From a bacterium (GTDB lineage Bacteria > UBA8248 > JACPRG01 > G963555815): 64,000 nucleotides of DNA. The position numbers and the translations under genes are program-made. The stretch spans positions 672,001 through 736,000 of the forward strand of contig CBDHDG010000006.1 of assembly GCA_965261595.1 (NCBI GenBank), read 5' to 3'. The stretch's first letter is position 1. Every line of letters begins with the position of its first letter. The notes beneath the pieces are model-generated. The model was not told the origin of the DNA. It worked only from the letters and a program-made list of their open reading frames with translations, and searched no databases. Below, in pieces: positions 1 to 64,000 of the stretch.

Positions 1-131
1 TCCGGCCGTAAGAAGGGCCCCGGACGGAGCGGGTATTCAATTCAGCCTCCGGTGACCGGGCATCTTCGATACATTTGGGCGGCCTCCCCCAGCGATTCGT
101 CCCTTGGATCCATCATCTGTTAGGAAAACCC

Positions 132-698
132 ATGGCAACAAAGCTCAAGAGCGACAAACGCTCCTTCCGAAAGGGGATGAGGATTATTTATCCCCTTCAT
201 GGTGAAGGAAAAATCGTCGGTTTGGTGGAAAAAGAGCTTCCGACCGGGTCTAAGCGGTTTTACGAAATCCAACTGGACGGTCAGCCGGATGCCAGTGTTT
301 TTGTCCCCCGTGACGCGGCGAGGCAGTTCGGTCTGCGGCCTCCCATGCGACAGGCCGATGTACCCAAAATTCTGACAATCCTCAAGAAGAAGGCCAGCGA
401 AGAGAAGGTCGAGCTCAATTGGCGGACCTGGAAAAATCGGTACGAGGAACAAAAGCGGATGCTTCGCGAAGGCAACGTCACCGGTCTCGCGGAGGTGGTT
501 CGCAATCTCCATGAGTTCTCCAAAGGCCGGACATTCAGCAGCAAAGAGCTGAAACAGCTCTATCAATATACGTACGATCAACTCACCCGGGAGATCTCCG
601 AGGCGACCAAGAGCAGTCTGGAAGACGCCGAGAAACTCGTGAACAAGGCCCTCGGGCCGACCCCTGCCCGGAAAGACCAGAAGAAAGCCGCATCGTGA
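132..698 (+). CDS. carD: CarD family transcriptional regulator
   Basis: N-terminus FRKGMRIIYPLHGEGKI and C-terminal NWRTWKNRY...LAEVVRNL match the CarD/CdnL pattern. Confidence 0.85.
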   Translation: MATKLKSDKRSFRKGMRIIYPLHGEGKIVGLVEKELPTGSKRFYEIQLDGQPDASVFVPRDAARQFGLRPPMRQADVPKILTILKKKASEEKVELNWRTWKNRYEEQKRMLREGNVTGLAEVVRNLHEFSKGRTFSSKELKQLYQYTYDQLTREISEATKSSLEDAEKLVNKALGPTPARKDQKKAAS

Positions 699-943
699 AA
701 TCCGAGAAGACGGAATCCAAGAACGGCAAGGACGATTCCTGCTCCGTGATTCATTGCAATAACCCGCCGGTGACCGACGGGTATTGCGACACGCACCTCG
801 AGCGCTTGGAGTTGATCAAGGAATCCCACGGACACGTAAAGCAGATCCAGTTGCGCGCGCGCGAGGATGAAAAAGGCCCGGCCATCGAGAGCAATCAGGA
901 AGCCGCCCCATCGTTCGGCCAAACCGAAGAATACATCGAGTAG
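695..943 (+). CDS. small hypothetical protein with a Cys/His cluster
   Basis: GTG start overlaps the carD stop; CSVIHC...YCDTH motif. Confidence 0.5.
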   Translation: MKSEKTESKNGKDDSCSVIHCNNPPVTDGYCDTHLERLELIKESHGHVKQIQLRAREDEKGPAIESNQEAAPSFGQTEEYIE

Positions 944-1309
944 GTTTCTCAACCTCCCAACCCTTGCCCCGACGGAATCCCCATCCGTGGAGTTTTCCTC
1001 TGAAAACCCCGTGTCCGCATCCGAATCAGGCCTTTCTAAGGTGAATGTCCGGAGCGTCCGCTTCGGCGGCCTCGTTGATGGGGCGTCCTTTCGTTTGGTC
1101 ACGCCTTTCACAAGCGACCCGCCCTCGGCGCAAAGCATGTCCCCGCCCTCATGAGGCACACAATTTGCTTATCTCCTTACCCGGGGCCGAAGCGGGGTCC
1201 CCGGAAGCCACGTGAAACTCTTGGTTGCCAGTTCGCGCGGAAAACCTTAGATTGTTAGTCGACTCGCGGCCGACAGGCCCTCACACTCGGATCTCCCGGG
1301 AAGCGGTGA

Positions 1310-2197
1310 ATGAAATCTGACAAAACTCAAACGCGGCGCGTGACCTCGGCGGCCGGGACGCTTGGAATTCTGGGTCTCGGTTTGGCGTTGATCGGTTGCT
1401 CGAACGTCGCGCTGCAACGCATGACGCCGAGCAACGTATCGGCCACTGTCCGTCCGGACATCCGGAAATACAACCTGCGCAACATCGCGGTCATGCCCTT
1501 TCGGAACAACACCGATTCTCCGGAAGCCGGGCACAAGGTGGCCGCGTTCTTTTACCACGAGATGGCGACCCGGAAGCGGTACTCGGTGACGCCGCCCGTC
1601 CGGCTGGATCTGACCGAGGAGATCGAGCTCGAATTCCGCGTGGACCCGAGCCGCCGCGCGGGAAGCGTCAACCGCGAAGAAAACCTCCGGCTGCTCGGCC
1701 GCGCGGTTTCAAACTATCTCAAACAAGTCGCGCCCTACACGACGACCGAAAGCCTGGTCTTTTCCGGCGAGACGCCCGCGAAATCTCCGGATGAGGATTC
1801 GGGAGCGATGATGGGGGAGATCCGATCGTCCGCCGTGAAGCCCGGCGAAGAATCACAGGCCTTGGATGCCGTCGTGACCGGCGTGATCACCCGCTACCGG
1901 AACCGGGACGGAACCCCGCTCACGGCGGACCATCCCTCATCGGTGTCGTTCGACGTCTATCTGATCAGCGTCTACGACGGCAAGATCCTGTGGAGTGCCA
2001 CGTTCGAGGAGACCCAGGAGTTCCTGAGCGAAAACCCCCTCCTGCTCCCGCGGTTCCTTGAAGGCGGCGCACTCTGGCAGTCCAACGACAAGCTGGCCCG
2101 CATCGGGATGGCGCGTGTGCTGGACACCTTCCCCGGCATCGCCAAACGGACCCGGGCCGGCGTCCCCGGGCCTCCCGTGGCCTCCGCCATACCCTGA
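1310..2197 (+). CDS. putative lipoprotein (CsgG/LpoB-like fold)
   Basis: Hydrophobic signal ending LIGC (lipobox); NIAVMPF and DAVVTGVIT...GKILWSA motifs. Confidence 0.65.
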   Translation: MKSDKTQTRRVTSAAGTLGILGLGLALIGCSNVALQRMTPSNVSATVRPDIRKYNLRNIAVMPFRNNTDSPEAGHKVAAFFYHEMATRKRYSVTPPVRLDLTEEIELEFRVDPSRRAGSVNREENLRLLGRAVSNYLKQVAPYTTTESLVFSGETPAKSPDEDSGAMMGEIRSSAVKPGEESQALDAVVTGVITRYRNRDGTPLTADHPSSVSFDVYLISVYDGKILWSATFEETQEFLSENPLLLPRFLEGGALWQSNDKLARIGMARVLDTFPGIAKRTRAGVPGPPVASAIP

Positions 2198-2252
2198 AGA
2201 TCTCCTCCGGGGGGATATGTTTCCCCCCCCATCCACCCCTAAGGTTTTCGAT

Positions 2253-2960
2253 TCATCCTTTCTCCAAATCTTTCATCCTGATTCTGCCTTTCGGCAGGGC
2301 GGCGAGGATCTTCGCTTTCCCTTCCCAGGGACACTGCTTCCGGACGGGGCATTCGCCGCATCGGGGATTCCGGGCCGTGCAGACTCTTCGGCCGTGGAAC
2401 GTGAGGAGATGGTTGAAGCCGGGGACCAGGTCCTTGGGGACCACCTCCCGAAGCTGAAACTCCGTCCGGTCCGGATCGCGCGCGTCCGCGAGATGAAACC
2501 GGTGAGAGAGCCGGAACACGTGAGTGTCCACGGCGATGGCCGGGACGCCGAAGCCGTCGTTGAGGAGGATGTTCGCTATCTTCCGGCCCACCCCGGGCAG
2601 TGCGACCAGGGCATCGAAATCGTCGGGCGTCTTCCCGCCGTGCGTCTTGCACAGGATCCGGCATGAGGCGATGATGTTCCGGGCCTTGTTCCGGTAAAAA
2701 CCGCAGGAGTGGACCCACCGCTCGACCTCCCGCTGCCCCGCCCGGGCGAAGCGGGCCGGGGCCGGAAACTTCCTGAACAACCGCGGCGTGGTCCGGTTCA
2801 CCTGTTCGTCGGTGCACTGGGCGGAGAGGATGGAAGCCACCAGAAGCTGGAACGTCCCATCGTAGTCGAGCCCGCAGCGCGCGTCCGGATAGGCCGCGGC
2901 CAGCCGCTTCAGGATGGCCCGCGCGCGACGCTTCTTGGCGGTCTTCGCGGGATCGGCCAT
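2253..2960 (-). CDS. nth: endonuclease III
   Basis: LLVASILSAQCTD, HhH LPGVGRKIAN, AVDTHV and C-x6-C-x2-C-x5-C Fe-S motif; start taken at MADPAK. Confidence 0.95.
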   Translation of the reverse strand: MADPAKTAKKRRARAILKRLAAAYPDARCGLDYDGTFQLLVASILSAQCTDEQVNRTTPRLFRKFPAPARFARAGQREVERWVHSCGFYRNKARNIIASCRILCKTHGGKTPDDFDALVALPGVGRKIANILLNDGFGVPAIAVDTHVFRLSHRFHLADARDPDRTEFQLREVVPKDLVPGFNHLLTFHGRRVCTARNPRCGECPVRKQCPWEGKAKILAALPKGRIRMKDLEKG

Positions 2961-3247
2961 TTGTCGTTTCAAACCTTTCTCCGAAATCACAGAGGCCGGG
3001 AAGATGTCTCTTCGCCAGCATTGTATCGAAACAGCGGGGGTCATGCCGGTCCCATCCTCAGCGGGCGAGTGGCCCGACCCGCCGGATTCCCCGTGCGGGC
3101 GATCGCCGCTCTCTTGCCGGGATCCCGAATCGGCCCGGGCCATGGGTCCTCTTTTGTGATAAAAAACCATTTCATAACGCGGCCCGGCGCTGTGGCTGCT
3201 TCAAGAGAAGAGGAAACCCTTGCACCCGTCAATCTTCCAGGCCGTCC

Positions 3248-4357
3248 ATGAATGACCGTCCGGCTGTTCCCTACGTCGACTTACCGAAACAGGCGCATCG
3301 GATCAAACAGGAGCTGATGACCTCCATCGAGCGCGTGATCGACCACGGAGGCTACGCCCTGGGGCCGGAGTTGCGTGATTTCGAAGAGCGGATTGCGGCT
3401 TACTGCGGGACGCGCTTCGCGGTGGGCGTGGGAAGCGGCACGGCGGCGCTCATCCTGGCGCTGCGATCACTGAATATCGGACCGGGGGATGAGGTCATCA
3501 CCGCCCCGAACTCCTTTATCGCTTCGGCCGGCGCGGTGGCCATGGTGGGGGGGCGGCCGGAGTTCGTCGACGTGGACGCGGAAACGATGAACCTGGATCC
3601 GGAGCGGCTGGAGGGGGCCGTTACGTCCCGGACGAAGGCCATCATGCCCGTTCACCTGACCGGCCAATCGGCCGACATGGACCCGATCCTCGAAGTGGCC
3701 GGGCGTCACGGGATTCCGGTGATCGAGGATTCCGCCCAGTCCGTCGGCGCGACCTATCACGGCCGCCGCGTGGGAGGCCTGGGGCGGCTGGGCTGTTTCA
3801 GCTTCCATGCGCTCAAAAACCTGCATGCCTATGGGGACGCCGGGGTGATCACCACAAACGACGAAGCCCTCAGCCAGTGGCTCCTCAAGGCCCGCAATCA
3901 CGGTATGCGGGACCAGAAGTGCGAGTTCTGGAGCGCCAATGACCGGATGGACACCCTCCACGCCGCCGTGTGCGGCGTCAAGTTGACCTACCTGGACGAT
4001 TGGACGCGGGAGCGGCGGGAGATCGCGGCGGAGTACCGCGACGCGTTGCGGGACCTTGTCGGTGTGCCCGACGAGGCCCCCGGATGCCTGCACGTCTATC
4101 AGACCTTCATGATCCGGGCGGATCGCCGGGACGATCTGCTCCGGCATCTGCAATCCAGAGGCGTGGACGCCAAGGTTCATTATCCCGTTCCCCTCTACCA
4201 GCAAGCGCCGGCGAGGGCCCTGGGCAACCGGCCGGAGGATTTTCCGGTCGCCCATTCCCTTTCCCGGCGGGTCGTCAGCCTGCCCCTTTATCCGGAGCTG
4301 ACCCGGGACCAGCGAGACGCCGTCATCCAGGGCGTGCGCTCGTTCTACGAGGCGTGA
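3248..4357 (+). CDS. DegT/DnrJ/EryC1/StrS PLP-dependent aminotransferase
   Basis: SGTAAL, IEDSAQS and FSFHALKNL..YGDAG motifs. Confidence 0.93.
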   Translation: MNDRPAVPYVDLPKQAHRIKQELMTSIERVIDHGGYALGPELRDFEERIAAYCGTRFAVGVGSGTAALILALRSLNIGPGDEVITAPNSFIASAGAVAMVGGRPEFVDVDAETMNLDPERLEGAVTSRTKAIMPVHLTGQSADMDPILEVAGRHGIPVIEDSAQSVGATYHGRRVGGLGRLGCFSFHALKNLHAYGDAGVITTNDEALSQWLLKARNHGMRDQKCEFWSANDRMDTLHAAVCGVKLTYLDDWTRERREIAAEYRDALRDLVGVPDEAPGCLHVYQTFMIRADRRDDLLRHLQSRGVDAKVHYPVPLYQQAPARALGNRPEDFPVAHSLSRRVVSLPLYPELTRDQRDAVIQGVRSFYEA

Positions 4358-4479
4358 CCCCCATGCGGCGCGAAGCTCGTCCGGAGCCACCGTCAAGCCG
4401 TTCGAAGGCCCGTTCTGAGGCCGTCCCCTCTCGGGGAAAGCTCGTCCGTCCTGTAGAGCGCAATCCCTCTCCCTCGCCC

Positions 4480-5676
4480 TCACCACCACCTGTGCTCGCA
4501 GCGGCTCAGGACTTCGCGGCCCGTCTCCGTGATCCGGACCGTGTCTTCCAGCGTGGCGCAGCCGAAGCGCTCATCCAGGAGAATGCTCTCGTAATTCACC
4601 GTCTCGCCGGGCCGGAGGACGTAATCCTTCTCGACCGGCCGGGGAAGGTCGCGGAACTTCGTCGTCCCGAGACCGTGACCTTTTAAGTAATAGCGTCCAG
4701 CGTATCCCTTTCCGTCCGCGACCCGCAGCGCCGCCGACTCCGCCTCGCCGAGGGTTTTTTCCGGCGCGGTCGCCTCGATGGCCGCCAGGAGTCCCAGGCG
4801 GGCGCATTCGAGGAAGTTCAGCTCGTCCCCTTGCGCCGTCTCGTCCACCTTGATGACCCGGGCCAGGTCCGTCCCGTAGCCTTCCCACTCCGGCTCGATG
4901 TCCAGGAAGAGCAGGTCGCCCTTTTCGAGCTTCCGGTCCGTCGGAGCGACGTTCTTGAGCAGGGTCCGCCTGCCCGAGACGAGACAGACCGGAAACGGGC
5001 CGTACAGGTTTTGCGACCCCGCCCGGAACATGGCCGCCACCGCCTCCGCCGCCACCTCGTTCTCCGTGACGCCCGGGCGGGCGGTCTCGCGGGCGGCCTT
5101 GAGGCCCTCGACGCCCATCCCGACGACCTTGCGGATGACCGCCAGCTCGGCCGGGCTCTTGACGGCCTTCTCGGCCAGGTAATCGCGCGTCGCCTCAACG
5201 ATCCGGTCCGGCGGGATGATCTCCCGGACCCTCGATGAAAGCGCGAAGTTGAAGGCGTCTTCGCCCACGAATCCGACGCGGCCCCCGGCGGGCAGGGACG
5301 AGACGGCGTCCCGGAGATGGCCCATGAGCTCATCCGGGTCCGCGGCGACGGGCCGGGCTGGCCGGTAGTCCCGCACCCAGGTCATCCACGCGCCGCTCTG
5401 GATAGGCTCCATGCGGAAGAGCGAATCCGTCCCCAACACAGGCTCGCCCTCGCGGGGGAGAAGGAGGAAGGTGTAGCCGACGTAGCTGTCGAAGTTGGCG
5501 ATCCAGCGGACGTTGCCGCTCTGCCTGGGCGCGGCGAAGAGGAGGAGGGCCGAGAGGTCCCGGCGGTCCATGAGCCGCCGGAGCCGGTTCAGCCGGTCCT
5601 CGTACTCGGTCTCCTCGAAGGGCAGAGACATCCACCTCTGTCGCGCGTCCCAATCGGCGGGCAGGATTCCGGGCAT
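4480..5676 (-). CDS. Xaa-Pro peptidase / M24 family protein
   Basis: Creatinase-like N-terminus; DI..E..GYGTDLAR, GHGLG and LEDTV motifs; start MPGILP follows AAGGAG. Confidence 0.8.
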   Translation of the reverse strand: MPGILPADWDARQRWMSLPFEETEYEDRLNRLRRLMDRRDLSALLLFAAPRQSGNVRWIANFDSYVGYTFLLLPREGEPVLGTDSLFRMEPIQSGAWMTWVRDYRPARPVAADPDELMGHLRDAVSSLPAGGRVGFVGEDAFNFALSSRVREIIPPDRIVEATRDYLAEKAVKSPAELAVIRKVVGMGVEGLKAARETARPGVTENEVAAEAVAAMFRAGSQNLYGPFPVCLVSGRRTLLKNVAPTDRKLEKGDLLFLDIEPEWEGYGTDLARVIKVDETAQGDELNFLECARLGLLAAIEATAPEKTLGEAESAALRVADGKGYAGRYYLKGHGLGTTKFRDLPRPVEKDYVLRPGETVNYESILLDERFGCATLEDTVRITETGREVLSRCEHRWW

Positions 5677-5736
5677 CTTCAAAGGGGGCTCCTTGACGGA
5701 TATTTTCAGTGTAGTGTCTCCAAAATAAATTGACAC

Positions 5737-6163
5737 TGGACCGCCCCTGGGTTATTGGACACTCGGGTGAGGGTATTCGACCTCATGCGGCCTCCGCAAC
5801 TTGAGCGAGTTTTTCCTGCCTTGCCTGGGCCGGCGTTCGGTAGCCGTAGCCCTTGAGAATCCAATGATGGTTGTACAGGTTCTTGAACTCAAGCAGCGCC
5901 CACCGCAGTTCCTCTACGGTGGCGAAAGAGCGCACCCACAGGAGATTCTCCTTCAAGATGCGGATAAACCACTCACAGTAGCCATTTCCCTCGGGCGCCC
6001 GCACGAAGCTGGGCGAACTGGTCATGCCCAGGTAGGCGATCTCCCGCTGAAAGTCATCGGACAGATAGGCGGGGCCGTGGTCGTGACGAACTTTAAGCCC
6101 CTCGGCGACGTCCGCCTCCAAGCCGGCGAAGCGCTCGGCGACCCCCTGCCGGATCGGCTCCAG
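5737..6163 (-). mobile_element. partial (right-end 427 bp) copy of IS3-like element A
   Basis: Near-identical to the 3' end of the full copies; abuts the full copy at 6164. Confidence 0.9.
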
Positions 6164-7567
6164 TGGACCGCCCCTGGGTTATTGGACACTCGGGTGAGGG
6201 TATTCGACCTCATGCGGCCTCCGCAACTTGAGCGAGTTTTTCCTGCCTTGCCTGGGCCGGCGTTCGGTAGCCGTAGCCCTCGAGAATCCAATGATGGTTA
6301 TACAGGTTCTTGAACTCAAGCAGCGCCCACCGCAGTTCCTCTACGGTGGCGAAAGAGCGCACCCACAGGAGATTCTCCTTCAAGATGCGGATGAACCACT
6401 CACAGTAGCCATTTCCCTCGGGCGCCCGCACGAAGCTGGGCGAACTGGTCATGCCCAGGTAGGCGATCTCCCGCTGAAAGTCATCGGACAGATAGGCGGG
6501 GCCGTGGTCATGACGAACTTTAAGCCCCTCGGCGACGTCCGCCTCCAAGCCGGCGAAGCGCTCGGCGACCCCCTGCCGGATCGGCTCCAGGGCCTCGAAG
6601 CGGTTGCCGCTCTTGGCCGCATGGATCCCCACGCAGTCCACCGAGCAGTGATCCACCGCCACGAACACCGAGGCCATCCCCTCCTCGGTGGTCACCGTCG
6701 TCGTCATGTGCGTGCCCCACATTCGGTCGGGCCGCTCGGTGCGGATGGTCCCGTTGTGGGCCTTGGGACCTCGGGGTTTGCCCACCCGGTGGGGGGCCTG
6801 AAGCCCCGCCTCCCGCATCAGGCGACGCACCCGCTCCTTGCTGGTGCGGATGCCCGCGAAGCGCAGCCTCGCCCACACCTTGCGGTAGCCCTCGCCATGG
6901 AAGGGAGAGTCCTCCAGGACCTGCCGGATGTGGCCGAGGAGTTCCGCATCGGTGCACGGGCCCACAGGGCCGCGCTTATTGGGCGTGGGGCGTTCATGAA
7001 CGGGGACCGCCTCTTGCCGCCGTTGCGCGTAGACCGTGGAGCGCGCCAAGCCCCAAAGGGCGCACACCCGCTTCAGGCCGTAGGCTCTGCCCGTGGAGGT
7101 GAAGCGGGCCTGACTCATCGCCTCCACCTCCTGCCGGCTAAAGGGCGGCCGGCCTCCAGGCGGTCGATCTTCTCCCGCAGGACCTCGCCCTCCATCGTGA
7201 GTTCGCCCACCTTGGCCTTGAGCCGGGCGTTCTCCTCGTCCCGCTCATCCGCCGGGCGGGCTTTGAGCGCCGCCTCGCCCGCGCGAAGGAACGCCTCGCG
7301 CCAGGCGGAAAGCCGAGCCGCTGTCGTGCCCAACTCGCGGCAGAGCGTCTCCAGGCTCTCGCCCCGCAAAAGACGCAGGACCGCCTCCCGCTTGCGCTGG
7401 CAGGAGAACCGACCCCGCTCACTGCGATGCCCTGGGGCCTTGGCTCCGTTCGCCCTACGGGCGCCCTCCGCCAAAGCCCCCTCTTGCTTTTGTTCGTTCA
7501 TCGCGACACCCCTTTCTCCATGAATCATGGATCAATCGAGTGTCCAACAAAACCCTAGAGCGGGGGA
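6164..7567 (-). mobile_element. IS3-like element A, 1404 bp (orfA 7115-7528, orfB 6210-7127)
   Basis: Ends TGGACCGCCCCTGGGTTATTGGACACTCG / TCCCCCGCTCTAGGGTTTTGTTGGACACTCG; DDE integrase core; ACAC flanks the whole 5737-7567 block. Confidence 0.93.
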
Positions 7568-7865
7568 ACACTACACATATTCCGGAGAAGGCGGGCAGGA
7601 TGCCCGGCCTACCGGACAGGGACAATCCGGGTCTCGATATGTAAAACCATTAAGGCCGCACTGGCAGACCAACTGCCAGTGGCACCCCTTTTTAGGAAGT
7701 CGCACCGGAGAAAACGGGCGGCCACCCCCCACATTTCGGGGTTTTGGGCGCGTTGAGATTATATCAGGCAATCCGCCGAGATCCGTGGAAAACGGGTGTT
7801 TCCATGATGCTGCGGTGTGTAAGCGCGCCCTGTTGTGTAGGCTTTACGGACGAGCGCCTTCGTGT

Positions 7866-8081
7866 AATCTGGAGGAGGCGGACCTCCGGGATGCCCGTCG
7901 GAAGGGGGCGCATTTGGAGAGGGCGGATCGTCGGTCCGCAATAAACCTGAGCTGAGAGCAGGGTGAATCGGCGCACTGCTACACGAAGGAACTGTTGCCG
8001 GAAGAGCTGCGGAATTTGGCGGACCTGGAGGACAGGCCGCACGAGGATGATGAGTCTCACCAGACCGAAGCGGAGGCGTGA
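7866..8081 (+). pseudogene. degenerate pentapeptide-repeat protein fragment
   Basis: Translates NLEEADLRDARRKGAHLERADRRSAINLS*EQGESA..., with an in-frame stop. Confidence 0.5.
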
Positions 8082-8123
8082 GTGGCTGAGTCGGCGCTGG
8101 CGGTAATTTTGCGGGAGTGTGAC

Positions 8124-8196
8124 GGGCCGGTACAGAGCCCGGCCCCTACATGTCCATTGCAGGATTGCGTGTAGGGGCGGGGCTCTGTACCCGCCC
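8124..8196. repeat. GTAG-type REP doublet
   Basis: GGGCCGGTACAGAGCCCGGCCCCTAC and GTAGGGGCGGGGCTCTGTACCCGCCC in inverted orientation. Confidence 0.75.
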
Positions 8197-8293
8197 CAGA
8201 AGTATCAGGGAATCCTCCGGATACTTTATTTTCGTGACCCGCTATGTGTTAGGATATTATTCATGCCATCCTCAATAGCGCAACGGATTGATG

Positions 8294-8854
8294 TTAAGGG
8301 CTAATCTGGGCGTACCGAAAGCAATCCACCGTATGATCGTTGACCATCCCGACGGCCTGCATGAAGGCGTAACAGATGGTCGAGCCGACGAAGTTGAACC
8401 CCCGCCGTTTCAGGTCTTTGCTCATGGCGTCGAATTCGGGCGTTCGGGCGGGAACTTCATCGGTTGAGCGCCGGGTGTTCACCTTGGCCCGCCCCCCGAC
8501 GAACCCCCAGATGTAGGCGTCGAAGCTCCCGAACTCCTCCCGGACGGCCAGGAAGGCCCCCGCGTTCCGGATGGTGGAATCGATCTTGAGGCGGTTGCGG
8601 ACGATGCCGGGGTCGGCGAGGAGCTGGTTCACCTTCCGCTTGCCGTACCCGGCGACGATCTCGGCGTCGAAACCGTCGAAGGCCGCGCGATACCCTTCCC
8701 GCTTTTTCAGAATGGTGTCCCAGCTCAAGCCGGCCTGGGCGCCTTCGAGGATGAGAAACTCGAACAACGTCCGGTCGTCATGGACCGGAACGCCCCACTC
8801 CTCGTCGTGGTAGGGGGTCGAAAGCCCGCCCGTCGCCCATGGACGCCGCTGCAC
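8294..8854 (-). CDS. tag: DNA-3-methyladenine glycosylase I
   Basis: YHDEEWGVP, LEGAQAGLSW, IVRNRLKI, FMQAVGMVNDH; start approximate. Confidence 0.93.
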   Translation of the reverse strand: MQRRPWATGGLSTPYHDEEWGVPVHDDRTLFEFLILEGAQAGLSWDTILKKREGYRAAFDGFDAEIVAGYGKRKVNQLLADPGIVRNRLKIDSTIRNAGAFLAVREEFGSFDAYIWGFVGGRAKVNTRRSTDEVPARTPEFDAMSKDLKRRGFNFVGSTICYAFMQAVGMVNDHTVDCFRYAQISP

Positions 8855-9147
8855 CTGTCGAGCCTCGGATCTTCGGACCGGCGGAGAAGAGAGGGGACGC
8901 CATCGGCGGGCGGCTCGCCCGCGCCGGTTTATTACGGGGAGCGATAAATACTTGACACCTTTGTCACCCTGAGCGACGGGCGAACAACGTCCGGCAAGGA
9001 AGGCCTGAAGACGCATCGCAGCGAAGGGTCTCGCCGCGGCCCTTCCCGTAGCGTGATCCGACAATCGGTACAACAACAATGCGAGATTCTTCGCGCGAGT
9101 CGGTTGACTCCCGCTTAGAATGACATGTCAACTATAAAGTGACCGCC

Positions 9148-9597
9148 TTAGTAATTATCCCGCCAGGGATTCCAGCAGCCGCCTCTTCTCTTCCGATATC
9201 TGTTTGGGATAACACTCGCGTCGTCGAAGAGGTCTTCCGGCGGCCCTTCGGGGAAGAATTCCACGAACGCGTCGATCTCGGGCTCGAAGACCGGGCACGT
9301 ACTGCTTCGCCAGCCGATCCGAAACTTCGCGACGGCCTCCTTCGCCTCCCGGTCCGCGTCCTTCTTAAGCACCTTGGCGGTCGCCCTCACGGCGCGGGTC
9401 CCGGTCTGAATCCCCACGTTGGGATTCGCGATGAGGTTATGCACCCAGTCCCGGTTCGTTTTCGGAAACGGGGAGGCACCGATGAGCCGGCCGTCCCAGT
9501 AGTACACCCGGATTTGCACGTGGTGAGGCGTTTGTGTCTTTCGGCCCGTCGTCGTGATGAAGGGCTGAATCTCGGTCCCGTTCGCGGGCGTTTCCAT
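9148..9597 (-). CDS. deazaflavin-dependent nitroreductase-like (split-barrel) protein
   Basis: ITTTGRKT...DWVHNLIANPNV motif. Confidence 0.65.
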   Translation of the reverse strand: METPANGTEIQPFITTTGRKTQTPHHVQIRVYYWDGRLIGASPFPKTNRDWVHNLIANPNVGIQTGTRAVRATAKVLKKDADREAKEAVAKFRIGWRSSTCPVFEPEIDAFVEFFPEGPPEDLFDDASVIPNRYRKRRGGCWNPWRDNY

Positions 9598-9787
9598 TGT
9601 CGTTCTCTTTGACTCCGGCGGAACCACCGAATCGGGGCGTGATTGTTGACGGATTCCATGTCCGGAGGATATCCTACCCGTAGGATATTCTAGCGTTATC
9701 TCCAATTTACATTCAACCGTGGCCGGGGGAGGGAAAGCGGTCTCTTCCATCAACCCCCATCCATGTCGTCCAAGGGAGACCCACGCT

Positions 9788-10720
9788 TTGAAGATCGACA
9801 TTCACGCCCATGAGTTTCCGGAAAACTACCTGCGCGAGATTCACCGCATGGTCGAACGGGGGGAGTTCCCCGAGGTGGCGGAGACCCTGACGCCGTGGCG
9901 GATCGACGACCACCTCGCCCTCATGGAGCGGGAGGGCGTCGATATGCAGGTCCTCTCGCTGGCGGCGGCCCGATACGTGGAAGACCGGCCCCAGGCCCGG
10001 GCCCTGGCCCGGATGGTGAACGAGGCCTTCGCCGACGCCGCCGCGAAGCACCCCGGGAAGTTCGTCGCGTTCGCCTGCGTGCCGCTCGCCTTCGTGGACG
10101 ACGGGATCGCGGAGCTGGAGCACGCCGTGGGGACGCTGGGGATGCGGGGGCTCATCCTGGGGACGAACGTCGCGGGCAAGCCCTTGAACGCGCCCGAGCT
10201 CCGCCCGTTCTTTGAAACGGTCAACCGGATGAAGCTGCCCGTCCTCATCCATCCGATGTACCCGGACTGGCCTGAATCCTACTCCGATTACCGCCTCGAC
10301 CTGTGGCTCGGCTGGCCCTATGAGACCACCCACGCGGTCAGCCGGATGATCCTCTCGGGGATATTCGACGACTTTCCGGATTTTCCCCTCATCGTCTCCC
10401 ACCTGGGGGCGAACCTGCACTACATGTGCGAGCGGATCGGAAACGCGTCCCATCTGGGCTCGGCGAAGGCGGGCGTGATGGAATACCTGCGGCGCTTCTA
10501 CTACGACACGGCCGGTCCCGTCCCGGCGGCGGCGGTCGGCTGCGCTCTTGAGATGTTCGGCAGCGGGAAAATCCTCTTCGGCTCCGACGCCCCCTTCGGG
10601 CCCGGCCACGGAGAGGCGTTCATCCGCAAGGGGATCGCCTGCATCGAGGATCAGGCCCGCGGCGGCGAGGAGAAAGAGGCCATGTTCTCCGGCAACGCGC
10701 GCGGGATTCTCGGAATTTAG
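9788..10720 (+). CDS. amidohydrolase family 2 protein
   Basis: IDIHAH, VLIHP, SHLG, YYDT and ILFGSDAPF; TTG start after AGGGAG. Confidence 0.88.
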   Translation: MKIDIHAHEFPENYLREIHRMVERGEFPEVAETLTPWRIDDHLALMEREGVDMQVLSLAAARYVEDRPQARALARMVNEAFADAAAKHPGKFVAFACVPLAFVDDGIAELEHAVGTLGMRGLILGTNVAGKPLNAPELRPFFETVNRMKLPVLIHPMYPDWPESYSDYRLDLWLGWPYETTHAVSRMILSGIFDDFPDFPLIVSHLGANLHYMCERIGNASHLGSAKAGVMEYLRRFYYDTAGPVPAAAVGCALEMFGSGKILFGSDAPFGPGHGEAFIRKGIACIEDQARGGEEKEAMFSGNARGILGI

Positions 10721-10809
10721 GCCGGGTTTCTCACAAAGCTGATGGTCTCGTGTTTGGCTTAGGCTTTGTCGCGTTGATGGTGGCGAATACACGCAACGGT
10801 CAGTTGTTC

Positions 10810-10835
10810 GGGCGGGGACGGGGACCCGCCCCTAC
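10810..10835 (-). repeat. GTAG-type REP
   Basis: GGGCGGGGACGGGGACCCGCCCCTAC hairpin. Confidence 0.65.
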
Positions 10836-10868
10836 GGGTAAAGAGGGGTTTTTTGCGTGATTATGCCC

Positions 10869-10897
10869 TTGACACATAGTGCCACAAGATGTATATT
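10869..10897 (+). promoter_or_regulatory. sigma70-type promoter at the IS1595 left end
   Basis: TTGACA-N17-TATATT; equivalent site at 31422-31450. Confidence 0.75.
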
Positions 10898-10909
10898 ATA
10901 GGGTATGAG

Positions 10910-11068
10910 CTACTCATCCCCTGAATCATCCGATCTTTCTTTGACGATACGGTCTACTTCGGCCATCACTTCTTCCCCGAAAATGCACGTCATCAGGTGC
11001 ATGTCGTCATGCTTTAGCGCATCTTCGGGAAGTTTCCGTTCCTTTTTCTTAGGAGCATCTTGACCCAT
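10910..11068 (-). CDS. 52-aa small protein antisense in the IS1595 leader
   Basis: MGQDAPKKK...LMTCIFGEEVMAEVD; homologous to 31465-31620. Confidence 0.6.
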   Translation of the reverse strand: MGQDAPKKKERKLPEDALKHDDMHLMTCIFGEEVMAEVDRIVKERSDDSGDE

Positions 11069-11606
11069 GCAAAGCCTCCTTTCCATGCTGGACAAGTATA
11101 AAAACGATGACGAATGCCGCAATGCCATTGAGGAAATTCGCTGGCCCAATGGCGTTGCCTGTACTCGGTGCGGGGATATGAGCATCGGAGAAATTCCGAA
11201 GCGCAATCAATACCAATGCCACGGTTGCGGATATCAGTTTTCCGTGACGAGTGGAACCATCATGCACGATTCCCGCCTTCCCTTCCGCAAGTGGTTCATG
11301 GGGATCTACCTCATGTGCGTATCGAAGAAAGGGGTATCGGCAAACCAGTTGAAGGAAACTCTCGGAACCACATATCGTACGGCTTGGCACCTTTGCCACC
11401 GCATTCGTGAGGCAATGGGAAATGACCCCCTTGAAGGTCCTACGCTGGTGGGCGTTGTCGAGGTGGATGAAACCCTGATCGGCGGCAAGAAGAAGGGCAA
11501 GGGGCATGGATACAGGGGGAACAAGCAGTGGATCGCTGGAGCCATCCAGCGCGGCGGGAAGCTCCGCGTCCAGCGCATTCCGAACATTCGGCGCAAGACC
11601 CTTCAT

Positions 11607-13908
11607 CCCGCATTTCCCATATGGATGATAATTTTTAACGCCCCGAAGGCCGTTTTCTCGTGTAAAATCAAAGTGTTGGCCTCTCCCTGCCATCATCTTG
11701 CGAGGGGACCCGATGGGTGAAGCGAAAAAGAGGCCGTTGAGGCTCCAATTCGACGGTCGGCTCAGGCTGGAGTTTCACGGAGCAAAGGTTACGAGTGACG
11801 CCGGTTTGCTTGCCTATCGTGAACTGGATGAGGTGTTGGGGCTGACGAAGGCGGCCGAGGGGTTTCTGTCCGATTCACGGACGGGCGGGAACACCCGGCA
11901 CAGCCTCACCGCTTTGGTGCGCCAGTCGGTCTACAGCCGCCTGGCAGGATATAAAGACACCAATGATGCCGAGCGGCTCTGTGTCGATCCCGCCATGCGT
12001 CAGGTGGTTGGGGGGCGAGCGAAGTATCACACCGCTGCCTCCACCAGCCAGATGAGCCGATTCGAGACGCAGACCCTCACCCGGCCCCTTAACCTCAAGG
12101 CGCTGAGCGGTCTGCCCGGTGTGTTGGTGGATCGTGTCCGCAAACGCAAGCCGATTCGCAAGCTGATCCTGGACATGGACAGTTCGGTCAGCCCGACCCA
12201 CGGTGAGCAGGAAGGCTCTTCCTACAACGGCCACTTCGGCTGCACCTGCTATCACCCACTGTTTTGCTTCAACCAGTTTGGCGATCTGGAGCGGGCGCTG
12301 TTGCGCAACGGCAAGGTCCACAGCGCTGATGACTGGTGGTCTGTATTGGAGCCGGTGGTAGCTCGCTACCGGGATGCGAAGGTCTGTCGGTTTTTTCGAG
12401 GCGACGCGGCATTTGCCAAGCCGGAGGTGTACCGATACCTTGAGGCGGAGGGCTACTCCTATGCGATTCGGCTTCCGGCCAACGCCATCTTGTACAGGGA
12501 CATCGAATGCCTTCTGACCCGGCCGGTTGGCCGACCGCCCAAAAGGCCCATTATCTTCTACCACAGCGTCTCCTATCAGGCGGCTAGTTGGGAGAAGCCT
12601 CGCCGGGTGGTGGTGGCGGTCGAGTGGCACCAGGGCGAGTTGTTTCCAAGAGTCAGCTTCATCGTGACCAACCTGCACTGGCGGGAAGAGAACGTCGTGA
12701 GGTTCTACAACCAGCGTGGGACGGCGGAGCAGTGGATCAAGGAGGGCAAGTACGCCCTGAACTGGACGCGCCTGTCCTGCCACGGCTTTGAAGAGAACCA
12801 GGTCCGCTTGCAACTATTTGCCTTGGCGTACAACCTGGCAAACTTCCTGCGGCGGCTGGCGTTGCCCAGAGCGGTGAAGCACTGGTCGCTGACGACGTTA
12901 CGCGAGAAGCTGATTAAGATTGGGGCCAAGGTGGTCACCCACGCCCGGTACACCACCTTCCAGATGGCCGAGGTGGCCGTGCCGCGTCAACTGTTCAGGG
13001 CAATCCTTGAACGAATTCGACGGTTGTGGTTACCGCCTCCCGTACCAGATACCGGATGACGGAGCAGATGGCCCGGAAGCTTAGTGACGTGGTGGAGACG
13101 GGGGATCAGTCTGCGCCGAACTCCCCTGAGTGTGCCGGTAGAGCTGGGTTTTCAAGGGATTGCGGCTTTAGGACGGCCGTTGCCCCTCGATTGAGCAGAG
13201 GGTTCTGCAAAGAGACCCTGAATCTGTAGTAAAATGGGGTACTTTGATGACACAGGAGGACCGCAGGATGGCTAAGAGTGGTCATCTGGGAAATCCCGGT
13301 TTAAATCAAGACAACTCTTGTATTGACCACCCGTTGCTCTTTAACTCAATTAGAGCCCTCTTTACCGGGGCTGTCAACACCATTTCGGGCGCCTGAAACC
13401 CTGATCGGAGCGGTATCCGCCATTGGAAAACCATGTCAGCGCCGGCGTGTAAACGGGCTTGACCACCAGGTTTGGAGTCTTCGTCATTTTGCCCTTGTGT
13501 GGACTCCGCTTAGGGTCGCTAGACAGGCACCGGGCATCATCGCTTGATTCTCTCCAAGATAAGGGCAAATGTCTTCCTGGATACACCGACCTCGGCCAAC
13601 TGGAAGGTGATGTGGCGGGCGTACCGCACGAGCCGGCCGCCCATTTTGAGGAGCTTAAGCTGAAGGCCGCGTAACGACCAGTGCTTGATCCCTCTCGGCA
13701 GGCCAGCAATCCCGCATCCGAAGTCATTCTGGTTCCGTGAAACTCAAGCCTCAGCCGACGCTCAAAACGGACCTTCAACGCCCACTTTTTCGCTTCACCC
13801 ATTGGATTACCCCGCGAGAGGATGGCTCGGGGAGGCTCATGCATTGATTTTACTCCAGAAAATGTCCTCCGGTCCGACAAAAGTTATGATCCATATGGGA
13901 TATCTGGG
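11607..13908 (+). mobile_element. composite IS1380 unit copy 1 (IS1380 + inverted IS1380 relic)
   Basis: Ends CCCGCATTTCCCATATGGAT / ATCCATATGGGATATCTGGG; 5-bp TSD TTCAT. Confidence 0.9.
11713..13059 (+). CDS. IS1380 family transposase
   Basis: [41 protein letters not shown]. Confidence 0.95.
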
Positions 13909-14268
13909 TTCATGACTTCATCCAGCGCACAGTGAAGGACGAGGCCGAGGCGATCTATACGGACGAGTTGAAGTCCTATATCGGTGTAGAGGATCATGAC
14001 ACACGCCATGAAACGGTTAACCATTCCGAGGAAGAATGGGTGATTGGAGATGTTCACACCAACAGCATCGAGGGCGTGTGGTCCCTGTTCAAGCGGTCCA
14101 TTATCGGAACCTTCCACAAGATGAGCGTCAAGCATATGGACCGTTACCTTGAAGAACTCGAATGGCGACACAACAACCGAGACAACCCCCACATCTTCAT
14201 GGACACTCTTAAGCGAATCATGAACACGGAACCCCTAGAGTACAAGAGACTCACGGCTTGAGGAAGGG

Positions 14269-15435
14269 CTACGATAGAATCCCATCGGTCTTGAGTTTTG
14301 AAATCAGATAGGATTGGTCTCTATCGCCCTTTGTGCTGTTGCAAGCTCCGCACAGAAGTTGAAGGTTTTCGAGTCCATCATGACCTCCCTTGCTCCGTGG
14401 CACAATATGGTCAACCGTCAAATTCCTGAACTGGAAAAACGTCCGGCAACCGCCGCACTTCCCTTCCTGAAGCCCAAATAGCTGATGCCGGTGCGTCCGG
14501 TAATTCGGGAGCCGTTCAAGGTCCGTCCGCGTTGGTATGTCTGTTCGGCGGATAGGCTCGAAGTTATGGAACAGGTCAATCTCCTTGCGGATGCGGACCT
14601 GAACCAAGTCTGACGCCTTCTCCGCTATATCGATCCCCACCCAGTGACGGTGAAGCCTCTCGGACGCGACACAAGCCGTGGCGCATCCTGCGAATGGGTC
14701 CAGCACCATGTCGTCCTCATTGCTACTCGCCTTGATGATCCGGCTTAGGAGGGATAGGGGCTTTTGGGTAGGATATCCTAATCGCTCCGTCGCTTGTGAT
14801 CCAATGGGCCGGATATCGCTGATGATGTCCTGAATGGGGTTTCCTTCTGATACAGAAAGATACCTCTTATGCTGAGGGACTTTCCCTTTTGGGGGCCAAT
14901 AGACATGACCTGTTGCATCCAAAACATCCAGTCTTTCTTGACATGACATTTCTGCATATCCTTCCGGGAATGGAAAATCCTTTGGCAATGCACGATCTGG
15001 AGGTATTTCCCAATGCCGACCCTTGTTGGATGGGTTCACGTCACGCCACGGCATTCCTGATGAACCATGTCTGACCCCCGGACCATCGAGAGTTACTAAA
15101 CGGAACCTCCCTCTTTCATCTGAGAATCGGTAGAAATTTTCAACATATGTCGGATCGTAGTCCTCATAGACTCGATTCCAGGTGTATTTACCTGACTTTG
15201 TATAGAACAAAATGGTGTCATGGATAGGCCCCCATCGCTTCGATCTTCCATGCGCCCCAGTGCGCTTCCAGATAGTTTCATTGCGGAAATTTCTGCGTCC
15301 GAACACCGCATCCATAAGCAACTTCAGGTAATGGCTGGCCGTTGGATCGCAATGGAGGTAGATTGATCCTGTCTCCTTCAAGACTCGGCGCATTTCAAGC
15401 TGCCTCACCGCCATCATGATCAGGTAGGACTTCAT
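14269..15435 (-). pseudogene. DNA methyltransferase (N4/N6 type) fused to C-terminal HNH nuclease; 5'-truncated by IS
   Basis: GSIYLHCD, YPTQKP, VLDPFAGCAT; then CGGC..VDHIVPRSKGG..NLQLLCGACNSTKG; the catalytic DPPF/Y segment is missing at the IS junction. Confidence 0.85.
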
Positions 15436-16840
15436 TCCCCCGCTCTAGGGTTTTGTTGGACACTCGATTGATCCATGATTCATGGAGAAAGGGGTGTCGC
15501 GATGAACGAACAAAAGCAAGAGGGGGCTTTGGCGGAGGGCGCCCGCAGGGCGAACGGAGCCAAGGCCCCAGGGCATCGCAGTGAGCGGGGTCGGTTCTCC
15601 TGCCAGGCGCAAGCGGGAGGCGGTCCTGCGTCTTTTGCGGGGCGAGAGCCTGGAGACGCTCTGCCGCGAGTTGGGCACGACAGCGGCTCGGCTTTCCGCC
15701 TGGCGCGAGGCGTTCCTTCGCGGGGGCGAGGCGGCGCTCAAAGCCCGCCCGGCGGATGAGCGGGCCGAGGAGAACGCCCGGCTCAAGGCCAAGGTGGGCG
15801 AACTCACGATGGAGGGCGAGGTCCTGCGGGAGAAGATCGACCGCCTGGAGGCCGGCCGCCCTTTAGCCGGCAGGAGGTGGAGGCGATGAGTCAGGCCCGC
15901 TTCACCTCCACGGGCAGAGCCTACGGCCTGAAGCGGGTGTGCGCCCTTTGGGGCTTGGCGCGCTCCACGGTCTACGCGCAACGGCGGCGAGAGGCGGTCC
16001 CCGTTCATGAACGCCCCACGCCCAATAAGCGCGGCCCTGTGGGCCCGTGCACCGATGCGGAACTCCTCGGCCACATCCGGCAGGTCCTGGAGGACTCTCC
16101 CTTCCATGGCGAGGGCTACCGCAAGGTGTGGGCGAGGCTGCGCTTCGCGGGCATCCGCACCAGCAAGGAGCGGGTGCGTCGCCTGATGCGGGAGGCGGGG
16201 CTTCAGGCCCCCCACCGGGTGGGCAAACCCCGAGGTCCCAAGGCCCACAACGGGACCATCCGCACCGAGCGGCCCGACCGAATGTGGGGCACGGACATGA
16301 CGACGACGGTGACCACCGAGGAGGGGGTGGCCTCGGTGTTCGTGGCGGTGGATCACTGCTCGGTGGACTGCGTGGGGATCCATGCGGCCAAGAGCGGCAA
16401 CCGCTTCGAGGCCCTGGAGCCGATCCGGAAGGGGGTCGCCGAGCGCTTCGCCGGCTTGGAGGCGGACGTCGCCGAGGGGCTTAAAGTTCGTCACGACCAC
16501 GGCCCCGCCTATCTGTCCGATGACTTTCAGCGGGAGATCGCCTACCTGGGCATGACCAGTTCGCCCAGCTTCGTGCGGGCGCCCGAGGGAAATGGCTACT
16601 GTGAGTGGTTTATCCGCATCTTGAAGGAGAATCTCCTGTGGGTGCGCTCTTTCGCCACCGTAGAGGAACTGCGGTGGGCGCTGCTTGAGTTCAAAAACCT
16701 GTACAACCATCATTGGATTCTCGAGGGCTACGGCTACCGAACGCCGGCCCAGGCAAGGCAGGAAAAACTCGCTCAAGTTGCGGAGGCCGCATGAGGTCGA
16801 ATACCCTCACCCGAGTGTCCAATAACCCAGGGGCGGTCCA
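15436..16840 (+). mobile_element. IS3-like element A (orfA frameshifted near 15606)
   Basis: Same ends as other copies; 1405 bp. Confidence 0.93.
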
Positions 16841-16841
16841 G

Positions 16842-18245
16842 TCCCCCGCTCTAGGGTTTTGTTGGACACTCGATTGATCCATGATTCATGGAGAAAGGGG
16901 TGTCGCGATGAACGAACAAAAGCAAGAGGGGGCTTTGGCGGAGGGCGCCCGCAGGGCGAACGGAGCCAAGGCCACAGGGCATCGCAGTGAGCGGGGTCGG
17001 TTCTCCTGCCAGCGCAAGCGGGAGGCGGTCCTGCGTCTTTTGCGGGGCGAGAGCCTGGAGACGCTCTGCCGCGAGTTGGGCACGACAGCGGCTCGGCTTT
17101 CCGCCTGGCGCGAGGCGTTCCTTCGCGCGGGCGAGGCGGCGCTCAAAGCCCGCCCGGCGGATGAGCGGGACGAGGAGAACGCCCGGCTCAAGGCCAAGGT
17201 GGGCGAACTCACGATGGAGGGCGAGGTCCTGCGGGAGAAGATCGACCGCCTGGAGGCCGGCCGCCCTTTAGCCGGCAGGAGGTGGAGGCGATGAGTCAGG
17301 CCCGCTTCACCTCCACGGGCAGAGCCTACGGCCTGAAGCGGGTGTGCGCCCTTTGGGGCTTGGCGCGCTCCACGGTCTACGCGCAACGGCGGCGAGAGGC
17401 GGTCCCCGTTCATGAACGCCCCACGCCCAATAAGCGCGGCCCTGTGAGCCCGTGCACCGATGCGGAACTCCTCGGCCACATCCGGCAGGTCCTGGAGGAC
17501 TCTCCCTTCCATGGCGAGGGCTACCGCAAGGTGTGGGCGAGGCTGCGCTTCGCGGGCATCCGCACCAGCAAGGAGCGGGTGCGTCGCCTGATGCGGGAGG
17601 CGGGGCTTCAGGCCCCCCACCGGGTGGGCAAACCCCGAGGTCCCAAGGCCCACAACGGGACCATCCGCACCGAGCGGCCCGACCGAATGTGGGGCACGCA
17701 CATGACGACGACGGTGACCACCGAGGAGGGGATGGCCTCGGTGTTCGTGGCGGTGGATCACTGCTCGGTGGACTGCGTGGGGATCCATGCGGCCAAGAGC
17801 GGCAACCGCTTCGAGGCCCTGGAGCCGATCCGGCAGGGGGTCGCCGAGCGCTTCGCCGGCTTGGAGGCGGACGTCGCCGAGGGGCTTAAAGTTCGTCACG
17901 ACCACGGCCCCGCCTATCTGTCCGATGACTTTCAGCGGGAGATCGCCTACCTGGGCATGACCAGTTCGCCCACCTTCGTGCGGGCGCCCGAGGGAAATGG
18001 CTACTGTGAGTGGTTTATCCGCATCTTGAAGGAGAATCTCCTGTGGGTGCGCTCTTTCGCCACCGTAGAGGAACTGCGGTGGGCGCTGCTTGAGTTCAAG
18101 AACCTGTACAACCATCATTGGATTCTCAAGGGCTACGGCTACCGAACGCCGGCCCAGGCAAGGCAGGAAAAACTCGCTCAAGTTGCGGAGGCCGCATGAG
18201 GTCGAATACCCTCACCCGAGTGTCCAATAACCCAGGGGCGGTCCA
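16842..18245 (+). mobile_element. IS3-like element A, second unit of tandem dimer
   Basis: Joined to the previous copy by a single G at 16841. Confidence 0.93.
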
Positions 18246-18293
18246 CCAGCGTGTGTTGAGCAAGCCCGGACGTTCTGTTCCGCGCGGGGGTCT

Positions 18294-18477
18294 GTAGGGG
18301 CCGGTACGGGGACCGGCCCCTACATTTAAGGGCGATGCTTGTCTGGCAGAACGTTTGTCCGTGGCTGCACGGAGTGGGTTGGGTTGCTCATGAACCGGCT
18401 CATATCGGGAGACCGACGACCCGCCCCTCCGGGCACACAACGCTTTCCGTCGTAGGGGCCGGTCCCCGTCCCGGCCC
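18294..18477. repeat. two GTAG-type REPs (18294-18323, 18452-18477)
   Basis: GTAGGGGCCGGTACGGGGACCGGCCCCTAC and GTAGGGGCCGGTCCCCGTCCCGGCCC. Confidence 0.7.
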
Positions 18478-18604
18478 GTCACACTCCCAGAGGGAACAGA
18501 ATGCTGGAACTTGGTCAGCACCCGTCCGTTGGGTCAATGATTCAAAGCCAACTGGTTCAATCGACCTACACCGTTCGGGCGTTTAAGTTGGTGAGAAATC
18601 CAGC

Positions 18605-20282
18605 TCAACCGCCGGAGATGGGCAGACGGACCCGGAACCGCGTCTCGCCGGGTTTCGAGTCCAGCGTGACCTCGCCCTTGTGATTCTCGCACACGATGCG
18701 CTCTACGATCTGCAGCCCGAGGCCGGTCCCCTCGCCCACGTCTTTCGTCGTAAAAAACGGCTCGAATATCTTTGACTGAATCTCTTCGGGAATCCCCGGA
18801 CCGTTGTCGGTGACTTCCACGGTGACGGTCCCCCCCCCCGCCTCTTGCGCCGTTCGGAGGCGGATGATTCCTTTTGTTCCCGCGGCGTCGATGGCGTTGT
18901 CGATGAGGTTCGTCCACACCTGGTTGAGCTCCGCGCCGTAGGCGTCGATGGGCGGAAGGTCCGGGTCGAACTCCCGATGGACGACGATCTCATGCTTCCT
19001 CAACTTGTGGTCGAGGATGGTCAGGGTGTCTTCCAGGCCCTGATGGACGTCCACGTCCTGCCGGGGGGCCCGGTCCATGAATGAATAGGACTTGACCGCG
19101 GCCACGAGGTCCGAGATGCGCCGGGTCGCCCGGTTCGTCTCGCGGACCAGGGCGTCGGCCGCCAGGGAGCGCTCCAACCAGGAGAACGCGGCCACGTAGG
19201 CCTCCTCGGGCAGCGCCGCGGCCAAGGATTCCAGCGGCTCGACCGATAGTCCCACCTGCGAGAAGATCGGCGCCATCCTCCAGCCCTCCTCGATATCGTG
19301 GTCTTCCAGCCAATCGGAAATCCGGTCTTCCATCTCGCTCTGCCGCAAGGGGTCCACAGGGGCGGCGGTTTCCGGATTCGGCGCGGCCTCCCGCTTGACC
19401 CAAAAGATCCGCTCGAGCTGGTCCGGCGTCAGCGACTTGCGGGCGAGGGCCATGGAGTGTTCCGCGACCGAGCGCAGCACCTCCTTCAACTCCTGCGTGG
19501 CCCGGAGCGAAGCCGCCGCCGGGTTGTTCAAATCGTGGGCGATCCCGGCCGAGACCTTTCCCAGGGCGGCCATTTTCTCCTGCTGCTGGAACCGCAGCTC
19601 GTTCTTCGCCTTTTCGAGCTCCTGGGCGCGCTCGACCTCCGAATGATGCAGCCGGGCGTTGTCGATCGCGCCGGCGACCTGGTTGGCTGACGATGGTGAG
19701 GAGAATCTCGTCCAGCTCGTCGAACGCGTTGGCCTGGACGCGCTCCACGGCGTACACGCCCACGAGACCGTCTTTGACCACGAGCGGGATGGCAATCTGG
19801 CTTTGCGCGTCGGGCAGGCCCGGCAGCGACGCGGCCTCCTGGAGCTTGTCCGCCTGGCCAGCCGCCTCCATGCGCGCGCGAACGGCGGACAGGTACGAAA
19901 GCTGGGTCTGGATGTTCCCCATGCGCATCATGCGGCGCCTTTTGGCGACGACGCCGATGACGCCCTGGCCGACCTTGACCTCCGCCCCGATTCCCGCGCT
20001 CTCGTACCCCCGGCTCGCGGCGAGCGTCAGCAGCTCCCCGGCGGGATCGGCCAGGAGGATCATGCAGTGCTTGAACCCGAGCACCGCGCCCATGGAGTCC
20101 AGGATGATGTCCAGGAGCTTGCCGAGGTCGAGGGTGGAATTAATTTCCGAGGAGATTTGCCGGATGATGTTGACTTCTTTGGTCTTGCGATCGATTTCGG
20201 CGTTCAGGCCGTCGATCACCTTCTGGCGCCGTGCATCCCGCTCCGGGGCCGATTCGCCGTTCTCTTCTTGGGCCGCCATCAT
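18605..20282 (-). CDS. GAF sensor histidine kinase (frameshift near 19688)
   Basis: GAF domain in ORF 18990-20348; [26 protein letters not shown] and FFTTK..GTGLGL in ORF 18605-19795. Confidence 0.88.
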
Positions 20283-20384
20283 GTCCTTCCGTCCGGTCCC
20301 GCACGCAAGCCGAAACGCATGATCCATCCAACGCCCCACTTCAACCAACCCGCCGCTTTGCCGATGTCCGGCGGGAGGGGGCCC

Positions 20385-22056
20385 CTATTCGGTCGAAGTC
20401 CGGAGGCTCATCTTGCGCACGGAAGAGACCCGGTAAACATCCGCGGCCTGGAGCTTGAAGACGCCGCTCATCCCGGTCATCGAGGCGATGGCCTCGATCT
20501 GCATGTCCAGCTCGTCGAACATGGGTCCTTCGGTTTCGGAATGATCGAATTCCAGGTCCACGCGCCAAGTCTGAAGCGTTCCGGGATTTGTGACAAAGTG
20601 GACTTACCCCGGTTTCGTGGAGAGTTAAGCACTTGGGTTTTCAGGGTGTGCGTTGTTGTCTCCTTTCGTAGTTAACGGGTGACAGGTTGTCGATGGAGGA
20701 GTGCCGACGATGCGGGTTGTAGAAGCCCTCGATGAACCCGAACACCTCCATGCGCGCCTCGGCCCGGGTGCGGAAACTGTGGCGAGCGAGGAGCTCGCAC
20801 TCCAGCGTGGCGAAAAAGCTCTCACACAGCGCGTTGTCGTAGCAGTCCCCGACCGAACCCATGGAGGGACGCCCGCCCGCCTGCCGGCAGCGCTGCCCAA
20901 AGGCGACCGAGGTGTACTGCGTGCCCTGGTCGGAGTGGTGGATGACGGCCCGGGGACGGCGCTTATACAGCGCCATGTCGAGCGCGTCGAGCACCAACTC
21001 GGCCCGCAGGTGTGTGGCCATCGACCACCCCACGATGCGCCGGCTGAACGCATCGAGCGCCACGGCCAGATACAAAAACCCCGCCCATGTCGGAACGTAG
21101 GTGATGTCGGCCACCCACAGCCGGTCGGGGGCCTCGGCCGTGAAGTTGCGGTCCACCAGATCAGGGGCCGGCCGCGCCTCCTGCCGGCGCTGCGTCGTGC
21201 GCGCTCCCTTGCGCCGACTGACGCCCGCAAGTCCCGCCCCACGCATCAGCCTGGCGACGCGCTTGCGGCCCACACGCACTCCCTCAGCCTCCAACTCGGC
21301 ATGGACGCGCGGCACGCCGTAAGTCCCCCGAGAACGCTCGTGGATCGCCTGAATGCGTTTGGTGAGCGCCCGATCGGCACACGAGCGGGCACACGGCGCG
21401 CGCCTGCGCCACGCGTAGTAGCCGCTGGAGGAGACGCCCAGCACCCGGCACATGGTGGCGGTCCGATACATGGCCTGGTTCGCCCTCACGAACCCGTAGA
21501 TCCGGACGGGATCGAATCGGTCTCCCGAGCAAACCAGGCCGCGGCTTTTGCTAAGATCTCCCGCTCCTGGCGGAGCTGTCGGTTCTCGCGGCGAAGTCGG
21601 CGCAACTCCTCCCGCTCATCGCTCGTGAGCCCGTCTTTGCGACGCCCCTCGTCAACGTCGGCTTGATGGGCCCAGGTGCGGATCGTCTGCGCCGAGGGCT
21701 CGAACTCGTGCGCCAGCGCCTCGGGCGTGCGTCCCGCCCGGACCAACTCTACCATCTGGCAGCGGAACTCCATTGGATAGCGTGGGTGAGTCTGTGGCAT
21801 CGTGAACACCTCCTTTACCCCCAAATCATCAGGTGTCCACCAAACCGGGTCAACTCCAAAGGACCATCGCGTAAGGGTTCTCTCGGATGTTCCGGTGGGT
21901 CTTGTTGAAGAACTGGTGGGTGAGGGCCACGTGCGATTCATCGACGTAATAGACCTGAGAGAGGAATGTCGCGTTCGGGACCCCCTGGGACGAGGCCGTA
22001 ATGATGGCGGATGGAATGACCCCCTGCAAGGCGGGCTTGATCTCGTCGGGAAGCAT
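20385..22056 (-). pseudogene. pyridoxamine 5'-phosphate oxidase-like protein interrupted by IS3 element B
   Basis: MLPDEIKPALQGVIPS...FFNKTHRNIRENP continues after the IS as VTNPGT...SETEGPMFDELDMQIEAIASMTGMSGVFKLQAADVYRV. Confidence 0.82.
20599..21858 (-). mobile_element. IS3 family element B copy 1 (orfA 21486-21800, orfB 20641-21489)
   Basis: TG...CA ends with IRs TGGACTTACCCCGGTTT / TGGAGTTGACCCGGTTT; WVADITY, HSDQG; about 3-bp TSD AAG. Confidence 0.93.
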
Positions 22057-22105
22057 GGTGATCGGACCTCCGGATGGGGTTCAACCGGGTCGGGGCGGCT
22101 GATGG

Positions 22106-22580
22106 CTATGGATTGGGAATGAATTCGATTTTATCGCCCGCGGCCGGGCCCGGCGTCTGATCGAAGACTTCCTCCAAACGAAACGACACCGCCGTGGAAG
22201 GGTCGTACACCATGCTCCCGAAATATCCTTCCGGCACGCCCAATGGGGTGTAGTGTGCGATCGCCTTCTCCCTGTAGGCGTCTTGAAAGGCCTTTTCCCC
22301 ATCGTCCACCGGCCGCGCTTCGATAAGCCTCCCCTTGACCTGGTAGGTCTCGTGGCTGCCGCCTTGGGACGCCGTGACGGCGACCCGGCCGTTCTCCCTC
22401 AGATCCCGCAGGACGTCCTCGCCCTCCACGTCGGGCAGGAAGAACGTGATGACGTCTTTTTCCGCGTCGGCGGTCAAACCAAAAGCATACGCGCCGGATG
22501 GCCGCAACGCCTCGCTCGCCGTTCCGACAAGCAACACCACCAGACCCGGTCAGAAACTCCACCAGCTTGTCAGGAATCAC
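22106..22580 (-). CDS. second PNPOx-like FMN-binding protein (frameshift near 22545)
   Basis: LRENGRVAVTAS..SHETYQVKG..FDQTPGPAAG; N-terminus lies in the adjacent frame. Confidence 0.7.
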
Positions 22581-22866
22581 ATCCCCCTCCCCTTCCTTCC
22601 TGTAGGGACGGGCCGCGCGGAGGCCAATCGCTTCCGGGACCCCGGTCCTCGATAACGACCCGATCGATCAAACGCCATTCCATGACAGGTTCGCGTCTTT
22701 CCCGAACTCCGGCCCGGCCCCGGGCAACCCGTTCCGCGCGGTTTTCAATATTTCACTTTTCCCAACCGGGAGGTCCGGGCGCGATTGGGAAACATTAAAT
22801 GGATGGCCGTTCGAGCGCAAGACCGGAGGCGGTCCCGTCCCGCGCCGCCCGAACCTTCAAATCCCA

Positions 22867-24360
22867 TCACGCTTGATCGAATGGAATGGCCGAATATTTC
22901 CGCGAGACCGCGTGGAGGTGCGGGCGCAGCGACTCCGCCTCGGCCACGGCCTCGGGAAGATTCTCCCGGAGCCGCCTGGCCGCCCCTTCGACGATTCGGA
23001 GCATCTCCTCCCGATCCGCCACGAGGGCGCGCCCGTCCCGGACGACCTCTTCCCCCTCGATGAAGACGCTCTCGACCGACTCTCCGTCCTCGGCGAAGGC
23101 CAGGGCGCTCACCGGGTCGAGCCAGGGCTCGAAGTTGAGCGTCCGGTCCAGGACAACGAGGTCCGCCTGCTTCCCGGTCTCGAGGGTCCCCAGCTTATCC
23201 TCCATCAACATCACCGCCGCCCCGCCCCGGGCGGCCATGCGGAGGGCCTCGAAGGGCGAGACCCCGCGCGCTGCGTCCCCGTCCCGGACGCAATGGATCA
23301 GCGCCGCGAGGCGGGCCTGATAGAAGACGCTCCCCTTGTCGCTGCTGTTCGCCCCGTCGATGCCGAGGCCGACCGGGACCCCGGCGTCCAGGAACTTCCG
23401 CACGGGGGCGATCCCGCTCCCCAGCTTGAGGTTCGAGCCGGGATTGTGCGCCACCCGGCACCCGTTCTCCGCCAGGAGCTGAACGTCCGAATCGGTGACC
23501 CAGACGGCGTGGGCGAAGGACGTCCGGGGAGTGAGATAGCCCAGGCCGTGAAGATGCTCGGGGATGGTTTTCCCATACACGCCTTGCGCGTGATGGGCCT
23601 GTGTCTTCGTCTCCAACAGATGGGTGTGAAGGGGGACATCCCGTTTTTCCGCAAGCTCCATGCACCCGAGAAGAAACCGGTCCGTGGACCGCTGGGGCGC
23701 GGACGGCCCTACCGCCCCTGTGATCCGGGAGGACCCGGCGGACTCGGCCTTATCGAGGGCGGCCTCGGCGCGCTCCAAGAGGAGCTCCGCGGAGGGGGCC
23801 GTGTCCGCTTCGAGCAGCTCGCGGAGGGGACCCGGCAAACCGGCCAAATCGATGGGCATCTCCTCGCGTCTCGTCTTGTCGGCAAGCAAGGGGCAAAGCA
23901 CCGCCCGCAATCCGGTCGCCCGGTAGGCGTCGATCACGGCGTCCAGCCGCTCGTCAACGGCGGCCGGCCCGGCCGACATGTGGTGAAGACCAGCTGTGAC
24001 GCCGTTCTCCAGCATCTCGACACAGGCGAGCGTCACGAAGGCCGTGAACTCCTCCTTGGACAAATTCAAGTACTTGACGGCGGAGACCTTGAAGGGGAGC
24101 CATGGCTCGAGGGGCAGGGAGTGGCTCAGGCTTCGCACAGCCATCTCTTCGAAGTGGCAGTGGCAATTGACCGTGCCCGGAAGGACAAGCCGCCCCCCGA
24201 GGTCCCGGACGGGCCCGGTGAAGTCCGCCGGCATTTCCAGGTTCGGCCCGACGGCCTCGATGACGCCCTCCCGGACAAGGATCGCGCCCCCTTCGATCAC
24301 CTCGTCTTCCCGGGCCAACGTGATGATGACGCCGTTTTTGAGAAAGAGGTCGCCCGCCAT
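22867..24360 (-). CDS. amidohydrolase (chlorohydrolase/deaminase-like)
   Basis: PGTVNCHCH, HTHLLE, AHAVW, HNPGSNLKLGSG, GIDG. Confidence 0.9.
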   Translation of the reverse strand: MAGDLFLKNGVIITLAREDEVIEGGAILVREGVIEAVGPNLEMPADFTGPVRDLGGRLVLPGTVNCHCHFEEMAVRSLSHSLPLEPWLPFKVSAVKYLNLSKEEFTAFVTLACVEMLENGVTAGLHHMSAGPAAVDERLDAVIDAYRATGLRAVLCPLLADKTRREEMPIDLAGLPGPLRELLEADTAPSAELLLERAEAALDKAESAGSSRITGAVGPSAPQRSTDRFLLGCMELAEKRDVPLHTHLLETKTQAHHAQGVYGKTIPEHLHGLGYLTPRTSFAHAVWVTDSDVQLLAENGCRVAHNPGSNLKLGSGIAPVRKFLDAGVPVGLGIDGANSSDKGSVFYQARLAALIHCVRDGDAARGVSPFEALRMAARGGAAVMLMEDKLGTLETGKQADLVVLDRTLNFEPWLDPVSALAFAEDGESVESVFIEGEEVVRDGRALVADREEMLRIVEGAARRLRENLPEAVAEAESLRPHLHAVSRKYSAIPFDQA

Positions 24361-24530
24361 TTTACGCCTCCCGAAGGGGTTCACAGTGTGATTGCGAAGA
24401 GAGTCGGATGGAACGTCAAGCCCCGATTCTGACCTTCCCCCCCTTGGGTTGTCAAACGATCCGCCAAGATGCCGCCGCCCGAAGATTCGGTCCCGCGGCG
24501 CCCCCTCAGGACGGCCCCCTTTAAGATCGA

Positions 24531-25991
24531 TCAATCCTCCGTTTGGGGGTTGTCCGGTTCCTTCGTTTCGGGCTTTGGCTTGAGGACGCGTAGGCCGACG
24601 AGGAGGTCCACGACCTGGCGGCGGTGGAAGGCCAGGAAGATCAACAAGGCCCCGGCCAGGACGCCGCACCCGGCGAGCCGTCCCGCCCAGCACGGGCGCC
24701 CAAAGCGGCGGCCAAACCCCCGCCCGGCGGCGCACGAACCAGGGGGCGAGCAACAGGATCACCCCCTCGCTCGCCACCGTCGCCCACGCCGCGCCCTGCC
24801 CGCCCCAGCGGGGAATCCAAAGCAGGTTGAGGACGACCTTGAGCCCGGCGGCGACGATGCGGCTGGTCAAAAACCCCGGCCCCTGGATCCCGACGGCCAC
24901 CATCGCGTGGGCGAAGGCATTGTTGAGGTAAATGAGGAACGCGGCGACGGCCAGGATTCTCAGGATCCCGACCGCCTCGGTGAACCGGGGACTGATGAGG
25001 TGGTAAATGAGGTCGGGCGCCAGGACCACCATCGCCCCGCCCGCCAGCGCGCCCAGGAGCGCCATGTAACTGATCGTTTGGCGGTAGACGTAGCCGAAGG
25101 CGGCCCCTCCCCTTCCCCCCCCCCTCCCCCCCCCTCCCCCCCGGGCTGGGTCCATCGCTCGGCCAGCAGGGGGGCCAGCGAGCTCATCATCAGGCCCGAG
25201 CCCAGGAGCGCCATATCGATGAAGCGGTGCGCCGCCGCGTACTGGCCGACCGCCTCCGATCCCTGGAGCCGGTCCAGCATGAGCTGGTCGACCTTGAAGT
25301 AGACGATCCACAAAATCCCGGTGAGGCCGACCACGGCCGACTCGCGCAGGATGAACCGGGTCCGTTCCCGGTCCCAGGTCCACACGAACGGCGCAAACGC
25401 TCTCCAGCGCAGGTAAAGCAGCGCGGCGCGCGGGACGCGCACGAACAGGTGGGCGACGATGAGCCATTCCAGCGGCCAGCCCGCGGCCTGTCCGGTCAGG
25501 ACGATCCCCAGGGTCAGGAGCTGAGAGCAGACCGAGGCGATGGCCACGCTGCCCCCGCGCAGGCGGGCCTTGTGGGCGATCTCGAAGGTGTCGAACGCGG
25601 CGACGAAATGGGTGAGGAGCAGGGCGATCACGGCCCCGGTGTAGGCGGGCGGAAATCCCCGGGACAGGATGTAGAGCGTCCCGACCCCGACGGCCCCTGC
25701 GGCGAAGAGCAGCTTGAGGACGATCCCGGCGGTGAGCAGGGCGTTGGCGTGTTTTTCGTCCTTGGCGAGATCCCGGATGAGGATGGTGTCGAACCCGAAG
25801 TTGACGAGAACGCCGGTGAAGCTCAGGAAGACGAACGCCAGGGCGTACTGTCCGTACCCGGCGACGCCCAGGTGCCGGGCAAGGGCGCGGGCGATAAAGA
25901 TCCCGATCAGGGCGTTGACGACCACCCCGAGGGTGAGAAAAGACGTGCTCGCGAAAATCCGGGTCTTGGCCCCGACGGGGTCTCGGTTCAA
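24531..25991 (-). CDS. polysaccharide flippase (Wzx/RfbX-like), frameshifted
   Basis: ARHLG..GYGQY, YFKVDQLML..VGQYAAA, LNLLWIPRWG..GAAWATVASE; breaks at the poly-C tract 25104-25142 and again near 24700. Confidence 0.8.
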
Positions 25992-26117
25992 CGGCCGGTC
26001 ATCCTCAGCGTGGAGAATGGCGGAAATCCCGGGGCCGATGCCGTCCGCCTCGAACGCGGCGCCGGGATAGAGGCGGGAACCCCAATATACGGTGTTCGCG
26101 ACCCATTGCCCACCGCC

Positions 26118-27017
26118 TCAAGCCAAGATCACCCAAGCGCCGCCGCCCACGGTGAGAAGGCCGCCGAAGATCACCCTGCGCGACACCCGCTCCAACCGCC
26201 GGAGCATGAGAACGGAGAACAGGATGACAAACAGGGGCGAGGTCTGGACCAGTGTAAATACGATCGGGACCTGCCCGAGGCTGACCGCATAGAAAACGCT
26301 GTACAAAGCCACCATGGCCGTCAGCCCCGCCGGCGCGATCCAAGGCCATGCGCGGCGCGCGTCGAAGCGGAACCGGTTCTCCCGGGGAAAAAGGAAGGCC
26401 AGGAGCGGGTAGAAGAGCAGGCCCTCCGTGACCCCCACCCAGGCCCCGAGGAGGGGAGAGGGCACATGCGTCATGCTGATCTTGAAAATGTTCGATGCAA
26501 TCCCGCCGGACACCCCGGCAAGGAGCGGGAAGACGGCGCCGATCCCCCCTCCCCAAGCGGAAAGTTTCCCCGGAGCGGCCGGGCGCTTTTCGGGTTTCTC
26601 GGCAGAGATCGTGATGATCCCTGTCATGGCCAAGCCGATTCCCAGGTAGTGAACCGGCGTCAACCGCTCGCCCATGACAACCACGGCGAAGGCGGTCGCG
26701 AAGATCGGGCCCGACCCCTTGATGGGCGCCGAGCGGGCGACGCCGATCCGCTGGATGCCGAGCAGATAGAAGGTCAAAAAAAGAACGGGGTTCAAAAAAC
26801 CCGCCAGGGCGAACCAGAGAAAGCCGGTGAGCGTGAGGGCGGAAAACAGGCCCCCCGCCAGCGCCAGGGCCGTAAAGCCCACCCACTCCACCGCCGCCGT
26901 GGCGATGCACGCCGAGATCGGCGTGGCGAACCGCAACGCGTTTCTGAGGCAGATATCGCTCAGGGCGTAGAACAGGGCCGCGATAAGGGCGGCGAGGATC
27001 GCGGGGGTGGGAGTCAT
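26118..27017 (-). CDS. EamA/DMT family transporter
   Basis: About 10 TM helices; two repeats ending GERLT / RLERVS. Confidence 0.85.
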   Translation of the reverse strand: MTPTPAILAALIAALFYALSDICLRNALRFATPISACIATAAVEWVGFTALALAGGLFSALTLTGFLWFALAGFLNPVLFLTFYLLGIQRIGVARSAPIKGSGPIFATAFAVVVMGERLTPVHYLGIGLAMTGIITISAEKPEKRPAAPGKLSAWGGGIGAVFPLLAGVSGGIASNIFKISMTHVPSPLLGAWVGVTEGLLFYPLLAFLFPRENRFRFDARRAWPWIAPAGLTAMVALYSVFYAVSLGQVPIVFTLVQTSPLFVILFSVLMLRRLERVSRRVIFGGLLTVGGGAWVILA

Positions 27018-27297
27018 GAATCACTCGAACGCCGCGGCGCGGCGGAAAGGGGTGGAGCGTTCTCCGGTGACGGAAAACGCCCGAATCGGTTCTTGTCGCC
27101 GGCTGATGGGTTGGCCGAACGGCCTTGAACCGGCCCCAGAGGTCTCCAGGCACGGTATCGAATGGAGGGAAATTTTGTCAAGCGCCGATTTCGCAAGTGA
27201 AACGACATCTTCCTCAAGGGGTTTTGCGATTACTCTTCCTTTGAGATAATGTCCGTGAAGGAAGGGAAAGGGGTGCAGATGGGCGATTTGCGTCGTA

Positions 27298-27322
27298 ACC
27301 TGATCATTCAAGACCTAACCCC
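27298..27322. repeat. left 25-bp inverted repeat (pairs with 33878-33902)
   Basis: ACCTGATCATTCAAGACCTAACCCC vs reverse complement ACCTGATAATTCAAGACCTGACCCC, 23/25 identical. Confidence 0.7.
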
Positions 27323-27382
27323 CTTTATTTCCTGAACTAGGTTCTTGAGGCCCAACCAATGCCTCGCGAGAACACGTATAAA

Positions 27383-30300
27383 CCCGCATTTCCCATATGG
27401 ATGATAATTTTTAACGCCCCGAAGGCCGTTTTCTCGTGTAAAATCAAGGTGTTGGCCTCTCCCTGCCATCATCTTGCGAGGGGACCCGATGGGTGAAGCG
27501 AAAAAGAGGCCGTTGAGGCTCCAATTCGACGGTCGGCTCAGGCTGGAGTTTCACGGAGCAAAGGTTACGAGTGACGCCGGTTTGCTTGCCTATCGTGAAC
27601 TGGATGAGGTGTTGGGGCTGACGAAGGCGGCCGAGGGGTTTCTGTCCGATTCACGGACGGGCGGGAACACCCGGCACAGCCTCACCGCTTTGGTGCGCCA
27701 GTCGGTCTACAGCCGCCTGGCAGGATATAAAGACACCAATGATGCCGAGCGGCTCTGTGTCGATCCCGCCATGCGTCAGGTGGTTGGGGGGCGAGCGAAG
27801 TATCACACCGCTGCCTCCACCAGCCAGATGAGCCGATTCGAGACGCAGACCCTCACCCGGCCCCTTAACCCCTCAAGGCGCTGAGCGGTCTGCCCGGTGT
27901 GTTGGTGGATCGTGTCCGCAAACGCAAGCCGATTCGCAAGCTGATCCTGGACATGGACAGTTCGGTCAGCCCGACCCACGGTGAGCAGGAAGGCTCTTCC
28001 TACAACGGCCACTTCGGCTGCACCTGCTATCACCCACTGTTTTGCTTCAACTGGACCGCCCCTGGGTTATTGGACACTCGGGTGAGGGTATTCGACCTCA
28101 TGCGGCCTCCGCAACTTGAGCGAGTTTTTCCTGCCTTGCCTGGGCCGGCGTTCGGTAGCCGTAGCCCTCGAGAATCCAATGATGGTTGTACAGGTTCTTG
28201 AACTCAAGCAGCGCCCACCGCAGTTCCTCTACGGTGGCGAAAGAGCGCACCCACAGGAGATTCTCCTTCAAGATGCGGATGAACCACTCACAGTAGCCAT
28301 TTCCCTCGGGCGCCCGCACGAAGCTGGGCGAACTGGTCATGCCCAGGTAGGCGATCTCCCGCTGAAAGTCATCGGACAGATAGGCGGGGCCGTGGTCGTG
28401 ACGAACTTTAAGCCCCTCGGCGACGTCCGCCTCCAAGCCGGCGAAGCGCTCGGCGACCCCCTGCCGGATCGGCTCCAGGGCCTCGAAGCGGTTGCCGCTC
28501 TTGGCCGCATGGATCCCCACGCAGTCCACCGAGCAGTGATCCACCGCCACGAACACCGAGGCCATCCCCTCCTCGGTGGTCACCGTCGTCGTCATGTCCG
28601 TGCCCCACATTCGGTCGGGCCGCTCGGTGCGGATGGTCCCGTTGTGGGCCTTGGGACCTCGGGGTTTGCCCACCCGGTGGGGGGCCTGAAGCCCCGCCTC
28701 CCGCATCAGGCGACGCACCCGCTCCTTGCTGGTGCGGATGCCCGCGAAGCGCAGCCTCGCCCACACCTTGCGGTAGCCCTCGCCATGGAAGGGAGAGTCC
28801 TCCAGGACCTGCCGGATGTGGCCGAGGAGTTCCGCATCGGTGCACGGGCCCACAGGGCCGCGCTTATTGGGCGTGGGGCGTTCATGAACGGGGACCGCCT
28901 CTCGCCGCCGTTGCGCGTAGACCGTGGAGCGCGCCAAGCCCCAAAGGGCGCACACCCGCTTCAGGCCGTAGGCTCTGCCCGTGGAGGTGAAGCGGGCCTG
29001 ACTCATCGCCTCCACCTCCTGCCGGCTAAAGGGCGGCCGGCCTCCAGGCGGTCGATCTTCTCCCGCAGGACCTCGCCCTCCATCGTGAGTTCGCCCACCT
29101 TGGCCTTGAGCCGGGCGTTCTCCTCGTCCCGCTCATCCGCCGGGCGGGCTTTGAGCGCCGCCTCGCCCCCGCGAAGGAACGCCTCGCGCCAGGCGGAAAG
29201 CCGAGCCGCTGTCGTGCCCAACTCGCGGCAGAGCGTCTCCAGGCTCTCGCCCCGCAAAAGACGCAGGACCGCCTCCCGCTTGCGCTGGCAGGAGAACCGA
29301 CCCCGCTCACTGCGATGCCCTGGGGCCTTGGCTCCGTTCGCCCTGCGGGCGCCCTCCGCCAAAGCCCCCTCTTGCTTTTGTTCGTTCATCGCGACACCCC
29401 TTTCTCCATGAATCATGGATCAATCGAGTGTCCAACAAAACCCTAGAGCGGGGGACAACCAGTTTGGCGATCTGGAGCGGGCGCTGTTGCGCAACGGCAA
29501 GGTCCACAGCGCTGATGACTGGTGGTCTGTATTGGAGCCGGTGGTAGCTCGCTACCGGGATGCGAAGGTCTGTCGGTTTTTTCGAGGCGACGCGGCATTT
29601 GCCAAGCCGGAGGTGTACCGATACCTTGAGGCGGAGGGCTACTCCTATGCGATTCGGCTTCCGGCCAACGCCATCTTGTACAGGGACATCGAATACCTTC
29701 TGACCCGGCCGGTTGGCCGACCGCCCAAAAGGCCCATTATCTTCTACCACAGCGTCTCCTATCAGGCGGCTAGTTGGGAGAAGCCTCGCCGGGTGGTGGT
29801 GGCGGTCGAGTGGCACCAGGGCGAGTTGTTTCCAAGAGTCAGCTTCATCGTGACCAACCTGCACTGGCGGGAAGAGAACGTCGTGAGGTTCTACAACCAG
29901 CGTGGGACGGCGGAGCAGTGGATCAAGGAGGGCAAGTACGCCCTGAACTGGACGCGCCTGTCCTGCCACGGCTTTGAAGAGAACCAGGTTCGCTTGCAAC
30001 TATTTGCCTTGGCGTACAACCTGGCAAACTTCCTGCGGCGGCTGGCGTTGCCCAGAGCGGTGAAGCACTGGTCGCTGACGACGTTACGCGAGAAGCTGAT
30101 TAAGATTGGGGCCAAGGTGGTCACCCACGCCCGGCACACCACCTTCCAGATGGCCGAGGTGGCCGTGCCGCGTCAACTGTTCAGGGCAATCCTTGAACGA
30201 ATTCGACGGTTGTGGTTACCGCCTCCCGTACCAGATACCGGATGACGGAGCAGATGGCCCGGAAGCTTAGTGACGTGGTGGAGACGGGGGATCAGTCTGT

Positions 30301-31094
30301 GCCGAACTCCCCTGAGTGTGCCGGTATAGCTGGGTTTTCAAGGGATTGCGGCTTTAGGACGGCCGTTGCCCCTCGATTGAGCAGAGGGTTCTGCAAAGAG
30401 ACCCTGAATCTGTAGTAAAATGGGGTACTTTGATGACACAGGAGGACCGCAGGATGGCTAAGAGTGGTCATCTGGGAAATCCCGGTTTAAATCAAGACAA
30501 CTCTTGTGTTGACCACCCGTTGCTCTTTAACTCAATTAGAGCCCTCTTTACCGGGGCTGTCAACACCATTTCGGGCGCCTGAAACCCTGATCGGAGCGGT
30601 ATCCGCCATTGGAAAACCATGTCAGCGCCGGCGTGTAAACGGGCTTGACCACCAGGTTTGGAGTCTTCGTCATTTTGCCCTTGTGTGGACTCCGCTTAGG
30701 GTCGCTAGACAGGCACCGGGCATCATCGCTTGATTCTCTCCAAGATAAGGGCAAATGTCTTCCTGGATACACCGACCTCGGCCAACTGGAAGGTGATGTG
30801 GCGGGCGTACCGCACGAGCCGGCCGCCCATTTTGAGGAGCTTAAGCTGAAGGCCGCGTAACGACCAGTGCTTGATCCCTCTCGGCAGGCCAGCAATCCCG
30901 CATCCGAAGTCATTCTGGTTCCGTGAAACTCAAGCCTCAGCCGACGCTCAAAACGGACCTTCAACGCCCACTTTTTCGCTTCACCCATTGGATTACCCCG
31001 CGAGAGGATGGCTCGGGGAGGCTCATGCATTGATTTTACTCCAGAAAATGTCCTCCGGTCCGACAAAAGTTATGATCCATATGGGATATCTGGG
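27383..31094 (+). mobile_element. composite IS1380 unit copy 2, interrupted by IS3-like A
   Basis: Near-identical to 11607-13908; 5-bp TSD ATAAA; +2 frameshift near 27870. Confidence 0.9.
28052..29455 (-). mobile_element. IS3-like element A inserted in IS1380 transposase
   Basis: 4-bp TSD CAAC. Confidence 0.95.
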
Positions 31095-31464
31095 ATAAAG
31101 AGCGTTGCTTCCGCCTCTGGCTCGCCGAGAAGTCCGTCCGTGAAATGTGGAATGAAATGAGGCGGGAAATCTTGGAAAGCTCCATTCGAAGTTGGGTCAC
31201 GGATTGGGAGAGGGGCAAACAAGGAAGCTGGATCCCAAAGACCAAAGAGCATGGCTCAGAGGCTATAGCCGTAACCCTGATTTTCGCATACGGCTCAAAT
31301 CTCGACTGTGCACAGATGCGGGGCCGCTGTCCATCAGCTAGGTTTCATTGCATTGCGAAGCTCAAGGATCACCGGCTCGCGTTTCCCCGGAAATCCAAGA
31401 AAAGGAATCGTGATTATATACTTGACAAAGTGAGCCACAATATGTATATTTAGAGCATGAACAA

Positions 31465-31620
31465 TTACTCAACAACCTTATCCTTCTCGGACCTATCGGC
31501 AACAACTTTGTCGACCTCTTCCATGACTTCTTTTCCAAAAATGCACTCCATGAGGTCATGGTTGTCTTTCTCCAGAACGTCATCCGGCAATGTCTTTTTC
31601 TTGGGAGATTTTTGATCCAT
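31465..31620 (-). CDS. 51-aa small protein antisense in the IS1595 leader
   Basis: MDQKSPKKK..LMECIFGKEVMEEVD; homologous to 10910-11068. Confidence 0.6.
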   Translation of the reverse strand: MDQKSPKKKTLPDDVLEKDNHDLMECIFGKEVMEEVDKVVADRSEKDKVVE

Positions 31621-32506
31621 GGAAAACCTCATATCCTTGATTGACAAATTCAACTGCGATGACAAATGCCGTGAGGCTCTTGAGGCAATACGCTGGCCCG
31701 CTGGCGTTTGGTGCACCCGTTGTGGCGACCTAAACGTACTTGAACTGACCAAGCATAATAGGTGGGAATGTAAATCATGCGGCTACCAGTTCAGCGTTAC
31801 GGCTGGAACCATTATGCACGATTCCCACCTCCCGTTGCGCAAGTGGTTTATCGCTATCTACCTCATGTGTGAGTCCAAAAAGGGCATTTCCGCCAACCAA
31901 ATGAAGCGGACGCTTGGCGTTTCCTACAAAACGGCTTGGTATCTCTGCCACCGAATCCGCCAAGCGATGGGAAACGATCCCTTTGAAGGCCCTACGCTTG
32001 TTGGAATCGTAGAAGTCGACGAAACACTTGTAGGTGGCAAGGTGAAGGGCAAAGGCCACGCTTACAAGGGCAACAAGGCGTGGGTTGCAGGAGCCATCCA
32101 GCGCGATGGGAAAGTTCGCATTGAGCGCATCCCCAACATCAAGCGTGGCACCCTCCATGATTTCATCAAGCGCAACGTGAAAGACGAGGCAGAAGCCATA
32201 TATACCGATGAATTGCGCTCTTATATCGGCATTGCAGATCACGACACGCGCCATGAAACCGTGCGGCATTCCGAAGAAGAATGGGTTGTGGGAGACGTTC
32301 ATACGAACAGCATAGAAGGCGTCTGGAGCCTGTTCAAGCGTTCTCTTATGGGCGCGTTTCACAAAATGAGCATCAAGCATATGGACAAATATCTTGAGGA
32401 ACTGGAATGGAGATACAACAACCGCAATAACCCCCATATTTTCAGGGATACGCTGGCTAGAATTATGGGAACCAAGCATCTTACTTACCGGGAGTTGGTG
32501 GCTTAA
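31619..32506 (+). CDS. IS1595 family transposase
   Basis: Zn ribbon, VEVDETLVGG, YTDE, HTNSIEGVWS. Confidence 0.95.
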   Translation: MENLISLIDKFNCDDKCREALEAIRWPAGVWCTRCGDLNVLELTKHNRWECKSCGYQFSVTAGTIMHDSHLPLRKWFIAIYLMCESKKGISANQMKRTLGVSYKTAWYLCHRIRQAMGNDPFEGPTLVGIVEVDETLVGGKVKGKGHAYKGNKAWVAGAIQRDGKVRIERIPNIKRGTLHDFIKRNVKDEAEAIYTDELRSYIGIADHDTRHETVRHSEEEWVVGDVHTNSIEGVWSLFKRSLMGAFHKMSIKHMDKYLEELEWRYNNRNNPHIFRDTLARIMGTKHLTYRELVA

Positions 32507-33459
32507 AGAGTTCATCTTGTTTAGATGGTGGAATGACATCTTTAATTTCTACAACATAATAACTTTCCACACCTGTCGGATCATTATTTTCATCGACTTC
32601 AACTTCAAGTCTCAAGATCACATCTAGAAAACTTCCCACAGGAAGAGGGATATTCCCTTTTTGGAATTCCTCAAGCCATATGACATCTTCTATTTTTGCT
32701 TCTATTTGTCTACTTAAAATGAATGACCACTTTTGAGTCTCCCAGGAGATCAGGTTTTTTGACTTTCAATTTTGTGGGAAAGGTAGTTTTGTGAACACGA
32801 GGTTGCACTTCAAGAGAATCTACGTCCATATAGTTTATTTTTTTCCCCTCCTCAGACGTAATTTCCTCGATAATTTGTTCGTCTTGCTCAAATTGCAACT
32901 TATCGTACCCCTCCTTTGTAAGGGGATTTACAACATCTTTTGCGTTCTTCAGGACTTCCTCATCACCCATCATAATGAACGTATTATTGTTGACGGTTAT
33001 ATTTGAGTTGTCGCCAGAATTAGTAATTCTGACGGTATCACCGTCTTCCTTAATGTCCATCTCATTGAAAGAAACACTCTGATTTACAATCCATTTATAA
33101 AGACGAAAAAGACCTACTGAAGATGCACCTATAATACCGACCCACTCTGCGATGTCTTTGGCTGTAGCAATTTTTTCGCTGGATAAAAGCAAAGTCAGAT
33201 GCTGGATAATGCTTTGAGTTATTTGAATATCAAATTGAAAGCACTTTTGCTCAGAATCAACATTAACTAGAACTTTGACTGATGACCTATCGCCATTGAA
33301 TTTTCTATTGGCGATCTTCACAATTTCCGACAAGCCCAATAGAGCAGGAGCAAGATCGGCAACATCCATAGAATGCTCAGCTAAGGCAGGGCCATCATAT
33401 CGAACCGTTGTAGACACTTTAGACATTTGACTCAGTGCCTCTTTGTCTTGATTTTCCAT
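32503..33459 (-). CDS. low-GC passenger hypothetical protein (frameshifted near 32730 and 32645)
   Basis: YDGPALAEHSMDVADLAPALL...; reading continues in shifted frames toward the tnp stop; own promoter TTGACA-N17-TAATAT in the right IR; 3' end approximate. Confidence 0.7.
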
Positions 33460-33848
33460 GGCACTGAATATTACATCTTGCGCTACTCTTTGTCAAGTAT
33501 ATAATCACGAAAGGAATTGCGGGGTAGCAGCGCCCGTTCCAGATAAAGGCCGGAGTGTATGGGGCGTCGTTTATGAAATCGAAGAGGTAGACCTTTCTGC
33601 CCTGGACAAATGCGAAGGGTATTATCCAGAACGCAAAGAACGCTTGAATGCTTACAACAGAAGGAGCGGTCAGATCTTCGAGAAGGGGGACGAGCAACGA
33701 CCCCTCATAGCCTGGATTTATTTCGCTGTAGAGCAATCAAGTCCACCACCTCCTAGTTCGGAATACGCTACCCTTATCCTGGGTGGGGGAAGGTTCTGGG
33801 GGCTTCCCGAAGACTACATCAATGAGCTTGAGCAGATCGAGGTCATGT

Positions 33849-33902
33849 GAGAAGATGGGTTCAGGTCTTGAGAAGATGGGGTCAGGTCTTGAATTATCAG
33901 GT
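33849..33902. repeat. 21-bp tandem duplication plus right 25-bp inverted repeat
   Basis: GAGAAGATGGG(T/G)TCAGGTCTT x2, then GAATTATCAGGT. Confidence 0.7.
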
Positions 33903-34085
33903 CAGGTGTAAGTGGCATCAAACTTCATTTTGTCCTCCGACAACTCCACCAAAACCGATGAAGGTTCCCTGTCGAACCGTAGGCGATGGCCTGCCTCTCC
34001 CAGATTGTCCCTGGATTCCTTCAAACCCCTGAATTCCGCTTGATTTCCACTCTCCCGGACCCCTATTGAACGAAAGACAAGGCGG

Positions 34086-34335
34086 TCCGCAGATTCCGCA
34101 GATTGAACTGGGCAAATATTAAGGGCGCGAGGCGAGATTCCTCGTCGGGGCAAGCCCCTCTGTCGGAATGACAACCAGAGGTGTCCATCATGCATTTTCC
34201 GGAATCTGTGTAATCTGTGGATCAGAAAGATCTTTGAAAAGAAGGCGAGATACCTCGTCGGGAAAGGCCCTTCTGTCTGAATAACAATGAGAAGTGTTTT
34301 TCATCGTTTTTTCGCAATCTGCGTAATCTGCGGAT
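34086..34335. repeat. cluster of short REP-like repeats
   Basis: TCCGCAGATTCCGCAGATT; AATCTG(T/C)GTAATCTG(T/C)GGAT x2; GAGAT(T/A)CCTCGTCGGG...GAAT(G/A)ACA x2. Confidence 0.6.
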
Positions 34336-34547
34336 AAATAAGGATGGTCAGGTGGCCATCTTGGCCGCCTTCCGATGACCGACACCGGGCGCAATATAGT
34401 TAAAAGTGAGAAACAAAGCCAAATATCCCTTGCCCTGCAAGGATTTTCTATTTGGCTTTTGGCTTTCGGGGGGGCGCCCTCCGTGCGCCGAAGACCTTGT
34501 AATGAGCGCAACGAGCTTCACCCGCAGCTTGGCCGGCGTGCAAGCGC

Positions 34548-35462
34548 CTATAGGTGCAAATGGCTCTGGGCCTGCTCTACGATGTCGATGCCGACCATGT
34601 CCGACCAGGCGGCGAGGAGGCGGTCGGTGACGGGGCCCGGGATGTCCGAGGGGAAATCAACACCGTTCAGGCCGCGGGCGGGCACGATGGTGGGCGAGGT
34701 GCCCGCGAGGAAGGCCTCCTCCCCGGTGAGAACGTCGTACACCGTGTAATCCCCTTCGTGATACGCAATGCCGAGCTTGTCGGCCAGCTCGAAGATGGTC
34801 TCCCGCGTGACCCCGGCCAGGACGTTCCGCGTCGTCGGGGTGAAAAGCTCCCCGCGATCGACGAAGAAGAAGTTGGACGAGCTGTTTTCGGCGATGAATC
34901 CCTTGTGGTCCAGCATGAGCGAGAAGGCCTCCGGGTCGGCGGCTTGGGCCTCCCGGTCGGCCAGGATGTGGTTCATCTTGTTGGAGACCTTGGCCTTGGG
35001 GTCGAGCGACTCGGGCGGGTTCCGGCGGATCGAGGGCGTCACGAGGCGAATTCCCTCGGTAAAAGACTTGGCGTAGGGCTTGAGGTTGATGTTGATGCAG
35101 TACACCGCCACCGTCGGTCCCGGCCTTGGGTTCGGATCCCGGCCCAGGATGCCGAGGCCCCGGGTCACGTTCATCCAGAGCCCATGGTCCTCTTTCGGCC
35201 CCAGGAGGGGGCGGTTCCGGTCGAGGACCTCCAGGCAGACCTTCTCGAAGGCGTCGGGCGTGATGCCCGGGTCGAGGCGCGTGTACGTCATCGACCGGTA
35301 GAGCCGGTCCACGTGCTCCCGGAGCTTGAAGGGCCGGCCGCCGAACGTGCGGGCCACGTCGTACACCCCGTCGCCGATCCGGAACCCGACGTCGAACAGG
35401 GAGACATGGGCCTCGCTCTCGGGCAGGAACTCGCCGTTCAGATAAACCGTCCGTTCGGTCAT
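34548..35462 (-). CDS. class IV (branched-chain/D-amino acid) aminotransferase
   Basis: VYLNGEF..DVGFRIGDGVYD, AKVSN, ENSSSNFF, LAGVTR. Confidence 0.9.
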   Translation of the reverse strand: MTERTVYLNGEFLPESEAHVSLFDVGFRIGDGVYDVARTFGGRPFKLREHVDRLYRSMTYTRLDPGITPDAFEKVCLEVLDRNRPLLGPKEDHGLWMNVTRGLGILGRDPNPRPGPTVAVYCININLKPYAKSFTEGIRLVTPSIRRNPPESLDPKAKVSNKMNHILADREAQAADPEAFSLMLDHKGFIAENSSSNFFFVDRGELFTPTTRNVLAGVTRETIFELADKLGIAYHEGDYTVYDVLTGEEAFLAGTSPTIVPARGLNGVDFPSDIPGPVTDRLLAAWSDMVGIDIVEQAQSHLHL

Positions 35463-37534
35463 CGCTTCCTCCGTCCTCCGTGAACCCCCTCGGCGAGGGT
35501 CCCTTTTTCAGGGAAAAGGTTGTCCAGCCCGCGCACATGAACAAAACCGTCCACGTTGACGCCGATCACCGTCCGGGCGTACGCGTCGAGGAGGATGCGT
35601 CCCGGCGCGGCGGCGCCGTTCAATTCCACCCAGGCGCGAAGGGGGGCCGGATTCGTCCCGAGCAGCTCGACGATCATCCCCGGCCGCAACCCCAGCCGCG
35701 AAGCGACGTTCTTTCCCGCAACGCAGACCCTCCGGCCGTTCACCAGGCCCTCGCCGCCCAAGGCTTCGGCCGGGCCCACCTTGGCGCGCGCCTTCCGGGC
35801 GAGCGTCCGCTTTCTCGCCGCCGTGCGCCGCTTATCGATCTCGCCCCCGGCCGTGAACACCACGCCGTAGGACCACTCCGCCTCTTTCCGGGAGATGTAA
35901 CCCGCCCGGACGTCGGCCTCCACTTCTTCGACGGGGCGGTTCAGGGGGTCGCCGAATCCTCCGCCCCCGCCCGAGAGCATCACCAGCCGGTCCCCCGGGT
36001 TGATCGGGAAATCGTGACATTTGCCGGGGGTCGCCACGGGAATCTCCCGTCCTTTCCGGAGGATTGCGGCGGCCGTCGGCTTCCCCAGGCGTCCTCCGCC
36101 CAGGCCGTAGCTCGGCAGAACGGCCCGGTCCGCCAGGAGCGAGTAAGTCCCCTCGCTCAGGAGGCGGACCTGACGCTTGACGCCGAGGCCGCCCATCCAT
36201 CTTCCGGCGCCGCCGGAATCGGTCCTCAGGACCGAGCATTCCATCTGGACGGGGAACTCGGTCTCCAGGGCCTCGGCCGAGTGGATGCACCGGGTGTCCC
36301 CTTCGTCGAAGGCGGCCATGACGCTCTGTCCGTCCGAGCCCGCGTACCCGCCGCTCCCCCCCTTCGGCCACTCGTAGTAGACAAAGCGCCGCCCGGTCCG
36401 GTGGTTCATTCCGCCGATCATGTTGTGGAAAACAGTCCCGTATTGGTCCGCCGGGACGCGATCCGGTATGGCCTGGGCCAGCGCCCCGAGGACAAGGCCC
36501 GTGGCCCGCTTTTCCACCTCGCAGCACCCGCCGACGGGGGCGGGCCGGCGCGCGTTGAAGATCGTCCCCTCGGGCGCAATCACCTGGATGGGCCGAAAGC
36601 TCCCGTGGTTGACGGGATAGTCCGGGTCGAGGATGGTTTTCAGGGGGATGAAGACCCCGCTCGCCGTCACCGCGAACGAACAGTTGATTGGATGCCCGAC
36701 CTGGGGGGACGTGCCCGTGAAATCGGCGATCACCGAGCGGTCTTTGACCTCCAGGCGGACGCAGCACCGGACCGGGACGAACCGCCCTTCCTCGAAGGTT
36801 TCCAGGTAGTCCTCATAATGGTACTCCCCCGGCGGGATGGTCGCCACCTGTTCCCGGGTCCGTTCCTCGGCCCGGTCCATAGTCCGGCGGATGCATGCCG
36901 CGAGGGTCTCGGCGCCGTAGCGCTCCACCAGCTCGACGACCCCGCGCTCCGCCTGCTTGCAGGCGGACAGGCCGGCCCGGAAGTCTCCCCGCCGATCCTC
37001 GGACAGCCGGCAATTGGCGAACAGGAGATCGAGGGCGGCGTCGTTGGGCCGGCCTTCGTCATAGACCCGGATGGGGGGGATCACCATCCCCTCTTGATAG
37101 ATCTCCCGCGCCGCCCCGGACAGGCTCCCGGGGACCATGCCGCCCACGTCCAGCCAATGGGCGCGGACCGCCGGGAAGAGGAACAGCTCGCCGTCCGCGA
37201 AGACGGGCATCGCCACCATGACGTCGTTCAGGTGCGTCCCGCCGTAAGTGGGGTCGTTGACCAGGAACACGTCGCCGGGCCGGATCTCGTCTCCGAAACG
37301 CTTCACGATCTCCTGGATGGACCAGGACATGGGCAGGACGTGCATGGGGAGGTCTTCGGACTGCGCGATGAGCTGCCCTTTGGGGTCGAAGAGACCGCAG
37401 GAAAAATCGTGCCCCTGGCACACGACGGAAGAGTATGCCGTCCGGATGACGGTGACCCGCATCTCGCGAACGACGCTCAGGAAGGCCTCGACGACGACCT
37501 CCAGCGTAATGGGGTCGATCCGGGGTTCGCTCAT
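35459..37534 (-). CDS. hydantoinase B/oxoprolinase subunit with C-terminal extension
   Basis: TAYS..HDFSC, NDPTYGGTHLND, RAHWLDVGG, DSGGAG, GGGGFGDP. Confidence 0.92.
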   Translation of the reverse strand: MSEPRIDPITLEVVVEAFLSVVREMRVTVIRTAYSSVVCQGHDFSCGLFDPKGQLIAQSEDLPMHVLPMSWSIQEIVKRFGDEIRPGDVFLVNDPTYGGTHLNDVMVAMPVFADGELFLFPAVRAHWLDVGGMVPGSLSGAAREIYQEGMVIPPIRVYDEGRPNDAALDLLFANCRLSEDRRGDFRAGLSACKQAERGVVELVERYGAETLAACIRRTMDRAEERTREQVATIPPGEYHYEDYLETFEEGRFVPVRCCVRLEVKDRSVIADFTGTSPQVGHPINCSFAVTASGVFIPLKTILDPDYPVNHGSFRPIQVIAPEGTIFNARRPAPVGGCCEVEKRATGLVLGALAQAIPDRVPADQYGTVFHNMIGGMNHRTGRRFVYYEWPKGGSGGYAGSDGQSVMAAFDEGDTRCIHSAEALETEFPVQMECSVLRTDSGGAGRWMGGLGVKRQVRLLSEGTYSLLADRAVLPSYGLGGGRLGKPTAAAILRKGREIPVATPGKCHDFPINPGDRLVMLSGGGGGFGDPLNRPVEEVEADVRAGYISRKEAEWSYGVVFTAGGEIDKRRTAARKRTLARKARAKVGPAEALGGEGLVNGRRVCVAGKNVASRLGLRPGMIVELLGTNPAPLRAWVELNGAAAPGRILLDAYARTVIGVNVDGFVHVRGLDNLFPEKGTLAEGVHGGRRKR

Positions 37535-39573
37535 GGCCGGGTCCTTTCGAGAACCAGATTCCCGACCGCGTCCACCCGCGCCGTCCAGCCGGGGGGCAGG
37601 ACCGTCGTGGACCCTTCCTCGTCCACGATGGCCGGACCCTTGAGCCGCGAGTCCGCCCCGAGATTTTCCCGCCGGAAGACGGAGGCCGGAAGAAAGCCCT
37701 CGCCGAAGTAGACCTCCCGCTTCTTCGCCGACCGGGACGCGCCCCCGCTTTTCGGCGGCGGGAACGCAGGTTTCGGAAGGGAGGCGTAAGCGGAGACCCG
37801 ATAGTTGACGATCTCCGTATTCTCCGCCTCGTCACAATGGCCGTAACGCTCCTGGTGCAGACGATGGAAGTCCTTCTCGATGTCCTCCGGCCTTTTCCAG
37901 CGCGGGTCGAAAGGGACGTCGATCTCATACCACTGGCCCACGTACCTCAGCCCGACCGATCGGCCGATCGATATCTTGCCGGGTTTCCGCCGGCCGCCAT
38001 CGGACAACCGGGCCCGGCCCTCCGCCTCCAGCTCGCGCAGGGTGTCCGTGACGAGCGGAAGCGGCGTCTCGCGCGCCAGCGCCAGCCGCGTCCGGACGAG
38101 GTTCAGGCCGTGGTCGGCGAGGAGGAGGCCGAGGGCGGAGAAGTTCCCGGGAGCGGGCGGCACCAGGATGCGGCCGATGGCCAGCTCCTCGGCGATCAGG
38201 GCGGCGTGCATCGGCCCGGCTCCGCCGTAGGTCAGCAGGGTGAACTCCCTGGGGTCCAGGCCCTTGCCGACCGTGATGGCCTTGATGGCGCCGACCATCC
38301 GGGCGACGGCGATCTTCACAATCCCGTCGGCCAGGCGGATTTCATCGAGTCCGGGAACCCGCCGGTGGACGCGCCGGACGGCTTCCGCGGAGAGGCGGGG
38401 GTCGAGCGCGACCCCGCCGGCCCGGAGGGAATCGGGCGCGAGGCGATGGAGCAGGAGGTTGGCGTCGGTCACGGTGGGCTCGACGCCGCCCCGCCCATAG
38501 CAGGCCGGTCCGGGATCGGCCCCGGCGCTCTTGGGACCGACGGCCAGGACCCCGCCCCGATCGACCCAGGCGATGCTCCCCCCGCCGGCGCCGATGGTTT
38601 CGATCTCCATCTGGAGGGTCTTGTTCGGATGGCCCAGGACCTCGCTCTCCGTCGTCATGGAGGGCGCTCCGTCCCGGACGAGACAGACGTCGGTGCTTGT
38701 CCCGCCCATGTCGCACGTGATGAGCCCGGGCTCGCCCGTGATCCGGGAAAGGTGGGCCGCCGCGGTCACCCCGCCGGCCGGACCCGAGAGCAGGAGATGG
38801 ACGGGAAGGCGGGCCGCCTCCTCCGGGGACATCACGCCTCCGCTGGAAGTCATCACATGGAGGGGGGAGGAGGGGGGGCCGTGGAACCCGCCCTCCTCCA
38901 GCCCGGCCTGAAGGCGTCTCAAGTACTTGGCGATGGGCGGGGCGACGTAGGCGTTGAGGACCGTCGTCGAGAAGCGCTCGTACTCGCGGAACTCGGGCAC
39001 GACCTCGGCCGAGGTGGAAACGAAGACTCCCGGAAGGCGGAACTCGATCAGGGAGCGGGCGCGCTCCTCGTTCTTCGCGTTGGCGTAAGCGTGAAGGAAA
39101 CAGATCGCCACGGCCTCGATCCCCTCGTCGGCAAGTCGCTGAGCGTGGGGCTCGATCTTCGCGGGCGTGACCGCCTTGGCCACGCGGCCGCCGGCCAGCG
39201 TGCGCTCGTCCACCTCCAGGCGGAGGGGTCTCGCGACCAGAGGGGGCGTCTTCCGGTAATCGAGCCGGTAGAGGACCATCCGGTTGGCGAGGCCGAGCTC
39301 CAGGACGTCCCGGAACCCCCGCGTGGTCAACATGGCCGTCCGCGCGCCCTTTCCCTCCAGGAGGGTGTTGGTCGCGATGGTCGTGCCGTTGATGAATCGG
39401 GAGACGGAGGAGAGGAGAACCCCGGCCTTGTCCAGCCCCTCGAGGATGCCGCGCGTCAGGTCTTCATGGACGGTGGGCGTCTTGACGGTCTTGATGGCAT
39501 GGGTCCGCTCGTTGTAGACGACAACGTCCGTGAAGGTCCCGCCGATGTCCACGCCAACGCTTAGCAAGCTCAT
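37531..39573 (-). CDS. hydantoinase A/oxoprolinase subunit
   Basis: GVDIGGTFTD, EYERFSTT, LSGPAGG, DMGGTSTD, GAGGGSI, SAGADPGPACY. Confidence 0.93.
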   Translation of the reverse strand: MSLLSVGVDIGGTFTDVVVYNERTHAIKTVKTPTVHEDLTRGILEGLDKAGVLLSSVSRFINGTTIATNTLLEGKGARTAMLTTRGFRDVLELGLANRMVLYRLDYRKTPPLVARPLRLEVDERTLAGGRVAKAVTPAKIEPHAQRLADEGIEAVAICFLHAYANAKNEERARSLIEFRLPGVFVSTSAEVVPEFREYERFSTTVLNAYVAPPIAKYLRRLQAGLEEGGFHGPPSSPLHVMTSSGGVMSPEEAARLPVHLLLSGPAGGVTAAAHLSRITGEPGLITCDMGGTSTDVCLVRDGAPSMTTESEVLGHPNKTLQMEIETIGAGGGSIAWVDRGGVLAVGPKSAGADPGPACYGRGGVEPTVTDANLLLHRLAPDSLRAGGVALDPRLSAEAVRRVHRRVPGLDEIRLADGIVKIAVARMVGAIKAITVGKGLDPREFTLLTYGGAGPMHAALIAEELAIGRILVPPAPGNFSALGLLLADHGLNLVRTRLALARETPLPLVTDTLRELEAEGRARLSDGGRRKPGKISIGRSVGLRYVGQWYEIDVPFDPRWKRPEDIEKDFHRLHQERYGHCDEAENTEIVNYRVSAYASLPKPAFPPPKSGGASRSAKKREVYFGEGFLPASVFRRENLGADSRLKGPAIVDEEGSTTVLPPGWTARVDAVGNLVLERTRP

Positions 39574-39764
39574 CCCCGAGCCTCCGCGGATTCGACGGGC
39601 CGCACGATGGAGCGCACCGGCCCACTTCCGCCTTTTCAAGGAAACCGCGTCAAGGTCTTGCGTAAGAGCGCCCCGCGGTCAACCCGCGGGGCGCCTCAAT
39701 TCCTTCTTGAAAGCCCGTCGGTCAAAGGCCCGCTTATCCCGTCGGTCTCTCAACCCATCGCCCC

Positions 39765-40799
39765 TCAGGGGCAGAACTTGCAATCGACTTTCTTCCGTTT
39801 GGGAAAGAGCTTGGGAAGGAACTTGTTCGAATAAAGCTCGGACACTTCAGGAATCCGGGGGGTCTTGAAAAACCCGGTCACTACGTCCCGGGTCATCTTC
39901 ATCTTTTCCGCCGAGATTTGACCGAGGCCGTGTTTCTTGGCGTAAGGCGTAAGGATGTGGTCGACGAAGACCTGGAATTCGGCCAGCGCGACTTCATAGG
40001 AAGCCTCCGGGTGGGTTTTGACAAAGCCGCGGACGGCCTTTTCCGGGTGCTCGATGCTCCAGGCGATGGCTTGGTACGAGGCGTTCAAGAAACGGCGAAC
40101 GTAGTCCGGGCGCTTGTTGATCAGGGAATCCATGGCGGAAACGGCGCCCGAATAGATATCGAACCCGTGGTCGCTATACAACAATACGGTCACCTGCTTG
40201 CCTATACTCTGGGCGCCCCGCTTCACGGCGGGGTATACCGTGTGGAATGTCGACATGGCTTTGACTTTTCCGCTCAGAAGGGACGGGATCAAGGCCGCGT
40301 GGTCCATGGTCGCCCAGGAGACCTTGTCATTTGCAATCCCGACCTTTTTGGCAAAGACGGGGAAAATGACGCGGTCCATCGAGTAGCTGGTCCCGCCGAT
40401 GGTCTTCCCTTCGAGATCGTTGGGCCCCCGGATGCCGGTCCCTTTCAGGGAATAAATCACGAAGAGAGACTTATCGTGGAACATGCCGAGGGTTCTCGCG
40501 ATCAGCCCTTTGCTTCGCCGGACGATGAGCTGGTCGGTTTCGGCGATGATGAAATCCGCCTTTCCGCCGGAAAGGAACTTCAGGGTGTCGGCGCCGAAGC
40601 CCCGTTGAATCTTCACGTCCAAGCCGGCCTTTGCATAGAACCCCTGTGAGATGCCGGCGAACAGGCCCGAGTGCTTTCCATAGGGTATCCAGTCGAGCGC
40701 GAATCGAACGGATTCGGCGGCGATGGAAGGAGCAATCGTGTAACCGATCAAGGTCAAGACGAGGATCATCGAAGAGAAAAATCGTGCGATCAATTTCAT
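39765..40799 (-). CDS. NMT1/THI5-like ABC substrate-binding protein
   Basis: Signal peptide; FALDW...GFYAKAGLDVKI; DLEGKTIG. Confidence 0.85.
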   Translation of the reverse strand: MKLIARFFSSMILVLTLIGYTIAPSIAAESVRFALDWIPYGKHSGLFAGISQGFYAKAGLDVKIQRGFGADTLKFLSGGKADFIIAETDQLIVRRSKGLIARTLGMFHDKSLFVIYSLKGTGIRGPNDLEGKTIGGTSYSMDRVIFPVFAKKVGIANDKVSWATMDHAALIPSLLSGKVKAMSTFHTVYPAVKRGAQSIGKQVTVLLYSDHGFDIYSGAVSAMDSLINKRPDYVRRFLNASYQAIAWSIEHPEKAVRGFVKTHPEASYEVALAEFQVFVDHILTPYAKKHGLGQISAEKMKMTRDVVTGFFKTPRIPEVSELYSNKFLPKLFPKRKKVDCKFCP

Positions 40800-40925
40800 T
40801 CGAGTTCCCTCCAAGGTGGCATGCCGGACGCTCCAGGGGTGAATCCCATGTGGACCCTCACGGCTTGGTGAAAGGTTTATATCTGTCTTGATCGATTGAA
40901 AGTATGCAATGGATTCCCGAATAAA

Positions 40926-42965
40926 TCAACTGTCCCGTCCACTCAGCCTCCGCAACCGGACGGAATCCCCCCGCTTCACGCCGAGGACGGAGCGTGCGGC
41001 GGCGTCGAGGAAGATTCGCTCCTTCGAGACCTTTCCCCCGAGGCGGATCCATGCCCGAAGCGGTATCCCTTGGCTCCCTACAAGCTCGACGACTTCTCCC
41101 GCCCTGAGTCGCAGGCGCGCGCGGACGCCTTTCCCCGCGTAGCAGACCCTGCGGCCTTCGAAGAACCCCTCCAGGTCATGCCTTTCGGTCTCCTCGACCT
41201 TGGCGAAAGACCCGCGTCCGAGCCCCCGCCTCCGCGCCCGGGTGCTCCGCCGGTCGACCTCCCCGTTCCGCCCGATGACCACGCCGTAGCGGTCCTCGGC
41301 CTCCCGGCGGGAGATGCACCCGGCCGCGAGGTCCGCCTCGACCTCGCCGACGGGGCGGGCGAGGGGGTTTCCGTATCCCGCCCCGCCCCCCGAGAGCAGG
41401 ACCAGCCGGTCGTCTCGGCGAAGGGGCATGTTCTGGCGCTTTCCCGGGGTTTCGAAGTGCATCTCCCGGCCCCGGCGAATGACCTTGGCCGCCGTGGATT
41501 TTCCCGGTTCGCCCCCCAGGAGACCATAGCAGGGGAGAACCGCCCGGTCGGCCAAAAGGGAATAGACCCCCGAACAGAGCAGGCGAATCCGTCTTTCAAC
41601 CCCCAGTCCTCCCCGCCACCGGCCGGCCCCGCCCGAATCGGTCCGAAGCGTCGATTTTTCCATCAGGACGGGAAATTCCGTCTCCAGGGCCTCGGCCGAG
41701 TGAATGCAGCGGGTGTCTCCCTCATCGATGGCGGCCATGACGCTCTGTCCGTCCGCGCCCGAATAGGCCCCGTTTCCGCCCTTGGGCCATTCATAGTAAA
41801 CGAAAGGACGGCCGGTCCGCGGGTTTACGCCCCCCACCATGTTGTGGAACGCGGTTCCGAATTGATCGGCCGAGACACGCTCGGGGATCGCCTGCGCGAG
41901 GGCGCCCATGACGAGAGAGATGACCCGCTTACGCAGCTCCACGAACCCGCCGACCGGCGCGGGACGCCGGGCGTTGACGATCGTCCCCTCGGGGACGATC
42001 AGCTCGACCGGCCGGAAGGCGCCGTGGTTGACCGGAAAATCCGGATCGAGGATCGCCTTGACGGGGATGAACACCCCGCTCGCCGTCACCCCGTAAGAGG
42101 AGTTGATGGGGTGAGGGACCTGGAGAGAGGATCCGGTGAAATCGGCCGTGATGGAACGATGCTTGACCTCAAGGTGGATGCAGGCCCGCACGGGCTTGAA
42201 CCGTCCCCCCTCGAACGTTTCGAGGTAGTCTTCGTAGAAATATTTCCCTCGCGGGATGGTCTCGATCTGCTCGCGTATCCGCTCCTCCGCCCGGTCGAGC
42301 GACCGCCGGATGCACCCGGAAAGGACCCGCGAATCATAACGTTCCAGGAGCTCCTGAATGCGAAGCTCGGCCTGTTTGCACGCCGCGAGGCACGCGCGAA
42401 AATCCCCCTTTCGGTCTTCCGTGAGACGGACGTTCGCGAAGAGCAGGTCCAGGGCGGCCTGGTTCGGACGGCCCTCGTTGTAGACCCGGATCGGCGGGAT
42501 GACGACCCCTTCCTGATAGATCTCGGTGGCGGCGCCCGAGAGGCTCCCCGGGACCATCCCCCCTACGTCCACCCAATGCGCCCGGACCGAGGGGAAGAGA
42601 AAGAGCTCCCCTTCCGCGAAGACGGGCATGGCGACCATGACGTCGTTCAGGTGAGTGCCGCCGAATGTGGGGTCGTTGAGCATGAACACATCGCCGGGCC
42701 GGATCTCTCCTTTGAAGGTCTCCATGATGTGTCGAATGGACCACGACATGGGAAGGACGTGCCCCGGGAGGTCTTCGGACTGGGCCACGAGCTGACCCTC
42801 GGTGTCGAAGACGCTGCAAGAGAAATCGTGCCCCTGGCACACGACGGAGGAGTATGCCGTGCGGATGACCGTCACCCGCATCTCCCGCACGACGCCCATC
42901 AGCACCTCGATGACGACCTCGAGGGTGATGGGGTCGATGGGGTGGTTTTGAGAATTATCCATCAT
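40926..42965 (-). CDS. hydantoinase B/oxoprolinase subunit, paralog 2
   Basis: Collinear with and highly similar to 35459-37534. Confidence 0.92.
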   Translation of the reverse strand: MMDNSQNHPIDPITLEVVIEVLMGVVREMRVTVIRTAYSSVVCQGHDFSCSVFDTEGQLVAQSEDLPGHVLPMSWSIRHIMETFKGEIRPGDVFMLNDPTFGGTHLNDVMVAMPVFAEGELFLFPSVRAHWVDVGGMVPGSLSGAATEIYQEGVVIPPIRVYNEGRPNQAALDLLFANVRLTEDRKGDFRACLAACKQAELRIQELLERYDSRVLSGCIRRSLDRAEERIREQIETIPRGKYFYEDYLETFEGGRFKPVRACIHLEVKHRSITADFTGSSLQVPHPINSSYGVTASGVFIPVKAILDPDFPVNHGAFRPVELIVPEGTIVNARRPAPVGGFVELRKRVISLVMGALAQAIPERVSADQFGTAFHNMVGGVNPRTGRPFVYYEWPKGGNGAYSGADGQSVMAAIDEGDTRCIHSAEALETEFPVLMEKSTLRTDSGGAGRWRGGLGVERRIRLLCSGVYSLLADRAVLPCYGLLGGEPGKSTAAKVIRRGREMHFETPGKRQNMPLRRDDRLVLLSGGGAGYGNPLARPVGEVEADLAAGCISRREAEDRYGVVIGRNGEVDRRSTRARRRGLGRGSFAKVEETERHDLEGFFEGRRVCYAGKGVRARLRLRAGEVVELVGSQGIPLRAWIRLGGKVSKERIFLDAAARSVLGVKRGDSVRLRRLSGRDS

Positions 42966-43345
42966 CGGATCCTGAGAAGAGCCAATCGCGAAATGGGATG
43001 CGAAGCGAGCGAGCCTTCACGGCGGATGGATCATACCAGACCCGGATTCGGTGATGGGCTCCGCCGCGATGGGGCATCGTCGCGATGAGGGATTGGGAAA
43101 TCCACGCCATGTCCATAGCCGGCGGCGGTCAAACCGCACCGGTGCGACCCTTGAGAATCCGTTGACAGGGTTGATGGGGAAAGTTCAAATGGGTTCAAGG
43201 AATGACGCGGCCTGGAACGCGCGGCGTCGCGAATTGATATGGGGATAACGCCATTCAGCCGAAACCATGTTTTCTTTCGGTCTTGGGGGGAAATTTTTTC
43301 GACCCCTGGTTTGATAGTTGAAACGGGCCATGGAGGGCTTGAGCC

Positions 43346-44077
43346 GTGGGCAAGGTCATTACATTGATTTACGGCCTCGTCTGCTATGTCATCTTCTTCT
43401 TGACGTTCCTTTACGCAATCGGGTTTATCGGCGACATTGTCGTTCCGAAAACCATCGATTCCGGCTCATCCGCGTCCGGCGGCGCGGCTTTGTGGGTCAA
43501 TATCCTGCTTCTTGCGCTTTTCGCCGTCCAGCACAGCGTCATGGCCCGGCCCGGGTTTAAAAAGGTCTGGACGAAAATTGTCTCTCCGTCCGCCGAGCGC
43601 AGCACCTATGTGCTTTTCACCTGCGTTGTCCTGATTCTTCTTTTTTGGCTATGGCAACCCATGCCCGGCGTGATCTGGAGCGTTGAGAACCCCGCGGGCC
43701 GAATCATTCTTTGGGGCCTGTTCTGGATCGGGTTTTTGATCGTTCTCCTGGCGACTTTCATGATCAGCCATTTCGAGCTGTTCGGCCTGACCCAGGTTGC
43801 CAGGGGCCTGAGCGGCGCCTCCGAGCCGCCCCCGAGATTCAAGGCGCCCGGTTTCTATAAAATCGTGCGCCACCCGATCATGACGGGGTTTATCATCGCC
43901 TTCTGGGCGACTCCGACCATGACTTCGGGGCGCCTGCTCTTCGCCATGATGACGACGGCCTACATCCTCGTCGCCCTCCAATTGGAGGAGCGCGACCTGA
44001 TCTCTTTCCTCGGCGAGGAGTACACGAATTACCGGAAAAAAGTCCGGATGCTCATCCCGATACCGAAGAAGCAATAA
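43346..44077 (+). CDS. mddA: methanethiol S-methyltransferase (MddA-like)
   Basis: YAIGF..VPKTID, LFAVQHSVMARP, ERSTYVL, HFELFGL, VRHPIM, LEERDL. Confidence 0.82.
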   Translation: MGKVITLIYGLVCYVIFFLTFLYAIGFIGDIVVPKTIDSGSSASGGAALWVNILLLALFAVQHSVMARPGFKKVWTKIVSPSAERSTYVLFTCVVLILLFWLWQPMPGVIWSVENPAGRIILWGLFWIGFLIVLLATFMISHFELFGLTQVARGLSGASEPPPRFKAPGFYKIVRHPIMTGFIIAFWATPTMTSGRLLFAMMTTAYILVALQLEERDLISFLGEEYTNYRKKVRMLIPIPKKQ

Positions 44078-44326
44078 GCCCGCTCCGGCAGTCTTCTCCG
44101 GGATAAGCCGGTTGCGCCCATTGCCTGTCCAGCCCGCGTTTCTCACAACCCTTATGTTGTGGAGAGCACCAACAGGACGAGGACCGTCAGGGAAGGCTGA
44201 ACGGGATGGCGGGTGGGGAGACCGACCGCGTGGGGCCGCAGATTCCACTCGTGGTCCGCGGCCTTCCGCTCCCCTTCACCAAGCGTGCGGGTATCATCCG
44301 GTCCAACGGCCCCACGGGCCGTCAGG

Positions 44327-45235
44327 TCAGGTCAACCGCCGGCGAAGGTAGGAAGACAGGAAGTCCACGGCGGTGACGAGGACGAAGATCACCGCGATAA
44401 GCACCAGAAGCTGATCTTGCAAAAAGAGGCTGATGGCGATGTGCAGCTTCAGGCCGATGCCCCCGCCGCCGATGATCCCCAGGATGGTCGCCGTCCGGAT
44501 GTTCACCTCCCAGCGGTAAAGCGTGTAGGCCAGAAGCTGTGGGAACGCCTGGGGCAGCAGTCCGTAAAGAAAGATCGAGAACCGGCCCGCGCCGGTCGCC
44601 TGGAGGGCCTCGATAGGCCGGGGATCGACGTTTTCCAGGACCTCCGCGTACAGCTTGCCCAGGACGCCCCCGGTGTGCAGGCCCAAGGCCAACACACCCG
44701 CGAACGGCCCAAGTCCCACGGCGAAGATGAAGACGATCGCCAGGACAATCTCCGGCACGGACCGGAGGACGGCCATGGCCGTTCGCGCCGCCCAATAGCC
44801 CGCGTAACGCAGCCGCCCCGCCGGGGTCCCGGCGCCCGCCCTCTCGAACAACACCCCTCGGACCATGAGGTTCTCTGAAGCGAAGGCCATGAGGACGGAG
44901 GCGATGATCACCGCCAGGACGGTCCCCATGATCGAGATCGCCAGCGTCTGGACGGCCGCCCAGGCCGCCCCCCCGAGGAACTTCAGGCTGGTTTCCGGCG
45001 GCCATAGACCCGAGACGAACTTCCACATCTGGGCTCGGCCCTCTTCGCCGATCAGATCTCTAATGTTGGCTTCCGTTCCGGAATAGCTCCACGCCAGGAC
45101 CGCCAACAGAAGCAGACCGCTCCCCCAGGTTTTCCACGAAACGCCCGGGCGCTTCGGGATGGCGGCGGAGAACGCCGGTTCGCGGCTCACAGCCGGCCCG
45201 CGGCTCACAGCACCCGCCTCCGGACGAACGCGCAC
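44327..45235 (-). CDS. phnE: phosphonate-type ABC permease
   Basis: RSVPEIV..GLGPFAG..LGKLYAE..YRWEVNIR. Confidence 0.85.
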   Translation of the reverse strand: MRVRPEAGAVSRGPAVSREPAFSAAIPKRPGVSWKTWGSGLLLLAVLAWSYSGTEANIRDLIGEEGRAQMWKFVSGLWPPETSLKFLGGAAWAAVQTLAISIMGTVLAVIIASVLMAFASENLMVRGVLFERAGAGTPAGRLRYAGYWAARTAMAVLRSVPEIVLAIVFIFAVGLGPFAGVLALGLHTGGVLGKLYAEVLENVDPRPIEALQATGAGRFSIFLYGLLPQAFPQLLAYTLYRWEVNIRTATILGIIGGGGIGLKLHIAISLFLQDQLLVLIAVIFVLVTAVDFLSSYLRRRLT

Positions 45236-46068
45236 AATCGGTCAATCCCTGTCACCATGACCAGGAGGATCAGGATGAGGGTCAGGGTTTCGTGCTGGTT
45301 GAACATTCGCATCGAGATTTCGATCTGCTGGCCGATTCCCCCGGCCCCGACGAACCCCAGGATGGCCGCCGCTCGGATGGCGCACTCCCACCGATACAGG
45401 GCATAGGAGACAAGGTTGGGCAGGGCTTCGGGGAGGAATCCATACAGAAACGTCGAGAACCTGGACGCCCCGGTCGCCTGGAGGGCCTCGGCGGGCCGGG
45501 GGTTCACGCCCTCGAAAATCTCGGCGAACACCTTCCCCAGAATTCCCCCGTAGGCGACGCCGATGGCCAACACCCCGGGAAAGGGACCCAACCCCACGGC
45601 CCGGACGAAGATCAGCGCCCAGACAAACTCCGGGACCGCGCGCAAGACGTTCAGGACGAGCCGCGCCGCGAGGTAGGGGATAAACCGCAACACCTTATGC
45701 GCCGGCCTGCCCTCGACCTCTCTGTCGTGGAGCACGCCGGTGAACGAGAGGTTGCTCGCGGCGAAGATGGCCAGGGGGAACCCGATCGCGACGGCCAGGG
45801 CGGCTCCGAGGACGGAGATCTGGATGGTCTCCAGGGCGGGGCGCAACGTGAATCCGAGGAATTCCGCCGACAGATCCGGAGGGAACATTTCGCCGAGAAA
45901 AGAGAGGAGCCTGCCCCGCCCCTCGCCAAACAGCAGCGCTCCGGGGCGCACCTCGGCCATGCGCCAACTGGCCGTCACCGCGGCCAGGAAAATAAAAAAG
46001 GCGACGAACCGAAAAACGGATTGAGGGGGTCTAGCCGGAATGGCCGCCGGAGACACGGATGGGCTCAC
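45205..46068 (-). CDS. phnE: phosphonate-type ABC permease
   Basis: RAVPEFVWA..GLGPFPG..YRWECAIR. Confidence 0.85.
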   Translation of the reverse strand: MSPSVSPAAIPARPPQSVFRFVAFFIFLAAVTASWRMAEVRPGALLFGEGRGRLLSFLGEMFPPDLSAEFLGFTLRPALETIQISVLGAALAVAIGFPLAIFAASNLSFTGVLHDREVEGRPAHKVLRFIPYLAARLVLNVLRAVPEFVWALIFVRAVGLGPFPGVLAIGVAYGGILGKVFAEIFEGVNPRPAEALQATGASRFSTFLYGFLPEALPNLVSYALYRWECAIRAAAILGFVGAGGIGQQIEISMRMFNQHETLTLILILLVMVTGIDRLCAFVRRRVL

Positions 46069-46852
46069 TGTCAGGGACGGCGGCTAAGGAGAGAAAGTCC
46101 CGCCGCGCCTCCTCCATTTTCGGGGGGTAGAGCGCTTCAAGGTCGGCCGGGGAGATGTCCTCCGGCGCCCGATCGAAAAGGATCCGCCCCTGGCGGACGC
46201 CGACCACCCGCGGAAAATGTTCGAAGGCCAGCTCCACGCCGTGGAGGTTCATGGCCAGCGTCTTGCGGCCCTCCTCGCTCAGGCGAACCAGAAGCTTCAC
46301 AATCCCCTCCGCAAGGGAGGGGTCCACCGAGGAGACCGGCTCGTCCGCGAGGATGGCCGAGGGGTCCTGAATGAGGACCCGGGCGATGGCGACCCGCTGA
46401 CGCTCACCGCCGGAAAGGTCATCCGTCCGAGAAAAGAGTTTCTCAAGGATTCCGACGCGCGCGAGGACCGCCCCGGCGGCCTCGAGGTCGGTGGGACGGA
46501 TCAGCGACCGCAACGCCTGAGCGGCCCCCCAGGTCCCGAGACGTCCGGCCAGGACGTTGTGAACCACCCGGAGCCGGCCGACCAGGTTGTGGTGCTGGTA
46601 AACGGTCCCGATCTTCCGCCGGGTCTCCCGCAACCGCCTGCCCCGAAGACCGGCCACGTCCTCTCCGTCGATTCGGAACTCGCCGTCCGTGGGCTTGAGT
46701 GTGCAGTTGAGGACGCGAAAAAGGGTGGTCTTCCCGGCCCCGCTCGGGCCGATGAAGGCGACCCGCTCCCCCGGCCGGATTTCCAAGTCAATCCCGTCCA
46801 AGGCGACTTCGCCGGTCTTGAAACGCTTTGTCACCCCCCGTAACGTGAACAT
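46031..46852 (-). CDS. phnC: phosphonate-type ABC ATPase
   Basis: GPSGAGKT, LSGGERQRVAIAR, ADEPVSSVDP. Confidence 0.88.
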   Translation of the reverse strand: MFTLRGVTKRFKTGEVALDGIDLEIRPGERVAFIGPSGAGKTTLFRVLNCTLKPTDGEFRIDGEDVAGLRGRRLRETRRKIGTVYQHHNLVGRLRVVHNVLAGRLGTWGAAQALRSLIRPTDLEAAGAVLARVGILEKLFSRTDDLSGGERQRVAIARVLIQDPSAILADEPVSSVDPSLAEGIVKLLVRLSEEGRKTLAMNLHGVELAFEHFPRVVGVRQGRILFDRAPEDISPADLEALYPPKMEEARRDFLSLAAVPDSEPIRVSGGHSG

Positions 46853-47245
46853 TCAAACCTCTTGAAGAGTCGAAGACCTTGGGGGGACATTTTGAAAACT
46901 GTCCCCCCAACTCCCCCCTCGAAAACTTTCGTTTCGCGATAGCGTGCCGCCCTTCGGGCGGCACGCTATCGCAAGAACTGGTTTGTCCACCTAGGTGATG
47001 GGACCGCGCCCAACAAACGATCTGGGGACTCACCGTTTCCAAGCGCGGGTAAGGCCAAGCCATCAGGCTTGGCCACAAAAAGTTTTCCCAACCCCTGGGA
47101 GGGGGCGGAACGCGCGGCGTCAGGATTCGTCACTGGCGCGCTTGGTTGATCAACCTACAGATGATGTGCGCCGATCACATTGTTTAAACACAAGCACCTT
47201 CATCCGCGGCTTGGCCGGCACGCAAGTGCCCCCCCCTGGGGATTT

Positions 47246-48133
47246 TTACATGCTCTTACCCTTTTTCAGCAGTCCCGCAGCGATGGCGGCGGACTCGATG
47301 GCGGCGAAATCATCCTCGGTTGCCAGTATGTAACCCTTCGCCCGCTGGAGGTCCATGACCTTTCGGTGTTCCGGGTTCGCGTAATCCAAGCGCAGGAACG
47401 CGTGGACGATCTTGCTGACCAGCCGCCGGTCCAGACCGCCCCGGGCCGTCCAGTTGTAGTCGACGTATCCGGGCGTCGTCCAGATCACCTTCACCTTGCT
47501 GAGATCGACCTTTCCGGCCCGGACCAGCCTGTCCCACACGGCCTCGTTCAAGACACCGGCCTGGACCTGTCCGGCCTCCACCCATTTGGCCGTGGCGTCG
47601 TGCGCCCCGCTGTAGCTGAACTTCTTGAAATCGCGCTCGGGAATCAGCCCATTCTTCAGGAGGAAGTACCGGGGCATCAGGTGGCCGGAAGTGGAGCTCA
47701 CGCTTCCGAAGGCGAAGGTCTTTCCCTTCAGGTCCTTCAGACGCCGGACGCCCGAGTCTTTGTGGGCGATGAACTTGCTGTGGAAGTCCGCGTCGGAAAG
47801 CCGCATGACCAGCGCAATGGCGTTTCCGGTTCGCTTTCGGGCCTGGACGTGGGTGAAGCCGCCGTACCAGGCCAAATCGATCTTCTTCGCCGCCAGGGCC
47901 TCTACGGTCGCCGCGTAATCGACGACGGGGATGAACTTGACCTTCATCCCGAGCTGCTTTTCCAGGTACCTCACCAGGGGTTTGTTCTTCCTGAGCAGCT
48001 CCGTCGGGACCTCATCCGGGATGGCCGTCACCCGGAGAACCTTCGGCGTATCGGCCGAGACCGTCTGGACAAGATGGAAGAATATTCCCGCGAGGAGCGC
48101 CCATCCCACCGATCCCAAAGCACGTCTCATCAC
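47246..48133 (-). CDS. phnD: phosphate/phosphite/phosphonate-type substrate-binding protein
   Basis: AIPDE, DLAWYGGFT, SSTSGHLMP, YSGAHDAT. Confidence 0.82.
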   Translation of the reverse strand: MMRRALGSVGWALLAGIFFHLVQTVSADTPKVLRVTAIPDEVPTELLRKNKPLVRYLEKQLGMKVKFIPVVDYAATVEALAAKKIDLAWYGGFTHVQARKRTGNAIALVMRLSDADFHSKFIAHKDSGVRRLKDLKGKTFAFGSVSSTSGHLMPRYFLLKNGLIPERDFKKFSYSGAHDATAKWVEAGQVQAGVLNEAVWDRLVRAGKVDLSKVKVIWTTPGYVDYNWTARGGLDRRLVSKIVHAFLRLDYANPEHRKVMDLQRAKGYILATEDDFAAIESAAIAAGLLKKGKSM

Positions 48134-48293
48134 TTTTCGCTGTCCCTAAACACAGAGCCGTTGGGAAGTGGAATCCCGGCATCACCGGACGGAGACTTAC
48201 TACCATTATATATCTGATATTCCTATGCAACAAATCGGAATACCCAATGAACGGCTTTAGATCTATAGAAATTTTCGATTCCGGGATTTCATC

Positions 48294-49349
48294 TCATACC
48301 TTGAACCGGAAAAGGATGACGTCTCCCTCTTGGATGACGTACTCTTTTCCTTCGAGTCTCAGGAGCCCCCGCGGACGCGCGGCCGCCCAGGAGCCGGCCC
48401 GCATCAGGTCCTCGTACGAAACCGTCTCGGCCCGGATGAATCCCCGCTCCAGGTCCGAGTGGATCGCGCCGGCGGCCCTCACGGCGGGCATCCCTTTCAG
48501 GATCGGCCAGGCGCGGCTTTCCGGCTCCCCGGTCGTCAGAAACGTGACCAGCCCGAGGAGGTCATACGTCATTCGGATGACGCGCTCGCGCGAGAAGGTC
48601 TCCACGCCCATATCCCGGGCGAACTCCTCGATCTGGTCTCCCATTTCCAACAGGTCCATTTCGAGCGCCGCGCAGAATGAAGTCCAGGCGGTCCGGGGCT
48701 GAGAAACGGTTTCTTTTCGGTCCTCCGGGAGACTGAAATCCCGCTGGTCTTCGCCGGTGTTGAAGACGACCAGCAGGGGTTTTGCGGACAGGAAGGCATA
48801 CCCGCGCAGACGTTTTTCGTCCTCCGCTTCGAAATCGAGGGCCCGGAGGGGAACGCTCGCCTCCAGGGCTTCCCGGCAGCGGACCAACACGTCCCGGTCG
48901 GGGATGAGGTCCTTTCCGCCCTTGGCGATTTCCACTTCGAGCCGCTCCATTCGCCCTTCGATGATCTGAAGGTCGGAGACCATCAAGTCCGCGTGGACCG
49001 ATTCCAGCTCCGCGGCCGCGTCGGGGGGCGGCGCGCCGGGGGCCTCCGGAAAGGCGCGAATGACAAGCAGAAGGGCGTCGGCGTCCCGGACGCCGGACAG
49101 GAACCGGTCGTCCATCTGCCGCCCGCCTTCCCCCAGGCCGACCAGGTCGGCATATTCGATGGCGGCGTAGGTTTTCTTTTTCGACGCCGACAATTCAGCC
49201 AGCCGATCCACGCGGGGGTCGGGGACGTGGACAACGGCCAGGCGTGTCTCGGCCCGTCCGCCGGAGCGCAGGTCCGCCCCGGCTTCGGTGAGGGCGTTGA
49301 AGACTGTGGTCTTGCCGCTCCCCGGCAAGCCGATCAAAGCGATTTTCAA
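48294..49349 (-). CDS. ychF: YchF-like redox-regulated ATPase (DUF933)
   Basis: GLPGSGKTT, VPDPR, AGAIHSDLERGFIRAE, EGKEYVIQEGD. Confidence 0.85.
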   Translation of the reverse strand: MKIALIGLPGSGKTTVFNALTEAGADLRSGGRAETRLAVVHVPDPRVDRLAELSASKKKTYAAIEYADLVGLGEGGRQMDDRFLSGVRDADALLLVIRAFPEAPGAPPPDAAAELESVHADLMVSDLQIIEGRMERLEVEIAKGGKDLIPDRDVLVRCREALEASVPLRALDFEAEDEKRLRGYAFLSAKPLLVVFNTGEDQRDFSLPEDRKETVSQPRTAWTSFCAALEMDLLEMGDQIEEFARDMGVETFSRERVIRMTYDLLGLVTFLTTGEPESRAWPILKGMPAVRAAGAIHSDLERGFIRAETVSYEDLMRAGSWAAARPRGLLRLEGKEYVIQEGDVILFRFKV

Positions 49350-49439
49350 ATACAGACTCCTTGTGAGAATAGGGGAAAACCCGGGGAGGACGGACTCAAC
49401 CGGAGGGGGTGATCGGGACGGCCCCCGGAAAAACCCTTT

Positions 49440-50846
49440 TCACTCCGCCGCGGGCATGCCGCCGGTGACCTGGAAATCGTCGATCAGCATCGCCGGGACG
49501 ACGCACGTCGCGCCGCCTTCCCAGGACGCCCTGACGCGCTCGCGCTCCCGGCTCATCGCCCGGATGTTTCCGAACGCCTCCAGCATTCCCTGCGTAAACC
49601 GAAGGTTGTAGAGGGGGTGTTGGATTTTTCCGTCCTCGACCCAGAACGCCCCGTCCCGCGTCATGCCCGTCATGAGAGCCGTGGGGGAGTGAAGCAGGCC
49701 GTTCACGTAATGGAACCGCGTCACCCAAACCCCCCGCTCGATCCCGGAGGGGAGGTCATCCAAGGCCGTCCCGCCGGGATCGACGAACAGGTTCCGGGGG
49801 AGCGATTCGACCGAAAGGTCCAGAGACGCGGCGTGGCCCGAGGGGTTTCGATTGGCCCGGCTCGCCTGAGCCGAGTCCATCACGACGCCCCGGGCGATTC
49901 CGTTTTCGATGAGGTCCACGGGGCGCTTCGGATTCCCTTCCGCGTCGAACGGGATCGGCAGCCCCTCCTTGTCTTCGCCGTCGTCCCGGAGCGAGAAACG
50001 TCCGCCCGATATTTTCTCGCCGATCCGGCCGCTCATGAACCCCCGCCCGTCCAGGTGGGCCTGGGCGCCGAGGCCGATGAACGACATCCACTCCAGGACC
50101 TCCGCCACGCAGGGCGGCTCCAGGAGGACGGTGTACCGGCCGGGGTCCAGGGTGCGCGGCGAGACCGACAGGGCGCACTTCCTCACAGCCCGCCCGGCGA
50201 GGGCGGCCAGGTCCAGATCGCCGACCCTCGGAGAGAGGCCGTGGGCGTAGCCGGAGGGGGTGTAGTTCCCGTCCCGATCGCCTTCGGCGATGAGGATCGT
50301 CTCGGCGAACGTCCGGGCGGCGTAGGCCCGGAGGCCCGCCGTGTTGGCGGCGGCGCGCTCCTCCCCCCACGTGCCGAACACGCCCGCAATCGTCTGCCCG
50401 CGCTCCGCGGCGATCCCGAAGGCCCGGGACAGGGCTTCGGCCCGGCCGGCCGCGCCGAAGGCGGCCGTCTCGCCGTCCGTCGGCCCGTCCGGCCCGCCCG
50501 CCGCGTCCGGCGCGTCCCATGGCTCCGCCACCGGGCCGAGGTGGTCGGCCTCGGGCGATACGCGGGCTGCGCGCACGGCGTCCTCCAGCGCGCCCCGCAG
50601 GGCCTCGGGCGTCAGGCGGTTCGTCGAGGCCGCGCCGACTTTCCGCCCCAGGGCCGCCCGGACCGAGATGGACAGGGAGGTCTCCTCCGCGCTCTGGTGA
50701 ATCCGCGATCGCGCGCACCGGGCGTATCCCCCCGAGCGGCGGACGAGAAAGACCTCGACCCGGTCCGCGGGGGGATCCTTCAGAAGGGCGTCGAGCGGGG
50801 AGAGGGCCCGGCCGGCCCCGAGGGCGTCGTGTTCGGGACCCGGCAT
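49440..50846 (-). CDS. TldD/PmbA family protein
   Basis: LDPGRYTVLLEP, PFDAEG, TRFHY..TGMTRDG; start MPGPEH. Confidence 0.88.
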   Translation of the reverse strand: MPGPEHDALGAGRALSPLDALLKDPPADRVEVFLVRRSGGYARCARSRIHQSAEETSLSISVRAALGRKVGAASTNRLTPEALRGALEDAVRAARVSPEADHLGPVAEPWDAPDAAGGPDGPTDGETAAFGAAGRAEALSRAFGIAAERGQTIAGVFGTWGEERAAANTAGLRAYAARTFAETILIAEGDRDGNYTPSGYAHGLSPRVGDLDLAALAGRAVRKCALSVSPRTLDPGRYTVLLEPPCVAEVLEWMSFIGLGAQAHLDGRGFMSGRIGEKISGGRFSLRDDGEDKEGLPIPFDAEGNPKRPVDLIENGIARGVVMDSAQASRANRNPSGHAASLDLSVESLPRNLFVDPGGTALDDLPSGIERGVWVTRFHYVNGLLHSPTALMTGMTRDGAFWVEDGKIQHPLYNLRFTQGMLEAFGNIRAMSRERERVRASWEGGATCVVPAMLIDDFQVTGGMPAAE

Positions 50847-52309
50847 CACTCGCTCCGGACCCGGACGCCCCGGAACCGGGCGGGCGCCGCGCCGTGGCCC
50901 ACGTGGGCCGTCTGCATCGGGACCCCCTTGCCGCAATTGGGCAGGCCCCACATCCTCCAATCGGAAGCGCCGCACACCGCGTCGCACGAATTCCAGAACC
51001 GGGGGGTGATCCCCGCGTAGATGGGGTCTTTATAGAGCGTGCCGAGGCGGCCGTTGCGAATCTCCCGGGCGGTCTCGCAGCCAAACTGGAAGTGAAGCCG
51101 CTGGTCGTCGATGCTCCAGCTCTTGTTGGTCTCGATGAGGAGCCCCCGCCGGGTGTCGGCGATGAGGTCATCCAGCGTGGGCGCGCCCCGGCCGCCGGGC
51201 TCCAGGTTGATGTTCACCATGCGGATGAGCGGGATGCGCCCCCAGGAATCGGCGCGCATGCAGCCGTTGCTCTCCTCGCCCAGGAGGGCGGCGGACTCCC
51301 GCGAGCTCATGTAGCCGACGAACAGCCCTTCCTCGACGATGGGGACCCTCCGGGGCTTCACGCCTTCGTCGTCGTAACCGTAGCTGCCCAGGGCGCCGGG
51401 GATCGTTCCGTCGGCGTAAATGTTCACCAGGTCCGAGGCGTAATGGAAGCTTCCGCGCTTGTCGGGGGTGAGGAAGCTGCCGCCCGCCAGGCTGATCTCG
51501 TCGCCGAACACCCGGTCCAGCTCGACGGGGTGGCCGCACGATTCGTGCATCTGGAGGCAGAGCTGGTCGGATCCCAGGATGATGTCGTAGTCCCCTTCGG
51601 GGACCGGGGGGGCGGAGAGGAGCGCGAGCGCTTCCTCCAGGACCCCGGGGGCGGCCTCGGCGAGGCCCATCTCCCGGATGAACTCATATCCCCGCTGGGC
51701 GAAGTCCCCGCCGTGGCCGGTGGGGAACGACCGGGTCTGAATCTCGCTCCCCTCGGCGACGGTGCACGTCAGCCCCGCGCCCGTTTCGGTGAACGCCTGT
51801 TCGATCCAGGCCCCGTCGGCGCCGGCGAAGATCTTCTCGACCCGGAAGGAGACCATCCGGGCGGCGGCGGCGACGGCCTTGGGGTGGGTCATGGTCTCGG
51901 AGGCCCGGACCAGCAGGTCGATCTTCTCCTCCAGGGGGACCTGGAAGGGGTCCTCTTCGCACAGGCCCGCGTAGGTCCCGACCTCGGGCGGCGAGCGGTC
52001 CAGCCGCACGCCTTTCGGGTTGACCCGCGCGGCGGCCTCGGCGACGGCCATGGCCCGGTCCGCCGTCCGAATCAGTAATTCTTCCGCTCCGTCCGGACCG
52101 TCGGATCCTTCAGGCGCGGCGGCGAACCCCCAGGCCCCTTTGTGGAGCACCCGAACGCCGAATCCCGCGTCCTCCGCCCGGTTCACCGACTGGACCCGGC
52201 CGTTCTTGACGGCGAGGCGCTCGCTGCGGCCGGCCATCCGGCGGACGTCGGCGTATTCCACACCCCGGCTTTTGAGGTGATGCAAGGCGGCTTGGATGGT
52301 ATCTTTCAT
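50846..52309 (-). CDS. tldD: TldD family metalloprotease
   Basis: GFGVRVL, QMHESCGHPVELDR, DDEGV, NCGKGVP. Confidence 0.9.
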   Translation of the reverse strand: MKDTIQAALHHLKSRGVEYADVRRMAGRSERLAVKNGRVQSVNRAEDAGFGVRVLHKGAWGFAAAPEGSDGPDGAEELLIRTADRAMAVAEAAARVNPKGVRLDRSPPEVGTYAGLCEEDPFQVPLEEKIDLLVRASETMTHPKAVAAAARMVSFRVEKIFAGADGAWIEQAFTETGAGLTCTVAEGSEIQTRSFPTGHGGDFAQRGYEFIREMGLAEAAPGVLEEALALLSAPPVPEGDYDIILGSDQLCLQMHESCGHPVELDRVFGDEISLAGGSFLTPDKRGSFHYASDLVNIYADGTIPGALGSYGYDDEGVKPRRVPIVEEGLFVGYMSSRESAALLGEESNGCMRADSWGRIPLIRMVNINLEPGGRGAPTLDDLIADTRRGLLIETNKSWSIDDQRLHFQFGCETAREIRNGRLGTLYKDPIYAGITPRFWNSCDAVCGASDWRMWGLPNCGKGVPMQTAHVGHGAAPARFRGVRVRSE

Positions 52310-52418
52310 GTATTCATCCGGCTCGGATTCCCGATGGACCGATTCGAAGACCCGCCTTCGATTGACGGTAGAATATCATCGATCCTCGATGCCCGGGAGA
52401 AGGGGGGGGAGGGGGGCC

Positions 52419-53381
52419 ATGCGATACCGCACACTCGGACGGACCGGCCTGGACGTCTCCGTGATCTGCCTCGGGACGATGCAGTTCGGCTGGACGGCGG
52501 ACGAGCCCGCCTCTTTCCGAATCCTGGACGCCTACCTGGAGGCCGGGGGCAATTTCCTCGACACGGCGGACATCTACAGCTTCTGGTCGTCGAAGAGCTA
52601 CGCGGGGAAGACGGAAGAGATCCTCGGCCGGTGGATCGCCGAGCGGAAAAACCGCGACCGGTTCATCCTGGCCACGAAGGTCCACGGCCGGATGTGGGAC
52701 GGACCGGACGGCGAGGGACTGGGCCGGGCGCACATCCTCCGGGCCGTCGAGGACAGCCTGCGCCGCCTCCGGACCGACCATATCGATCTGTACCAGACCC
52801 ACCGGCCGGACCCCGACACTTCCAAGGAGGAGACGCTGGACGTGATGGACCGGCTGGTCCGGGAGGGCAAGGTCCGCCACATCGGCTGCTCGAATTATTC
52901 CGCCGGCGACCTCCGGGAAAGCCTGTCCGTCAGCCGCGCCAAAGGGTGCGTCCGCTTCGAGTCCCACCAGCCCTATTACAACCTGGCGGGGCGGACGGAG
53001 TCCGAGGAGGCCCTCCTCGGCCTCTGCGAGGCGGAAGGGATCGGCGTCATCCCGTATTCCCCCCTGGCCGGGGGATTCCTCACGGGAAAATACCGGCGGG
53101 ACGAGAAGCCGGCCGGCTCGGACCGCATGACCGACATCCGGATGCGGTATCTCAACGACCGGGGATACGGCATCGTCGAGAAGGCGGAGGAGATCGGGAA
53201 GTCCCGGGGCGTATCCACGGCGGCCGTGTCGCTGGGCTGGCTGCTGAGCCGGGCCGCGGTCACCGCGCCCATCATCGGGGCCAACTCCGTTGAACAGCTT
53301 CGGGAGAGCCTTCAGGCGGGAGATCTGGTTCTTTCCCCGGAAGAGGTCGCCGAGCTGGACCGCGTGAGCGCGCCGGTCTGA
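52419..53381 (+). CDS. aldo/keto reductase
   Basis: LGTMQFG, DTADIY, SLRRLRTDHIDLYQ, IGCSN, YSPLAGG. Confidence 0.93.
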   Translation: MRYRTLGRTGLDVSVICLGTMQFGWTADEPASFRILDAYLEAGGNFLDTADIYSFWSSKSYAGKTEEILGRWIAERKNRDRFILATKVHGRMWDGPDGEGLGRAHILRAVEDSLRRLRTDHIDLYQTHRPDPDTSKEETLDVMDRLVREGKVRHIGCSNYSAGDLRESLSVSRAKGCVRFESHQPYYNLAGRTESEEALLGLCEAEGIGVIPYSPLAGGFLTGKYRRDEKPAGSDRMTDIRMRYLNDRGYGIVEKAEEIGKSRGVSTAAVSLGWLLSRAAVTAPIIGANSVEQLRESLQAGDLVLSPEEVAELDRVSAPV

Positions 53382-53530
53382 CGGAAGCCGGCCGGGGCGG
53401 GATTTGAGCGGAAGGGAATTCGCGGTACGATGGAATGACCCCCCGGCGGGCCTATCGATCCCGGCCGGGCCGCGGCCCTACGCGGGTCCGCTCCGCCCGA
53501 AGCGGCCGGGAATCCTGGGAGGAGTCTCTT

Positions 53531-54358
53531 ATGAAGGACCGAAGTATCCTGATGGAGCCCGTCGCGTTCATCGGCGAGGAGGCCGGCAGGCAGGCGGAGG
53601 AGTTCCGGATTGGGTCGGAGTCGGACTGGAAACGGCCGACGTTCTGCGAGGGCTGGACCCGGAAGCACATCGTCGCCCACGCCGCGATTGGGGCGAGCTT
53701 TTATGCGCAGGTGGTCGCCTCCGGCGTGCGGGAGAAGCCGCAACCGCCCTTCGGGGCGTCCGATCGGGAGACGTTTCTTCAGCATCGCAACGACCGAATG
53801 GCCAAGTTGCTCGACCTGGCGTCGGACCGCCTCGTCGATGAATTCGAGATGGAGCATCACCGCTTTGTCCGGGCCGTCGAATCGTTGAGCCTGGACGACC
53901 TCCGGCTACCGGCCTGGCACCCCATGGGAAAGATTCCGGTGGGTCATTTCGCGGGCATGCGTCTGCACGAGCTCGCCCTGCACGACTGGGACATCCGGGC
54001 GCCCGAGGATCCCGGCGCCGTTTTGCGGACCCATCTGCTCACCCCCCTGCTTCGCGCCTTGCCCCTCATGCAGGCCCAATTTCTGAATCTGAGACCCGCG
54101 GCGGATGCCCCCGACGGCCGCTTCCGGCTCGTCCCGAATGAGGCCGCCCCCTGGGCGCTGTCGATCCGCCGCGGCCTGGCGAGCCTGGCGGAGACCGACG
54201 AGACCGAGGCGGAGGTGACGGGCGACGGAGAGGCACTTATCCTCCATACGACCGGAAGGGTGAGCTGGAGGGACGCCGAAGGGCAAGGCCGCCTGTCCAT
54301 CCAGGGCGACCGCCCGAAGGCGGAAAAGCTCCTCGACGCCCTGTCCGTTTCTTATTGA
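53531..54358 (+). CDS. maleylpyruvate isomerase (MDMPI/DinB-like) family protein
   Basis: WKRPTFCEGWT..VAH and HELALHDWDI motifs. Confidence 0.75.
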   Translation: MKDRSILMEPVAFIGEEAGRQAEEFRIGSESDWKRPTFCEGWTRKHIVAHAAIGASFYAQVVASGVREKPQPPFGASDRETFLQHRNDRMAKLLDLASDRLVDEFEMEHHRFVRAVESLSLDDLRLPAWHPMGKIPVGHFAGMRLHELALHDWDIRAPEDPGAVLRTHLLTPLLRALPLMQAQFLNLRPAADAPDGRFRLVPNEAAPWALSIRRGLASLAETDETEAEVTGDGEALILHTTGRVSWRDAEGQGRLSIQGDRPKAEKLLDALSVSY

Positions 54359-54440
54359 CCCGGCAAGTCCTCGGATGGAACGGGGCGGCGCCCGCGGTCA
54401 TTCTTTTTGTTTGTGAATGGAGCTGGGAGGAGAACACGGA

Positions 54441-55631
54441 ATGACGGAGACAGCCAAGAATCTCGGCGCTTTCTGCGATTGGGCCGAGGTCCATCTGCCC
54501 GGCAAGGCCGGCGGGCCGCTGTCGGGCCTGCGCTTTGCGGTCAAGGACCTGTACGACGTCGAGGGTCACGTCACCGGGTGCGGCAACCCCGACTGGCTCG
54601 CGACCCACGAACCGGCGGAGTCCACCGCCCCGGCGGTGACGCGGCTCGTCGAGGCGGGGGCCACGATGATCGGCAAGACGATCACGGACGAGCTGGCGTT
54701 CAGCCTGTTCGGCGAGAACTTCCATTACGGCGCGCCGGTGAACACCCGCGCGCCGGATCGGGTTCCCGGCGGCTCTTCCAGCGGCTCGGCCGCGGCCGTG
54801 GCGGGCGGGCTTGTCGACTTCGCCGTCGGCTCGGACACCGGCGGCTCCGTCCGGGTTCCGGCGAGCTTTTGCGGCATCTTGGGCATCCGGCCGACCCATG
54901 GCCGGATATCCATCGAGGGCTGCATGCCCCTGGCCTCCACCTTTGACACGGTGGGTTGGTTCGCCAATGACCCGGAGCTGCTGGAGCGCGTCGGGCGGGT
55001 GCTGCTCGACGAGCCGGCGGGGTCGAAACAGCCGGGGAGGGGGGGAGTTCTCATCGCCGAGGACGCGTTCGACCTCCTTGAACCCTCGTCCCGGGACCCG
55101 GTTTCGAGGGCGCTGGAGGGCCTGAAACGGACCCTAGGGGCGCCGCAGCCGGTGGCGCTGGCCGCGGATCTCGAGGACTGGCGGCTGGCCTTCCTCGCCG
55201 TCAACGGCCCGGAGATCTGGGAGGCGCACGGAGACTGGATCACGAAGACGAAGCCGCGCTTCGGCCCGTTCATCCAGGGGCGTTTCGAGGTGGTCTCCCA
55301 GGCCACCGCCGAGCGGGCCGCGCCAGGGCGGGAAACGCTCGCCCGGGCGGCCGCCAAGATGGCGGAGCTCCTCGATGGGGATAAGGTCCTCATCCTTCCG
55401 ACGACGCCGGGCCCCGCGCCCTTCCTCAAAACGCCGCCGGAAGATGTGGAAAGTTTCCGGCAGCGAATCCTCGGCCTGACCTGCGTTGCGGGCCTGGCCC
55501 GGCTGCCGCAGGTCAATCTGCCTTTGGCCGCGGCGGACGGCGCGCCGGTGGGGATTTCCATCCTCGCGGCTTCCGGGGGCGACATGATGCTCCTAGGCCT
55601 GGCGCGGGAGATCATGCGGGCGGCCGGATAG
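54441..55631 (+). CDS. amidase signature family protein
   Basis: AVKD, PGGSSSGS, GSDTGGSVRVPA. Confidence 0.93.
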   Translation: MTETAKNLGAFCDWAEVHLPGKAGGPLSGLRFAVKDLYDVEGHVTGCGNPDWLATHEPAESTAPAVTRLVEAGATMIGKTITDELAFSLFGENFHYGAPVNTRAPDRVPGGSSSGSAAAVAGGLVDFAVGSDTGGSVRVPASFCGILGIRPTHGRISIEGCMPLASTFDTVGWFANDPELLERVGRVLLDEPAGSKQPGRGGVLIAEDAFDLLEPSSRDPVSRALEGLKRTLGAPQPVALAADLEDWRLAFLAVNGPEIWEAHGDWITKTKPRFGPFIQGRFEVVSQATAERAAPGRETLARAAAKMAELLDGDKVLILPTTPGPAPFLKTPPEDVESFRQRILGLTCVAGLARLPQVNLPLAAADGAPVGISILAASGGDMMLLGLAREIMRAAG

Positions 55632-55689
55632 GCCTCGCGGAGCGGGTGGGCGGCCGGAAGGCGAAGGATCGACGGCCCGCTGGGACGCC

Positions 55690-57739
55690 ATGAAGAAAAC
55701 CCTCCTCATCCTCGGGCTCGTCCTTGTGATCCTCGCGGGGGGGATGTACGTCCAGCGCCGCCGGATTCCCCCGCTCTAGGGTTTTGTTGGACACTCGATT
55801 GATCCATGATTCATGGAGAAAGGGGTGTCGCGATGAACGAACAAAAGCAAGAGGGGGCTTTGGCGGAGGGCGCCCGCAGGGCGAACGGAGCCAAGGCCCC
55901 AGGGCATCGCAGTGAGCGGGGTCGGTTCTCCTGCCAGCGCAAGCGGGAGGCGGTCCTGCGTCTTTTGCGGGGCGAGAGCCTGGAGACGCTCTGCCGCGAG
56001 TTGGGCACGACAGCGGCTCGGCTTTCCGCCTGGCGCGAGGCGTTCCTTCGCGGGGGCGAGGCGGCGCTCAAAGCCCGCCCGGCGGATGAGCGGGCCGAGG
56101 AGAACGCCCGGCTCAAGGCCAAGGTGGGCGAACTCACGATGGAGGGCGAGGTCCTGCGGGAGAAGATCGACCGCCTGGAGGCCGGCCGCCCTTTAGCCGG
56201 CAGGAGGTGGAGGCGATGAGTCAGGCCCGCTTCACCTCCACGGGCAGAGCCTACGGCCTGAAGCGGGTGTGCGCCCTTTGGGGCTTGGCGCGCTCCACGG
56301 TCTACGCGCAACGGCGGCGAGAGGCGGTCCCCGTTCATGAACGCCCCACGCCCAATAAGCGCGGCCCTGTGGGCCCGTGCACCGATGCGGAACTCCTCGG
56401 CCACATCCGGCAGGTCCTGGAGGACTCTCCCTTCCATGGCGAGGGCTACCGCAAGGTGTGGGCGAGGCTGCGCTTCGCGGGCATCCGCACCAGCAAGGAG
56501 CGGGTGCGTCGCCTGATGCGGGAGGCGGGGCTTCAGGCCCCCCACCGGGTGGGCAAACCCCGAGGTCCCAAGGCCCACAACGGGACCATCCGCACCGAGC
56601 GGCCCGACCGAATGTGGGGCACGGACATGACGACGACGGTGACCACCGAGGAGGGGATGGCCTCGGTGTTCGTGGCGGTGGATCACTGCTCGGTGGACTG
56701 CGTGGGGATCCATGCGGCCAAGAGCGGCAACCGCTTCGAGGCCCTGGAGCCGATCCGGCAGGGGGTCGCCGAGCGCTTCGCCGGCTTGGAGGCGGATGTC
56801 GCCGAGGGGCTTAAAGTTCGTCACGACCACGGCCCCGCCTATCTGTCCGATGACTTTCAGCGGGAGATCGCCTACCTGGGCATGACCAGTTCGCCCAGCT
56901 TCGTGCGGGCGCCCGAGGGAAATGGCTACTGTGAGTGGTTTATCCGCATCTTGAAGGAGAATCTCCTGTGGGTGCGCTCTTTCGCCACCGTAGAGGAACT
57001 GCGGTGGGCGCTGCTTGAGTTCAAGAACCTGTACAACCATCATTGGATTCTCGAGGGCTACGGCTACCGAACGCCGGCCCAGGCAAGGCAGGAAAAACTC
57101 GCTCAAGTTGCGGAGGCCGCATGAGGTCGAATACCCTCACCCGAGTGTCCAATAACCCAGGGGCGGTCCATCCAGCGCCGCCGGATCCTGGTGGCGGTGG
57201 GGGCCTTCCTGGTGAGCCGGGATCCGCTGATTCACGCCGATGGGATCGCCATCCTCTCGGGCAAGATTCCTTCCCGGATTCTGGAGGGGATCGACCTTTA
57301 CCGCCGGGGATTCGCGCCCCGAATCTTCCTGATGCCGGAGGAGGGAAACCCCGAGTATGAGCGTCTGATGAAATCCCTGGGGATCACTTACCAGACAGAC
57401 GTTCGCGTCAACCGGCGGATCGCCCTGAACCAGGGCGTTCCGGCCGAGGCCATCGAGGTTCTCCCGTCCGCCAGGTCCACCCGGCAGGAGGCCAAGGTGA
57501 TCTTCGACTACATGCGGAAGAAGGGTTGGCGCTCGGTGATTGTCGTCACGTCGGAATACCACTCCACCCGGACGTGGCTGATCTTCCGGTCGCTGAACCG
57601 CCACGGCGTGAAGGTCGCCGTCCATCCGATCCGCTATGGACGGATGCGCCTGAATTCCTGGTGGCGCGACCGGGGGCAGAGCAAACAGGTTTTCTACGAA
57701 TACGTGAAGCTGATAAACCACTATACGGCTGGGTTTTAG
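55690..57739 (+). pseudogene. YdcF/DUF218 family gene interrupted by IS3-like A
   Basis: MKKTLLIL...VQRRR | ILVAVGAFLV...STRQEA..VVTSEYHSTR..EYVK. Confidence 0.85.
55767..57170 (+). mobile_element. IS3-like element A with 16-bp flanking duplication
   Basis: TCCAGCGCCGCCGGAT at 55751-55766 and 57171-57186. Confidence 0.95.
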
Positions 57740-57830
57740 CGGGAACGGGCCGGGACTGCCCACCGAATATGATGGTCTCGGGGTTCGCTTGCCGAAGGGA
57801 TCGCCGGCGGCGGTCATTCCCGCCTCCCGA

Positions 57831-58075
57831 TTAAACTCCCCGGGGGCAGGTCCACAAGTCGGTTGGAAATCCCGCCGCCTTGGCCCTTTCGAGCAGGACG
57901 CCTTCCAACTCCGCTTTGGCCTGGGCGTTCAACTCCCCCTGTTTGCGATAGGCGGCCTTCCAGCGGTGGACGCTTCGCCGCTCCAACACCTCTGGGCTTC
58001 CGGTGGGTCTCATCCTTCACCTCCTGCCCAGAGCACAGGGTTTTTATTCTAGAGGTTCCAATATCCTCTGAAATA
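57831..58075 (-). pseudogene. IS630-like transposase N-terminal relic
   Basis: MRPTGSPEVLERR..SVHRWK..AGFPTDLWTCPR. Confidence 0.6.
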
Positions 58076-58095
58076 TTAGAATGAAAGCCTTTACC

Positions 58096-58939
58096 TCAGA
58101 TCGCTTCCGTATTGCTTGAATACTTGAACAACGTCCAGGCGCAGATTACGCTGCCGATCATGCGATAAAACTGGGAGTCATCGGGCAGGTCTTTTTTCCA
58201 GATGTTCGTGGGGAATTGCTTCTTGTCTGGATTGTCGGACTCTAAAAGGAATTCTCCTTCCCAGTTTGTCGCCATCAGGCGCTTCACGACGGCAGTCTCT
58301 TTTTCCAGGTCATAGAGGAAATACAAGTCGCCTGACTGAATTTTTCGGTCGTCGTGGTGGACGGCAACGTAGTGACCCTTCCGGCAAGGTGGGCAGCATC
58401 GAATCTCCTTTGACGCGCACGGCCGTAACCCGGCCTGGCGGAACCCATCGGCTGTGGATGATGACGAAACTCTCAATGTTTTTGTCCTCGATCACAACAC
58501 TTTCGCCGGCCGCCACCGGGTCCACCACCAGTGGGATGGCGGAATAGGCCTCCGGCCCTTCCACGTCGCCGAGTCTCTTCCTGTATTCTTCCGGGGTCAG
58601 AATCGTCAACTCCGAGAGCGGTTGAATTTGGAGAGGCAGCGAGAATTCTTCCGTTTCGTCTGGTCCGGTTTTGATATATTCCGTCACATCCTCCAGCACC
58701 CTTGCCTCTTCACCGGACTTCGCTCCCCTTCCAGTGAGTAACCACTGCTCCCCCACGTTAAACGCCCTGCAAAAATCGAGAATAAAGGACACAGGCGGTT
58801 CGCGTCCTTGATTCAAATAGTTATGGACAGTCCGATACGGTCTTCCGACTTTTCCGCCGATCTTCCTGATTGAAAGCCCTTCCGTAACCTGTCGCATTCT
58901 TTCGACAAGATCTCTGACAATTTTTGTGTTCTCAGTCAT
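58096..58939 (-). CDS. LexA/CI-like repressor (XRE HTH + S24 peptidase), frameshift near 58375
   Basis: HTH..NVGEQWLLTG; PVAAG cleavage site; VKGDSMLP; AVVKRL; LESDN. Confidence 0.82.
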
Positions 58940-59107
58940 GCACAAAACCCTTGACAGTCTGTGCCGGATAGTGCGCAATCCTTTCCGCAACCAAACGCTG
59001 GCCTTCTTGCGGCAAAGAAAAAGCCCTCTGGGGGCGGAGCTTGAGACACCGCCTCCAAGAAACGCACATGGCGATCCTAGCACTTCCCCCGGGGGGACTC
59101 AATAAAA

Positions 59108-59240
59108 TGTATGGGTTCAAGACATATGAAACACCGGGGCCGCTTTTTTAAAAGTCTCCAGGGCCTGGGCGGGTATCAGGTAGTCCAGGGCCCAGTGGGG
59201 TCGAATGTGGTTATAGACTTGCCCCACTCGCGCAGCCGGA
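59108..59240 (-). mobile_element. IS481/IS3-like right-end relic
   Basis: YNHIRPHWALDYLIPAQ C-terminus followed by a TGT-type end. Confidence 0.55.
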
Positions 59241-59317
59241 TGTTGAAGGAGCTTGAACTCCCGGGGGAACTCTTGGCGTGACTCACCGCGCCGCGATGGC
59301 AGGTCTTCGAAGGGAGC

Positions 59318-60683
59318 TTGATGTTTCACCGGATCTTCAATCCGTCGGCGGCCGTTTACGATGTCGCCACTAATTCCCTTTGGGATTCCGCGCGCCTTCG
59401 GGCCGAAAGCCAGCAAGCACATGCGCTTGCTGGCGGGGATAGGCTTCGGGGCGGGCGACCGCGCGGTAATCACCCACGGCAACAGCGCCTCATTTTTTGC
59501 CGATCTGCTCGCCGTCTGGAGCAGGGGGGGGCGGCCGTTCCGGTCGACCCGAAGGTGGGCGAAGTCGAGCTCGCGAACATCGTGAGCCAGTCGGGGGCCC
59601 GAGCGGTGATTCGCCGGGAGCTCCCGGGCAAAGGCATCCTGGACGATTTCAAAGCGGGGGGACTTGCCGCCTACGACACGCTGGAGATGCAACGCCTCCC
59701 GGGGGGGTCGGCGCCGGAGGGACCTCTCGTCCAACTGGACGACATTGCACTCATTCTCTACACATCGGGAACGACGGGCAAAGCGAAGGGCGTTGTCCAC
59801 ACTTTTCGGACCCTGCTGGCCCGGCTGCGGTCTCTCGAGGCGTATGTTCCCCGCCACGTGGTGAAACGCACCGCTTGCCTGTTGCCGACGAACTTCGGTC
59901 ACGGACTCATTTGCAATTGCCTTTATCCCCTCTACTCCGGGGCCATCTTGTACATCTTTCCCAGAAACGACCTTACCATTCTCGCCGGGCTCGGCGGCGG
60001 CATCGATTCTTACGGAATCACCTACATGAGTTCCGTGCCGATGATGTGGAAGATCCTGCTTCGGGGCGCCGAGGCGCCTCGAAAAGGCAGCCTCAGGCTG
60101 ATTCACTGCGGATCTGCGCCTCTGAGCGCCTCATTGTGGCAGGGGATCAAGGATTGGAGCGGCATCCAGAGTGTTCGAAACGTTTACGGGATCACCGAGG
60201 TGGGCAGTTGGACGGCCGGCGCCCTCGACGCCAGCGTGCCGCCCACGGACGGTTTCATCGGACCGGGTTGGGGCGCGAAGATCGCCGTTATGCCCGAGGA
60301 GGCCGGGGAGTCGGGACCCCAAGGCTTCGAGCCGCACACATCGGACGAGGTCGGCGAGGTGTGGCTTCGGACGCCGGCGCTGATGCAGAGCTACTACGAG
60401 CGCCCCGACCTTTATGCCGCCGTCGTCGAGGAGGCGTGGTTTCGCACGGGTGACCTGGGGTTTTTGGATGAGCGTGGCAACCTCACGCTTGTGGGCCGCA
60501 AGTCGCATGAGATCAACTGCGGGGGCATGAAGGTTTTTCCGGAGGACGTGGACCTCCTCCTCGATCGTCATCCGGAGATCGCCCAAGCCTGTACGTTCGG
60601 GATCGAAGATCCGGTGGCGGGCCAGACCATCGCCGCCGCCGTTTCACCGGAGACGCCGGGTGCCGAGATCGATCTGCCCGGAT
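59318..60683 (+). pseudogene. AMP-binding acyl-CoA ligase, truncated by IS3 element B
   Basis: YTSGTTGKAKG, YGITE, FRTGDLG; two compensating frameshifts near 59410-59530. Confidence 0.85.
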
Positions 60684-61943
60684 TGGAGTTACCCCGGTTT
60701 GGTGGAGAGTTAAGCACTTGGGTTTTCAGGGTGTGCGTTGTTGTCTCCTTTCGTAGTTAACGGGTGACAGGTTGTCGATGGAGGAGTGCCGACGATGCGG
60801 GTTGTAGAAGCCCTCGATGAACCCGAACACCTCCATGCGCGCCTCGGCCCGGGTGCGGAAACTGTGGCGAGCGAGGAGCTCGCACTCCAGCGTGGCGAAA
60901 AAGCTCTCACACAGCGCGTTGTCGTAGCAGTCCCCGACCGAACCCATGGAGGGACGCCCGCCCGCCTGGCGGCAGCGCTGCCCAAAGGCGACCGAGGTGT
61001 ACTGCGTGCCCTGGTCGGAGTGGTGGATGACGGCCCGGGGACGGCGCTTATACAGCGCCATGTCGAGCGCGTCGAGCACCAACTCGGCCCGCAGGTGTGT
61101 GGCCATCGACCACCCCACGATGCGCCGGCTGAACGCATCGAGCGCCACGGCCAGATACAAAAACCCCGCCCATGTCGGAACGTAGGTGATGTCGGCCACC
61201 CACAGCCGGTCGGGGGCCTCGGCCGTGAAGTTGCGGTCCACCAGATCAGGGGCCGGCCGCGCCTCCTGCCGGCGCTGCGTCGTGCGCGCTCCCTTGCGCC
61301 GACTGACGCCCGCAAGTCCCGCCCCACGCATCAGCCTGGCGACGCGCTTGCGGCCCACACGCACTCCCTCAGCCTCCAACTCGGCATGGACGCGCGGCAC
61401 GCCGTAAGTCCCCCGAGAACGCTCGTGGATCGCCTGAATGCGTTTGGTGAGCGCCCGATCGGCACACGAGCGGGCACACGGCGCGCGCCTGCGCCACGCG
61501 TAGTAGCCGCTGGAGGAGACGCCCAGCACCCGGCACATGGTGGCGGTCCGATACATGGCCTGGTTCGCCCTCACGAACCCGTAGATCCGGACGGGATCGA
61601 ATCGGTCTCCCGAGCAAACCAGGCCGCGGCTTTTGCTAAGATCTCCCGCTCCTGGCGGAGCTGTCGGTTCTCGCGGCGAAGTCGGCGCAACTCCTCCCGC
61701 TCATCGCTCGTGAGCCCGTCTTTGCGACGCCCCTCGTCAACGTCGGCTTGATGGGCCCAGGTGCGGATCGTCTGCGCCGAGGGCTCGAACTCGTGCGCCA
61801 GCGCCTCGGGCGTGCGTCCCGCCCGGACCAACTCTACCATCTGGCAGCGGAACTCCATTGGATAGCGTGGGTGAGTCTGTGGCATCGTGAACACCTCCTT
61901 TACCCCCAAATCATCAGGTGTCCACCAAACCGGGTCAACTCCA
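60684..61943 (-). mobile_element. IS3 family element B copy 2
   Basis: Near-identical to 20599-21858; no TSD. Confidence 0.93.
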
Positions 61944-62351
61944 TTGAAACAACCGTAATCATTTGTCCCGCTCTGTTGTCGATTGACGTGTAGATCTTCA
62001 GAAGGCATCCATGCTCATAGAAGCTTCTGGCCACGTAACTTTAGAATAAATTGTCCAGTACCTGACGGCTTTAATTAAGATTCATGGTTTTTTTAGGGTG
62101 GAAGGAAACAAGGAAAGGAATGGAAGCATCGAGTGTGGTCTTTTAGGGATATTCGACGGTCAAAAAGCTGATCGGCCAACCTCAATATACAGGAAATCAT
62201 CAGGATTACATCCTTCTCCAGATTGTGCGAAATCCTGGCCGCGCGTGGAATTGAAGTGGTTTGACTCTTGGCCCCTCGGGTTCGGCCCCCTTGAACGATC
62301 GGGACTCTTGGACCGGCCGTTGCGCCGGGCGATCCTTGGGTCTGGACGGAA

Positions 62352-62410
62352 TCGTGAACACCTCCTTTACTCCCAAATAATCAGGCGTCCACCAAACCGG
62401 GTCAACTCCA
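62352..62410 (-). mobile_element. solo left end of an element-B relative
   Basis: CGTGAACACCTCCTTTAC...CCACCAAACCGGGTCAACTCCA. Confidence 0.75.
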
Positions 62411-62592
62411 GGCGGCCGGTGTGTTCAGACTCGCGCTTGCGCGTCCCTCTCCCTCCCCGATCCCCTGTTTCGGTGGACTTGAGGGAATCCGAGTGCAGGG
62501 GGAAACATTTATAATCCATTTATTTTCAAACAGTTAAACAAATTCCGGTTTTGTCCGCCGGTCTAATCCAGAATTCCAGGAGGAAAAAGGGG

Positions 62593-62621
62593 TTGACAAC
62601 CGGACACATTCGTTTTATTTT
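62593..62621 (+). promoter_or_regulatory. putative sigma70 promoter of the PolB cassette
   Basis: TTGACA-N17-TATTTT upstream of 62665. Confidence 0.45.
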
Positions 62622-62664
62622 TGATTAAATTTCGTTAAACCAGGATTGAACGAGGTCCTCATCA

Positions 62665-63330
62665 ATGTCCTCCGCCGTTGTTATGGCTCCAGTCCGGAAC
62701 CCCCTCGAAGCCCTGGTTCGTGAGCTCTGGTCGCACCGTCCAAAGCCTGTGCTCTTGGGCGGCGGACTCGCGATTCCCGCGGCAACCGCTTTGTCCGCCG
62801 TCCTGGTTTCCCAACACCGGAAGGTTATCTTCGTGGACGGAGCAAACCGCTTCAACCCTTACAACGTTGCCCGGTACGCGAGACGCATTGGGCGCCATCC
62901 AAAAGACATACTCGACGCCAAGCATTTCCTGTTTGCCCGCGCGTTCACCTGCCACCAGTTGATAGTTCTTCTCGAAGAAAGGGTGCGGAAACATTTGGAT
63001 GATGGTCCCGCCATTGTCGTTGTATCCGGTCCGCTGAACACATTCATGGACGAAAGCGTTCCGTGGAAGGAAATCAGGGCGCTCTCCAGACGGCTCAAGA
63101 AGTCCCTCCTCCAAATCAGCGAAACATCTTCTTTGCTCTTGGCCCAGCATTCGGTCGGCGGCCCACGGGAAAGGCATGGGTTGATGCGGGGTCTGGGTTC
63201 ATCGGCAAAAACCGTGGTGATCGTAGAAACCAGTGACAGGGGGCCCCAGGTGAAAATCGTGAAACCGGAAAAGAAGGTGATCGGAGCGGGAGAAGAGCTC
63301 GCCTTGATTACGGCTCAGGGGCAGGCTTGA
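62665..63330 (+). CDS. inactive RecA/RadA-like protein (iRadA type)
   Basis: VIFVDGANRFNPY and ARAFTCHQL motifs; no GKT Walker A. Confidence 0.8.
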   Translation: MSSAVVMAPVRNPLEALVRELWSHRPKPVLLGGGLAIPAATALSAVLVSQHRKVIFVDGANRFNPYNVARYARRIGRHPKDILDAKHFLFARAFTCHQLIVLLEERVRKHLDDGPAIVVVSGPLNTFMDESVPWKEIRALSRRLKKSLLQISETSSLLLAQHSVGGPRERHGLMRGLGSSAKTVVIVETSDRGPQVKIVKPEKKVIGAGEELALITAQGQA

Positions 63331-63331
63331 G

Positions 63332-63649
63332 ATGGGGCGCACCGTTGCACCTTTCAGCCACGTTTTGGAAGAAGAGGAAAGAGCGCTCGGCAAGTTCAAA
63401 AGGGCTTTGCGCAAGGAGGACCAGGAAGCTTTCGACCGTCTTTTTGCGGCGGGCAAGCGCCACGTGGCCGCTTCCGTGTATGCAAGCCATCCGTGGCCGA
63501 TGGATCTCATTTTTTTGTCCGTACTCGTTGAACAACAAAAAATCATTGAGAGGTTGACGCCCCTCCGGACGGAGTTTGAGCTTTTGAGGGATGAGGTTGA
63601 AGCCTTGAGAAACGAAGTGAATCGGCTGAAGATCCATGAGAGAGACTGA
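63332..63649 (+). CDS. small helical protein of the PolB2-partner type
   Basis: MGRTV..F...FKRALRKEDQEAFDRLF...LSVLVEQQK. Confidence 0.75.
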   Translation: MGRTVAPFSHVLEEEERALGKFKRALRKEDQEAFDRLFAAGKRHVAASVYASHPWPMDLIFLSVLVEQQKIIERLTPLRTEFELLRDEVEALRNEVNRLKIHERD

Positions 63650-64000
63650 GGGAATTCTCTTTGACATTTACGTAAGCGGACAAGAAGCACGGTTGTGGAT
63701 TCTCACGGAAGACGGCGCTGAGCTTTTTCATCATGCGTATCATCCCAAGGTCTACCTTGAGGGCAAGCGGAACGTTATCACGGAGTTGGTTTCCCGTTTG
63801 GAAAAGCAGCGCCTTATCCTTGGAAAGAGGTGGACGGAGAAAATCGAGTTCTGGTCCGCTGATCTCATCAAGGTCCTGGAGCTTGAGGTGGCCAGCGCGC
63901 CCCATTACGAAAAGCTTTCCGAGATTCTCCCATCCTACGACGGGCCTTTGCACATCTATAATGCCGACCTTCCTCTGGCACAGACGTACCTCTATGAGAC
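63636..64000 (+). CDS. family B DNA polymerase, N-terminus (runs off the window)
   Basis: Own translation MRETEGILFDIY..LWILTEDG..YHPKVY...IYNADLPLAQTYLYE; catalytic region not visible. Confidence 0.7.
   Translation, partial: MRETEGILFDIYVSGQEARLWILTEDGAELFHHAYHPKVYLEGKRNVITELVSRLEKQRLILGKRWTEKIEFWSADLIKVLELEVASAPHYEKLSEILPSYDGPLHIYNADLPLAQTYLYE

Follow-up and report, generated by a model that had tools for sequence, protein, structure and literature searches.

A conserved antisense reading frame and a candidate leaderless upstream ORF in the transposase leader of cargo-carrying IS1595-family elements

Insertion sequences are usually regarded as close to minimal. The stretch of bacterial DNA analyzed here (64,000 nucleotides, hereafter the window) contains two diverged IS1595-family elements, copy A and element B, in which the leader between the left end and the transposase gene is open on both strands. 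The question raised by this locus is whether either of the two short, nearly coincident frames is functional and, if so, which one. The first-pass annotation proposed an unannotated regulatory module, namely a leaderless upstream ORF (uORF) coupled to transposase translation and/or an antisense accessory protein, and considered the strand under selection to be undecidable. The latter statement does not hold: wobble changes that are silent in only one of the two frames separate the strands cleanly. As for the proposed components, the antisense protein is strongly supported by purifying selection, a Shine-Dalgarno sequence and the existence of a protein family, and the leaderless uORF is moderately supported, its ATG, TGA and frame being kept and its peptide drifting.

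Both transposases belong to the IS1595 family as indicated by matches to PF12762, PF12760 and NF033547. The intact transposase of element B (295 aa, 31619..32506, plus strand) matches the DDE_Tnp_IS1595 catalytic domain (PF12762) with an E-value of 9.6e-35 and NF033547 with an E-value of 1.9e-61; the match of the truncated copy A transposase to PF12762 (E 6.4e-5, 23.4 bits) lies under the 27-bit cut-off of the family. The N-terminal zinc ribbon (PF12760) is present in both (E 1.1e-10 in element B and 1.6e-12 in copy A). In copy A, a PF13701-type insertion sequence splits the transposase gene at about 11607-13907 into an N-terminal part (11067..11606) and a C-terminal part (13908..14261), both on the plus strand, the latter with 79% identity to residues 179-295 of the element B protein. 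For copy A, no right end was located; at about 15440 the region is broken by an IS3-like element. Element B is complete and comprises 2101 bp (31409-33509), as opposed to an IS of roughly 1.1 kb. Its outermost 21 bases are identical at the two ends (31409 and 33509), and the 8-bp target duplication AAAGGAAT is present on either side (31401..31408 and 33510..33517). It carries a cargo gene on the minus strand (32710..33459, 249 aa; PADLOC PDC-S42, NCBIfam LAPAL_fam), the ATG of which is located 8 nt past the -10 box of an inward promoter (TTGACA-17-TAATAT, 33496-33468) embedded in the right inverted repeat (33460..33509, minus strand).

Members of the IS1595 family have terminal inverted repeats and generate an 8-bp target-site duplication, and the ISNwi1-type elements of this family have ends of the type GGnnATTAT and passenger genes inside the inverted repeats (ISfinder). 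The elements described here appear to resemble the ISNwi1 type in the combination of the DDE_Tnp_IS1595 domain with a Zn ribbon, 8-bp duplications, GGnnATTAT-type ends and variable cargo between the transposase gene and the right end. The terminal sequences read CGTGATTAT, GGTAATTAT, GGTGATTAT and GGCGATTAT, and the 8-bp target duplications of two relatives from public genomes are TATGTTTC (L002) and CAACGATC (L003). Cargo is found inside element B, copy A, L001, L002 and L005/L006; it includes defence-type genes, a methyltransferase-HNH fusion and the PADLOC candidate protein, both behind an end-embedded promoter. The right-end cargo ORFs of element B, L002/L003 and L005/L006 all open with an ATG 6-8 nt past the -10 box, the same geometry as seen at the left end.

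Similarity among copy A, element B and L001-L015 begins at the left inverted repeat, which contains an inward promoter (10856..10904 in copy A, 31409..31456 in element B, plus strand). The TTGACA-17-TATATT promoter reported in the first-pass annotation is present in both copies, at 10869-10897 (-35 at 10869-10874, -10 at 10892-10897) and 31422-31450 (-35 at 31422-31427, -10 at 31445-31450), with 11 of the 12 consensus positions matched in each. The distance from the -10 box to the next ATG is 7 nt for copy A (ATG at 10905) and 6 nt for element B (ATG at 31457). This ATG opens a plus-strand ORF of 52 codons (10905..11063 and 31457..31615) that ends with a TGA (11061-11063 and 31613-31615) three nucleotides before the in-frame transposase ATG. 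Copy A has a Shine-Dalgarno-like GGAG at 11051..11054, 12 nt before this ATG, and element B has GGGAG at 31603-31607. On the minus strand, ORFs of 52 aa (11068 to 10910) and 51 aa (31620 to 31465) start with an ATG inside the CATG of the transposase start codon and are preceded, 6 nt upstream, by the Shine-Dalgarno sequences AGGAGG (11080-11075) and GAGG (31630-31627), respectively; the latter coincides with transposase codons 3-4 (AAC CTC). The ORF listing starts both antisense ORFs at upstream TTG codons, yielding 98 aa in copy A and 95 aa in element B. The proposed alignment of the two antisense peptides is upheld, with 56% identity. The overlap of the sense ORF with the antisense gene amounts to 154 nt, and it follows from the coordinates that the wobble positions of the two frames coincide, as had been stated.

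An ORF pair of this kind is, by itself, unremarkable. Among 5000 dinucleotide shuffles of the 168-nt leader per copy, 659 (copy A) and 606 (element B) retained 50 or more codons without a stop on both strands. It is the conservation over seven lineages that goes beyond chance. The leader comparison included seven independent lineages, two from the window and five from public genomes, that encompass nine copies of the module (copy A, element B and L001-L007). In all seven, both frames are open and both the sense ATG and the TGA are kept. Eight further relatives (L008-L015), with 36-45% transposase identity, share the inverted repeat and the promoter and lack the module; their leaders consist of 18-30 nt with a Shine-Dalgarno sequence and contain neither a small ORF nor an ATG next to the -10 box. 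On plasmids, 523 transposase relatives were detected, every one below 60% identity, and the four that were inspected (L028-L031) are without the peptide. A blastn search of plasmids with element B and a tblastn search of plasmids and phages with the small peptide produced no matches. The best explanation of this distribution, judged from sequence comparison, is that a leader module of roughly 160 bp was acquired by one clade of cargo-carrying IS1595-family elements.

To separate the two frames, wobble changes were counted at sites with a context identical in the compared pair and classified as silent or altering in each frame. Over the seven DNA lineages, in which the counts over pairs are non-independent, changes that are silent in both frames numbered 67 at 93.8 sites (rate 0.714), those silent in the antisense frame and altering in the sense frame 31 at 41.2 sites (0.753), those altering in the antisense frame and silent in the sense frame 5 at 73.2 sites (0.068), and those altering in both frames 4 at 28.8 sites (0.139). 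Changes that alter the antisense protein are about tenfold rarer than silent ones (0.068 against 0.71). Those with an effect on the sense peptide alone occur as often as silent changes (0.75 against 0.71), and therefore the sense peptide is not conserved as a protein. The antisense-silent, sense-altering rate exceeded its converse in 99.9% of 2000 column bootstraps, and the core columns alone agree. Applied as a control to the transposase gene and the phantom frame opposite to it, the same count gave rates of 0.712 (silent in both), 0.626 (altering only in the phantom frame), 0.066 (altering only in the transposase) and 0.029 (altering in both), and the leader follows this pattern: the antisense ORF evolves in the manner of a real gene. 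The mean BLOSUM62 score per column is 2.58 in the antisense frame compared with a permutation null of 1.56 (z 8.1, 0 of 2000 permutations) and 1.33 in the sense frame compared with 0.97 (z 2.3). The minimum numbers of changes at antisense codon positions 1, 2 and 3 are 60, 41 and 88 over 49 codons, the same order as in the transposase gene.

Thus, on comparative evidence, the minus strand of the leader very probably encodes a real, conserved protein: in addition to the purifying selection, the ORF is kept in all seven lineages with its ATG and a Shine-Dalgarno sequence (GAGG or GGAG), which is located 6 nt from the ATG in five lineages, 9 nt in one and 12 nt in one. The transposase Leu codon is CTC in the five module lineages where the Asn-Leu pair forms the antisense Shine-Dalgarno sequence and CTG or CTA in all eight module-less relatives. 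The protein is 49-56 aa long in the seven lineages and about 50-60 aa in the wider family, and consists of a Lys/Arg-rich N-terminus, a conserved core, LP.D...D(H/R).(L/I/V)ME.(I/L)FGK..MKE(V/I)D, and a variable tail. A profile search (E <= 1e-3) identified 62 cluster representatives; at least seven longer matches continue into the antisense of the transposase gene. Tyr is scarce in the family (8 of 3103 residues), which fits a requirement for an open sense frame but exceeds what this requirement explains and so was not counted as evidence for it. The AlphaFold2 model (mean pLDDT 74.3, from an alignment of 19 rows) contains two helices, residues 22-30 and 32-48, after a coil N-terminus.

The antisense protein has no match in Pfam, NCBIfam or PADLOC; across 51 members of its family, no Pfam family was matched at its cut-off, a search of PDB sequences with the 51-member profile gave no match at E <= 10, and the model retrieved nothing from PDB below E 9.9 with Foldseek. 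A ribbon-helix-helix (Arc/MetJ/CopG) identity, which the K-R-K-L-P-x-D-x-L pattern brought to mind, was rejected, being unsupported by Pfam, PDB and Foldseek, the last with a monomer model. A scan for sigma-70-type promoters within 500 nt upstream of the antisense gene found none in five of the seven lineages and, in the other two, weak candidates at differing positions, none of them conserved; on the minus strand, a strong promoter was seen only in the right inverted repeat.

The sense ORF, judged by what is kept in it, appears on balance to be a leaderless bridging uORF of neutral sequence. Its ATG is found 6-7 nt past the -10 box in all seven lineages, with variable flanks, and the uninterrupted frame is joined to the transposase gene by TGA-NNN-ATG in each of them; the length is 52 codons in six of the seven despite internal indels. 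Among the 49 wobble columns, four are invariant, of which three belong to Met codons, so that the sole invariant degenerate wobble (one of 46) is the T of antisense codon 2, that is, the A of the sense TGA. Codon 2 reads GGT, GAT, GCT, GCT, ACT, ACT and GCT across the lineages, and T elsewhere accounts for 0.19 of the third positions of four-fold codons; at codon 3, each of the seven lineages has CAA or CAC. The invariant NNT might alternatively reflect a start-proximal codon preference of the antisense gene. In the wider antisense family, Gln or His occurs within residues 2-7 in 49 of the 56 members (the remaining seven have no N-terminal Q or H), and beyond residue 7, Q and H together account for 3.3%. 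The openness of the sense frame in itself is nearly automatic because of the composition of the antisense protein, with only 0-2 sites per sequence at risk of a sense-frame stop. The codon preceding His in the Asp/Asn-His pair ends in C in five of five lineages. Stop avoidance at this position was considered and set aside as weak, given that the site is homologous in all five and that GAC is in any case used more often (30 against 19). The transposase gene has its own GGAG motif and may also manage without coupling.

That the antisense gene alone is functional is a tentative alternative, clearly less probable than the bridging uORF. The sense ORF would then be a phantom, with the ATG and TGA kept for the context of the promoter start site or through antisense codon-2 and codon-3 preferences, and the transposase would rely on its own GGAG and ATG for translation, behind a long leader that is not translated. 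The neutrality of the sense peptide and the nearly automatic openness of its frame fit this scenario, as do the 12-13% of shuffles that are open on both strands, the frequent long phantom ORFs opposite the transposase gene in these elements, the GGAG or GGGG located 8-12 nt ahead of the transposase ATG in all seven lineages, and P0009, the one member of 56 in which a His-Tyr pair forces a sense-frame stop. It is countered by the invariant placement of the ATG between variable flanks in seven of seven lineages and its absence in eight of eight module-less relatives, by the fact that the one invariant degenerate wobble completes the sense TGA, by the prevalence of N-terminal Q or H in the family, and by the cargo ORFs at the right end, which are real and are opened by the same promoter-to-ATG geometry. 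The converse, with only the sense uORF functional, possibly as a peptide, and the antisense ORF a by-product of the Ser/Leu/Phe-rich sense sequence, is very improbable. Under the sense-frame reading, position-2 changes outnumber position-1 changes, substitutions altering the sense peptide are as common as silent ones (0.753 against 0.714) compared with 0.068 for those altering the antisense protein, AlphaFold2 predicts no secondary structure for the sense peptide (mean pLDDT 57.9, from an alignment of 7 rows versus the 19 rows for the antisense protein), and gene callers have already predicted 18 relatives of the antisense protein against one of the sense peptide. These observations outweigh the better conservation of the start, stop and 52-codon length of the sense ORF relative to the length of the antisense ORF and the slight excess of its BLOSUM score over the null.

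Two other readings were considered. Neither strand might be translated, the leader being a structured RNA or giving rise only to an antisense RNA that, like RNA-OUT of IS10, is non-coding. Any minus-strand transcript would indeed pair with the ribosome-binding site and the start of the transposase gene, but the amino-acid-level selection on the antisense frame makes this reading highly unlikely. RNA structure was also rejected as the main explanation of the leader, which is 55-62% pyrimidine: the single folds are insignificant (z -1.32 and -1.04), the RNAalifold consensus has -3.8 kcal/mol with two of 19 pairs covarying through double changes, and Rfam has no match in the leader and one weak match (E 0.3; 15 bits, cut-off 60) upstream of the element. 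Alternatively, the in-frame TGA could be read through or recoded to give a transposase with a 54-residue N-terminal extension from the leaderless ATG. This is hardly credible: the sense ORF, the TGA and the transposase gene share a frame in all seven lineages, but this follows from the CATG overlap and therefore is not independent evidence, and the would-be extension evolves neutrally, the ATG after the TGA is conserved with GGAG upstream, and the module-less relatives begin at the equivalent Met.

The best explanation is that the leader is read on both strands. The near-consensus promoter of the left repeat would yield an mRNA starting at, or within a base of, the AUG, on which ribosomes would initiate in the leaderless mode, translate about 52 codons of irrelevant amino-acid sequence and halt at the UGA 3 nt before the transposase AUG, with GGAG 8-12 nt upstream of the latter; they would then either re-initiate or open the site. 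In this way, the inserted antisense gene would be bridged so that transposase expression is maintained beyond it, ribosomes would cover the pyrimidine-rich leader, and transposase synthesis would be linked to transcription from the element's own promoter. The antisense mRNA, if made, could pair throughout with the leader and with the ribosome-binding site and beginning of the transposase gene, and with such full complementarity the two mRNAs might exclude each other. By analogy with other small regulators encoded by insertion sequences, it is conceivable, although doubtful, that the small protein and its mRNA, singly or together, act to restrain or tune transposition. A more integrated model is similarly speculative: 154 bp translated on both strands, as a conserved micro-protein on one and a neutral leaderless bridge on the other, might combine mutually exclusive complementary mRNAs and a protein into a compact two-state transposition switch, and the end-embedded leaderless start might express cargo captured at the other end.

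The module can be compared with known themes in the control of insertion sequences. RNA-OUT of IS10/Tn10, which pairs with RNA-IN, is short, non-coding and transcribed from a mapped promoter. Here, too, an opposite-strand transcript would cover the ribosome-binding site and the start codon of the transposase gene, and control would be exerted at the 5' end of this gene, just inside the IS end; however, the opposite strand encodes a protein under selection and has no conserved sigma-70-type promoter within 500 nt. InsA of IS1 and OrfA of IS3/IS911 are small sense-strand regulators that share the transposase DNA-binding domain through frameshifting. The antisense protein resembles these as a small IS-encoded protein from upstream of the catalytic part, and by analogy may limit transposition, but its gene lies on the other strand, and it bears no relation to the transposase. 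Leaderless mRNAs and uORFs are known from lambda cI expressed from PRM and from the leaderless short ORFs of mycobacteria. The sense ORF shares with these an ATG at the expected transcription start, here deduced from the -10 geometry, the lack of a preceding Shine-Dalgarno sequence and, as a short ORF, a terminus at the start of the next gene; it differs in being located in an insertion sequence, in spanning an opposite-strand gene almost exactly (154 nt) and in encoding a neutral peptide. In the literature searched, which did not extend to the primary description of the family, neither a small antisense gene nor a leaderless uORF turned up for IS1595 leaders, an absence that counts as weak evidence.

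The closest parallel for the role of the small protein could be Arc, a ribbon-helix-helix repressor of IS605-family elements that is reported to bind and repress the element's own promoter (bioRxiv 10.64898/2026.09.24.754181). Both are very small accessory proteins encoded within a compact insertion sequence beside the transposition genes, and Arc-like repression of the own promoter would be, by analogy, the most plausible role. The families differ, however, in that neither Pfam nor PDB sequences nor Foldseek link the small protein described here to ribbon-helix-helix proteins, and so do the hosts, IS605-family elements for Arc and IS1595-family elements in the present case, where the small gene is embedded in antisense orientation in the transposase leader and has the start-codon palindrome in common with the transposase gene.

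With a conserved second gene concealed in the transposase leader, an unnamed protein family joins the known means by which insertion sequences may regulate themselves. The locus also offers a clean natural example of almost complete antiparallel gene overlap with separable frames, in which one frame is under protein-level selection and nothing but the start, the openness and the stop of the other is preserved. The translation of both strands of a bacterial locus, and the relevance of a uORF that lacks a meaningful peptide, form a disputed question that here is directly testable by a few point mutations silent on the other strand. Finally, because defence-type cargo sits behind the same end-embedded promoter, the way these elements are switched bears on the spread of defence-type genes.

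The two diverged IS1595-family elements in the window, copy A (from 10856) and element B (from 31409), encode transposases of this family (PF12762, PF12760, NF033547) that are 70% identical over the part common to both copies. In each element, a left-end promoter TTGACA-17-TATATT on the plus strand (10869-10897 in copy A, 31422-31450 in element B), which matches 11 of the 12 consensus positions, precedes, with a gap from the -10 box of 7 nt in copy A and 6 nt in element B, the ATG of a 52-codon sense ORF (10905-11063 and 31457-31615, plus strand) that is in frame with the transposase gene and ends in TGA-NNN-ATG. ORF reading on the minus strand gives an antisense ORF of 52 codons in copy A (11068 to 10910) and 51 codons in element B (31620 to 31465), with its ATG inside the CATG of the transposase start; two 6-nt indels separate the leaders. 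This layout, from the promoter and the spacing of the sense ATG to the antisense ORF starting from CATG, had been described in the first-pass annotation and is confirmed at both loci. Taken singly, such a pair of ORFs lies within what chance produces: stretches free of stop codons on both strands over at least 50 codons occur in 659 of 5000 dinucleotide shuffles of the leader of copy A and in 606 of 5000 of that of copy B.

A single scan of species-representative genomes yielded 27 loci. The ~160-nt leader with both ORFs is present in all of L001-L007, the related loci with 77-90% transposase identity. Given that L002 and L003 are identical copies and that L005, which has lost its left end, is near-identical to L006, these loci and the two window copies make up nine copies in seven lineages. 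The more distant L008-L015 (36-45% identity) retain the inverted repeat with -35 and -10 boxes, and their transposase ATG, equipped with a Shine-Dalgarno motif, lies only 18-30 nt further on; their leaders have neither a small ORF nor an ATG following the -10 box. The peptide is also absent from four plasmid relatives (about 38-42% identity). From this distribution, the leader is a module that a single clade has acquired. L005 and L006 occur in the same genome and share an identical sequence from the leader ATG on. Directly upstream of that ATG, L005 (at about 1400-1500) has unrelated sequence without inverted repeat or promoter; the break point is no more than one base away from where transcription is proposed to start.

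Element B, read directly, spans 2101 bp (31409-33509), with its left-end motif found again, inverted, at 33487-33506, terminal bases identical over 21 positions and an 8-bp duplication (AAAGGAAT) flanking both ends; the elements are larger than the first-pass annotation took them to be. The right inverted repeat contains a similar promoter (TTGACA-17-TAATAT), and an ATG 8 nt past it starts a 249-aa cargo ORF (32710-33459, minus strand) that matches the defence candidate PDC-S42 of PADLOC (E 1e-40) and LAPAL_fam of NCBIfam (E 7e-39). Downstream of this ORF, a 52-aa piece (32481-32639, minus strand) runs opposite the transposase gene, overlapping its 3' end, and resembles a piece in L006, where the cargo gene (2364-3341, minus strand) is split in three; because of this resemblance, the cargo gene of element B may be frameshifted in the window. 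The L002/L003 and L005/L006 elements are built like element B, and L002 and L003 are flanked by 8-bp duplications.

In copy A, the transposase gene is interrupted by a PF13701-type insertion sequence at about 11607-13907 and continues at 13908-14261. The cargo here is a 388-aa ORF (14269-15435, minus strand) in which a type II DNA methyltransferase domain is joined to an HNH nuclease domain; its 5' side appears to be cut by an IS3-like element (15445-16800, with two overlapping ORFs at 15581-16794), and L001 encodes a related methyltransferase on the transposase strand. A second PF13701-type (IS1380-like) copy, 99.5% identical to the first and itself split by ~1.4 kb (27383-28051 and 29456-30686, onward to about 31093), lies ~315 bp to the left of element B, and together the PF13701-type and IS1595 copies form a nest of insertion sequences. 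The insertion point of copy A directly follows a GC-rich hairpin and T run (GGGCGGGGACGGGGACCCGCCCC ... GGGGTTTTTT, 10812-10855) resembling a terminator for the host gene upstream (9719-10720).

The two leader frames do share wobble positions, and the first-pass annotation had concluded that the strand under selection could not be told; yet many wobble changes are silent in just one frame, which makes the two strands separable. Counting, for each pair of sequences, only sites with the four neighbouring non-wobble bases identical, the rates of change are 0.714 (67 changes over 93.8 sites) where a change is silent in both frames, 0.753 (31 over 41.2) where it is silent in the antisense frame and altering in the sense frame, 0.068 (5 over 73.2) in the opposite case and 0.139 (4 over 28.8) where it is altering in both, these counts being over non-independent pairs from only seven lineages. 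The second rate exceeds the third in 99.9% of 2000 column bootstraps, and the unambiguous core gives 0.745, 0.849, 0.061 and 0.118 for the same classes. The same script, applied to the transposase gene and the phantom frame on its opposite strand, gives 0.712, 0.626, 0.066 and 0.029; the antisense ORF thus evolves as the transposase gene does, and the sense ORF as a phantom frame. Other comparisons agree. For the antisense frame, a mean BLOSUM62 score per column of 2.58 compares with 1.56 under permutation (z 8.1, 0/2000); for the sense frame, 1.33 compares with 0.97 (z 2.3, p 0.009). Across the three antisense codon positions, the minimum numbers of changes (60, 41 and 88 over 49 codons, from first to third) follow the same order as in the transposase gene (0.63, 0.36 and 1.50 per codon). 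AlphaFold2 predicts a two-helix hairpin for the antisense peptide (mean pLDDT 74.3, 19-row alignment) and no secondary structure for the sense peptide (57.9, with an alignment of unequal depth, 7 rows).

The antisense ATG is preceded by a Shine-Dalgarno motif in all seven lineages: five have AGGAGG or GAGG 6 nt away, one has GGAG at a distance of 9 nt, and one has GAGG at 12 nt. This motif is spelled by transposase codons 3-4: the Leu codon is CTC in the five module-bearing lineages whose Asn-Leu pair supplies it, versus CTG or CTA in 8 of 8 module-less relatives. Among 5.8 billion proteins, relatives predicted by gene callers number 18 for the antisense peptide (50-56 aa) and one for the sense peptide. 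A profile search against 1.84 billion representatives returned 62 matches at E <= 1e-3, mostly of 45-60 aa, two of which are unrelated repeat proteins; at least seven longer family matches continue into sequence antisense to the N-terminal part of a transposase and so occupy the same location. The family combines a Lys/Arg-rich N-terminus, the core LP.D...D(H/R).(L/I/V)ME.(I/L)FGK..MKE(V/I)D and a variable tail, and has no match in Pfam, NCBIfam, PADLOC, PDB sequences or Foldseek. No conserved sigma-70-type promoter for the antisense gene was found within 500 nt upstream; on the minus strand of element B, the right inverted repeat holds the sole strong promoter, ~1.9 kb away. A near-palindrome in the module core (CCATGAGGTCATGG, 31548-31561, also in L001 and L002), flagged as terminator-like on both strands, arises from the antisense protein's conserved His-Asp-Leu-Met codons and would form a hairpin with too small a loop to be convincing.

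The peptide of the sense ORF is neutral, yet the start, frame, stop and length of this ORF are conserved. In all seven lineages the ATG lies 6-7 nt past the -10 box amid variable flanks, shifting along with the promoter in L004, and TGA-NNN-ATG is present. Only 4 of the 49 ungapped wobble columns are invariant; three belong to Met codons, and the other one is the T that ends antisense codon 2 (GGT, GAT, GCT, GCT, ACT, ACT, GCT), which gives the A of the sense TGA, the share of T among third bases of four-fold codons elsewhere being 0.19. At antisense codon 3, six lineages have CAA and the seventh has CAC, which keeps the TG of the sense stop, and Gln or His occurs within residues 2-7 in 49 of the 56 full-length family members (3.3% for both combined beyond these residues). 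The sense ORF is 52 codons long in six of the seven lineages, with compensating indels. The leader and transposase ATGs are exactly 162 nt apart in six (A, B, L001, L002, L006 and L007), and the antisense N-terminal part before the LP motif varies from 9 to 13 residues, with indels offset elsewhere. A promoter with an ATG after 6-8 nt also begins cargo ORFs at three right ends; between the cargo proteins of element B and L006, 5 of the first 11 residues and 54 of the next 63 are conserved, and family profiles begin at residue 12 or 18, so that the cargo start looks like another neutral run-in from a leaderless start. Several observations, however, count against translation of the sense ORF. 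With this antisense composition, an open sense frame follows almost automatically (0-2 at-risk sites per sequence), phantom ORFs are common opposite the transposase gene, a His-Tyr pair in one family member (P0009) forces a sense-frame stop, the N-terminal Gln or His is missing in 7 of 56 members, and the invariant NNT at antisense codon 2 could reflect a start-proximal codon preference.

Under the proposed mechanism, the left-end promoter would yield a leaderless mRNA on which ribosomes would read the 52-codon bridge, halt 3 nt ahead of the transposase AUG, which has GGAG 8-12 nt upstream, and hand over to the transposase. Such bridging would let transposase expression extend past the embedded antisense gene, keep the leader (55-62% pyrimidine, poorly structured) covered, possibly shielding it against Rho termination, and limit transposase synthesis to transcripts starting at the element's own promoter. 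More speculatively, restraint on transposition might come from the small protein or from its mRNA, which is fully complementary to the leader; the closest published analogy is the Arc protein of IS605 elements, a small repressor acting on the element's own promoter (bioRxiv 10.64898/2026.09.24.754181). The arrangement was not found among titles and abstract starts of the literature on IS1595/ISNwi1 and on leaderless upstream ORFs or opposite-strand genes in insertion sequences, a coverage outside which the primary description of the family falls; this weakly suggests that it is absent from print.

The original reading, a leaderless upstream ORF coupled to the transposase and/or an antisense accessory protein, is largely supported: comparison of both strands across the seven lineages shows an antisense protein gene and a conserved sense start, frame and stop; the sense peptide is not conserved. 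The module is built on an unnamed small-protein family and falls within known themes of insertion sequence control; the finding would gain in interest if translation of both strands and a switch function proved true.
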